Part shown: positions 1 through 64,000 of the stretch, one piece after another
Position numbering within the stretch: position 1 is the first letter of the stretch
Layout of the letters: each line of letters starts with the position of its first letter
DNA from: Lama glama
Taxonomy: Eukaryota
DNA length: 64,000 nt
Direction of reading: 5' to 3'
Assembly (NCBI GenBank): GCA_028534125.1
Contig: CM052816.1
Location: forward strand, 78,618,001-78,682,000
Notes under the pieces: generated by a model
Databases searched by the model: none
Told to the model about the DNA's origin: nothing
The model's input: the letters and a program-made list of their open reading frames with translations, nothing else
Position numbers and translations under genes: made by a program

Positions 1-316
1 CACAATTCTGGAGGCCAGGAGTCTGAGATCAAGATGTCTACAAGGTTGTTCTTTTCTCTAAGGCCTCTTTCCTTGCCTCAGAGACGGCTACCTTCTCCCT
101 GTGTCTTCACATAGTCTTTCCTCCGTATGTGTCTTTGTCCTAACCTTCTCTTCTTATAAGGACACCAGTCATGCTGGAGTAAGGCTCACCCCAACGGCCT
201 CATTTAACTTTAGTCACCTCTTTAAAGACTCTATCTCTGAACAGTGACAATCCGAGGTACTGGGGGATAGGACTCCAACTTACGAGTTTTAGGGAGATAC
301 AATTTAGCTCATAACA
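1..316 (-). mobile_element. MaLR LTR (MLT1A-like), cut by the window start
   Basis: Typical antisense MLT1 blocks: ttctggaggccaggagtctgagatcaag, tcttataaggacaccagtcat, gaggtactgggg, and terminus ...ctcataaca. Confidence 0.8.
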
Positions 317-499
317 AGGAGTGAAAAGGGAAATATGGAACCATGGAACAAGGAAAAGAGGGAAGAGACTAGGAATCCACCAGGGTGGGCACTAAAATGG
401 GTTTGATCATGAAAGGCCGGGGTGGGGAGAGAAGTGTTTCAGCCCCCACCTCTCTGCTGAAGACGTCCAAACCGAACTACCCAGCTATGACCTTTCTCT

Positions 500-1310
500 C
501 AGGCTCCAGTGCCACATGCCAGAGCCTACTGGACACAGGCCACCTGATGACCTGCCAACATCTTCAACAAACACAGGAAAACTCAGACTGAACTCTTCTC
601 TAATTTCCATTATTGCCATCATCAAACCTCCAGGAATTTTTGATTCTTTCCCTCTTTATCACTAAGGCCCTTTGCCCTTGCATTGTTGTATCTGTTGCAT
701 CCATTCCCTTTCCCAAGACTGACTGCTATCGCATCACCTCCAGTCATTATTATCTGGACCATTGAAAACATCTCCCAACAGATCACCCTAGGTTCTTCTT
801 CCAAGCTACCTATACACACTACTCTCAGATTAACCTTTCTAAACACTGCTTCCATCATGAATGTACCTCTGCTATAAAACTTTCCATGGCTCCCTGCTAT
901 CAATAAGAAAGATCATAACTATATAACCTAGCATTCAAGGCTTTCTACAGTGTGGCCCCTTCAAATCTGATAGCCCACTCCTGCCCTAAACATTCTGGGA
1001 AAAAATGGAAAATGAATGAATGAACACCCCTTCCCTCTCCTCCATTTCATAAGATGATCATCTTATTTATGACCACCCTGTAATATGCCATGTATATGCT
1101 CATGTGCCCAACATTCCCCCCTCTGCCTGTCTATATCCAATCCTTCTTCTAGCTCCAGCATCAATCCTGCCTCCTCCATTCCTACCTTTCCTGATGACTG
1201 AAAATATCTTACTTCCCTCAACAGCAATTACTATCTCTCATACCCCATGTAGCACTTAGGTGCAATGCTGTTTTATATTTTTCACTGTTCCTGTGTGTTG
1301 TCTTTCTCCA
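500..1310 (+). mobile_element. Ancient L2 LINE fragments
   Basis: L2-like text such as aaaactttccatggctccc and cctagcattcaaggc, plus an aatgaatgaatgaa tail at ~1011-1024. Highly degenerate. Confidence 0.55.
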
Positions 1311-1399
1311 TAACTACATGAGTGGGTGCGCCTTACTCCCCAAACTTCACGACGGCGGATTTCACGCATTTTACTTCTTTGCAATCCCATGACACACAA

Positions 1400-1640
1400 T
1401 AATAACAATCACCAAAAACATTCATGGAGGGTTTACCATGTGCCAGGCACTGTTTTCTAGCATTATCTCACTGAATTCAAACAACAATCCAATAAAGTAG
1501 GTACTATTACTATCCACACTTTTTAGATGAAAAGATTGAGGTTAGAAAGGTTATGTAACTGGCCCAAAATAACATAACTAGTAAGCGGCCAAGCTAGGAC
1601 TCAAACACAGGTCTTTGTGACTCAGAAGTCCCTGCTACTG
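1400..1640 (-). mobile_element. MIR SINE
   Basis: Antisense MIR core: ttttagatgaaaagattgagg...taactggcccaa...ctaggactcaaacacagg. Confidence 0.75.
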
Positions 1641-1715
1641 GTACCTTTCACAGAGTAAGTGATGAGCACATGTGTATGAATTAAGGCTATGCCTGCTACC
1701 AAAACAGTTAGAGTG

Positions 1716-1875
1716 TGTGGCAGGCAGAAAAATGGCCCCCAAACGTATCCATGTCCAGGTCCTCAGAGCCTGTGAATGTTACATTACATGGCAAAGGGGA
1801 CTTGTATCAGATTTCTAACATACAGAACTGTTAGGTGATGAATTTGGTTGTTTTAAGCCACCAAATTTGCCACAG
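1716..1875 (+). mobile_element. Internally deleted MLT1 LTR
   Basis: MLT1 5' end tgtggcaggcagaaaaatggcccccaaa joined directly to 3' part gttgttttaagccaccaaattt. Confidence 0.65.
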
Positions 1876-2744
1876 AACCCAAATATCTGCCTTCTACATC
1901 CATGAAAATCCTTCAGAAGCAGGCACTGTACCACTCCCAGCATCAGCTGTTTCCTGACCTGACCCCTTCCCATCCCGTCCGTGCACTATTCTGAAAATGG
2001 CCTCACTAAGGACATGAAAGGTGAAAGGCACATGCTAGTGACAGAATTCTCTCAGGAAGATTATTATTACAATCAAAACACGTATGCTATCCTTTTAAAA
2101 TATCATTACTTCACGTTTTGATTTCGACTCACTTCCCATATATTATCCCAGGCGTCTGTGCCAGCCCTTAAGTGTGCATAAATGGCAGTTTCAAGAGCAC
2201 ACCGTGATTTTTGGATCGCAGTTGCTGAGTCAATTCCAAGAAATTTCCTCTTAAGAAGCCCAAATTGCACTGTAGAAAAAATGTATTTTTCAAAATGGCA
2301 AGAAAACCAACAGTTGTGTATTTTTTGTACTGTTTTAAGTAAGTGATAAGCAGCGGTAGGTGACAGAAGACTTTAGTACAGACTCAAGTCCCTTTTTGCT
2401 GAGCTATCTTGACCCTGTGGCTTTATCTAATTGGTCTCCTAGGGTCTAGCCATGTCTAGGCTGTGGACACACCTGGCAAGGTGGTGGTGTGGACACACTG
2501 ATGGGGTCGGAGCTGGGATCCACATTTCTAAAGCCGAATTCCCTATCCAGCTGCCTTTGATGGATTTCCCATAACCACCTGAACCCTCACTCCCTCTGCC
2601 ACTTCCCTTGTAAATCAGTAATGAGTCCGTTACATCTCAGCTAGGGTCATTCTGATGTTTATGTGCCTACAGGAATGGAAACAATAATAGCTACCACCCT
2701 GCTATCTTCCAGGTACTCACCTGCACATTAGCATTTAACATGCA

Positions 2745-2975
2745 GTTTAGCAGGGTGGCTAGAGCATACACTTTGGAGCTAGACTACTTTGTTTCCAGTC
2801 CTAGCCCTACCACGCATCAGCCATGTGACCCTGGGCACATTCCTTAACATCTCTAGGACACAGTTTTCCGATCTGCGAAATGGCAACTTTAAAAGTGCCT
2901 CTTTATAAGGTCATTGTGAGAATTGAGTTTTTAGAAGAATCCCATAACACAGGCAATGCCACATAAGTGCGTTAG
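2745..2975 (+). mobile_element. MIR SINE
   Basis: gtggctagagcatacactttggagctagact...tgtgaccctgggcac...cagttttccgatctgcgaaatgg matches the MIR consensus. Confidence 0.75.
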
Positions 2976-3169
2976 TGTTTCACGACTTTGTGAGGTAAGT
3001 GTAACACCGCAGCTCAGAGAAGAATCAACACGCCTAAGGCCACATAATTTCATGAGGAGTAGAGACAGCATTTGGAGGTAGGTCATTTTGTCTGTAAGGC
3101 CATGTACTTTCCACCCTTCCTCACTATTCGCTTCTCCTCTGATTGTTTCTGAACCACCTTCATCCTGCC

Positions 3170-4300
3170 CATCCCTCCCGCCCCAGGCGTGCCCTTAGGA
3201 GAAGTTAACATATCTGCTCGTGGTCCGCCTCTGGCGGCCCTGACACGGGCGCGGGCCCTGGGCGCGCTGAGTCCCCCTTTCGGAGCTGCACGCAGAAGCC
3301 GCAGGGCAAGAGGCTTGCGGGCGGCGCGTGGCGCACCGTGCGCGCACCGTGGGGCAGCCTATCCGCGACTGCGGCCCGAGTGCTGCCTGGTGGGAATCCC
3401 TCCCCAGCTGGGGAGGAAGCCAGTTGTTTTCCTCCTAGTGGAACGTTCCACTTGAAATCGTTCCACAAGGGCTGTTCTCGCCTCCGACTCCGGGAAGAAC
3501 TGTAATTAACACAGCAACAAACGCCCACGACGCTAACTGGCAAAGGGAGTGTAACACGAGCCGCTTCTCCAACCGAACTGGGCCAATTGCTTTCCCTTCT
3601 TGCCTCCCCATTTGGTCTGTTTTGGTTCCGCAGTCATCCAACTGTGGCGTTTCTTAAAACATGTCAGTGGCTGGTGTTTGTGTTTTGGGTGGAACAGTTT
3701 CACACACGTCGCTGGAGACGGTGCTCGACCAGCTGCTGTGCTGGGTCCTTGCTTTCTGCGGCTTGGGGAGTGTCAAGTAGAGAAATGAAGAAGCGACGAG
3801 AAGGGTGGGAGGGAGGATGAGGAAGGACGCCTGCCTTCTCCGATTGTCTGGAGTTGGATCGGTAGCCTCCTCCGGACGAGGACAGGTAAAACCGGTCTGC
3901 CGGGTCTCCAAGGGGAACGGTTGGAGACGTCCCAAGTGAGTTGCATCGTCTGCTCGCGGCGGCTGCGCTCACCTGGCGGCTGCCCTCACCTGGCGGCTGC
4001 CCTCCGACTCTGGCTTGGAAGCTGGGGCACTGAGGCTACAAGAAAAGGGAGAGGGGTGGGCCCTCGCAGGTCCTGCAAACAACGCTCAAAGGCCAGCCAG
4101 GCGAGACCACGAGCGGGCTGCTGGGGGTGGGGTAGGGGAGGATGGAGGAGGGGTCGGGGGCGGCCCGGGCTGCAGGGAGCGCTCTGACTCCTTTACCTAC
4201 AATTTTCAGGCTCTCATCTCTGATGCGGCCATTACGCATCACCTTGCTCTGGCCCAGCGTGGTCTACCCACCCGCGGCCCCGGCATCACGTGGGTGCTTG
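3170..4300. promoter_or_regulatory. CpG island, probable promoter or first-exon region of an unidentified gene or lncRNA
   Basis: Abrupt rise in GC and CpG relative to the CpG-depleted flanks; no obvious interspersed repeat; GC box CCCGCCCC at ~3177-3184; CCAAT at 3583; splice-donor-like motifs on both strands. Confidence 0.75.
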
Positions 4301-4400
4301 TTACATGCAGAATCTCAGGCCCTGCCCCAGGCCCAGTGATTCATACTCTATTTTTTTAACAAATCCCTAGATGTTTTCTAAGAATATGAAAGTTTGTACA
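4280..4400. mobile_element. MER5-like hAT-Charlie DNA transposon fragment
   Basis: cttgttacatgcagaatctcaggccc...ttttaacaaatccctagatg resembles the MER5A/B body. Confidence 0.55.
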
Positions 4401-6589
4401 ATGCATGTAACTTTTTCTAACGTCTTTCTATCAGTGTCTTGCAGTGTCAACACATTACTTTCAAAATTTGTGGCAAAGCCATGGATTTTGGAGAAATGTA
4501 ACCCTGCTTCCAGCTAAAAGTCTGAACCAGTTCCATACTTAGCACCAGCTGTCTGCTAATTGCTGCTAAGGGGTAATAAGTGAAAGGAAGGCCGAGCCTG
4601 CTACACAGTCCAACCTGGAACATCTCAGAGACTAGATGGGGAGCCAAAACCTGAACAAGAAGGACTAAATAACTGTATGAGATAATGATGCAAGAGATTA
4701 CACAAGGCAGAATAACTCTCACGATGAACAGCTTAATAAACAGTAATGCTACGTATTGAGTGAATTCACTATACTAAACTCATACTGTGCCACCAATGTG
4801 TGTATTCTCTATGTATACAGATTCGTATATGTAAGCATATATATGTGTATTATGTATATATATAGAGAGAGAGACAGGCACAGAGAGACAGAGTATATAT
4901 TCTAACATAGGATCTTACACACAGTAGGTGATCAATATTTATTGAATATTGATTCTCCTGGAGAGAGAAGACTCTTGCGTTTTAAACCAAACCAGCAAGG
5001 ACCTGTTTTAAAATAAAACGTATTACCGGTAACCAACAGTCCATTTAATGTGTCCTTTAAAACATTAATTACACAGACACTCACCATAAATACAAAGCCC
5101 TCATTTGAACACAATGGATTGGAGAAGCCCAGAAGGACCCAATATAGCTTCTTCAAGAATTCTGCTGTCTTCCCAGTCAGAATAACCCAGCATGCTTTCT
5201 ACATGTCCATTAAGGCCTCCCAGGACACAGTACCCTCATAGATCATAGACTTAACTTTTTTCAGAGCTGTTTCAATTTTATGAGTTATTGATCTGCAAGC
5301 CAAACATTTTCAGACTGAGGCTTCACTGAATGACCTGTAATAGCTCCAATTTATTCTGTCAAGTACTCCGAGCTCCCTAGCTAGGCACTTAGTTGTGCAT
5401 AGTGAGTACCAGAGAGAAGCAGGGGTGGAGTGGCACTCATCTCTGGTGGTCAGAAGGATCTTAAAATTTTTTTTAATTCATTTAATTTTTTTTTCTCTGC
5501 AGTGTTTTGTTGGCATTAGTGCACCCATTGTTAATATTTACACTCCAACCAAATTAGACTTCTCCGTTTTACAAAAGTTGCACTAGTTTCATAATGAGAG
5601 TTCTGCAGAGCCTACTGGATATACTATCTAACAAATACTGTCGGGTAAAAATGAATTGTCAAATGCTGGTGAATAATGAAAAGTCATTAGGAAGCCGTTG
5701 ACATCTACAATGTCTGCACTGTGCAAGTTATCTTTGCTCTACCATTACATTAAAATAAAACCAATACTTCTTCCCAGAACTTCCAGGAGAACTCAGCAGC
5801 AAATATCCAAACTGGAAGAGAGTAATCCATTTTTGGTGGCAGTCCACACAGCTGCTTTGTCCGGTACCATTGTAAGATACTGGGAATCCTGACATTGAAA
5901 GAATTCAAATCTGTTTTAAATGAGACCTCTGGAAACTGAGATTTGAAGAAAGGGAACTGCCACAGGGAATAGTGTTGCTAAACTTTACAAATAGCATTAT
6001 TGGTTTGTAAAAGTCACCAACATATTGTCATGATTTTGGTAGAGCCAGGCACAGTATCCGGGAAAAAAGAAAAGAAAAGGAAGAAACCTTTCATCACAGC
6101 AATATTGAGAACCATAAAATCAGTAATTAGATTTACAGAAAAAAAAAAAAAACCAACAGTGGGAGTTAAAACCTCAGGGACGCAATGAGCTAGTTTGGAA
6201 CTGGTTACAGTTTGGCATTGCATGGATACCACTTGCTGTCTTTTGCTGATACACACCAAAGGAGTTAAAAACAAACACAAATAACAGTAGGTACTAACAA
6301 AGATGGATACTCTTTTATGCTGGCTTTCCTGATAATTATTTTCTAAATATGCCATGAAGAGAGTTTTTAATCCTATATTTTATAGAGAGTGTATAGGAGA
6401 ATTCTGTAAGGACATTCAATAAAGAGCATTGAGATTAATAATGGAAATTTTTTTTATCCCACGCAGAATTTAATTTTCTAAGCAAAAAAAGTAAAGGAGC
6501 TATGTCTTTAAAATTAAAGACATCTAAATATTTATTCCAGGGGGAAGTGTAAGGAATCAAATGAACATATTTATAGACTGTAGTTCTCT

Positions 6590-7090
6590 TATTGTCCTGG
6601 ACAGACAGTTGTCATGCTTTTTGGCCACCCACCATCTGAGTCTCTTTCCAGTGTTTAAAGAACATCTCTCTCCAGTCCCATCTCCACTCCTGAGGAAGAG
6701 CCCATTTCCCACTGTAAGAGCTGGAAATCACAGGCTCTATATTTCTCAGCCTTCCTGTGCCTCCATTTATTAGATGCATCCTCCTCAGACTCATTAAAAG
6801 GGGATGGACAGTCCAGATTTATTGTGGAGATGGGTGTTGGTGGCGGTGGCATCATCATCTGATTTTCAGAGGCAGCAATGGCAACAGTTATGGTGGCAGC
6901 AGCTGGTGGCACCAATGTAAGGGATGCGAGCAGTGCAATCCATAGAATCTGGTTTCCAGAGAAGGCATTTCTGTGGCATATGGGACATTGTTCTTGGCCT
7001 GTAGCTTCCCCACAGATTCTGTGAGCTGCTCAATATTTTTTAAATGAATTCCTCAGCTTTTGAAATCATCTAGGTTTCTTGGACACAATG
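6590..7090 (+). mobile_element. Degenerate ERV-L-class solo LTR (LTR33-like)
   Basis: agagctggaaatcacaggctctatatttctcagcc and a ggcagc-rich middle resemble the LTR33-like copies elsewhere in the window. Confidence 0.4.
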
Positions 7091-8004
7091 ATCACTCACA
7101 ATGTATTGGAACTGCAAAATGATTTGCAGCAATTATAGCCATTAGAAAGAAGTGAAGATGGAATGTCATCAAATCCTCTTTGGGATAAAGATATTCTAAA
7201 AGCAGTCCTTTTTCCCACCAAGAAAATTAAGAGAATAAACCAGGAGAGTAGGTCTGTGTATGTACAAATTTAAGTATGGAAAATAGAAGCGACGACTTTT
7301 ATTTTTAAGCAAGTGCTAATTTTCACTAAGTTTTTACAGTGAAGATTAAATTATTTTTCAAAATCCTCTTAAGAATTATTTATAATTAGTGAAAAAAAAA
7401 ACAGAGAAATAGAGGAGTTCGAGAATTCTAAATCCATCACGAAGTATGGTTCTTCAAGCAGACCATGAAAGAGAGGCTTGAGTGAGAACATCCAGGAAGC
7501 TGTGAGTGACAGCAAGAAAGAAGCAAAGGTCAGTCTAGTTGGATGACATTGGACAAGATGCTTTACTATATGAAATCCATTTGATTTCTCAAAGAAAAAT
7601 TACCCAAATTCTTCCTGGAAACAGTTAAAAACCAGCCAAATGTGACACTTTCTAACCAATAAATTATAGCACAAAATAATAGTTAACACAAAAATAGCAA
7701 CAGGAGAAACATCTTTCATTAGAGGATCAAGGTTCAAGCAAACATTCTTTAATTAATCCTTTCAACAGCATCAGGAAGTTATTATTTAGCATTTTCATAG
7801 GTAGCATTTAATGTTTTCAAAGTGTTTTACCAACAATAATTAGTTGTTCTTCTCATCAACCTTTTGAAGTAGGTCAATATCATTATCCCCATTTTAAAGA
7901 AAAGCAAGGCACTGAATAAATATGTACAGAGCATGAAGACTGCTAACATAATCCTCATGTTGGTCAATTCCCATTCTTCTACTGCTCCCATCTTAAAAAT
8001 ACAT

Positions 8005-8828
8005 AAAAACATACAGCCAGCATTGTACTCAACAGTGAAAAACTCAAAAGCTTCCCACTAAAATCTGGGACAAGACAAAGCTGCCCACTACCACCACTCC
8101 TATTCAACATAGTCTTGAAAGTCCTAGCTACAGCAAGAGAGAGAAATAAAAGGGATCCAAATTGGAAAAGAAGAGGTAAAAGTGTCACTATATGCAGATG
8201 ACATGATACTATATATAGAAAACCCTAAAAGATCTGCACAAAAACTACTAGAAATAATCGAAGAATTCAGCAAGGTAACAGGTTACAAGATTAATGTTCA
8301 AAAATCAGTTGCATTTCTTTACACTAACAATGAATCAACAGAAAAAGAAAGTAAAGGAACAATCCCCTTTAAAATAGCACCCATAGTAATAAAATATCTA
8401 GGAATAAATCTAACCAAGGAGATGAAAGGCTGATATATGGAAAACTATAAAACACTGATTAAGGAAATTAAAGAAGACTTGAAAAAATGGAAAGATATCC
8501 CATGCTTCTGGATTGGAAGAATCAATATTGTTAAAATGGTCACACTGCCCAAGGCAATCTACAGATTTAATGCAATACCTATCAAATTACCCAGGACATA
8601 TTTCACGGAACTAGAACAAATTATAATAAAATTTATATGGAACCACAAAAGGCCTAGAATTGCCAAAGCATTACTGAAGAAAAAGAAAGAGGCTGGAGGA
8701 ATAACCCTCCTAGACTTCAGATAATACTGTAGAGCTACAGTAATCAAGACAGCATGGTATTGGTACAAGAACAGACATATGGACCAATAGAACAGAACAG
8801 AGAGCCCAGAAATGAACCCACAAACTTT
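8005..8828 (+). mobile_element. LINE-1 ORF2 fragment (RT domain and downstream), 5'-truncated, inactivated, running into a gap
   Basis: Translations [15 protein letters not shown] (RT catalytic motif), [44 protein letters not shown]. In-frame stops at ~8431 and ~8722. Confidence 0.97.
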
Positions 8829-9328
8829 NNNNNNNNNNNNNNNNNNNNNNNNNNNNNNNNNNNNNNNNNNNNNNNNNNNNNNNNNNNNNNNNNNNNNNNN
8901 NNNNNNNNNNNNNNNNNNNNNNNNNNNNNNNNNNNNNNNNNNNNNNNNNNNNNNNNNNNNNNNNNNNNNNNNNNNNNNNNNNNNNNNNNNNNNNNNNNNN
9001 NNNNNNNNNNNNNNNNNNNNNNNNNNNNNNNNNNNNNNNNNNNNNNNNNNNNNNNNNNNNNNNNNNNNNNNNNNNNNNNNNNNNNNNNNNNNNNNNNNNN
9101 NNNNNNNNNNNNNNNNNNNNNNNNNNNNNNNNNNNNNNNNNNNNNNNNNNNNNNNNNNNNNNNNNNNNNNNNNNNNNNNNNNNNNNNNNNNNNNNNNNNN
9201 NNNNNNNNNNNNNNNNNNNNNNNNNNNNNNNNNNNNNNNNNNNNNNNNNNNNNNNNNNNNNNNNNNNNNNNNNNNNNNNNNNNNNNNNNNNNNNNNNNNN
9301 NNNNNNNNNNNNNNNNNNNNNNNNNNNN
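8829..9328. other. Assembly gap (500 N)
   Basis: Run of exactly 500 N. Confidence 0.99.
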
Positions 9329-11324
9329 GTTGCCTGTTTTGTCTGCATGTAAGTCCTAACTCAGCTATGGTCCAAGAGGATTGAAACTGCCCAGACAGAC
9401 AACCTCCAACTTCTGAGACAATTCCCTTTCAAAGGGAAAGAAGTTTCCTTACATCTGTGCCCCACAGTATAAAGGGTTTTGTAAGAGCTGTTCTTACCGT
9501 GAACAATTTTGAGCTTATTTTATTCATAGCAGCTCTGTGGACCACCAGTCCCCTCAGACAACTATGAGGACCATTTTGAACAGAAAGATGGCACTTGTTA
9601 CATATGAAAACAAAACAAAACAAAACAAAACAAAACCACCAGACTCCCTGATGGCTTTAGGAAAAGCAGTCTTGTTGAGAATAATATGAGCTGATTGGTC
9701 TTTGAAAAGAATAATTCAAAACTGGGCAATCAAATTTAAAAAAAAAGTTTAGAGTGAAACAGAATCAACTGAAATCTGTTTACAAAGGTTTTTGTCATAT
9801 ATGGTATTTCTTCACAGAAAACACAAAAATGAACCATGCAAGTATGTCTTTTTTTATTGTCTGTAATTATACTGGACTTCACGTTTTCCTTTCATAAGGA
9901 GAAATATCAACTGTGTATTTTATTTGTAATTTAGTTGGACTGTATGCTAAATGTTAGCAATTTGAGCAAAATACGAATAATAAGAAAAAGTTGTCAGGTC
10001 ATAGTCTGACCTCCTTTTTTCCCTCCATTGCATGAATTTTGACTATATCAAAGCAAAATAAATTGGAATTAGTAATGTGCTATTTTCCATTCATCTAACT
10101 GACAATTAAGTTTAAGTGAAGCAAATTTGTCCTTGAAGTATATAGAATTATTCCACATTAAACAAAAAAAGGACTAGAACCAGTCAGTGTATCTTCAGCC
10201 ACTACTCTGCAAGTGGTGTTTTGTTATCTTGGAAAAGCTACTTTAGGAAACTAAAGTTTTAATACACACTATTTTTTGAACCTGTCCTTTCATTACAAGC
10301 ACATTATAGTAATTCTGGTCAAATGTTAATTTTCTTTAGTTAACATCTTACTGAATACTTCATCTAAGGAAAACACCAGTTGGAGAAGCCAAACGTGAGC
10401 TATGATAGAATTCTACAAATAGAAAATGACTTAAAAGTTTATACTGGGGAATTTCCCAAAACAAGGAAATGCTAAAACCCAAAAACAGGAATTTCCCTTC
10501 AGTACTTTCCAGGAGTCCTTGTTTTTTAGCTTCACTTAAAAATTGAAGACTTCCATGCTCCCCTTTTTAATTATTATATTTTTCCTAATTCAAGTACTCC
10601 AACTTTGAGCAAAGGTATAACCAGAAATTTCTCCCTTGGAAGGAGTGCTGAGAGCAATGCCACTCTGTCCTCATCAGATGACTTTCTGCGGGCAGCACGG
10701 TTATATTGGGCACAATGTGAGGACATCACGAAAGAGCCTGGGAAGGCGCTCGACCCCCAGGAACGGTAAGCAGTACAAATCAGCAAGAGTGAGGGGCCTT
10801 GACCAAGCCAACTAGCTGGATCTGTTCCCTTTCCACTGCATCACCCCCGGGAGCTGCTGCATGTGCACCTCGTTAATCATATCCTTAACCTCACCTTTCT
10901 TCTCGTTAAACTGTCTGCACTCTGCAGACCAAGATTCCTAGAAGCGGGTGCTAAGTCAAGGTTCAAGGTCCATCTAACTCACAGGTCTGGTAAAGCCTGA
11001 ATGTGATAACATGGGGCACTCAGAAAAGGATAAAGTGCTGCTTAAATTAAGGCACCACCATCACTATCGTAACATCCAAGGCCATTTACTCCACTCCAGC
11101 TTGGCATGGGTACAAAATAATAATAATAGTTGAGTGTGTAATGTGTCTGGTGCTACGTAAATCTCACTTAATACCTATAACATCAACCTAAAGTAGGCAT
11201 TATTCCACTTTTTACAGACCGTAAAGCTGAGGCATGAAGAGGGAATGTATTGACCTTGCTTGGATTAAAGCCTCATTTCTCTGACCTCAGAGCCCACTCA
11301 CTTAACCCTATCTTAATTAAATGT

Positions 11325-11720
11325 GCATATTGTCTTGGTCTGGGTTCCTCAGAGAGCAGAGCCTAGGGCAGGGGACTGTGTGATGCTGTTTTATTAGGAG
11401 GCACAACCCTGTGGAGCAGGAGTGGAGTGGGGGAGGGGAGAGGGGCTGGGAAGCGTCGAGAGTCCATACAAGGCTGCTTTATGGAACTGGCCACTGCTGA
11501 CTGCTCAGTCTACAGGAATCTGCCCTCCAGAAGTTATATCAACTGCATCTAATAACGGGGAGGGAGAAAAAGGGACGAATTTATCTACTGGCTCCTACCC
11601 TGTGCTGGTCAGAAGTTCACCACCTAGGGCATTAACTCGCCTACAGCTCGAGGTTGTTCTTAGGTGGGTGTAAACCCTGAGTTGGGTCCTTTGGTGGAAT
11701 CAATAAGGGATCCCAGGCTG
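11325..11720 (-). mobile_element. LTR16-like ERV-L LTR fragment
   Basis: tgtcttggtctgggttcctcagagagcagagcct resembles the antisense terminus of LTR16-group LTRs; a similar start occurs at ~14825. Confidence 0.5.
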
Positions 11721-12689
11721 GAGGTGAGAGGCATGTGCACGAGCAGAGGGTGAGGTGCTGTAAGTTTGCGCCTGAATCAGGGAGAGAGGATGTGAAGTGG
11801 TCCATAAGAGGGAGCTCATACAAATATATTCTATCGTGAGAGTGGATTTCCAAGTGGAGCAAAAGAATCAACACAGACCTATTTACAAAGGTTTTCTAAG
11901 CTCTGATCGTGTCCTCTACAAAGAGCTCTGCCACTGCCCTTTTCACCTGTATTATAATTATCCGTTTATCTAGTCTTCCCCACCAGATTGTGAGAACCTT
12001 AAGGGCAGGGGTTGGTCTCAGAGACGTTGGTCTCATAGAACACAGCACAGCATTGTAGAACCTACAAATTAATGAGATATTCAAGGAATACTGTGTAAAG
12101 AAAGGGAAGTTAGTGGTGTGACGACAGTGAGGGCCTGAAACAGCCCCTGTGGGGCGTGGGAGCATGATCAGGCCAGAGAATGGGGAAGAGTGTTCAGGTA
12201 GTACCGAGCACCTACCTGGCGTCATGAAGTTGTGACAAGTACCTAGCCACCTGTGTGACTCTCTCCACCAGCACCTAAGTGGACAGGGGAGGGAGGCCAT
12301 GAGCCAGGCGTCGTAGATCTTGGTGAGTGCCGGGACCAGGAGGTCAGAAGACAATAATTTAATATGTTTGATGTTTAATGGTATTTCCTGACATCTCAGA
12401 GTTTCACCTGAGACTCCAGCTTAACGATAGGTGATTATAAATGTTTACAGATTCAAAAGAGAGGTGGTGCAGATGCCTATATCCTGGACTTGGAAAGAGT
12501 CAGACAGAAACCAGTCCGTAATGGATTACCCGTCTCTAGGCTATAAAAGGAAAAAACAAAGTATTTGTCCTTCTGCAGAAAGCATCATGGCATTTCCTCT
12601 CACCTTTCCAGGGAAGAAGGTTTTGATTGTCACTACCCTCAAGCCAAATAAGGGGGCTCTCTTGGCCCAGTAGCCCCATGAGGCTTAAG

Positions 12690-13712
12690 ATTGTCAAAAT
12701 TCTCAGATGACCCCCAAATGACCCATACTGTTCTATAATCACCCCTTGGGTGTGGGGGAGACACGTAGATAGGCTAGGATATCACTCCCATGATTATATT
12801 ATATGATATGACAAAAGGAGTTTTCACAAATGTACTTAAGGTCCCTGTGGTAGGGTGGTTTCATCAAAGGGAAGATTATCCTGAGTGGGCCTCTCCTAAG
12901 CAGGTAAAATTTTAAAAATCTTACAAATTTTAGATAGAATTTTCAAAGGTTACTTTCATGCACAGTTATTACAAATATTGGCTATATTCCCTGTGTCGTA
13001 CAGTACCTCCTTGAGCCTGTCTCACACCCAGTAGTTCATCCCACTGCCCCACCTCTGAACTGCCCCTCTCCGTCTGACTACAATCACTAGTTTGTTCTCT
13101 ATGCCTGTTCCTTTTTTGTTATATTCACTAGTGTGTTGTCATTTTTAGATTCCACATGTAAGTGATGTAATACTGTATTTGTTTTTCTCCGTCTGACTTA
13201 TTTCACTTAGTATAATAACCTGTAAGTCCATCCTTTTTGCTAAATGGTAAAATTTTATTTTTTTTATGACTGAGTAATATACCATTTTGTGTGTGTGTGT
13301 GTGTGTGTGTTTGCAGGTAAACTTATAAAAAGGGGTCTAATGGTCTGAGATGTGCTCTTGCTGCTCTGGAAGAAAGCAAAAGCCATGCTGTGAACTGTCT
13401 ATGGGTCACATGACAAGGACCTGTGTGTGGCCTCTAGAAGCTGAGAGTGGTCCCCAGCTGACAGCTGGCAAGAAAATTGGGCCCTCAGTCATATAGCTGC
13501 AAGGAAATGTATTCTGCCAAGAAGCTGTATGCTTGAAAGAGGATCCTGAATCTCAGGTGAGAAGCACAGGCCTGGCCAACACCTGAATTTCAACCGGGTG
13601 AGACCTTGAGCAGAGGACTCAACAGACTCCTACCTGAACGTCTGACTCATGAAAACTGTGCGATAATAAATTTGTGTTGCTAAGCTTGTGGGTACAGTAG
13701 AAAATGAATACA
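12690..13712 (+). mobile_element. MLT1E/F-like MaLR LTR interrupted by an L1 3' fragment
   Basis: ttctcagatgaccccc start; ggcctctagaagctgagagtggtccccagctgacagctggcaag body; terminus gtagaaaatgaataca. Confidence 0.8.
12919..13312 (-). mobile_element. L1 3' end fragment with TSD, ending in (TG)n
   Basis: tttagattccacatgtaagtgat...tctgacttatttcacttag is L1 3'UTR antisense. TSD gcaggtaaaattttaaaaa (12900-12918) versus gcaggtaaacttataaaaa (13313-13331). Confidence 0.85.
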
Positions 13713-14199
13713 GAGCCTAAGCAAAGTGGTGAGAATTCTTGGGAGATATGCACACCTGGCCCTTAGAGTTGGAGAATGACAAAGGCCTGATTCTTACCTG
13801 GAGAAGTCTGTCTGCAGTGACACTGTGAGGTGAGGCCAGCAGGGTGCAGGCTTATTCTGGGCTGAATTCTCGCTGCAGAAGCTGGGAATGAGGCCTCTCA
13901 AAAGGACTCTACCCAAGAGAGCTGCCGGCTGGGGGGAAGGCAGCCCCAGCAGAGTGGGCTTGAAGATACCCATCAGAGGAAGGGGTGAGGGTGCCAGCCA
14001 GAGAGGGCATTCCCTGGTAAGGAATGTACAGTAGGAGGTCCCCTGAGTGGTGTGGTGGTGGCACGTTGTCTCTGAAAAGCCCGCAAAAGCACTCCGCAAG
14101 AGAAACAAGCAGCAATAAATTACAGGCCAAGACAGAGGGCACTGCTGGCCGGACAGTACCAGCAGGGGTCAAGTAAGAAGTTACCCTTTCCCTCTAATC

Positions 14200-14335
14200 C
14201 ACTGGTTCTCAACAGAGGGCAATTTGTCCCCCACCCCCAGGTTCACTGCTAAACATCCTATAACACACAGAACAGCCCTCACAGCAGAGAATAATGCAGC
14301 TCAAATGTTGATAATTCTGAGGCTGAGAAGTTTTC
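14200..14335. mobile_element. MER20-like DNA transposon fragment
   Basis: cactggttctcaacagagggcaattt...ctgctaaacatccta...gaggctgagaa. Confidence 0.6.
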
Positions 14336-14917
14336 TCTAATCCTTCCTCTCCCTGTCGTGGGGGAGCCAGAGGCAGCAAAGAGAGTACAGGAGAAGGCAG
14401 AGGTCAGGTCAAGACCTCTCACCCTTTCTGTGATGCCCTCCTGCAGAATCTCAGTGCAGCCTCACGTTGGGAGAGAGGGGCAGCTTTGGACTCAATGAGA
14501 AACGTACAAATTGATGGGACATTTTCATACCCCAAAAGGAAGGCTGCTCTGTTAACTACATGTGATCAGAAAAGCTGTGGGAGTCTGAGATACCATCAGG
14601 GGAAGGTCAGGGAAATACAACTGAATGTGTTTAAAGGCAGTTGATAGAGATACAATGAAAGGATTTCCCAAGTGCCCCACACTGGTTCAACTAGGTTAAT
14701 AAAGCTCTTACAATAGTAACAGGTTCAGGGAGAAGATGGTATAGATGAACAGCACGAGCCTCAGAGGAGCAGGGTGTTTTTCAAGAAGGTGGAAGTCCTA
14801 GTGAGGAATAAGGAGAATTCCCGCTGCCTTAGGTCAGGTGCCCTGGAAGCAGAGCCTGAGGCAGGGCTTCCTGGGCGAGAGCGTCAGTAAGGGAGTGTAC
14901 TTGGGTGAAACCCCTTC

Positions 14918-15350
14918 TGTTTGTTTCCCAGAGCTGCCATAACAAAGTACTCAAACTGGATGTCTGGAAACAAGAGATGCTTTATTCCCTCACAGTTCCG
15001 GAGGCTAGAATCTGTACTCAAGGTGTTGGCCAGGTTGGTTCCTTCTGAGAATTTGTTCCACACCTCTTTCCTAGCTTCTGGTGATGACTGGCAATCCTTG
15101 GCAGTCGTCGGCGCATGGGTGCTCCATTTTAATCTCTGCCTCCAGCCGTGAGCTTCTCCCTGTGTCCCTGTGTCTTCACATTATAAGGGCACCACTCATG
15201 CTGGATTAAGGATCCCCCCTATTCCAATATGACCTCATCTTAAATAATTACATCTGCAATGAGCCTTTCCAAATGGGATCACACTCTGAGCTGCTGGAGG
15301 TCAGGACTTCAACATCTCTTTTGAGGGGAAGCACAGTTCAGCTCATAACA
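14918..15350 (-). mobile_element. MLT1 LTR nested in an LTR16-like remnant
   Basis: gctgccataacaaagtac...cacagttccggaggctagaa...atgacctcatcttaa...gctcataaca. Confidence 0.8.
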
Positions 15351-15607
15351 CCTCTTTAGGGAATGGGGGTGCAGAAAAGGGCAGGAAGAAGTTTGGCTAA
15401 GACATAAGTTCATTTGTATTCCACCCTCAGCCTGATCCCATGGGGAGATCTGGAGCCTGAATAGCATCACACAGTTGCCCCCTCTCAAAGCTAAGGGGCT
15501 TGCTGTGTTTTGCTGTCCCTGACTCAGTCAGCCAGTAGCCACAAATAGCCCTGAAGGGAAGCTGCATCATCGTGGACGTGTCTGAGGTGGGTTTGCATTC
15601 ACCCTAG

Positions 15608-15787
15608 GGCAGCAGTTGCCAAAATTTACTGTGCACAGTAAACACAGACAGCTGGATTCAACCCCGAGTTTCTGACTTAATAGGTTGAGGTGTGGCGTGA
15701 AATTCTGCATTTTTAACAAGTTCCCCAGGTGATGCTGCTGCTGCTGCTGCTGCTGCTGATCCAAGGACCATGCTCTGAGAAGCACTG
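15608..15787. mobile_element. MER5A-like DNA transposon containing (CTG)8
   Basis: ctgcatttttaacaagttccccaggtgatgct...ggaccatgctctgagaagcactg terminus. Confidence 0.75.
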
Positions 15788-16964
15788 ACGTAGGCAGATC
15801 TCAGGAGGGAGCATCTGCGAGCTGTCAGCCACCCGCGCTTCGAGCAGCCAGGGGATGATGGAATAGCTGCCTGGAGGGGGAGGGGAAGCTGGGCAGGGCA
15901 ACAGCAGTGTGGTCACTGCCCCATCCTTCTGCACAAACCTAAGGTGTGTGGGGAGTGGGGAAGTAAGCACAAAAGGGCTGCAGAGGAATCAGTGTCTTTA
16001 GGAGAGAGCCAGGGTCTTGCTATGGCAAAGAGAGAGAGAAACCTCAAGGCTGTAGAAAGAAGGATGATACCACTGTAGACTGGCAAGTTGTCTGGATAAA
16101 AACCCAGAAGAGGTGTCTATTTTTTAAATAATCAGTGAGACAAGTCTGGTGTACAATAACGAAGCAGGTGATTTTAAAGCTACAAAATCATTCTTGGATC
16201 TCCCCTGCCTTGTGAGCGAATTGGCTGCCACCACCAATTCATTCCTTTTTCTCAATCTCTCTGAATCATTGGGTGGCCGTCAACTATGCAGCAACACCAC
16301 TCAGTCATTCAGAAGACCTGAGGAATCCCACCAAGTGCGCTACAGTCTGGTTATTAGACCATTAGAGACAAAGCAAGCGGTGGCTGAAGCTTAACCATAT
16401 AGCTCTTCAAGTAAGAGAGTTGTCAAAGATCGTATAAAATTGCAGCAATTGCACTGAAACCAAGAAAATGTTCTGTGGTTAGAAAGGGAAAAGAAATTCT
16501 CTCAGACGCATTATACGAAAGACAAATCAAAATAGACAATTGAAAGAAATGGGATAAAAGTAAGTAAAGGGGAGAACAGACTGGATTAGCTCTGATATCC
16601 ACAGAAGTTCCTAGAAAAATAATCTGGGAATAAAGTATGGATCAATTTAACAGCATCAGACTAAATTCTGAAATTGGATGTTTGGAAAATAGCAGAATAG
16701 CTTCAAGTTAATAACAAAGACAGGAAAGTTTTTCTAAGAACTTCTTTTCATTTCAGGTTGAATGGATAATAGAAGACAAAACCCACGTGAAACAAGACAG
16801 GAGCTTCCTTTTCGGGGTAGCATATATTTAAAGGGTCCACAGATTGTCAAATTGAGACCTACATCTTTATATGGCAGCCCCCTGCCCCCCCAAGGAAGCC
16901 TTATGGGACAAAAAGTTGGGATTTTCAAATATCTTGAATTTTGTATGGAAAGTTATTCAACCCT

Positions 16965-17068
16965 TATATATATATTCAACATTATATATATGTATATATA
17001 TATATATTTATATTTATATTTATATATATATAAATGTATCTTTTATATATATATATATAAATGTATCT
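16965..17068. repeat. Compound (TA)n / AT-rich microsatellite
   Basis: About 100 bp of interrupted TA repeats, with tatatatatataaatgtatctt present twice. Confidence 0.9.
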
Positions 17069-17571
17069 TAGGTTAGTAACGTCTCTGCACCTCAACTTAA
17101 GACTTTAAATAAGTTAGTATAAGCAATTAGAAAAGCATCTGGCCTACAGTGAGTCTATATACCAGTTAGCTATTATTATTTATCTTAACCCTGGGAGAGA
17201 AAGAAAGGACAATTTGAATCATATGAGCAATTTTGCCCATTGCTGAAACCAGAGAACATGTGCCGTGATTGAGAGTGAGATGGGAGGTATGAATCTGTAG
17301 TTCCCTCAGTGGAACTTGGCTCCCAGGTACTTTTGTGAGGAGTCTAATGTTTAAGGGTAAATATTTTTCCTGTAACATAGCCTCTAAACAGAAGTCAACT
17401 CCTGCATTTGGCATCTCAACTTAAGAAACAACACTCTGTTCCAGCGCTGGGGGAAAAACTTGTCATATTGTTCTCCAGTGTGGTACATTCTTAATTGATT
17501 TTCAGGTCAATGTGTCTATATGCAATTTGGCCTTAAATTCTGATGTCTAAGATGCTACTGTACTCTACATC

Positions 17572-18049
17572 TGTACTCATTTCCTTTAGCTATTGTAACA
17601 AATTACAGCAGACTTGGTGGCTTAAAGTACTAGAAATTTATTCTCTCACAGTTCTGGAGACCAGAAGTCCAAAATCAGGTTCACTGGGCCAAAATCAAGG
17701 TCTCAGCAGACCCGCACTCCCTCTGGGGGATCTAAGGGGGACTCCAGTGCTTGCCTCTTCCAGTTTCTTGTAGCTGCCAGCATTTGTAGCTGCATCACTG
17801 CAATCTCTGCCCTCCATGGTCACAATGCCTCCCTCTATTCCGTCTGAATCAAATCTTCCTCTGCCTCCCCCTTATAAGGATACTTGTGATTGCATTTAGG
17901 GCCCAGCTGAATAACCCAGGATAATCTCCCCATTTCAAAACCTTTAACTTAATCACATCTACACAATCTCTTTTGTCATGTAAAGAATTACTCAGGGATA
18001 TCAGGAATTAGAATATGAACACCGTTGGAGCCATTATTCAATCTACCAA
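17572..18049 (-). mobile_element. MLT1C/D-like LTR
   Basis: ttctctcacagttctggagaccagaagtccaaaatc...cttataaggatacttgtgattgcatttagggccc. Confidence 0.85.
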
Positions 18050-20224
18050 AATACCCATTAAAACTCTGTGTGTGTGTGTGTTTATGAAAGAGAGAAACAG
18101 AGACAGAGACACAGAGAGGCAGAAAGACAAAATGAGTCAGAGAGCATCTTGGGTGAGACCAGTACTTCGGTTAGATTTGCACACCACTGAGCCAATCCAG
18201 CCATGTTCACAGGTGTAAACTGATCTCCAGAGACGAGAAACTAACTGCCACTCAACAGGCTTTCAGAATCTGCTTTGAGCACACCAGGTGGATCTTCAGT
18301 TACAATATTTCCCAAGCTTTAGTTTAACAAAGCAAGTTCTAGCTCCCCATCCTCTCCATGTGTTGTTTTCAGTAAATACACATTTGGTCTTGTGTGAATC
18401 AAGATTTCTCAAGCCCTGTTTCAGGATCCATATATCTTCTCCCATTTGTCTGATTCCACCACCCCCATCCCACCCCTGCTGGTTTTTCAAATGCTATAAG
18501 GAACAATCAGTTTTGCTGACATGTGGAATCCAATTTTCCAAATTTCCTAATGAGATAAAACCCAGCCAGTAGAAGCGAGAAACTGTCTTTCATCAGAAGA
18601 CAAGGATTGTATGTTTCTATGCATATTGTCAAACTTTCTTGAAAAAGAAAATGGAAAGTGGAAAACTGACTCTTATGCAAGTTAATAGTCAACCTATTTT
18701 TATTCCCCTCTAAATTAAAATGATGCTTAAGAATTAGTGCTAAATAAATAAAATAATAATGACAGTACATTTGGAGGATTATATCTGGGATGCATGCATG
18801 GGAAAGAAAGATCAGAAGGTTCTAAAATCTCCCTATTAATACAAGGTGGTTTTACCAGTTGGAGAAAGTTCAAGAGAATTCAAGTTATATCCCCATTTTA
18901 TTTCACTGATACAAGCAATAATGTGAAAGAAGGCAGATCTTGCAAAACTTTTGATTTATATTCATTTGATTTCGGACTTTGTTGTTTTAGAAGCATCTAA
19001 ATCAAGATCCAGATCACATATAGAAACTGGGTAGGGGAAATGAAATGCTGAACACACAGAGCTTAAGTTATTCCTAAGAAGCCCACCACAATAACTGTAA
19101 TAACCAGCATAAACAGAAAACAGAAATGCTTGAAATAATTCAGATAATTTATTTGTGGGTTTACTCAAACTACTTATGCACTTGGTAGTAGGATTATACT
19201 CCCTCCACCGACCAGTCCTAACTCACCCGTCCATCCAGGTCTCCCATTTGTACCTACCTGTAGACATGTTAATACCAAACATTCTTCCTCCCAGGAATGC
19301 CCACCCTTTTTTTTTCTCGCCATTGGCTAAAACCTACCCACAGTTCAAATTCTACTTCTTGTTTAAAATCTTTCTAAAACATCCAGCTTATATTGACTAA
19401 CACACACACACAGGCTTTACTTGATAGAATTCTATTGTTTTTATCTGTAGCAGTCATTCCTTTGTACTATTTAATTACAAGGGTCACTAAATAGGTGATG
19501 AAGAAAAGGAAGTAAACCTTTTGCCAACATCTCCAAGTTGAGATCCCATTCTTAGACCAATTGCTTGAGAGCAGCTTCTTTTTTCTCAGAATTGCTAGAA
19601 GGAGGGGATGAACAGAGTAAGTGCACGATCGCTGGCTGAAATTTGAACCTTTTGAAAACTTGACAAAAGGATGGAAGCTGGAAAACTGCCATTTCAAAGC
19701 ATCGAGCAGTTTGGTGTGTGCAAAAAGTAGAGAGTTGCACACATTTTTCTTTATTCTGGAAAAGCTACCTGGATGGTATATTTACAAATGTAAAGATTGC
19801 AATCTGAAAAAAAAAAAAAAAGGTTCAGACTGGCTCCAAGGAGTTAGGAGCTAAAGCTACAGTGAATGATAATGTCTGTGTGGTCGGCAGTTACAGCTCA
19901 GGGGAGTGAGTTTCCCTTGAGAGAATGTTTTCTTTCCAAGTACACATTTGAAACTGCTGTGTTGCTGGAAAGCTTTGGCTCTTTGGCATGGAAGGATAAA
20001 AGTGTGTGTTAAGAAGATGCTGTCAAGGGCTCAGACATTGAATGTTAGAGGCCAAGCAGCTCTTCACAAGAAAAGAAATTGCCAGACTTTGGATTTAGAC
20101 CAAGGAGCAGCTTTGAAGCATAGGTCTCTCTACTACGGTCAGCACTGCTTTGGCCCTCCAGAAAGATGGCTTTGGGAAGGCAGTACCCCTGGAAAATACT
20201 ACATAACAGAAGTCCCCCTTCTCT

Positions 20225-20713
20225 GCCAGCAGAACCTTGATCTAATTTGGGGTATCAGTAATTGAAGCCCAAGGGGATGAATCCTAATTGACTAAGCCAG
20301 TTATATTTATCCCATTCCCACTTAGCAGATGATCACTTTCTCAGACTTCCTTGAAGGGCAGTTCATGAGACCTAGTTCTGACCAATGAGATGGAACAGGA
20401 AATCTCCTGGATGCGTGTGAGGGAGGGGGAGGGGATGACGTCTGCTGCTTCTGGAAAGGGTTTTCTTCTCTGAATAAAAGAAAAGAAAACTCCTGCTTTA
20501 GACCATGATGTCTAGAGTCATGAATGGACAAGAAGCCAACACACTGAGGATGGTACAGTGGAAAGATGTAAAGAGCCTGTGCTATAGATACCTGTTGAGC
20601 CAGTTTCAAACCTACAATTGCTTTCCCCCAAACTTTTCCATTGTGTGAAAAAATTACATCTTTATTACGAAGTACATATTCTGTTACTTGCAGGCAAAAG
20701 TGTCCTAAATAAT
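20225..20713 (+). mobile_element. MLT1J-like LTR
   Basis: ctagttctgaccaatgagat...ttctggaaagggtttt...tattctgttacttgcag...tcctaaataata. Confidence 0.65.
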
Positions 20714-21089
20714 AGAGCACCTGACTTTCATCACTGAGAATACCAGCAGCAGAGGACGTGCTGGGGTGACTTGGCTCACAGACCCAAGTGAAAGAACTAG
20801 AGTGAATTTTTCCTGAATGAATACGAGACAGTTTTCTAAAGATTTTCATAAGCATGGCCAAGTTCTTATGCAGATAGTTGGGGCTCAAAGTCACTACAGT
20901 CTGGACCTAATATAAATATGATTTTAATTGGACTCACAGCCCGGTGAGTTACAGGGGACAGACACTGATATTTGAATCTCTCATGATTAGCTGATTATAC
21001 GTAATCAAGTTGTCTATCTCAAAGCACCAGTCTGCGAAGAGATATGGAAATTGCACCAGGATGTAAACCAACATTCTTGCTTCCTTCCT

Positions 21090-21232
21090 CTTTTTTTTTT
21101 TTTTGATGATTTTTTTTGTGTGGGTGGGTAATTAGGTTTACTTATTTATTTTTAGGGGGGTACTGGGGATTGAACCCAGGACCCTGTGCATGTTAAGCAT
21201 GTGCTCTACCACTTGAGCTATACTCACCCCCC
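21090..21232 (-). mobile_element. tRNA-Ala-derived SINE (camelid Vic-1-like)
   Basis: Reverse complement GGGGTGAGTATAGCTCAAGTGGTAGAGCACATGCTTAACATGCACAGGGTCCTGGGTTCAATCCCCAGTAC; Pol III A and B boxes; AAACCTAATTACC 3' block; A-rich tail. Confidence 0.9.
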
Positions 21233-21249
21233 AACTTTTCTTTTAATGC

Positions 21250-21394
21250 ATTTTATTTTTTCATACATTTGAGGGGGGTTGGGGTGAGGTAATTAGGTTT
21301 ATTTATGTATTTTTTTAGTGGAGGTAATAGGGATTGAACCCATGATCTCGTGCATGCTAAGCACGCACTCTACCACCGAGCTCTGTCCTCCCCC
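21250..21394 (-). mobile_element. tRNA-Ala-derived SINE (Vic-1-like), tandem with the previous copy
   Basis: ggattgaacccatgatctcgtgcatgctaagcacgcactctaccaccgagct and the same gtaattaggttt block. Confidence 0.9.
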
Positions 21395-21984
21395 ACTTCT
21401 CATCTTGCCACCAATAAAGAAAAAAATAAAAAGTAAGCTGAATGAGATAACGTCCTTAGAGAGGTAGTTGCTCTACATTTGACAATAGGTTCTTTATCTC
21501 CCTATCTCTTTGCTAATAGGTAACAAACAATTTGGAGACCGGCAGCTGGTCCATAGACTGCACAGGCCAGTGGGTTAGCAGCCAGGTACCTATATAACCT
21601 GCATATGATAATTTACGAGGAAAGAAATCCCATGATGCTACCCTAAAACCTACTCCAGTGATTCACAGTGGAAGGCTTCTTTACATCTTGATGTGCAGGC
21701 TACCAAATTATGGTTCCTTTGAAATTTTCTTTAATAGTACCAAATAAGTATATTTGTAGGCATCATTGCCCACTTAAAAAAATCTGAATCTCTCTAATTT
21801 AACTATTAAGCTAATTTGAAATTTGTTCACAAATGAGAAGTTGGTAACCGTCTAGCCAAGCAGATGGTTGGAAGTAAAGAAATTTCATGTTTCATGTGGC
21901 TTTCAATTAGATCTTTTAACTACACCCAATATAGTACAGTCCTCTTCCTCATGGGGTTAAAAAAATTACTAAATATCTAAGATA

Positions 21985-22480
21985 TCATTTAGAAATTACA
22001 TTCAGCTATGAGAAATAGAAACCTGAAGGGGAAAAAAGTGGCAAATAAATTAAAAGTTCCATTTTTCTCACACGAACGAATTCTGGTGTTAGCTGGTTCT
22101 GGGTTGGGATAATGGCTCTATGATGCCACCAGGTCCCAAATTTTCTGCCTTTCCACTTGGCCATCCTTGGCTGTTGTTTCAGGGTCTCCAGCTGGCTACC
22201 CTACGGTCAGATTTATATTCCTATTCCAGGCAGGGAGAAATGGAAGGACAAAGAGCAAAAGGCACATCGTAGCTAATTTTGACCTCTTAGAGTTAGTTAC
22301 CTCTTACATCACCCTATCTCTAGATACAGTTACATTGTGAGGTACAGCTGTCTAGGACTTCAGCATATGAATCTTAGAGGCACACAGTTCAGCCCACAAC
22401 ACAATTCCAAACATAATCAGGGTTCTGTCGGTAAGAAAGAGGAATGTAACATAGCATGGACACTGCAATGTCTGCCAAAC
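21985..22480 (-). mobile_element. Old MLT1 (K/L-like) LTR fragments
   Basis: ggctctatgatgccaccagg...attccaggcagggagaaatggaagg...aatcagggttctgt...aatgtctgcca. Confidence 0.5.
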
Positions 22481-23104
22481 CTACTCTATTGATTGATTTT
22501 CTTGAAACAAACAAACAAAAAAAGCTTGAAAGTTGCCCCCAATTCAGTTTACATATTTATAATTGTGATGCATGATAAGGACTACCTAGCTGTAGCAAAA
22601 GGCCTGCTTGTTTATTTAAGGTATTTAACTTTTCTTATAATGAAAGACTTTCCCTAGCTGCCGAGAGCTATGTTCTTGTTAGGAACACTCTGGAAGACAC
22701 CAGCAGGTGTCTGTTATGTTGAATAGCAATTTTCACAAGTAAAGGAGAATTTGCTTCCTTGAGGCTCGCTTGTCCTAATGTTTGCTGAGGCCTTTATAAT
22801 TCAATTTATAACTAAGCAGATCACACTTTTTTTTTCCAGTTTTTTTAGTGTCAGAAGATTTTTATCTCTCCTATTTAACTCCATTAAATGAGTTAAGCAC
22901 AGATCCTTGATTTTGTTGGTGATAGTTTTCCTTTTATTTTTAGATTATCCATCATACTAATTAAATGGACATGGTAAGAAGGTACCTTTAATGTTGCTAC
23001 ATATGTCTGTGCTTCAGAGGCTTGGAGAAATGCTACATCTTATGAAGTTTGAGAAACGATTTGTTAGGCAAAGTTCTTTTGATATCTGGCTTTGATTTTT
23101 TTTA

Positions 23105-23490
23105 AAAATATGTAAGAGCTCTGTTGAAATACAATTTCACTTCCCCAAAAAAGTCATACTTTTAAAGTGTAAACACAGTGATTTGTACTATCTTCAGAAT
23201 TGTGCAACCATCACTACTATCTAACTCCAGAATATTGTTATCACCCGAAAAAGAAGCTCCATTCCCATTAGTAACCACCTCCCCCAATTCCTCCAGCCTT
23301 GGCAACCATGCATCTATTCTGTCTCTATACACCTGACTTTTCTGGACATTTCACATAAATGGAATCAGTCAATATATGGGGTTTTTTTGTGTCTGGATTT
23401 TTTCACTTAATACAATGTTTTTATAGGTGCATCCATATGTGTCACATGTATCAGTACTTCATTCCTTTTTATGACTCTATGATATTCTAG
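23105..23490 (-). mobile_element. Old L1 (L1MB-like) 3' end
   Basis: ttgtgcaaccatcactactatctaactccagaat...ttctggacatttcacataaatggaatca...tcagtacttcattccttttt. Confidence 0.8.
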
Positions 23491-24909
23491 TCTACAAATC
23501 TTGCTTTGATTTTAAGGTGTCATTACTGTCAAGGATTTTGTATTAATTCTCTGATTCCCTGGAGAGGCATGGAAAAGCATCTTGGAATTCTAGTCCCTAC
23601 TCTGGTGGCTCCTATGGACCTTAGTTGTGCCACCTACAAAATGAAATGTTTTTCCCTGTATTCTGCAAAGATCCAGCTTCTAAGAGTCTCCATTGAGCCC
23701 TAGGATTATTTTTTTTCCTGAATTAAAAGAAAATCTGCAGATATGTGTTTCAATTTTATCTAAACTAAATTTTTTTCCCTACAAGATGTAAAAATTTTAC
23801 TGAATGTTCTTTTCTTTTTCAGTTGTTTTTGAAGAACTAAGCTTTCAGAAGCATCTAAATTCATATATAGATAGTTTTGTAAATAACCAGGGTTGGAGAC
23901 AAATCAAACCAGGACAGATGTGAAAAAATTTAATTCTCCTGGAAATTATACATTGAAGGATAAATACTCACAGCATCTATTAGTGCCTGTCAAATGAAAA
24001 AAAGAGTATACTGCTTTGATTACGCTAATCCTCTGCTTTTAAAGAGGGAGGAATTTATTCATGCAAACATACACACTGTAAATGTGTGCCACTTCTATTT
24101 GTGAGCACATCTGGCTCAGAAATAGAAGAATCCAGTAGTCAGACCCACCTGCAAGTTCCCACATCTACACAAAAAAGATGAACCACACCCATCACGGCTA
24201 ATAACAAATTTCTTTTTGCATCTGGTTTAACTGAGCTTGAAAAAGGATGTCTGTTATCATATTGTGTGTTCTCACTTCAGAATATCTCTTTCGTTCAATT
24301 CACAGGGGACTTGGTGGGTGAGAGTTGAGAGTGTAGATGGCAGAATTGATTAACTCACCACTGTGTATTTTATAGTGAGAAAAAGATGAAGACAAGCTAG
24401 GTGAAAAGTAAGAAAGTGTGGAATATCTATGTATATGTAAATGAAACTAAAGAAGTTTGAAAGAATAGGTAATAAATGGTTAATAGGACTGGAATGCCTT
24501 AGTTAAGCACGCATGTGGCAGATAAATCCAGGGACCTGATACTTCAGTGAAGTTTCTGGGAGTCCAGTGGAATTGAAACATGCCAGAATATCTCCACAAA
24601 AAGGCAAAAGAAATGGTGGCACACTTTGCACCACTTTCCACCGAGGAAGAAGTGCAATGCTTAATGGATGTCCCAGGATTTAGAGACAGCACAGACCACA
24701 CTTAAGTGGATGGTTCCCATCCATTTACTGAATGACCCTCAAGGCAGCCTGCTTTGAATGAAGGAGACAGAAAGAGAAGCTCTCCAGCTGGTCTAGGCCA
24801 ACATGAGTCCCTTTCTCAGGAAAGCCATGCCCTCCTTAAAAATAACATTTCCCCCTGAGAAACAGCTTTTTGCTTGCTGCTGTGCCTTAGTTGAGACTTA
24901 ATACCTACC

Positions 24910-25858
24910 TATATTAGTTGTCACTGTAACAAATTAACCCAAATTTAGTGGTTGTAGTAGGCACAATAATGGCCACCCAAAGATTGAGTCCTAATTCTGG
25001 AATCTGTGAATGTTACCTTATAAGGAAAAAGGATCTTTGCACCTGTGATGTAGTTAAAGATCCTGAGCTGGGTTGATCATCCTGTGTTATCTGGGTGGGC
25101 CCTAAATGCAATCGCAAATGCCTTCATAAGAGAGAGGCAGAGGGAGATTTGATAGACGGGAGAGAAGACACACACAGAGAAGATGATGTGAAGGTGAAAG
25201 GAGAAACTGGAGTGATGGGACAACCAGTTTAAAAAATATCAGCAGCCACCAGAAGCTTAAAGAGGCAAGGGCTGGATTCCTCCCTAGAGCCTCCAAAGGG
25301 AGGGCAGCCCTGCCAACACCAAAATTTCTGGCCTCCAGAATGGTAGGAGAATAAATTTTTGTTTTAAGCAGCCAAGTAATTTGTTATAGTAGCCATAGGA
25401 AACTGATATTGTGGCTTAAAACAATGCAATGTGTTTTCTTTTTATAGTTCTGGAGGTCAGAATTCCCAAATCAATTTCACTGGGCTAAAGTCAAAGTGTT
25501 GGCAGAGGACTGGTTCCTTCAGGAAGCTCTGAGAAGAGAATCCTTTTCCTTGTCTTTTTTGGCTTCTGGTGGCGGTGGCCCTTGGCTTTTGGCCCCTCCT
25601 TCCTCCTTCAATGAGCATCACTCCAATCTCTGCTTTCATCATCCCATTGCCCCTTCCTCTGACTCTGACTCCTCTTACATTCTTCTTATAAAAAATGTGG
25701 TGATTACATTGGGGCCACTCAGGTAGACTATGGTTATCTCCCCATCTGAAGATTCTTAACCACATATGCAAAGCCCCTTTTGCCATGTAAGGTAACATTC
25801 ACGGGTTCTGGAGATTAGGTTGTGGAACTATTGAGGGGTCATAATTTAGCCTACCACA
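24910..25858 (-). mobile_element. MLT1 LTR (outer) inserted in ERV-L pol
   Basis: Termini tatattag...cctaccaca; near-TSD ctacc (24905-24909) / ctatc (25859-25863). Confidence 0.85.
24953..25410 (+). mobile_element. MLT1C/D-like LTR (inner) inserted in the outer MLT1
   Basis: tgtagtaggcacaataatggcc...atcctgtgttatctgggtgggccctaaatgcaatc...ggaaactgata; near-TSD gtggt / gtggc. Confidence 0.88.
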
Positions 25859-26419
25859 CTATCTGACCACCAGATTTCAAGTGACTATGCAACCTGATCC
25901 TCCCATCATGAGCTGAGGTGCTATCTGATCCACCAAACCCTAAATTTGTTTGCAGCTGCTCTCCATCCTCAAGGAAAAAGATCAGGCTCCAGCAGGTCCT
26001 GAAGACACCAGCATTTTTCACAAACATGTGGTTTGCGTTCTTAATATTCCTGCTCCTGATGCATTGCCACATCCCCCTCATCTAATAAGTTATGACAACT
26101 GCCTGGAGAATAAAAAAAAATTACAGAAAAGTTTTTAGAACTATTCTGCCTAATATGTTGATGCTTTCTGTAAGTGGACTGCCTCAGACTTATGGTGACA
26201 CTCAGGTGAACTAGGAAGGACAATGAGCAGATATATTCTTTCAGTGAGAAGAACTTTGAGCAGTACATGTGTTTGCCCTTTTCTTGGAAATGGACATGCC
26301 CCAATAAATCAATGTCAATTCATGCACAATGGCTACCCATTTGGCTGGATGGTTAGGGTCTTGGAAGGAACAAAAGTGAAAAAGTAGAGATGAGGAAGTC
26401 TGGAGAAGAGATATACGAT

Positions 26420-26915
26420 GGTGGGGTAGAATTTTATTTTCCAAAGATGGCCACACCAATATATCCTGGATTACATGTGCTCCTTACGATGTGACATCGA
26501 CACTCCTCCACTGAGAAACGAGATCTATGTTTCCTTTTCTTGAGTCTGGGCAGGTCATGGCAGAAGCTATGTCATATGACTTCTAAGGCTGTCATAAAAG
26601 GCAATACAGCTTTCTTCTTGTCCTCATGGGATGCTCACCTTTGGAACCCAGTGACCCAGGAAGCCACATGTGGATGTTCCAGCCTCGGCCCCAGCTGAAG
26701 ACTCAGCTGACAGAAGTATCAACGTCAAGATATGTGAGTGAGCAAGCCTTTTGAATAATCCAGCCCCCAGTCTTCAGATCACTCCAAGTAGCACTCAGTA
26801 GAAAAAAGATATGTTCTTCCTGTGAGACCTGCCTAAACAGTAGATTCATGAATAAAATAAACGTCTTCAGCTATTAAGTTTGGGACGATTTGTTATGGAG
26901 CAATAGATAATAGAT
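26420..26915 (+). mobile_element. MLT1G/H-like LTR inserted in the ERV-L RNase H region
   Basis: ttttccaaagatggccacacc start; ttgttatggagcaatagataa end; ERV-L pol similarity resumes at ~26920. Confidence 0.75.
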
Positions 26916-27639
26916 AACGTCTCAGAACTGGCTCAAAGTGTACAATTATTTATGCCCTTATGAATGTTAGCCAGAAGTCAGCCACTCAGATGAGGTTCTC
27001 AAAAATCCATTTGGACAAGTAGAACTGTTGGGGGTGTCAGTCAGACTCCTTATCCAGCCACCCTGTGCTTGTTCAGTGGGCTTGGGAACAGGTAGCCATG
27101 CTGTGAGGGGTGAACTTTGCCTCACCCGTGCTGATCTGCTGGGTACCTACTGCTAAGCCCTGCCACCGGCAAAGACCAGCAACAAACCAATGATATAGCA
27201 CCATAAACTAGTACCTGGAGGCTGGTTGATTACATGGGAAATCTTTCATCATAAGGAAGCAGAGACTGTCCTAATGGAATAGATATGTATTCTGGATATG
27301 GATTACCTTTCCTATCTGACATATTTCTACCACACTCTCTAAATGTCTTGTTCACGCAACTACTGACCAAAGAGCAAAAATGTGTGGAAAATAAGGTCTG
27401 TGATAAATTGATGTCTATGGCGATCACTGATTTTACCATCACCCAGAAGCAATCAGTCTTATAGAACAATCAAATGACTTATTGAAGACTCACTTATGGT
27501 GTCACTTGGAAAATAATGCTGTTAGGTTGGAATGCTTTCCAAAAGGATGGGATATAGACTCTGATCAAAAAGTCAGTAAGAGGACAAGATGGAATAATAG
27601 GAACCCGATTTATGCTCTCATCTGTAACAACAACAGCAA

Positions 27640-28275
27640 AAGCACAAAATATTTGAAAAAGCCATTTTGAAGACACAAGACACCAGGCAATAAAAGATAG
27701 TGATCCCTGAGACACAGGAAACAAATGAGGTAAGCCTTATGATTACCCTAGCTTACTGGCTAGAGAGAGTTTCTAGGCTGTAGTTCAGGAAGGAGAAACT
27801 CAGGTAGAGCCAGATGGAGTCCCTGAGTTAAGGAGAAGGAACTGAGGGTCCAGGGAGACTAAGGTCACAGAGTTCACATGACCGAGTACCGCATAGGAGA
27901 GGGCTGCACATATGAAAGAACCCAGGAGATCTTACAGAGGCCCCTCCTTTAGTATTCAGCACATCTCATGTGTGTGACAAAAATACCTTAGGCAAAGGAA
28001 AGGGTTAGAAGGAGTGCCCGGTGCCTGCACGGAGTTTGAAGTAGTGCCCACCAACCAGACTGGAAAGCCTCGTAATCCACAGGGCACTGGGTAGAGCACT
28101 TGGAAGACTCTTGCCTCAACAGTGAGAAATAATTAGCCCTGGACAAACCCTAGCTTAATAAATCCTAAAAGCAAAACTCAGAAGAATCTGAACGTGTTCA
28201 AGAAACTTACCTGTGTTGAAGAACAAAACTCAGGAATATTTATAGAAATCTAAAAATATCCAGCACCCAACAAGT
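27640..28275 (+). mobile_element. Old L1 5'-region fragment (L1M-type)
   Basis: gaaacaaatgaggtaagccttatgattacc...gagagagtttctaggc...aaaatatccagcacccaacaa resembles ancient L1M 5' sequence. Confidence 0.5.
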
Positions 28276-28284
28276 ATGCCTTCC

Positions 28285-28790
28285 CATTCTGCAGAGGCTA
28301 GAAACCTATAAATAGTATTTCTCAGATTCACTAACAGCTCGGGTCCCAAAGGTAAGGTTTTATTTGGCTTTTGTTTTGCACATTATTTTTGCCAACCAGA
28401 TAAAGTCTCATGTGACTTGGAAGGCAGAAGTAAAGCAGAGGCTTTTTTTTTTTTTTAATGCTGTAGTTGATGCTACAAGTACATATACTTTTTTTTTTCT
28501 TCCTGCAGCCACATTCCTTTATCCAGGTGGGAACTCTGTGGATATTGTAGCAGCAGTAGTGGCAGAGGCTTCCTGATTCATTTAGGGGAAATCCTTGAAG
28601 TTAGCAATTCCAGGGGCAGCTTCATAGTGGCAGAGGTAGCAGCTCCCCTTGCAGGTGAGAATAGCTCTATTATTCTGCAAATATGGCCTTAATACCATTC
28701 TTCCTGTCCTCCCAGCTCCTTGTATTATACCTCTTTCAGATTAAAACAGCTAGAATTATTTCTGTTTCTTGAAAATAAATCCTATTATAG
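28285..28790 (+). mobile_element. LTR33-like LTR, probably the 3' LTR of the upstream ERV-L remnant
   Basis: Shares ttggaaggcagaag and the cagctagaatt...tctgtttctt 3' block with the LTRs at 31215 and 37379. Confidence 0.6.
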
Positions 28791-28795
28791 GAATT

Positions 28796-29351
28796 TGTAT
28801 TAGTTATCTATTGCTTTGTAACAAATTTTCCCTCCCTCCAAATTTAGTGGCTTAAAATAATAAATATTTATTATCTTACAGTTTCTATGGGCCAGGAATT
28901 TTTGGGGCAGATTCACTTAGTGTTTCTGGCTCAAAGCCTCTTCTGTAGTTACAATCAGGATATCATCCAGGGCTGGAGGCATCTGAGGGCTAGACTAAGG
29001 TGGGAGAATCCACTTCCAAGGTGGCTCACTGACAACCTGACAGGAATCCTCAGTTTCTACCTGATATTGGCAGGAGACCTTACTTCTCCACTGCATGGCT
29101 CTCTTCATAGGGCTGCCTGCGTGTTTTAAAAATATAGCAGCTGGAAAATCCCCCCAAAGCAAGCAATCCAAGGGAGAAAACAAAGAGGAAGCTATTATCT
29201 CCTAAGTTGCATGCTATCACTTCTTCCTTCTTCTCTTTGTTAGATGTCAGTCTTTTAAGTCCAGCCCACACTCAAGGAGTGGGAATTTAGGCTTCACTCC
29301 TTGGAGGGAGATGAATCAAAGAATTTGTGGACGTATTTTTAAGCTGCCGCA
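28796..29351 (-). mobile_element. MLT1F/H-like LTR
   Basis: tgtattagttatctattgct...aatccacttccaaggtggctcact...gtccagcccacactcaagg...aaagaatttgtggac. Confidence 0.8.
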
Positions 29352-29850
29352 TAATCCTCCATAGATGTGAAAAATGTATTACTTTGCATAATTTTTATGC
29401 AATTTTCATATAATATCTACATTTGCAAAATATCTCTCATCATTAACAATAATTCCAATAACCCCGAATCAGGTTATCTCTTCCATTATGGCAACTGCTC
29501 ACATTTCTTTAATCTTTTTCTATCATCCTAATTTTTCTTCTTCAAAGGCACGTTTGCATGAAGGTCAATTTCCTCTCCTTATTCAAGCTAATGTAAAGAT
29601 AAGATTTGTCCCCATAGTCACTATAGATACCATAGTTTTTCATACTAAATAATTATCAGCAGCCACAGACCTACCTTTCTATGAGTGAAAAATAAAACTC
29701 TACAATTTTTTCATGGCAGGAGGCCCCACAAGTAATTAAAATATAGGTGTCAGGGTAAGGGAGTAAGAAGGGCTTGAATTATCTTACTGAATTCATTGAA
29801 GAAGTGAATCAGAACATGTAAGAATAATTTCAAATCATTACATAATTTTT

Positions 29851-29980
29851 TTTTGCCTCCCATCATTAGTATTTATTGAGCATTTACAGTGTACTAGGCA
29901 CAATAGAACATACAGAAAACATTGTCCCTGCTCTTGAGGAGCTTACATTCTAAAAGAAAAAAAAAATACACCCTTTTTTA
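29851..29980 (-). pseudogene. Polyadenylated mRNA-3'-end retrocopy fragment (L2-derived 3'UTR end; TPM3-like from recall, unverified)
   Basis: Minus strand reads ...AGAATGTAAGCTCCTCAAGAGCAGGGACAATG...GCTCAATAAATACTAATGATGGGAGGC then an A run. AATAAA lies 17 nt before the A run. It sits inside the same TSD pair as the adjacent SINE. Confidence 0.6.
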
Positions 29981-29984
29981 TTAG

Positions 29985-30141
29985 TATATTATTTATTTTT
30001 ATTTTGGCAGGAAGGGGAGGTAGCTAGGTTTGTTTGTTTATTTATTTATTTATTTATTTATTTAGAGGAGGTACTGGGGATTGAACCCAGGACCTCACAC
30101 ATGCAAAGCATGCACTCTACCACTGAGCTATATCCACCCCC
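29985..30141 (-). mobile_element. tRNA-Ala-derived SINE (Vic-1-like)
   Basis: Reverse complement GGGGGTGGATATAGCTCAGTGGTAGAGTGCATGCTTTGCATGTGTGAGGTCCTGGGTTCAATCCCCAGTAC followed by (AAAT)n. Confidence 0.92.
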
Positions 30142-30331
30142 TACATAATTTTTAAAGAAGTAGTAAAATTATTTTTAAAGGCATTCCCAAAAGAAAGAAA
30201 CATTTCCTCCCATTTACGAACAGTAACACCTAGCAAGATATTTCAGAATTATCTGGACAATGCAAAAGAAAAGTTCCAATGAAACTATAGGTATGTCATA
30301 AAAATGAAGATTGCATTAACTATTCATATTT

Positions 30332-30682
30332 GTTTTTTTTAACATTTTTTACTGATTTATAATCATTTTACAATGTTGTGTCAAATTCTAGTGCTCAGCA
30401 CAATTTTTCAGTCATTCATGGACATATACACACTCATTGTCACATTTTTTTCTCTGTGATTTATCATAACATTTTGTGTATATTTCCCTGTGCTATACAG
30501 TGTAATCTTGTTTATCTATTCTACAATTTTGAAATCCCAGTCTATCCCTTCCCACCCTCTACCTCCCTGGTAACCACAAGTCTGTATTCTCTGTCCATGA
30601 GTCTATTTCTGTCCTGTATTTATGCTTTGTTTTTGTTTGTTTGTTTTTGTTTGTTTTTTAGATTCCACATATGAGCGATCTC
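30332..30682 (-). mobile_element. Young lineage-specific L1 3' end running into a gap
   Basis: T-tract, then aacattttttactgatttataatcattttacaatg...ttccctgtgctatacag...tttagattccacatatgagcgatc. Confidence 0.88.
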
Positions 30683-31182
30683 NNNNNNNNNNNNNNNNNN
30701 NNNNNNNNNNNNNNNNNNNNNNNNNNNNNNNNNNNNNNNNNNNNNNNNNNNNNNNNNNNNNNNNNNNNNNNNNNNNNNNNNNNNNNNNNNNNNNNNNNNN
30801 NNNNNNNNNNNNNNNNNNNNNNNNNNNNNNNNNNNNNNNNNNNNNNNNNNNNNNNNNNNNNNNNNNNNNNNNNNNNNNNNNNNNNNNNNNNNNNNNNNNN
30901 NNNNNNNNNNNNNNNNNNNNNNNNNNNNNNNNNNNNNNNNNNNNNNNNNNNNNNNNNNNNNNNNNNNNNNNNNNNNNNNNNNNNNNNNNNNNNNNNNNNN
31001 NNNNNNNNNNNNNNNNNNNNNNNNNNNNNNNNNNNNNNNNNNNNNNNNNNNNNNNNNNNNNNNNNNNNNNNNNNNNNNNNNNNNNNNNNNNNNNNNNNNN
31101 NNNNNNNNNNNNNNNNNNNNNNNNNNNNNNNNNNNNNNNNNNNNNNNNNNNNNNNNNNNNNNNNNNNNNNNNNNNNNNNNNN
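30683..31182. other. Assembly gap (500 N)
   Basis: Run of exactly 500 N. Confidence 0.99.
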
Positions 31183-34100
31183 CAAGGTTAAGACAAGAAC
31201 TCAGTATTGGGGTTTGTGATGGGTTTGGTAGAGCTGTCCCCAGTGTCCACTCCACCTGCCTTCTGCTAAACCTTCCTGCCCTGTGGTGGCTGGAGAGCCA
31301 AACACACCATTTCTCAGACTCCCTTGCCCTCAGGGCTCCAGACGTGATTTAAGCCCAGCCGTCATGGCACACGGGGGTAAGGTTTGGAAGGCAGAAATGA
31401 GGCAGAGGCCATGCTCTCGCCGCTTCTGCTTTTTCTGTAAAAATCTGGTTTGAAGGCATTTGCATTTTCTACGGCAGCATTAGCAGAAGTTTGTGGGTGT
31501 CAAGAAGCAGGTCACCATGAACCCAACCTGCAGGTAAGGATTAGAGCTTGTCTGGTTTGGTGGGGAACCCGTTTCTGGTCTATGAGGGCTCCACACTGTG
31601 GTGGCTTCCTGACTGGCAATCACATTGTTTGAAAGGTGGCAGTTTCCCAATCTTGGGATAACCAAGAGCTTCCTTAGTGACCCAGTTCTAGTGTGTGGCC
31701 TAGGGAGCCAGTTTTGAAATCTCAACCTAAGTCTGTTTCCCTGGGTCTCCCAATGATTCGGTGGGCTTTTTAACGCCCTATAATAAATCCTCCCATGCTT
31801 CAACTTGCTAGAATGGCTTACGTTCTCTGCCATTAAACCCTGTCCATGACTATGATTAGAAGAATTAGTGCCACAGACTCTAAAGAAATTGGAAATCTGG
31901 ATTTGTTTTTTCTGACTTGATTAGGTTTGGAAGGAGCAACGATTAAATTAGCACTAGCATTTGGGATACTGGCAGTGCAGTTGGTCACTTGGAACAAAGT
32001 GCACAGTGAAGGCAAGGCTTTGGTGGACTGGTACCTACTGACCACTTTGGTGAGAATAAGGGATACAAGGGCTGTAGAACTGAGTGGCTGTTTTTGCCTA
32101 TATTAGAGAATTTACAGAAAAGAATCTGTTCAGGATTCTAAAGTTATTATTGTAAGCCATGATCAGAGGATCAAGAAGCTCCTATACATTTCTAAAAGAA
32201 CCATTTATTTCTTGTAGCTGCAGGACTGATACAGTCTAACATCAAATGCTGTCTGGTCCTGTGGGTTGATGATTAAAAGGTAATCTGAACTCACAGAGTC
32301 ACTAGGTCTCTTATGCAGAACTTTGAGTATTGGTTGGAAAAGAGTGAGGCCACGTGAAGTGGGACCACTTGGGTGGGTTCAATTGAACCTGAGGACCAGG
32401 ATCTCCCAAACTCCACTGAACTTCTGTTGCCAGCAGAAATATCTCCTCCTCTGTTGTTTGATAAGGACTGTTCAGCCCTACTTAGAGACTTCATAATGGC
32501 TTTATAATTCCCTGGCAAGGAGATGCCAGTCTTCCTTCCACCCCATTCCCACCACTCATTGTTCTAGATCTGTTACTAGAGGCGAATTCCAGCATATCCC
32601 CAGAAGGACAAGTATAATGTCTATCTTATGAGGCAAAAGTTTACATCCAGGAAATAGCAAAATTTTGCACCTTTATATCAGCAGAAATCTAGGGAATAGG
32701 TGTGGAAATGGATTATGAGACTTTAGACTAGAGAAGAAGAAACATAATTTTAAATCTGACTTACTTTATTGGTGTGGGTGCATTTTCTAAAGAGTTTGGA
32801 TTCATTGTTCTAGTTGGTGCAGCTGGGAATGGTTGTAACTCTTGATCTGACTGATTGACTGGAAATGGGACTCATTGGTGGCCTAGTGGAAGGAAACTGA
32901 GGTGTCAGAAGTCCATGGTGTTACATAGAGGGCGGGTCCAAACTCTTAAGAGAAAGGACTCTTAGAGGAGGTATTTCTTGTGTGACCCAGTAACCCAGGG
33001 AGGGGGCCAGAGAATGCTCTTTTCACCAAGGCATTGAGAGAGAGAAGTGTGATAAATACATCCTTGGAAAGCATTGCAGTGGGGTTCTCTTAAGTCAGGG
33101 GTGAAGGTGAGTGATGCTGCTTTTGAAATGACATTTTGATTGCAGTGGGTCTGTTGAGATCCTGCAGCGGCAGAGAACAAGTAGCAGTGCTTAAATGCCA
33201 GAAGCAAGGTGGAAACAGCTTCTGTCAGCAGAGCCAGAGTGGCAATCTGATCTTTGCGAGTAGGTCACTGATCATGTGGCTTCTAGGAATGGAGAGATGG
33301 GTGGTCTATCAGAATCCATTTGATATATAATCAAAAATACCATACACCTGGAAAGTCAAAGGCCTTCACATTTCCAGACCAGTTTATAAACCTAGAGCTA
33401 CTGAATAAAGGGGAAACCAGCACCCTGAGATCCCATCACGAAAATGTGCTGTAAATCTTCCTCCTAGCCTTCCATAAGAAAACCGGTAGCTATTTAATAA
33501 CTTCACTCTGCATGTGGAAAAGAGAACCACCCAAACTGGTGAGGGCTTATTGGTTCCAGCTTTCATTAACATTAATCCTTAAGACTCAGAATACTGCTGG
33601 GGTCCTCTGGACGGGATACATAGAATTTGGGTCTGAGTTTGCCTCTCCGTGGTCCCGTTGGGTTTGTGAAGCCCTCTTGTAATTATCTCCCTTACTCTTC
33701 AGTGCATAGTTGGAGGATACACTTCAGCAGCCAGAGAGTTGCCATGATGGTTTTGTGGAGTAAAAGCCATTAACTATGAAGGATCTAGTGGAAGCTAGGG
33801 TAATTCCTACATATCAAAATAGTAACTATATACCCCCTTTAAAAAAAAACTCACACTACTGCAGCCTTGAGGAAACCACAGAGATTAATGTCATCACTAA
33901 TCACTAAGAAGGCTTAACATAGGGCAGCGATGATGATTCTTCTCATATCTACATTTAACCCATCTATTTGGCCTGTACAAGAAAACTGTGGGTCTTGGAG
34001 AACAACAGTGGATTACTGTAAACTTAATCGGATGGTGCTTTCAATTATATTTGCTATTCCATGTGTCAAATTAATACAATTTCTAGCACCCGGAATGGAC

Positions 34101-34687
34101 CTAGACATTTAGCACTGTTTTTTTCTTTCTAGTTGGTACAGGACACTAGAATCAGTTGCCTTTTGCCTCGCAGAGAAAGCAGTATACTTCCCCTGTCTCA
34201 CCTCTGTGCTGTATCCACTCTCAGATGCTCAGTTGCCTTTTAGTTTTTAGGAATGTCAATCACCACACCACACCATGGAAAATCCTACTGGTCCACTCTG
34301 TTGATGACGTCATTCCATTGGGCCTGGTGAAAACGGAGCCGCGTGTGTTCTTGGTAAGACGCATGACACGACAGGATATTTAAAAGACTGAAAATAGAAG
34401 GGTCTGTCACTTCAGTAGCGCTTATGGGAGGCTAACGGTCTGGAGCCTTTGGGGATCTCCCAGCCAGAGTGAAAGATCAGTTGTTGTACCTTCTGCTCAA
34501 AAAGAGGCGCAAGTTTGGCAGCTTCCTTTTGGCTTTTGGAGACAGCATGTGCCACATTTGCATGTGCCGCATGGACTCATTTACTGAGTAACCTTGAGCT
34601 GCCAGCTTTGTGGGGGCCTGGAGTGTGAAAAGGGGTGCAGGCAGTGCTGCCATTTGGCCCTACTACCCAGCAGGTCTAGCGGTGACT

Positions 34688-35571
34688 TGTGGTGGAAGGA
34701 AACACCCAGCTCTTCCTGACTGCACGTTTCTTCCCTGTGGGTCTCCTTTCCTTTTATGCAGACACTTCAATTCTGACACTTCTGGGGGGTGCTTCCCCAC
34801 ACAGCCAATTCCCTGTGACACCAGCTGGGGTCCTATAATGAAGTCATTTCTTGAACTATCTACCCAGAGACGGCATCAGATCCCCACCGTTAGGGGTTCA
34901 GTCCAATAAGACTCCGCTCCCTCACTCCCTGCCGTGCCCTCCGCCACTTCAGACGCCAGTCGCTAGTCCAGGTTACCACCTGTGCTTCTGACCAACTGGC
35001 TGTAGATCAGAGGCTCCAACACCCCCTTCCTTGGGTTTGATTAATTTGCTAGAGCATCTCACAGAACTCAGGAAAACACTTACTTAACAATAACCAGTTT
35101 ATTAAAGGATATGATAAAGGATACAGATGAGCAGCCAGAGGGAGAGATTCATAGAGCGAGGTCTGCAAGGGTCCTCAGGAGTGGACCTTGGGGACATAAA
35201 CTTCTGCACTGGAGTTGGGGTGCGTCACCCTCTGTGTGTGTGTGTGTGTTCATCAACCTGGAGAGTCTGGAACTCTGTACTGTTGGGATTTTTGGAGGCA
35301 CAATCAATTAGTAACTCCATTTCCAGCCCCTCTCCCCATGTTGGAGAAGTATCAAGGGGGAGTATGCTAAAAACTCCAGGCTTCTAGTCATGGCTTGGTC
35401 TTTCTGGTGACCAGCTCCCATCCAGGAGCCATCAGAAGCCCTCCCAGAGTTGCCTCATTAGAACAGAAGATACTCCTAGTGTTCTTATCACTTAGGAAAT
35501 TACAAGGGTTTTAGGAGCTGTTCCAGGAACCCAGAACAGAGACCAATATATATATTTTCTACTATCTCACA
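34688..35571 (-). mobile_element. MER21-like solo LTR inserted in ERV-L pol
   Basis: TG...CA termini; exact 5-bp TSD TGACT (34683-34687 and 35572-35576); MER21-type text gacaccagctgggg...ccacttcagacgccagtcgc. Confidence 0.88.
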
Positions 35572-36399
35572 TGACTGGAGTGTCTTTATCAGATGAGGAT
35601 GGTGCATGGAGCCTCACAAGAGTAATACAGTACACATCCCTAGCGTTTGGAGCAAAGCCATCCTCTATTTGCCAGTTGATTACTCTCCCTTTGAGAAATA
35701 GGTCTGGCTTGCTTCTCAGGTCAAATGACCATGTGACCTGAGCTGTCCTTCATGGGCTGGGTGTCATCTGATTAAAAGCTATGGGAATGGGTCTTCTCAT
35801 TCTTCATTCTTCAACCCTTTGTTATTAAGTGGTCTTGAAGGATGATTACACTGCATGAGCAAAGGGTTCACACTGCCAGGGCGTCACCTCCTGCTGCATT
35901 ACCCTCTCTCTCCATCAATACCTGTAGATTCTTGGTGGGGGGCTGAGAGGGGGAAAGAACAAGTTACCTGAGAAAGAAAAAAAGTCAAGCCTTGTTTATG
36001 GATGCAGCCATATGAAGTGCTTGAATCAGCTGAAAATCAACTTCTGTAGCATTACAGCTCCACTCAACAGTGACCTTGAAAGACAGTAGGGAAAGGCAAC
36101 CTCTGCATGGGAAGGACTTGTCATTGTTGTTTAAAATAAAGATGTTCAGATGTTCAGGTCTCACTAGCCATGGCTAATGGGCACTGGATTAGCTGGATGG
36201 TCAGAAATTTGGAAGAAAAAAGATTAGAGAACTGGTGTCAAGGACTGGGGGAGAGAGATGTGAATGGAACCCTTAGGATGAACACAAAGTAGGATACATG
36301 AGACCCACACATTTGTTCAAAATAGGGCATATTTTGGAGAGAAGTTGCTGAAAAATAAATTGATCTATTTTATGGATGTCTGTAAGCCTTTTTCCCCAG

Positions 36400-36520
36400 T
36401 TTGACGCATTGTTTCCTTATGATTAGATTCAGGTCATGCATTTTTGGCAGGAATACCACATAAGTAATATTACATCCTTCTCAATTGAAACATCAGGAGG
36501 CATGTGATTCTGATTTGTTC
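36400..36520 (-). mobile_element. Short old L1 3' fragment inside the provirus
   Basis: tgattagattcaggtcatgcatttttggcaggaataccaca. Confidence 0.55.
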
Positions 36521-38255
36521 TGTTTAGTAGGAATTTAAGATTGCTACTCAGCATTTTGAGCACCTCGTGGAAATGAACTAACAGGCAAAAGAGGGGTCAG
36601 TACTGTATCAGCTGAGTGTTTCAGCAGGTTGTCAAGGGGAAACAGGATTGCTGTTTTACTATGGGAGCAGGGAGAAGTATTTGTGGAATTCAGAGGCGCC
36701 TCTGGGCACTTTATAGGAGCGCCATGCACAGTGGTAAAAGTTTTATTACATTATATGTTTAATATGTGTTTTAATCTAATTTGTGTATTTAACAATAACT
36801 TTCAGTGGAAGACTACAGAAATCTAGTATAATCAGGATCCCCGAGGGTTCGGATCCACCAGGAATGGAGATCTGGGTCACCCTTCCAGCTACATAACTTG
36901 GCCCAGCTGTGACGCTGACTGAGGGCAAAAGTAACCTGTAACGGGCTGTGGAGAAAATAACTCTGCAAGTTCCCAACTGTAGACTCGCAGCTGCCACTGG
37001 GACTGTCATGACCAGTGAAAATGATGTCTTCCCTGTTCGGTTATGTATATTTCATATGCATTAACCATTTTCCCGCCACCCTTTCCATTGTCTCAAAACT
37101 TTATAAATGCTCTACTGATGGTGGTTAATTTTATAAGTTAATTCATATATTATGGAATATCATGGTGGAATTGTTACTGAATCAGAGAAGGAATGAATAT
37201 CGCCCAAAGGTAGATGCAGAGATGTGGAAATTTGGGTCTCCCCATTTGAGGGGAGGTGAGTACTTTCGGTTTTTTGGGTTTTTTGTTTTGATTTTGGCAG
37301 AGACAATTATGTTATTGTTTGAGAGTTTAAATATGGAGAGAAGGTAAGTATGGATGTTGAATAGCCAGAGGAGCAGTCTAAATGGCATTTATGGTGGATT
37401 GATGCCCATTATTCTTTCAAGCTTTCTTCTGTGAACTTTCTCAATTTGCAGGTTAGACTCTCTTGCAGCTAAGGTTTTGGATGTTGTTAGGCTGGGCCAG
37501 TCAAATACATATGTGCAAGATTTGGAAGGCAGAAGTGGAGTGGGAGCTGTATTTCTGCTGTGCTTGCTTTTTTTTCTAGAAAGCACAGTCATGGAGTGAC
37601 ATTTTTTCCTCCATGGCAGCATTAACATAGATACAAGTGTCTAGTCACTCAGTCGGTGTGAGTACTAAGAGGCGGAGCCCGAGGCCTCCCTGCTGGTGTG
37701 TATCAGAGCAGAGATGGTGCAACTTCCTGATGAGGCGGCTTCCTCCTTGTGGCAGCTTCCTGATCACAGCTGTGTGGTAGGATTCTGGGGCCAGCTGCTT
37801 CCTGACCACAGAGGAGGCAGAGGCTCCTTGGGGGACCCACTTCTGCACTGCGGCTTTTTGTTCTTGAAAGCTTATCATAGTGGGTATTTCTTCAGCTTTC
37901 CCAGGGATTCAGTAAGCCTTTACAGTAAGCTCATAATACATATTTTTCCTATGTAAACTAGCTACAATGGATTTTGTTCTTTGCAAGTAAATCCTGAACA
38001 ATATAGAGGTTTAGGAGCCCACTGTCCAGCGCCAATGTTTCACACGAGGAGCAAGCAAGGCTTCTCCACTACTGCCTGCGATGCTGTCTGTTCTGGAGAG
38101 AAACCTGTCCAAAATTACCTATCAGTTTATATCTTTTATTGCTCTTTCATCAGCCTTTGACTCTGATGGGAAACAGAGATGGTCCAAAGAGCACGAGACC
38201 AAAAACTATTGAGACACTGAGACGTTAAAGAGGACATGCATCACACCCTCTAGGA

Positions 38256-38430
38256 CAGTGATTCTCAAACTCACCTGCACATCAGATTCATCTGAGGGGT
38301 GTGAAAAATTCCCATCCCTGGGCAGTCCCCAGACTAACTAAATCAGACATCTCTGTGTGTGGCACCCAGCATTCAGTATTTTAAAATCCCCAGGTGATTC
38401 CAATGTGTATGCAAGTTTGGAGAATCACTG
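38256..38430. mobile_element. MER5-like DNA transposon
   Basis: Terminal inverted repeats cagtgattctcaaac ... gtttggagaatcactg. Confidence 0.8.
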
Positions 38431-38504
38431 CAGCCTGGAAGAGAGAGAGAGGTGAATTCTTAGGTTATGTATGATTGCAGTTGAGGAGAAATAAAACAGC
38501 AGTA

Positions 38505-38952
38505 AAGCTGCAAATTTACCATCTCATAGTCACAAAGCCAAAGAAGGTCTCACTGGGCTAAAATCAAGGTGTCTGCAGGGCTGGTTCCTTTCTGAGGACT
38601 CAAGAGGAGAATCTGTTTCCTTGCCTTTTCCAGATTCTGGAATTTGCCTGCATCCCTCGGTTCTTGGTCCCCTCCCACCTTCAAAGCCAGCAAACCCTGG
38701 TTGAGTCTTTCTCATGGTGCTGTCTCCCTGGTTTTGACTTTTCTGCCTCTCTCTTCCACTTTTAAGATCCTTATGATTATATCGGGCCCACTGAGATAAT
38801 CCAGGTTAATCTTCCCATCTCAAGGTTGGTTGATTAAGAACTTAATTCCACCTTCAACCTTAATTCCCTCTTGCTGTGTGATTAACAGTATCTGCAGGTT
38901 CTGGGGGTTAGGATGTGGATATCTTTAAAGGGGCCATTATCTTGCTTATCGT
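38505..38952 (-). mobile_element. MLT1 LTR
   Basis: ctcactgggctaaaatcaaggtgtctgcagggctggttcc...gataatccaggttaatcttcccatctcaagg. Confidence 0.85.
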
Positions 38953-41900
38953 AAGGAAATAAGGGACAAGATCACTGGGGAAGAGACACTGCAGGGATTC
39001 CTTCCCCCCACTTTTTGAATCAGAAAAGGCAATTGGACGGGCAAAGGAACTCCAAGCCATTATGCTATCAACTTAGATGTAAATCGGAGCCTGGTACACT
39101 GTACATCCATACTTCTGTAAGAAGCATGGTTAACCAGAATGGATTGCTAAAAAATTAGATAATAATTTGAGATAGTTTAGTCTTGCTACTTTTCTCCTAT
39201 TTGCAAACTTATGTTTCAATGATGTGAAATTTCTTTGCAATCCTCTGGATACCTGGCTATAAATAATGAAAGAATGCAACAGGCAAGCTTACTGTTTGCT
39301 GACCTCTGGTCAGGAACCAAAGGGCCTGCCTAGGAAACAGGAGGTCCCGCTGGCTAACTGTTTCCCCTCTTTAAGAGCCATCCTATAGTAACCATTCTAT
39401 AATCAAAATTGTTCTTTTGGCAGATGTCCTTCAAAATTCATTCATTCATATCTGGTAACCACTGCTGCAGGTGAATTCCTCTAGTTCCAGGGGCACATTG
39501 TAATTCATCCAGGCAGGTTCACTGGGAAGCTGACGGTATTTCTGAGATTTTTTTTTTTGGCATTCTGAGTAATTGGTTATACCTACTTTAAGCATAGTTC
39601 ACACCAAGAGCATCGGAGTCGTGACTAATATAGAACGCCACAACCTTGGCATTTATTTGTTGCCATGCTAGGGTAGGCCCTGTATCTCGAGGAGATTCCT
39701 GGCTTTGTCCACGGGTACCCTGCAGACACCTCCTTTACCACTTGCTCAGCTGATCTCAAAAGCATCTGGATCCACTTTTAACCAACATCTTGATCTATCT
39801 ATACACTGGGTCCTTGACTGCGAACTAGTCATCTATGTTTCCCTAGGGCCACACCAAACGGGAACGGGTTTGCAAAAACGAAACCAAGTTGGGTCTCTCT
39901 AGCTCACTGGCTGCCCCCAGTCCAGGCTGGCAGGCCGATCAGCCTTGCCCATTTGTGTGCTTTTCCCTACAAGCCTCCTTGTGATTTCAGAGACTCCTAC
40001 CATTCCCTCTTCTCTGGGCCTGAGCTTGGCCTCGTGGGCCCTGGCTCCTAGGCTGCTGCTCTGGCTGCCTGGAATCTTCTCTCTCAAGCTAAATTCGAGG
40101 CATAGGCCTTATATAAGCTGTCATGGGCTTTCCTTAGTCTCAACTTTCTACTTTTATTTTTATTGTCCCTGCTGCTGATTTTATTCTTTAATAGCAAAGA
40201 TAAGCAACTTTATTCTACTTTACATTACATCAAATATTATTGTTGAAATTATATGTTCTTGTTGAAAAGCTCTTCAGATCCTCCACGGACTAATACAGAA
40301 CACAAATAAGTATACAGACTAGCCACACCAATGTCCCTCTTCCCATTGAGATACTGGGGATGGCTGTCAGCTGTGTATTTTATGTTTCTACGTTGAAAAG
40401 GTGGGGGTGGGGGGGAGGTGCAAATGTCGCCTATTCGACAATGTGGATCAGGGGAGGTCTTGGTTGCCTGAGTCAGAAGAGGGGAGATTTACGCAATCAG
40501 GCACTTTTCCCAGATTTTTCCAGGTAGGCAGACGGTCTATGAAACTATAATCCACCAGGATTTAATCTCAGGACTAAGTAGGTGAAAAAAAAATCACCTG
40601 GTTCTTTCATTTTTGTAAAACAAAGACACAAACCAACCCCCCCCAAACAAAAACAAAACCCCCAAAAACAAAACCACCTTAATTTCCAATCTTGGGAAGA
40701 TATTTTTTCATAATTAAAAAGCATACAGTTTAAACTCAATTGGCAGCATCTAATAATCAGATTTTTTAAAAATCAGGTCATTTTGGATGGTATATCTAGA
40801 GTAGAATATATCCTGGGGCAAACTTGGAAAACTTGTCTGTCCAATTCTTGGTCTCTCTTTTTCTTGCCCCTCTCTCTCCTCCTACCGTGCCCTCCTCGCT
40901 TCTCCTCCTCCCTTTGCCTAACACTGGGCGGAGTTTCCATGCAGGCCCCACCGTGGTGCTAATAATAGCAAAAGCTGCTATTTATCACGCCTTTACCACT
41001 TGCCAGGCACTGTGCGAAGCACCCGAGATACATTACCTTCCTCGTTCCTCCCACAGCCCTCCCGGAGGACGGGCATATCCATGTAATGAGCACGGACAGA
41101 CGTGGTGTCTAACAGTGCCATCATGTCCTTTGTCAACACTCCAAATAACGAAGTTATTGGTATTCTTGACTTCTTCATGCTTGGCTTAAATTATATTGGT
41201 AAATACGATGCTGGCTACAGAAAAGAACAAGCAGGCAGGCTATGGGGAATTGAAGTTGTGCTTTGTATATATTTTTTAATCTTTTCCCTGAGCAGTAATT
41301 ACTGCTGGTTAATGAAAGTACTGGGAGCCCTTGTTTCATACTGAAATTTAACTGCTTCCTTCCCTGCAGTAAAAACCAAACTAGCTAAGGATGATTAAGA
41401 GCCTAACAGGTAGGAAAGTACTAAGTTTTGAACTCAGCTTCTCCTGATAGGCTCAATATTAACCATCATTTTCAATGCTTCATCACATGAGAACACAAAA
41501 GTACCAGGTCTCTGTGCTTTATATCCTGCAGATGAAATTTTCCAGGCTGTCCCTGGAGGGTCTGACCTTTTGGGTTAGAGCAAATGAGTCTGGAGAGGAT
41601 GGCAGGTCAGTGGAGGCTGGGGTGTTTGTTTTTGTTTTTTGCTCCTCCCAGACAGTACATCACCTTCCTGCTTTCCTCTCAGTTCTGGTGTTCCCACCTC
41701 AGTACAGAGTTCTCCAGAGCTCCTCTGCTTCAAGGGTAAAGCCCTACTGGTTGCTTTTAAAGGCAGAATCTCAGGGACCCCAGAGACTGGCAAATGTTCC
41801 CCCATCCCACAGCCTGGTTCTCACACGAGGGCACGGAGCCAACTTGTTGGGGCACAAGGGCACCGAGGGAGCACAGTCTTGCATCAGAAGCTGGAAATCT

Positions 41901-42262
41901 TTCATCACGTTGCTCTGACAATGAGGCTAGAACAACCACAGTTGATGCAACAGGGTAGAAGTGGGAGTTAAGTTACCCTTGTGAAAGGGAAGATGGAAAC
42001 GAAGATGAAAAACAGTATCTTGAGGCACTGAATTTAAGTTATCAGCTGCATATTACTTGAGACCATCCCACATCTTTTAAGATGACAGAAGAGAATATAA
42101 TTATGTTGCTTAGAGGGAAAGTGATGAGGGCTGTTAGAGATTTATCAGAAGATTGTCCTTTCTTAGTTTTATTAACACGTATAAGGTGTGGACAGCAGTT
42201 TTGCTCTGGTACTTGTCATTAATTTGTGAATGAAAGCTTCAGTGTTTAAAAAAATTAATTAC

Positions 42263-42727
42263 TATAGTGGGCTGAATAATAGCTTCCCAAAGATATCAGG
42301 TCCTAGTCCCTCGAATCTGTGAATGTTTGTTTATTTTGAAAGTTCTTTCCAGGCGTGATTGAGTTAAGGCTCTTGAAATGGAGGGATTATCCTGAATTAT
42401 CCAGTGGGTCCACTGTAATCACAGTATAATCCTTTAATGAGGGAACTAGAGGGAGACTTGAGGTACACAGAAGAAGAGAAGCCAACATGACCTCAGAGGC
42501 AGATATGGGAGAGACGTGGTCACAAGCAAAGGAATGCTGGCAGCCACCAGAAGCCAGAAGAGGCAAGAAACAGAATCTCCCCTCAAGGCTTTGCTGACCT
42601 CTTGATATTGGCCCAGCGATGCTGATTTCACATACCTCACCTCCACAACTGTGAGAAAATAAATCTTATTGTTTTAAGCCCCCAGATTTGTCATAATTTG
42701 TTATACCTGCCTTAGGAAACCGATATA
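42263..42727 (+). mobile_element. MLT1B/C-like LTR
   Basis: tatagtgggctgaataatagcttcccaaagat...cagccaccagaagccagaagaggcaag...ggaaaccgatata. Confidence 0.85.
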
Positions 42728-42964
42728 CTTACTTAACTTGAACCTAGGGAGTTAGAGTCTTAAGTAATGAACATAGGTCTCTCTACTGAAAAATATGTCA
42801 CTACTTGTATGTGCTTGTAGAGAGGGAGGCACAAGAAACTGGCAGCAATGGTCGCCTCTCAGAAGCGGAACCAAGAGAATAAGAGTATAAAGTAAGAGAT
42901 AGACTTACTGTTCATTTTATATGCTCTGATTCTGCTTGAATTTTTTTTCAAATGCATTTAATTA

Positions 42965-43388
42965 AATTAAAAATAAAATTTTAATTTTAGGGTAGTTTTA
43001 GATTTACAGAAAAACTGCAAAGATAGTAGAGAGTTCCCATATACCTAAACCCAGTTTCCCCTGTAATTAGCATCTTACATTAGTATGTTGCATTTTTGAC
43101 AGTTTGTCACAGTGAACCAACGTTGATACATTATTATTAACCAAAGTCCATACTTTATTCAAATTTGTTTAGTTTTTACCTACTGCCCTTTTTCTGTTCC
43201 GAGATCCCACCCAGAACACCACATTACATTTAATTGTCATGTCTCCTCGGGCTCCTCTTGGCTCCGCCAGTTTCTCAGACTTGTTTTTGATGACCTTTTG
43301 AGGAGTACTGGTCAGTACTGGCTACTAATCAGTAAAAAGTCTCTTAATTGGGATTTTTCTGATGCTTTTGTCATCATTAGACTGGGAC
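42965..43388 (-). mobile_element. Old L1 (L1MC-like) 3' end
   Basis: gttttagatttacagaaaaactgcaaagatagtagagagttcccatatacc...gatacattattattaac. Confidence 0.8.
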
Positions 43389-45849
43389 ATCTATTCCTTT
43401 TTTAATTAAAAACTAGTTAATAGAAAGGAAATATATTATTAGCACACTAATAATACTTATGTAGATTACTGTGAGGATTAAAAGAATATGTGTGTGCCTG
43501 TTAGGTAGGATAATGTGGTAAAGTCAGAAATAATCTAAATTTCAATCTCAGCCCTATCACTTGCTAGTTCTGTGATCTGAGGCAAATAACCTTTCTGAGC
43601 CTCAGTTTTGAAGTCTGTAAAATGGTGATAATAATGTGCTTGATAGAATACTAAAAAAATGTGTAAAACTCAACTACAGCTGCAGTAAATTCTGTATTGT
43701 TCTTAAGCATACTATTGGAAGAGAAGCTATATATAATAGATTGTGACTAATGTGTTTGTAATACGGGTGGTGTATAAATAAAGCAGCAAGTTACTGCTTT
43801 AAGTTAGCTGTATTTATAAACATCTCTGCCTTTCTAATTGTGAGATTTATCCATGAAATACTTATTTAGTGTCTACTAGAGGTGAAATTTTGTGCAACGT
43901 AGAGTTATACAAGACACAGTTCTCGCTTACAATGTAACAAGGCAGGAACAAAATGACCCACGAGTGCAGAAAGGGGAGGGAAATTCCTGGCACCTGGGGT
44001 AGCTTTGTCTTGAAATATAGGTGGCTAGATCTGGCCATTCCCTCCTATGAGAAGAAAAAATGTTCTCCCACTGGTCCGAAATAAATCCTCCTACCTGGTC
44101 ATGTAAGTCACGCACCCCAGCATCTTCCTGAAACTGGCCCCATAAATCGATTCTCACACTAGGCTTGATTTTCCTACATTTTTGCCTCAAACATGACAGT
44201 GGTGCTTGTAAAAGGCCAGTGGTTATTTTGCGCACAGTTGTGCACCTCACAGTGTCCAGCCAAGTGTGAAGGACTCACTGCACGCTTGTTGAATGAACGC
44301 GGGTGACACACACTCCTGTGGAAGACAAGCCCAGGGTCTGGCCATGGTAGGTGTTCCAACATACTTTCTACATGAATTTACAGGTCTTCATAGGTTGAAA
44401 CGAATCTTTCCTCAACCCCACTATTTCCGCAAGCCACGACCTCATCACAAGCCATTCTTTCACAGCCAAATTTCACAAAACCACAGCAGTACAGTACAGC
44501 ACATTCACTCCCCAATTTCCTGCCATCTAGCTTCCATCCCAACGCCCCCTCCCAATGCCCTTTCAAAGGAGAGTTCTTGGAATCCCTATGTCAACGGCAA
44601 GGGAAGACAACACTATATGTTTAATCCATCACTGTATTCCCCCAGCCCAGAGCAGATCCCCAGTAAATACTTACTAGATGAATGAATATATCTAATGGCC
44701 CCTTCTTAATTGTAAAATCATGAAATCTTTAATCCAGGAGGAAGTCAGCAACCCAAAGCATGGTACAGGCATAAAACAGAAATTGCTCCAGAGAAACACA
44801 CAGTTAACAGTGCTTTCAGCGGGGTGGGGAGTGAGAGAAGGAGGTGATGGCAACGTCAGTGGTTTATTCTATAAGATTTCCTGTCATCCAAATCACAAGG
44901 GAATGAATTCATGTTTTTTTTTAAATAAAATGTAAGCAGAAGAATTTAATATACCTCTTTAAAATAATTTAGAACTAGTAATGGCTGCAGAGGCCTGAAG
45001 TTTTTTCTAGGATGCAGTCTTGACTATTTGCGATTGGCATAAAAAAAGACAGGAGTCTCCCACAGCACAGCACTTGATGTCATGATATCATGATTAGACA
45101 GCGGATATTAGGCTGTAATGGACTGTGTGAATCTTACCTGGTATGGCTGTTTTATTGTCAAATGCATGTTTATTGCTAACACAAACACAGGTTCCTCCCT
45201 TTTTTTCCTTCCTCCCTCCCTTCCTTCCTTCTGCAACAAGTGCAGGACTGTGCTACGTACCACGTGAGACATAAAGAACATATACTTGGCTCCAGCTTTC
45301 AAGAACATTATGTATTGGCTTGGAGATAAGATAAATGGAAAGGAAGCAGATGATCTGTTATAGAAGAGATAACACCATAAGCCCAACATGTATGTGATTA
45401 AATTCTAAAAGTGTAAATGCATAGGAATTATTATGAGGTACCACTACGGATGCAGATTAAAACAGAGCTGACCATACAAGTGTAAATAAAACATAACCCT
45501 ACTTAACTCTTTTTACTCCCTGATTGTTCTGAGTGGTCACTTCAGTATCAGTTAGCATCTTTTTCAAATTGTTACTGTGTGATATTAACTGGCAAGCGTT
45601 TATCCTTAACATAAGAAGTGTGAATACAGAATACCAAGTGATTTTGCCAATAGTTCCCTTTTCTGCCAAAAAAGTGGTGGGCTCAAGCTTAAGCTGTGAT
45701 GTATCCACACTCACCTGTCACTTGGGAATGTCTCCTTCAGAATGCAACGTGCTCAATATTACACAGCCAGTAAGAGGCAGAGTCAGGAGTTGAACCAAGC
45801 GGTCTGCCCCTAAAGCCTACAGACTTAGCCATTGTCTTCAGGGAAGGGA

Positions 45850-46100
45850 AAGGAAACCTCACCCCTGTTGAGTATCTATGTGCTAGGTACTCTGTTAAGC
45901 ACTTTCACTTAAACTATTTCATTTAATCCTCATGACAATACTTAGAAATAGATGTTATAATCCACAGTTCTGTAGACGAGGAAGAAGACAGCGGCTCAGA
46001 GAGGTTAGGTAAGTTGCCTAAAGTCACACAGCTGGTAAGTAGTAGAGCTAGGATTCAAGCCAAGTCTTTCTGACTCCAAAGCATATGCATGTTCTATCAT
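45850..46100 (-). mobile_element. MIR SINE
   Basis: ggctcagagaggttaggtaagttgcctaaagtcacacagctggtaagtagtagagctaggattcaa. Confidence 0.85.
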
Positions 46101-46704
46101 TTCAGGTAATAATGATAAACATTTTTCAAAACATAGTGGTGGGAAGCTAATATAAAGAATGTTTGGTGATGCAGGGGATCTAGACCCTCTGCTAGCCTGG
46201 CTCCATACTGGGCTATGTTTGTTAGCAATTCCACTCTGACATTTTTCTCTAATCCTTGTTATCTCCCTCTGGTATCCTCTCCTACCCTGGGGTCTCCTTT
46301 TTCTTCCACCCTTCAGGCACTGAATTATTCTCATCCTTAATTTCCATTAATAACTGCCTGAGTGCCCCCATAACTCTCTTATGATATGTCCCTTTGGCAT
46401 TATAGGTTGCATTAAAGTAGTTTCATAATATCTATTTAGGTTCTTTTTTTTTTTGTTTTGGTCTTACTCTGAACATCCTGAGGATAGGAACCACATCTCA
46501 AGTGTGGTGCTCACAGAGTAGGCAATCAGTGATGATTTTTGACTTGAATTCCCCTCTAGTTGCTCACAGAAGTCTACCGCAACCCCTCTTCTCCAACTAT
46601 ATTCCTTTTGTACCACCTCTCTCAGTTCCCACCCTTCACTCTCAAACTACAGTGTCCTGAGCTTAGGGAGAACTCAGTAAGACCTCCTGCCGTGACGGCC
46701 ACGA

Positions 46705-46900
46705 CCTATGTCTGCACCGCCCAGCATGGCAGCCACTAGTCACGTAGGCTCTCGGGCACCTGGAGTGTGGTTAGTGCAACAGAAGAACTGTATTTTACAT
46801 TTCATTTCATTTTAAATAAAATCGACTAATTAATTTAAATAATTGACTTTAATGTATTCAAATTAATTTAAATAACCACTACCATATTGAATAGCACAGC
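46705..46900. mobile_element. MER3/MER33-like DNA transposon
   Basis: tatgtctgcaccgcccagcatggcagccactagtcacgtaggct...ctaccatattgaatagcacag. Confidence 0.65.
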
Positions 46901-46962
46901 TCTTCAAACATGGCACAAACAAGCCCCTCAATCTGAAGTTCAGACTGGAGAACAGGCTTTTG

Positions 46963-47063
46963 AGATGGTCAACTTCCTTTTCACCGAGGTCCTGGGGATT
47001 GAACCCAGGACCTTGTGTGTGCTGAGCACATGCCCTACCACTGAGCTAAATACCCTCACCCCC
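46963..47063 (-). mobile_element. Short tRNA-Ala-derived SINE with TSD
   Basis: ggggattgaacccaggaccttgtgtgtgctgagcacatgccctaccactgagcta; TSD agaacaggcttttg / agaataggcttttg. Confidence 0.88.
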
Positions 47064-48086
47064 AGAATAGGCTTTTGCAAGAGTTCCATGCAAAAGTATT
47101 CCGGAAATACAGACATGAGGGCTGATGGAAAGCTGTGCAGTTTATTTCCGAGCAGGTAGCTGGCTTACGTTTGTTCTCAACTTGCCTTGAGCAACTCACC
47201 ACGCAGTCAACCTGTGGACTAGACGTGTGGACACCACCTACTGTCTGTAGGGTGGCACTCCATTAAAGTAACATTCATGCCTTTTGGGTAAAATGGGGGA
47301 GACACCTAAGTGGTCTGTTATTGAATGACCTTACAATCCCTTCAAATCGTTGAAATGCTTACTGGTAAAAATTCCTTCTTTTTCTTCCTCTTCATTTCTG
47401 TCAAATTTAATTTTCTTGTTTTCTTTTCCTGGAACTCTAGTAGCTGTCAAGAATGTATTGCTGGGAGCCAAATTTGTCATTTTATCTTTGGCAGTTGCAG
47501 AACCTGGATTTTTTTCTTTCTAGGGGTAATGCGTCTCCACTTAGAGGATCGCGCAAGGAAAATGCACTCCTGAAACAAGATTTGTTCTGCTGGTTTCCTT
47601 CAATTTGTCAAAAAGACGCAAATCTCACCAGCCTCACTTTGTAATAATGCCCTGAAATTACTTGGAATCATCTTCCACCTACTTTTCTTGTTTTTTTCAT
47701 CTAACGTTTGTGGCAGGGAAGCAGAAAATGAACAACTTTACAATTTAATGTTCTGCTTATACGTGTATTGTCAAAGCTAATTGTTTTAAGCAAGGTATCT
47801 TATCATCAATTACAGTGATCAGTGCCTATGAATAAAAAAGTAACAAGTCTTTTCATAAGAGTCCCGTACTTAACTCTTTCATGCCCTGACACCAGTGACG
47901 AGGACAAAAGTCTGGACTTAGGCAATGAAAAGCCTTCAAAATAGATAAGTGGCTCATTTATTAATGAAATTCTTTGAGTTTCCTCTGTGCTCTACCCAGT
48001 TAGAAAGAGAGACAGTTGCGAAAAAAAAATTCTCTCATTTGCAGAAAAGGAAACTGAGACCATCAATCAATTAAAGACTTTTGCTT

Positions 48087-48127
48087 GTAAAATGATTATA
48101 AATCAATAAAAAATGTTAAAAAATAGA
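48087..48127 (+). mobile_element. 41-bp L1 3' tip with a 14-bp TSD
   Basis: Matches the reverse complement of the L1 end at ~30335-30371; exact TSD aaagacttttgctt. Confidence 0.85.
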
Positions 48128-48191
48128 AAAGACTTTTGCTTTCCCGGTTCAACTGGGTATTAGCAATGTTGAATGTTAACATCACCTTCAA

Positions 48192-48346
48192 TTTAATTTT
48201 TTTGGCTTTTTTTTTTTTGGAGGGGGAGGTAATTAGATTTATTTATTTATTTATTTAATTTTTTTTTTAATGGGGTACTGAGGGTTGAACCAGGACCTTG
48301 TGCATGCTAAGCATACACTCTACCACTGAGCTATACCCTCCCCCTC
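48192..48346 (-). mobile_element. tRNA-Ala-derived SINE (Vic-1-like)
   Basis: gtgcatgctaagcatacactctaccactgagctataccctcccc; TSD aacatcaccttcaa / aacatcacatttaa. Confidence 0.9.
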
Positions 48347-49030
48347 AACATCACATTTAAGTCTCCTAAATCTTAGCACCGTCTTCAAAGCACATAAGGC
48401 ATCTCTTCAAGCTGGCCATTAGCTCCCAGCACAGACCTGATGTCTATTGCTTGTATATTTGATGTTGACAGTGGGTAAGGAGAAAGCAGGAGATTTTTAT
48501 TGTCTTCCTAAAGTAGGTCAAGTTAAAAAAAGAAGACTACCACCTCATTCCTGCCCTGGCAATGCGAACAACATTTTCTTCTTTCCTGATTCCTCCTCTC
48601 TCCTCACCCTTCGTCTCTATCAAGGGCAGACTCATCATTGACAATATTATTGCTGGGCATCTCAAGTTCACTGTCACCCAAGAGAGTCGCATGGAGAGTC
48701 TACTATGTTCAGAATTCATCTTCAATCTTCATGTCAAGCCTGAGAGCAGGTGGCATTTCCATCTCACAGACAAGGAAACCCAAGCTTAGCCAAGTGCTGT
48801 GAGTTGTCTGTGATCTACCTGATAAAAGGGGGTCAGAGCTGAGCTCAGAAGCCCTCCTAGCTTTTGATTCTAAAGCACCACCACACGCTGCTTGACTGTA
48901 GAGAATGAAGGTTCACTTCTTGCATGTGAAGCCCAGGTTTCATAGAGCTACCAAGCACCACCCTGCGAGAGAAGCAGGGCCCTGAACTGCAAGCCCGCTG
49001 GTAGGATTCCAGAATCCCAGCCTGGACTTG

Positions 49031-49498
49031 TGTGGTAGGCTGAGTCATGGTCACCCAACAAGGTCCATATCCAACCCCTGGAACCTGGGAAGATGTTACC
49101 TGACATAGTAAAAGGGACTGTGCCCACAATCTTGAGATGGGGAAATTGTGTTGCATTATCTGGTAGACCCAACGTAATCCCAAGGGTCCTTATGAGAAGG
49201 AGGCAGGAGGATTAAAATTAGTAGTAGGAAATATGACATTGGAAGCCAGGTGTTGGAATGAGGCAAGGAAAAGGCCATTGGCCAAGGAATATGGACAGCA
49301 TCTAGAAACTGAAAGAAAGAGGTAAGGAAATAGATTCTCTTCGGAAACTCCCAGAAGGAATGCAATCTTGCCAAACCTTGATCTGAGATTTCTGACCTCC
49401 AGAACTAAGAGAATAAAAACTGTAAGAGAGTCCATTTGTGTGGTTTTAAGCTACTAAGTTTGTAGTAATTTGTTGCAGCAGCAATAGGAAACTCATAC
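49031..49498 (+). mobile_element. MLT1D-like LTR
   Basis: tgtggtaggctgag...ttctgacctccagaact...gcagcaataggaaactcataca. Confidence 0.88.
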
Positions 49499-49809
49499 AG
49501 CTTATTAACAAAAAGGAAACAGTCAACAAAGGATTGGGTTGGCTGATTGCAGTCCCCACGTATCGGCGCCAATGATTCCTGTCTTGGTTTTTTGTTTTGT
49601 TTTCCTTTCTTTTCTTTTTTTGCAAAACACTGCAAGAGGGCCTCTTATATCAAGTGCCACGAAGTCCTCAATTTTAAAGATGTTGCTAAATTGTTCTTGT
49701 GTTAAATACACCACCTGGTGAGGGAGTGCCTTCTGTGGGCAGATTGCTCTGCCTTCGAGATCACAGGCTGGTTTCAGAGGCTGGAAATGCATGAAAGTCT
49801 AAAGGAGAA

Positions 49810-50045
49810 GCGTGGTTAAGACCAAAGACGCTACAATCAAATTATTGGCATTGGAATTCCCACTTGAGTTTTTGTTAGCTTTGTGACCTCAGGCAAAGTT
49901 ACATACCCTCAGCTTTCTCGTCTGTAGACTGGGGATAATGATACTAACCATCTTATAGGATTTTAATACAGATTAGATGAGACAATGTTTACAAAGAGCT
50001 CAATATGCACTTAATAAGCACTCAATATGTGTCAGTTATTACTAT
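49810..50045 (+). mobile_element. MIR SINE
   Basis: gtggttaagacc...tgtgacctcaggcaaagttac...tctgtagactggggataat. Confidence 0.7.
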
Positions 50046-50793
50046 AAGGGAGGCAAAGAGCCAAATTAGCTGGAAGGTTGGGAGTTCTGCCTGGTGAAGA
50101 CACACTGTTGAGCTTAAACATTTAGCCCCAGAACTTGAGGCTTTGAGAAACCTGCTTGAACTCACCACACCTCACTGTCCTCATCAGTAAAATGGGGGGC
50201 ATCAATAGTCCCTATCTTAGAGGCTTAATGTCCCCTGATTTTAACTCTGTAAATCTCTTAGAATGCTTTCAGATTTCTCTTAGGTGTCTCCCAGTATGTG
50301 GTAAGCTCTCCATACATAATTCTTCATTACCACTTGGATGGAGTAAGCCAGGCAAGCCAGGATGGGAAGGAAGTAGGACTCTAGGCTTTGGAAGACAACT
50401 AGTGAGCGTCTTACATAGAACGACAGAAGGGGGAAGAGAACCAGTACTTTCTGAATGTTCAGTAAGTGCCTGGAACTTAACATCAAAGGAGATGTTTGGA
50501 GGGTTAAATAAAGTAAGATGCCCACATGCCCACAATAGATTGTTTTCTTATCTTGATTTTTCAGCTGAGTCTTCCAGAGTTTGCATAGTTTCCCCAGGAT
50601 CCCATGACAGGTGAAGGACCCTGGTATGTTCTAAGTCCCTGTTCTTTCCCTCCACCTTTCTCTGTCCAGCTGCAAGGAGAAGGGTGGTGATCCAGGAGGG
50701 GTGTGGGGACACGAGGGATCAATTCAGCTGCAGTCAGTCAGCATTGGTACCTGGTTCCTGCTCTGGTCCCCGGCACAGAATCAACTCACTCAC

Positions 50794-50827
<34 letters not shown>

Positions 50828-50839
50828 ATCTGTCTATCT
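50794..50839. repeat. (TCTA)n tetranucleotide microsatellite
   Basis: About 8 perfect TCTA units plus a degenerate tail. Confidence 0.95.
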
Positions 50840-51339
50840 AATGAATTCCAAATGGCCAAGATACTGGGATGCCGGCCTCTTGCTGACCACCAGATGTCAG
50901 TGTTAACAAGGAATTCCTCCCCTTCATTCTGTTTCCAGAGCTGTGTCAGAGGGTACTTCTTTTGGCAAGCAGCGCTGGCAGATGTGGCTGCCTAACAAGA
51001 GGAGTTTAACCTGGTCATGGAGTCTGTCTTTAAGTTCACCGGAGCACCGAGTGATTTTGGAAGTCTGGGTCACATGTGTTAGCAGAGCCCGGAACTGAAT
51101 TTGGAAAATATACGGCAGTAGAGCACTTGGTTCTTTAAGATAAAAGTCCAAATCACCACATCCCAAGGAACTATTTGTATTTGAAAGATGAATGTTCCTT
51201 GAGGGTGGGCAGTTGTGGAAACCAAAATTAAATTCACGAGGTGAAAAAGTTATTGATTGGTTATTGATCAGCAAAGGCTCACAACTGCAGCTTTCAATTT
51301 TTAAATCCTGATATGTAATTTATTCACGATGCAAGCCTC

Positions 51340-51385
51340 TACACACACACACACACACACACACGCATGCATGCACACATACACA
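51340..51385. repeat. (CA)n microsatellite
   Basis: About 12 CA units followed by further alternating purine-pyrimidine sequence. Confidence 0.95.
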
Positions 51386-51478
51386 TTAAAATAAAAATTC
51401 CCTGAAGCAATACTTTACTATATGTGGGGCAGTCTGATATTTTCTATTCTATTCTTTCATTAAAAAATGCAGCTGGGG

Positions 51479-51688
51479 GACCTACTGTATAGCACAGTGA
51501 TCTGTATTCAATATCTTGTAATAACCTATAATCGAAAAGAATCTGAAAAAAATCTGTGTATATATATATGTATATATGTGTGTGTGTGTGTGTATATATA
51601 TATATGTGTGTATGTATATATATCTCAAATCACTTTGCTGTACACCTGAAACATACAACATTGTAAATCAACCATACTTCAATTTTTT
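51479..51688 (+). mobile_element. L1 3' end (artiodactyl type) with an internal TA/TG microsatellite
   Basis: gacctactgtatagcacag...aatcactttgctgtacacctgaaac...ttgtaaatcaac; degenerate TSD aaaaaatgcagctggg / aaaaaatgctggttggg after TT. Confidence 0.88.
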
Positions 51689-52499
51689 AAAAAATGCTGG
51701 TTGGGACTCACCAAACTGATGACCCACAGTTTGAAAAACACTGCCCTGGAAGATTACGCCATAGTAATGGTTTAGATGAGGTCCTGGGTTTGCAGTGCTT
51801 GATTAGAGTTAGATTTCAGGGTTAATCTAGGCGGGGAAACCCTTCCTTTGGATATGGACCTTGGCTCAAATCGCAGCTTTGCCTTGAGTAAGTTACTTAT
51901 CCCTGAACCTCAACTTTCTTGTATGTAAAATAGATATAATGATGCCTCTTCACAGGGCCGTTGTGAGGTACCTGGTGTATAAGAGGCTTTCAACATATGC
52001 CTTGCCCTTCTGTACTTTAAAGATTTTATATTATATGTGATTAGAGTATGTTACAATTTAACCAAACCAGAGCATTCTCATGTGGAAGGGAGATTAGACA
52101 CTAAAACCAGTGCCTGGAAATCCTTAAGGACAGAGTAATCTTGGGCATGTAGTTCCAGCATAATCGCGCTCAGAGGCAGAGCGCTGGAATAATGCCTCTT
52201 AGAGGTTTGGGGAGAGGAAGACACACCAGTTTACAGTGATGCTTTCACTAGAATTCCCCTGTCTGACCCTCTCCTAGAACTGATCACACAGATAATGTTA
52301 TTCTTTTAATGATTTTCCCTGCTAGGATCTGTGCTTGGTTGGTAAACAGTAGGTGCTCAAAATATTGCTGATATTAATGCACAGCTATGAATGAGCAGGG
52401 GACTGTAGGTCGCATCCTGTCTAGAGAATTCTAGCCAACAAGCCCTGCGAGGTGCTGAGCAGGAAGCTGGGAAGACTGACTTTTTAATTTTCAAGGTAA

Positions 52500-52598
52500 G
52501 GGGGAAGGTATAGCTCAGCAGTAGAGTGCCTGCATGCATGAGGTCCTGGGTTCAATCCGCAGTACCTCCATGAAATAACAAACAAACAAACAAATAAA
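52500..52598 (+). mobile_element. tRNA-Ala-derived SINE
   Basis: ggggaaggtatagctcagcagtagagtgc...gaggtcctgggttcaatcc, followed by a (CAAA)n tail. Confidence 0.9.
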
Positions 52599-52879
52599 TT
52601 CAGTTAATTTCCATGATGATAAACACTGATCACTAGGACACTGTGATTTGTTTAATCATGGAGCTGATTATATAGATTTTTTTGGGCTTTGAGAGCCTTA
52701 GTTATGATACCCAAGGACTGGTATCATTTCAGCTCTCTGAATCTCTGGCACAAGAATCCATATCCCCGTGGGCATTGTTTTCTTGTGTTCCCATTAGATT
52801 ATAAATTCTTTGAACCTGCTTTATGACAACAACATCTCCTGTTTTGTGATTACCTGCTGTACGTATACACGACCGCCTA

Positions 52880-53030
52880 CCTTCACAGCTACCATAGCAA
52901 GGTAGATGTTGCTATATCTCCATTTTACAGATGAGGGGACTGAGGCTCAGAGAGCGTGTAAAACTTTGCCAAGGTCACACAGCTAGCAAACAGCAGAGTC
53001 AGGATTCAAACTCAAACCTTGTAGGCCAGA
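52880..53030 (-). mobile_element. MIR SINE
   Basis: ccattttacagatgaggggactgaggctcagaga...ccaaggtcacacagctag. Confidence 0.85.
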
Positions 53031-53689
53031 ATTGGGGCATGTAACCACAGCACTCACAGCACCCTCCTTCTTCGTGGTCCCACACAACTGCTAAGTCAGT
53101 GCTCAACATATTTGCAGCATTCAGTAAATACGTGTTGACGGGTGGTTGGTTAATAGACCCAGGACTTGTGGTGTGATCCCCTGCAGACAAGGAGGAGCCT
53201 GAATTGTGGTGTCCAGGTTGGAACTGAGTGTTCCAGGGCCCTGGACCCAGTTAGCGGGGGCAAGCTTCAGAGCACAGAGCCAGGGGGGTGGTGATGCAAA
53301 AGATAATGCTTTAGGGGCAATAGAAATGAAAAACTAGCAAGCTGTCTGAGTCCTTGGTCTGAGGGCTGTGGGGAGAGAGAATGAGAGAGTGATTGCATGC
53401 AATGAAGGGAGAGCAGAGGGTGAAAGAGAAGGAAGATAGAGAGGTGGAGAAATCCCCGGAAACTTTGGAACAGTCCCAGACTCTCTGCAGGACACCTGAA
53501 GATTCCCACCTGGATGGGAAGGAGCAGAGAAGGATGCTCCTCGTGGCTCTGGCACCTGGCTTGTGTTACAACTCGGTCCTCTTTGGTCTTACTCAATTCC
53601 AGCTATAGATCGTTTTCATGGACTCATGAAACTTTAGAGCTGAGAAGGACTTTGAAGATTATTTGCTGCCCTCCAGTGGTAAGATCTCA

Positions 53690-53766
53690 ATCTCTCTCTC
53701 TCTCTCCCTCTCTCTCTCTCTTTCTCTCACTCTGTCTCTCTTTCTGTCTCTGTCTCTGTCTCTCTC
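53690..53766. repeat. (TC)n/(TCTG)n pyrimidine-rich microsatellite
   Basis: About 75 bp of nearly pure pyrimidine repeat. Confidence 0.9.
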
Positions 53767-56018
53767 CAGATAAAGCCATCCTGGACACACAGTGTGAAAA
53801 CAAGAGGAATAATAATATTAGTGATAACAATAGCTGGAGGTGATAGCGAAAATACTTTACAATTGCTGAAGCACGGAGGCTGACAAAACAGAAAGGGCAC
53901 AGCAGCAAACGACTGGGGTAGCTGGACTGGGCACTGATTTTCATCTGTCTTTCAGCCCTGGTATGTGTATGTGCTGGACAGGAACTAAGTATTGCCTAAT
54001 TAAATCCCCAGAAAACCCCATAATCCCAGTAAGACTTCACCAGAGGAGGAGGTTTAGAGAAGTGACATTATTGCCCCAGGACACACACTGAATCAGTGGC
54101 GGTGTCTGATTTGAACTGGGGGGTCCTGACTGCAAGGTAGCTGGGACAAGGCAGGAACAAGGAAGTCTCTGCCCGGAGTCTGAGAGTTTGAGACACGTGA
54201 GTAAGGGAGTGTTTTCTGTTCTGCTTAGAGCAACTTCTTGATTTCATCCAGCAAGGGCCCCCAAGGGTGTTACAGCTGTTCTGGTCTCTGATTCCCATTA
54301 CGACCAGAAATGAACAGTCAGTGGTGACCTCCTTCTATGTCAAGGCTTTCCTCGGTCTTTTGCGAGTGCATTTCCACTACTTTTACTTCGAGCCTTCTCT
54401 CCAAGTCAAAAAGGCTCTTACCGAGAAAAGCGGCTGGGCTCGATCCAGGCATGACCCTGCAGGGGCTGGAAGCCTGGCCTGGGCTCCTTTAGTGTCTGAG
54501 CTTATGACTTGCAGCTCTTTCTCCAACCTGGGTCCCTAGTCTTTTCTCTCCTGGGACCTCTGATGTGCAGCAGAAGGTCCAGGTGACCTAGCAGCGTGAC
54601 CTAGTACAAGTCACAACCTCATGGGAGGGACAAACAGAGGAAATGGAGGGGGAAAGACCTAGGCCAGACATAAAAGCTTTAAGTAGCCTGAATTTCGCAA
54701 ATGGATGAATCTCAAAGGGAGAAATAAGGACTTCTTAGGTAGAAGTGAAAAATCTGTCTTTGAAAAGACACTCGAAAAATCCCTCGGGGGAAAAAAACAA
54801 TGCAATTTCCCTGCCACTAAGTCTTAGTTTTCTATAATAATAAGTATTATTATAATAATTACGTAATATTTTGGCAGGAAAAGTTGACATGATTTTCTCT
54901 TTTGCTTTTCTGAATGTACTTTCTGCCAAGCCAGCCAAGGGCACTCCCCTGCCTCAAGAAATTAGGATGATTACAGCTGAAAGAAATCAATAGTATTCAG
55001 GTTCTGATTCTCAAAATAGGAACTCATTTCAAGGCAATAGACTTGAGAGCAGGCATTGTGAAGAGAGAAGCTTTTTCCAAATTCCCCCATTTCCTTCCTT
55101 AGCGTATCAAGACCCCGGCCTGGTAAAGCAGACCGCAGGGTTTTCACTGATGACCGATACAGGAAGAGAAGTGGGTGGCAGAAACCCATCCCTTCTAGCT
55201 ATGGGGGTGGCTGGAAAAAGAAGGGAGGCCAGGAGGGAAGCATTTCCTTCAAGAGGCAGTTGTTACATAAGCAGGGAGAACCCCGCGGGCAGAGCGTTCC
55301 GACTCCTCCCCTGCACTGGGCTGCCCGGTGCCAACAGAGGTTATGGTTCGCTCATCTGAGGCCTCTCTTATTGCCCGTGCAGCAGGGACCTCAAGTTGAG
55401 AGCCGGCAGGTCTGCACAGGGATCTTGCCTCCGTGGGAGTGAGTTCCAGGGCCGGGCGAAGAGTGTGGGGAAGGGGGAGCAGGGAGCAGGAAGTCTAGGG
55501 GATCGCGTGGGGTGATGCTGACCGTTTAAGTAGGAAGTAGCCAGGTTACTCCAAGGAGACTCTTTAGATGGGCAGAGACTGGGATGGTCAACCTGGAGGC
55601 TGAACAGAGAAGTTAGAGAAAACAGAGGCTCCCCTGCTTCTCCACCCTCCGTGGCATCCCCTCACACCTAGAATAAAATCCACTGTCCTCACCGTGGTCT
55701 GCAAGACCCCACCAGGTGGGCCTTCCCCTGGCCCCTCTCTGACTCCCTCCCCTTTCCCCAGACACCCTGGCCTCCAGGCTGCCCTCCCACACAGCTCACA
55801 CCTGCACAGGGGAAGGTGGGGGCGAGGCTTGCATTGGCTCGCTCTTCAACTTGGAATCCGCAGTCTTGATCTCTCATTCCATTTAGGTCTCTCCTCACAG
55901 GGAGTCCCCTCAGGGCGTCTTCCCTGACTGCCCTATTTAAATAGCTCTCCAGTGCCCCTCTGCAGGCTCTTCCTGGGCGGCGTTACTCTTCCTTGCAACA
56001 ACGATTACAGCTTGAGCC

Positions 56019-56395
56019 TATATCTTAGTCTGCTTGGGCTGCCATAACAAAAGACCACAGACCGGGTGGCTTAAACAACAGATTCATTTTACCACAGTCT
56101 GGAGGCTGGAAGTCCAAGATCAGGGTGTCAGCATGGTCGGGTTCTGGTGAGGGCTCTCCTCCTGGCTTACAGAAGGCAGTCTTCTCGCTGTGGGCTCACA
56201 TGGCCTTTCCTTGGGGGGTGTGTGTGTGTGTGTGTGTGTAGAGAGGCCACCAGTCCTGTCAAATTAGGTCCTTATCCTTATGACCTCATTTAACCTTAAG
56301 TACCTCCTAAAAGCCCCATCTTCAAATACAACCACAGTGGAAGTTAGGGCTTCGCTGTATGAATTTTGGAGGGAACATTATTCAGTCCGCGCCAC
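56019..56395 (-). mobile_element. MLT1A/MST-like LTR with internal (TG)n, inserted in an L2 remnant
   Basis: tcttagtctgcttgggctgccataacaaaa...ggaggctggaagtccaagatcagggtgtcagca. L2-like flanks at ~55780-56010 and ~56420-56520. Confidence 0.85.
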
Positions 56396-56828
56396 TTATA
56401 AGTACACATTTATTAGAATATATCTCCATGAAAGGAGGGGTTTTATACACTGTTGTACCTGCATTGTCCAGTACTGGGCCTGGCACACAGTAGGCACTGT
56501 ATAAATATCTGAGAAATAAATAGAGGAGCGGGCAGCATCTTCTCTGTTTATCCTAGTGGTAGTGTGAGCAGGTTTATCACTCCATGATAGTAACACCCCA
56601 AACAAGCCCCATTTATTAAGCCTGTACACAGACCGGTCCATCTACCTTTTTTTCCCTGATCTAATCTTCAACAAAATCCCAGGAAATAAGAATGATTCTC
56701 ATCGTGATAAGTATGAGCAAACTGAGGCAGTTAAGTAACTTGCCCAAAGTCATGCAGCTCATAGGCAAGGCCAGGATTGGGGCCCTAGTCTATCAACTCC
56801 AAAGCTCATTTCTTTTTAGACTCTAGAC

Positions 56829-57100
56829 CAGTGGTTCAGAACCACCTGGAGGTTAAAACCGACTACTGGGCTTCGCCCTCCATGTTTCTGATTCTGTAGG
56901 TCTGGGATGGGATCTGAAAATCTTCACTTTTTTTTTCTTTTTTTAAATGGAGGTACTGGGGATTGAACCTGGGACCTCATGCATGCTGAGCGTGCACTCT
57001 ACCACCGAGGTATACCCCCACCCCCAGAATATGCATTCCTGATACATTCCCAGGGGATGCTGATAACGTTGCTCCAGGGACCACACTTTGAGAATCACTG
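56829..57100. mobile_element. MER5A DNA transposon interrupted by a Vic-1-like SINE (56926-57025, minus strand)
   Basis: MER5A ends cagtggttc ... ggaccacactttgagaatcactg; SINE text ggggattgaacctgggacctcatgcatgctgagcgtgcactctacc. Confidence 0.85.
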
Positions 57101-58623
57101 CCCTAGACACACAACACTTCAAGTTCCTTTTTCTCTCAGACTTTTGAGCTATTTTCTGTCTCTATAGCCTTCACTATAGTCCATCAGTAATGAGTTTGCA
57201 GTAATTGCTCGGCGTTTCCACGTAGTCTGGTCTGAAGTGGCCATCAGGAGCCTAGAGAAAGACCTTTGCCACAGGGTGGCAGCAGCATCCCAGATACAGG
57301 GCGTTAGGCCTGGCGCTGGGGCAGCTCATTAGCACACCATCCCCTGGGTTCCCACAGAGCGTGGGCCTGACTGCCTCTCCGGTTCCCCTTGGCCGGGAGG
57401 AGGATGGCGGGGGGGGGGTGCCTGGCAGAAGGGGAGGTCACTGGCACACAGAGCAGCAGTTTTGTTCTCTAGGAGACCCGGGAGGAAGCTGGGTGGTCCC
57501 CTCAGAGTGTCGAATTGTGCCCTTGACAAAACCACCATGCAGCGCGGGGCTGCTGGGAGAGCCGGGCCTGACAAAGGCATCGGAGGAGCCTGGCAGGGGC
57601 TGTCAGTACCCGGGCGCACGCAGAGGCCTGGGCCCCTCCGGGAAGAGGCCTGGCAGTTTCTCAGGATGCCCGTTTCTAGGGGAGACGGGCCTCTGCAAAG
57701 CCTCCCTCCCAGAAGAGGTAGGTCTGTGGCCTCCTCAGGGAGTTCCTTCCTGCTCACAAGGGCGCAGACTGAGCCGGGAACCACTCTCTCCTCCTCCAGC
57801 GTCATCCCCATGCCTCTTCCTCCTTCACTGAGCCAGCTTTGTTCTGAACATCTTAAGAATCTTCCTAAGTGCCAGGAACTGGGCTGAGAGTTTTACACTA
57901 TCATCCATTTTCATTCTCATTACACCTTGTGGAGAAGGTCTTAGACTTATTTATGATGAGGAAGTTGAAGTTTTGATCTATCATTTGCCAGGCTTACTTG
58001 ACCCTAGAGCCTCATTCAACACTTCCTACAACAAATGGAAACCTGATAGGAAAACTGAAGAGTTCAGGTTTCATCCAACCTTCGCACATACAGATGAGGA
58101 CATTGGGGTCCACAGAGAAAGCCGGTTAAAAGCAAATCAGGGACTAGAACTCACACTTCCTCATCCTGGTATTGTCATCATGAAGCCAACAGATCATGTA
58201 CTAGGATTAATCAGGACAATCCAGGGACCCTGATGAAACTGCTTGAGGATGTAAGGGTAACAGATATGGAAGCAGCACCACTCTGAAGCTGAAGGCCTTT
58301 AGGTTTTAGGAAGCATGAAGTCATTCTTAGTCTAGCTGTGTTCGTTTTCTAACACAGGTGTAGACTTTCTCGAGTTTTTCTACTTCTTTGGCTAACAGCT
58401 TATCATCAGCTTAAATGAAGCAATGCCTCACTGAGGCCCTGTAGTGCCAAGGCTGTGGACTTTGGTGACAGTTTGCAGACTTGTGTTGCTGACAGAATCT
58501 TGTGAGTGCTAAGTTCTCCCCAGGGCAGACCCATCATCAGCTCCTTTTGGGGTTGAGATGACTCTTGGATGGTCTTTATTTTCTCCTGCTATGTCTGCAA
58601 GCTCTTGGCTGGCTGCCTTCAGG

Positions 58624-58658
<35 letters not shown>

Positions 58659-60009
58659 ATCCCCTGAACCTATAGAGTTGAAAAGGAAATCTAAAAGTTG
58701 TCACCTGACAGCCTCTTCTGTGAGACCCACTGCTATCTGTAATCTGGCTGCGATTATTGGGAAAGAATTTCTGACTTTAAGGGGCATATTTTGTGCTCCT
58801 TCTGCAGTACTAATTGGGCCCTGTGCGTCGTATCCTTCAGCCTTGGCTTAAAGAAGGGACTTTTGTGGGACCGATGCCCAACCATGGAGGCTGGAGTTCC
58901 TGCAGAAGACTGAAAACTGCCTCATTCCCAACTTTGCAATGACTGGAAAATGATGGTCTTTGAATAGCACAATATGAAAAGAATATGGGTGCTTTTCTGG
59001 AAAGAGCACCCCAAATGAAAAAAATATGTTCACAATGGAAAACAATATGTGAACGCCAAATTGTTCAGCCCTGTAATGGATTACAGAAAATATTTTATGT
59101 TTGGAGTTGGGTGGGGGCGGGGAGTACAGGAGGAAGGAGTGAGAGAAGGAAAGGCAAAAAAAAAAAAAAAAGAGAGAAGAAAAGAAAAACAGATGTGAGC
59201 CTTAAAATATTTCAAGTATGGATAACTGAAAAGCTGTTTAATTTATTTAAGGCCGTTCCATGCAGTCTGAAAGGTGACCAAGTTTTTTAAATGCAGTCAC
59301 AAGATTTACAAGTGATAACATCCCCCAAACAAACAGTATAAATGTCCCAGGTCTAGACTGCCTTTTAAAGCGTGTTTTTGCTAGCAAGGAGAGATTAAAA
59401 ATTAGGATGATTATTTTGAATAATCACACGAACTCTTTCACCTATAACATTCACTCCATCAAGGCAAATGTAAATTGTCTTGAATTCTTCATTTTGCATT
59501 TATGTAGGGTTGACAACAACGGCAAAAAAAAAAAAAAAAATACAGGTTGCCCTGCGTAATACTTTGGGACATACTTAAACAAAACATCCTTTGTTATTTA
59601 ATACTTACACTTAAACATTATTTGCTACTATTCAAATATAACTGGTGTCTTTTATTTGATCTGACTACCCTGCTTGTATGTATATGTTCAGTAAAATGAG
59701 ACTGGTTCCAAATTGAAGGCTGAGGCATCAGTTTTGTGGGCATAATGAGGGAAGACCAGATTAAAATCATGCCACTTTCTGAGTACCTGCCTGTGCTTAG
59801 GGAACATAAGGAATGGGATGGGAAGATAATAATCTAGAACAGAATGGCAAAACGGAGGAGGGAGGGGAGAGAGGCAGGGCACGGGGATACAAAACAGAGA
59901 ATTCCTAGAATGGAAAGGGCTCCTGGGAGAGACTGAGAAGCAGGGAATAGGGAAACGGGGTGGTGAAGAATTTTAAACCCTTTGATGGCTTTCACATATC
60001 ACTCTTCCC

Positions 60010-60550
60010 TCTACACTGCCGACCTTGGAATTCCACGTTGTGCTCATCCAAGCGAGTTCTCTTTAAGAGGAAGTTCAGCTCCTTCCTGCGACGAGCTCGG
60101 GGCTCCCCCCGGTGGTCGTTGTGGGTATCGCGCCTCCCCAGACCCGGCCTCATTTATCCCAGAGATTTCTCATCTTCCACTTTCCCTCTAAGGACCGGGC
60201 CCATCAGCTTCCTCCACCCTCCCTTCCCTGCTTTTTCTGACGGCTTATTCATTCCTAGCCTGCTTTCGGCCTGACATCCCTCCACTCTACCCCACCACAA
60301 CTGCTCTGGCTCCTCGGAACAGGCCACACAGAGCTTGGTCATTGTTGCCCCAGTTCTGGGACCACCCGGGTGGGAGAAGGGGTAGCGCGCTGCCGCGGAG
60401 GCCGAATGAGTGACAGCAGCCTCAGGTCAAGTGCCCAGCGGGCCGCCCGGAAGGAGGGCGTGTGCCCCCCCACCCCTTTCCAGCGGGAAATCAGCCCTTC
60501 CTTCAGACCCACGCGATGAAGAGCGCTAAAACGTCTATGAATAAAAGCGT
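60010..60550. promoter_or_regulatory. CpG-enriched patch, candidate enhancer or weak promoter
   Basis: Local excess of CpG in repeat-free DNA; CCGGAAG (60447), GGGCGTG (60456), TGAGTGACAG (60407), AGGTCA (60424). Confidence 0.45.
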
Positions 60551-61416
60551 ACCAAAAGGATTTTACTTGGAAAGTAAGACTTTTCAGCTTGGGAAAGGGA
60601 ATGCTGCTGGGGGTGGGACAGAGAGGCTGAAGGGATAAACATGGGGAACAGATAGACCCCCAACGTCTCTCAGTGTCGGATTTTTAAAAAATTGTTAGGA
60701 ATGTATTTACTTATCAGAAACATTAAAAAAATGTGTTAACCGGAAGCATTTTCGAAGTTCCGTTTGTGAAGAGATCTGTGACCACTTCAGAGGGATCTAT
60801 GCTTTTTCCCCTTCATCTTAGTCATAGCCTGAGAGGACTGTGAGGGTTGATGCCTTCAACCCTAACGGCATCGCCACAGATCCTCCACAGGCTGCTGACC
60901 CGCTTCTCAGGCCTGAGTGTGGAGGCTGGAGCCCAGTGAGGGTGGAGGCCAAATCCAGCTTAGGCTGCAGAAGGGAAGGAAACTGGTGATGGCAGGAGGA
61001 AGCACTTCCTAGGGGTGGGTTGTTCTTTTGTGGCACTTCCCTGATTGCTTCCGTGTCCAGAAAGTCCCACAGACTGGATCCCCTCAGGGAAGCCAGAGCT
61101 AGTTTGATTCCCCCAGGCTGCGAGCATTTCCCCAGTCACCCATTGGGATGTCATAAATGCCTTGTCAAAAGTCAGACTGATCAAACAGGGATTTGTAAAA
61201 TTTTTGGTGGAAAGATCCTTTAGAGAAATTGATGGACGCTAAAGCCTTCTCTCCCAGAAAAAGGCAGATGCACAAAACTTTCCCTACAATTTCAAGGGCT
61301 GTATGAACTCACTGACGTCTTTCACATGATCTAGGGGTTTGTGGCCTGTCCTTAAGAGTCCCTCCTCTAGGTGGCTGCCACCTGCAGGTAGACGGTCAGA
61401 TTAAAAGTTCTCCAGC

Positions 61417-61523
61417 GGGGAGGATATAGCTCAAGTGGTAGAGCGCCATGGTTCTGGGTTCAATCCCCAGTACTGCCTCTAAAACTAAATAAAGCTAATT
61501 ACCCCCCCAACCCACCCCAAAAG
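61417..61523 (+). mobile_element. tRNA-Ala-derived SINE with a deleted anticodon arm
   Basis: ggggaggatatagctcaagtggtagagcgccatggttctgggttcaatccccagtac; degenerate TSD aaaagttctccag / aaaaggcttccag. Confidence 0.88.
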
Positions 61524-64000
61524 GCTTCCAGACACAACTTCAACCTGGGCATCTCATGATATTGCCTCCTGATTCTTCATTTAAAAAGCGTGATGGGAAA
61601 AGGCAGTGATCCATAAGTCGTGCTTTATGAATAGAATGGTTCAGTAGCACATTGGTTATTCCTGAAATCTCCCTTGAGGTCTTATTCAGCTCTTTTCACA
61701 AATGGCAGTAGTAATGGCAAAGATAAATCTACCTAATTTGAAGGTCAGACAGGAAATTAGTTTGTTGGAAGAACCAATGGTGGCATTACACTTTTCTAAT
61801 TAATCCCAACATGGAAATGATTCAATCTGTCTGAGAAATTTGAATCGGAGGTGAACAAGTCAGTGCAGACTGTTACAGCAAAGCACTTCCTTTACCTCCT
61901 TTTGTTTCCAGCTCCAGTTCTAGGAGTTGGGCAGAAAGAGTCCTTACTTATTTTCTTGTGGCTGGCTTCCCCAGCTGGTCGTTCCAAGATTTTACCTAGC
62001 ATTGCCCTGAACTCATTGCGATACTTCCACAAATGAAAAATGTATTTCCCTTCAGGGAGAAGAAGAACAACATGCAACGGTATAATGTAAAACTAATTTT
62101 TTTTCTTTATTGAAAATACATCTACAAAGTAATGCTTCTCAGTCCACCCTGGGTGCATGTAAGATGCAGAGCCTGTGATGAGCTGGTGAGAGGATCTGCC
62201 CAGAGGACCTGCTCTCCATAAGAAAGAGTTAGTATAAAAAAAAAAAGATCACACTGTAACAGAATTAATTTGACATGATTAATTTTTGCTCTACTGGTGT
62301 CATAAGATGACAGCCATATACATTAACTTTTGTAGTGTATTTCCCAAATAGAGCCTTGACATTAAATGGTTACTCCATCATGGCCTAATGTTAACTTTTG
62401 TACACACATAATGCTCAAGATCTATATAAAAATATCTCTAATTGTATATTGGAGGATGTATATCTAGATTTTCAGTCTGTTAGCATAATTAGGTCCATTC
62501 TTCACCATGTTCAGTCAGAAACTCAAACACAGCTGGTATTGTCTTATATTCCACATCTTTGACTGGATATTCCTTAGGGGGTAAAAAAAAATGTAACCTT
62601 CTCTAAACCTGGTAGCTGCCTTGCCTGAAACTAATGCCCCTGCTGTTTTGTTCCTTTTTTGTTTTTCCTTGGAACGACACTGGCATGGCCTCATACTGAT
62701 TCATCTTCTACCATTTCTCTCAGGGACACAAACCAAACCAAATCAGACCCCACTCCAGCAGAAGGTTTTGAATGATTTGGTGAGTGGAGTTCCAACACAA
62801 AGAAATATCTTGTTTCTCTCATTCAGAGAACTTTTGATTATAGTCAAAAACCTTTTCAAATACGAGACCACCCACCCAGCTCATAGACCTCTCTAGTAGA
62901 GAGAGAGCTCATTCATTTGACTTCTCTAAAATATATAACAAGTGGCCCTATATTTTGTGTGCAGACTTTCTTAGTTTGGGGAATGACTTTGAACTAAAGA
63001 GGAAAAGTGTTTCAGGTTAAAAGAGGAAAAAAAAAACCCTCTCCTTTTAAAATACTCTTCCTTGAAGATGACTTACTGTCTTGTTGTTTTAAAATCCTCT
63101 CTTTGTAACATCAACCATGCTCCATTCTTTCCTGGCTGGCTCTTTAGTGTTCCATAGTAAGACCATGCGCACCCTTGCTAGTTGCTAGTCTTATGTTTTA
63201 TTTTCTAAGAGACTATCGTCAGTTGAGGAGTGGTGGGAGACATCCTTCCCCGAGTAGTCCCTTCAGTTTGGGAAGAGTAGGAAAGGATACTTCCCCTGTT
63301 GGGAAGAACTACGCAGATTTCAGGAACAATTCCTCTCCTGGAATGGCCTCCAGCCTGGTGACTTGCATAACTGACATCTTGGACACAGGACCTGGTCAAC
63401 CACACAGCCATCCTGCCCCTACTTAGAAATATTCATTCCCAATAAATGTCTACTCTGAAAGCCCCGCGCTCCATGGAATGATACTTGCTACAGAATGTTC
63501 TGAGGGGAAACCGGGCAGGTTCTTTTAGGGCGCCACAGGATGTTTGGGCTAGAAGAGACCATAAGGTTGTCTAAGGAATGTGCTCATTTTACAGATGAGA
63601 ACACTGAGGCCAAGAGATAGGCGTAACTTTCCCATGGCCACGTAGAAATTTCACTTTATGTGCCTCCTCACAGCTGTGCTAGGTGTGTATTCATATTGTC
63701 AGGCTACTAAGGACACAAAACATGAGAAAGGGGGAAAAAAAACCCTTCTAATGTCCAACTGATAACCCGTTATCGATCAAGTTGTTTTGTTTTGATACTA
63801 AAACTGAATTGTATTCTCAAGGATTTTTCAATTCTGAAAGTTGATTTAAAACCAACTTTGTTTTTACCCTCCCATTTGTTTTGACTCAGTAATTTTTAAC
63901 TATCACATTTACTGGATTGTGTGCTATATAAGCATGTAAGATTTGATCAGGGCTATTTTTGATCTCAGTACCTTATCAGATAAAACTAACACGAAATGAG

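Follow-up and report, generated by a model that had tools for sequence, protein, structure and literature searches.

L1-type machinery can join unrelated RNAs within a single insertion. The bipartite chimeric retrogenes made by LINEs carry a full-length 5′ RNA, have both parts in the same orientation and are flanked by direct repeats (Gogvadze et al. 2007, PMC2104539). Known pairings include U6/L1, U6/pseudogene, U6/Alu and U5 with an unknown sequence (Doucet et al. 2015, PMC4476161), and a B2-U6-L1 chimera is also on record (PMC2104539). Template switching has been argued to be perhaps largely restricted to U6 and U6atac (PMC4476161). Human Alu/L1 chimeras, of which 113 have been reported, are mostly full-length and 88.5% sense, and they are rare when set against more than 500,000 L1 copies (Law and Burns, 10.1101/2025.02.02.635956). 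A related product is the 3′ transduction of L1 and SVA, also sought for Alu, in which an element is followed by unique sequence, poly(A) and a distant 3′ target-site duplication (TSD). With k-mers from 5 bp and one mismatch, a distant 3′ TSD was recorded at 633 of 118,489 AluY elements, with no verified transduction among them (Halabian et al., 10.1101/2024.04.29.591526).

Here we describe an insert in a 64-kb stretch of llama DNA (the window), in which a tRNA-derived SINE precedes a second, non-SINE sequence, the passenger, within one TSD (Table 1). We provisionally file it with the LINE-made bipartite chimeric retrogenes, since it has a full-length 5′ RNA, a common orientation and a flanking repeat at a nick motif, and none of the features examined speaks against this. 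The reading we prefer, and to which we give about an even chance of being correct, is a single L1-mediated insertion that combined SINE RNA with a 3′ end taken from a polyadenylated transcript. The probabilities that we attach to the competing mechanisms are judgements rather than computed posteriors.

Results

One exact direct repeat encloses the insert

Two exact copies of TACATAATTTTT occur in the 64-kb window. They cannot be extended on either side and lie 291 bp apart. On the minus strand the 5′ edge reads TT/AAAAATTATGTA, followed by the first G of the SINE, so that the insert is flanked by an exact 12-bp repeat at the L1 endonuclease motif TT/AAAA. The original prediction of an exact repeat around ~290 bp, with the L1 endonuclease consensus directly before the SINE on the minus strand, is thereby borne out.

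Table 1. Coordinates of the parts of the insert within the window
Feature	Position	Strand	Description
5′ TSD copy	30142..30153	-	AAAAATTATGTA in sense; exact, non-extendable, abuts first base of SINE
L1 endonuclease site TT/AAAA	TT directly before 30142..30153	-	
Full-length tRNA-Ala-derived SINE body	30006..30141	-	Head, (TAAA)n tract, C-rich 3′ module
A-box-like motif	30130-30120	-	By eye from sequence
B-box-like motif	30087-30078	-	By eye from sequence
C-rich 3′ module of SINE	30028-30006	-	Common to 4 of the 7 other copies in the window (alignment)
A-rich junction	29975..30005	-	SINE tail running into passenger; exact boundary not placeable
Non-SINE passenger	29855..29974	-	No close copy elsewhere in the window
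T10 then T4	29952..29966	-	Canonical Pol III terminator, 175-190 nt from SINE start; T10 at 29966-29957, T4 at 29955-29952
Further T4	29919-29916	-	
Poly(A) signal AATAAA	29872..29877	-	17 nt before A run
Residual poly(A) tail	29851..29854	-	4 As outside TSD; A9 with the five As of the TSD
3′ TSD copy	29839..29850	-	Exact repeat of 30142..30153

Across the window, a 12-mer is repeated 60-600 nt downstream at 34 of the 122,009 positions tested, corresponding to 11 distinct pairs with the SINE/passenger locus included. A poly(A) signal (A[AT]TAAA) 10-45 nt before the second copy accompanies one of these 34 recurrences, that at the SINE/passenger locus; of the 122,009 positions, this one alone unites a 12-mer repeat with a suitably spaced poly(A) signal. 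The non-A part of the TSD measures 7 nt, and 7-mers recur at 5504 of 110,095 positions (~5%). The case therefore rests on the combination of features and not on the repeat alone.

An assembly artefact was considered and rejected. A gap starts 530 bp away, at 30683, and a mis-join would not be expected to yield a TSD together with a nick motif.

The 5′ part is a full-length SINE

A tRNA-Ala(TGC) is called at 30065-30137 (-) by ARAGORN, and the SINE head scores 47 bits against the Rfam tRNA model, the highest of seven matches in the window. The element opens on the G run at which the other copies also start, and none of the three modules is missing, as in a full-length copy of a cellular RNA. 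ARAGORN, Rfam and the alignment with the seven other window copies thus concur with the earlier description of a complete tRNA-Ala SINE. A real tRNA gene at 30065-30137 was rejected because the SINE tail and 3′ module are present.

Eight copies of this simple tRNA-derived SINE occur in the 64 kb. The family is probably vic-1, which SINEBase names as the simple SINE of camels (PMC3531059); the likeness lies in the simple tRNA-derived build and in the eight copies seen here. The head differs from the leave-one-out consensus of the window copies at 7 of 74 positions; some of these differences may be subfamily variants, in which case the SINE would be younger than the figure of 9.5% implies.

Among the seven other copies, an adjacent TSD is kept in two, none is detectable in four, and one has a weak, distant candidate. 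Two copies lie head to tail, ~30 nt apart, at 21121-21394 (-), the second beginning behind TTAAAA; neither a shared nor a separate TSD was found for this pair. The copy at 61417-61520 (+), in which 14 nt of the anticodon arm are missing, also begins behind TTAAAA, and no TSD was detected for it at the thresholds used. Anticodons differ between two of the copies: the one at 21318-21391 has AGC, and that at 30065-30137 (-) has TGC.

The passenger ends in a poly(A) signal and an A run

The SINE head, the AATAAA hexamer and the A run all lie on the minus strand. The order AATAAA, 17 nt, A run and TSD, as first described, is confirmed: the hexamer starts at 29877, and the A9 run at 29854-29846, five of whose nine As lie in the TSD, follows 17 nt after it. 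The insert thereby shows an arrangement typical of processed pseudogenes, in which the poly(A) signal precedes the A tail by 10-30 nt and a TSD follows. The SINE and the junction contain nine further AATAAA hexamers, so that the hexamer itself comes cheaply at this locus. The prediction had placed ~130 nt of non-SINE sequence ahead of the signal; a non-SINE stretch is indeed present, but the figure includes the A-rich tail of the SINE itself.

Against the rest of the window, blastn returned only matches of up to 27 bp for the passenger. Its best local match, at 56413-56508, is weak (nhmmer, 10.0 bits, E 0.054) and colinear over most of its length; none of 40 shuffles reached 10.0 bits, the best scoring 9.1. 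The two halves of the passenger show a weak likeness to 1413-1452 and 11975-12011. A scan of the window for an L2-tail motif gave one match elsewhere (44661) and none in the passenger. One exact motif had 0 matches in viral, metagenome and prokaryote genome contigs, and blastn against plasmids likewise gave none; these collections are not mammalian, and the negative results carry no weight. The passenger and its window matches resemble what we take to be L2 3′ ends, which carry AATAAA. An L2 derivation of the passenger, as predicted, has the weak likeness to 56413-56508 in its favour. The GC content of the passenger (0.32) compares with 0.34 and 0.29 in its flanks, and these flanks (29400-29838 and 30154-30328) have no other match in the window at E 1, nor was an older element spanning the site found.

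The passenger was first likened to the distal 3′ UTR end of TPM3, a gene name that we take as a lead; we, too, presume a likeness to a mammalian mRNA 3′ UTR. The literature searched for TPM3 retrocopies yielded no publication mentioning TPM3.

The junction matches the repeat at chance level

Between the SINE and the passenger, 25 of the 41 bases from 30006 to 29966 are A. The best match to the TSD here is 9/12, at 29996-29985, in agreement with the three mismatches in 12 noted earlier. Of 20,000 shuffles, 49% match the TSD at least this well, as do 52 of 280 A-rich control windows (P 0.19-0.49), which puts the likeness at chance level.

Beyond the junction, the passenger contains T runs that bear on transcription by Pol III. 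In mammals T4 is enough for termination, and no read-through was seen at T5 in vitro, although leaky termination is documented in the same study (PMC3141230). No T run stands directly before the A run at the distal end of the insert, and the stretch 3′ of the SINE does include runs of at least four T, of which a Pol III transduction should have none.

Discussion

The insert is best explained as a dead, single-copy fossil of retrotransposition, and one copy was seen. If two RNAs were joined, ORF2p would have nicked TT/AAAA and begun reverse transcription at the poly(A) tail of a cellular transcript (TPRT). Some 130-150 nt of the 3′ end of that transcript, presumably encoded elsewhere, would have been copied first, and copying would then have moved on to the SINE RNA, entering at its A-rich tail and ending at its first base. 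The transition may have been a template switch or a re-priming event aided by A-rich microhomology, for which the A-rich junction could have offered a landing site on the SINE tail, or the two RNAs may have been ligated beforehand. Second-strand cleavage 12 nt away would have produced the TSD around both parts, which would thus have arrived together.

Several observations argue for such a two-RNA chimera. The exact 12-bp repeat abuts the first base of the SINE and is the only one accompanied by a suitably placed poly(A) signal; the tail of the SINE shows no TSD copy above chance level, against an adjacent TSD in two of the seven other copies; and the T runs speak against one Pol III transcript. 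A full-length 5′ Pol III RNA is the rule in chimeras (PMC2104539), and a two-RNA origin therefore needs neither Pol III read-through of the T runs nor a Pol II copy cut at the start of the SINE. Counting against this origin, the tail extends only 4 As beyond the TSD, distant 3′ TSDs are often due to chance (10.1101/2024.04.29.591526), chimeras are rare (10.1101/2025.02.02.635956), and template switching may be confined largely to U6 and U6atac (PMC4476161). Moreover, four of the seven other SINE copies have no detectable TSD and a fifth has only a weak, distant one, so that a missing inner TSD is not unusual. The proposal of a chimera or a SINE 3′ transduction stands in part: of the readings weighed, a single L1-mediated insertion fits best, and a Pol II transcript bearing a SINE is uncontradicted, but Pol III transduction is contradicted by the T10 and two T4 runs.

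In comparison with known products, the insert shares with bipartite chimeric retrogenes (PMC2104539) and U6/pseudogene chimeras (PMC4476161) a 5′ part that is a full-length small Pol III RNA, a shorter polyadenylated 3′ piece, a common orientation, one TSD and an L1 nick motif. It differs from them in that its 5′ partner is a tRNA-derived SINE instead of U6 and its 3′ partner is a putative truncated RNA copy. With the Alu/LINE-1 chimeras it has in common a full-length SINE, in sense, ahead of another retrocopied piece, a TSD within the reported 11-17 bp, TT/AAAA and an A tail (10.1101/2025.02.02.635956). Its 3′ part, however, is not L1, and the comparison of the window with itself revealed no likeness to the L1-type end at 30329. 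The sequence of element, unique sequence, poly(A) and distant 3′ TSD is that of a 3′ transduction, but the internal T runs fail the Pol III criterion applied to such events (10.1101/2024.04.29.591526). In the literature searched, we found neither a camelid case of a SINE-mRNA chimera nor a catalogue of this pairing. A SINE placed before an mRNA end may already be in print.

Foremost among the competing explanations, though unlikely, is an origin from one Pol II RNA. A transcript with a SINE in its 3′ UTR, ~130 nt upstream of the poly(A) site, would have been retrocopied and 5′-truncated exactly at the first base of the SINE; the same product would result if Pol II had read through a source SINE. 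The common orientation, the one TSD and the internal T runs, which Pol II ignores, are then explained without a template switch. What speaks against it is the truncation at the first base of the SINE with zero upstream bases kept, which would be coincidental if reverse transcriptase were not halted by the G run or the tRNA fold. A sense-oriented SINE in the source UTR is also required.

The passenger might instead be an ancient, L2-type local remnant, with a SINE inserted just upstream that has since lost its TSD, and with the 12-bp repeat arising by coincidence. We regard this as rather unlikely. The weak resemblances of the passenger to other parts of the window, the AATAAA carried by L2 3′ ends and a GC content near that of the flanks are all compatible with a local origin. 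Ten other 12-mer pairs also recur within 600 nt in the window, and distant TSDs in AluY have been judged likely coincidental (10.1101/2024.04.29.591526). Yet a coincidental repeat would have to abut the first base of the SINE, open on a perfect nick motif and come directly after an A run that follows AATAAA by 17 nt, and a poly(A) signal accompanies 0 of the 33 other 12-mer recurrences. Nor would a local remnant be expected to match a distant mRNA 3′ UTR closely, as the passenger may do.

Sequential insertion at one nick appears doubtful and ranks below the local remnant. A short, 5′-truncated retrocopy would have arrived first, its TSD regenerating TT/AAAA; a later SINE would have entered at the same nick, and the middle TSD would since have eroded within the A-rich tail. 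The prior is not negligible, given that two other SINE copies begin just behind one of the 134 TTAAAA sites (~1.5% per site). The TSDs of other SINE copies have decayed, and the junction does bear a 9/12 likeness to the TSD. Alu elements can reuse one insertion site, and the literature searched gave no relevant publication on repeated insertion at one site.

A SINE arriving later at a regenerated nick should, however, leave a third copy of the TSD at its tail, where the best match is the chance-level 9/12, equally readable as an (AnT) SINE tail. All three changes would have had to strike the middle copy and spare the outer pair; the probability of at least 3 changes in 12 is 0.005-0.10 at divergences of 0.03-0.095. 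Likelihood ratios of sequential to single insertion came to 0.0007-0.056 (divergences 0.03-0.13, two backgrounds), under a model that covers A-tract slippage only as loss of 1-3 As and uses a rough TSD-length prior of our own choice. Among 1500 simulated sequential junctions, none scored as low as the real one. These results uphold the earlier view that sequential insertion is less likely, and we estimate, by combining rough numbers, that one event is favoured over two by a few-fold to some tens-fold.

A propagating composite, in which a tRNA SINE with a captured 3′ UTR end and a Pol II-type poly(A) signal exists in several copies that share one junction, seems very improbable, and the internal T runs count against a unit of this kind that spreads by itself. 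If true, it would be a genuine 3′ transduction linked to a SINE, which the survey of 118,489 AluY did not confirm in human (10.1101/2024.04.29.591526), or a composite SINE in the making. The least credible explanation is a Pol III transduction, in which transcription of a source SINE ran on into its flank and the polyadenylated product was reinserted: it would account for the exact start at the first base of the SINE and the single TSD, and Pol III read-through (PMC3141230) and AAUAAA-dependent polyadenylation of T+ SINE RNAs are known, but it fails its defining test, with a T10 after 175 nt and two T4 runs before the distal poly(A) signal.

If SINE RNA and a transcript end were indeed joined in one L1 reaction, a tRNA-derived SINE RNA, beyond U6 or Alu, could serve as the 5′ partner of a non-L1 polyadenylated RNA. 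This would bear modestly on the question of whether U6 is exceptional in undergoing template switching or ligation (PMC4476161). The insert would, in addition, document a poly(A) site that was active in an ancestral germ line and provide a presence/absence marker. One dead copy without sign of function carries no field-changing weight.

Genomic surroundings

Nothing suggests a role for the insert. Among the 97 stop-to-stop frames of at least 90 aa in the window, 17 were scanned with Pfam; these gave one match, at 8128-8430 (RVT_1), and no host gene was identified in the window on this basis. The match belongs to a reverse-transcriptase fragment at 8128-8724 (+) (RVT_1, E 2e-10), which lies beside an assembly gap at 8829-9328 and which we take to be L1 ORF2-like. 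The nearest CpG island measured lies ~26 kb from the insert. A CpG island at 3000-4300 (observed/expected 0.70, GC 0.60) is probably a promoter. The sequence at 28800-29330 (+) may derive from an old MaLR-type LTR, which it resembles.

Very short insertions occur in this genome, as illustrated by a 41-bp insert between exact 14-bp direct repeats at 48073-48141. Over 45 bp it shares 93% identity with 30329-30373, which forms the end of a longer element reaching into the gap at 30683. We take this end to be the 3′ end of an L1, in which case 48073-48141 would be an extremely truncated L1 insertion.
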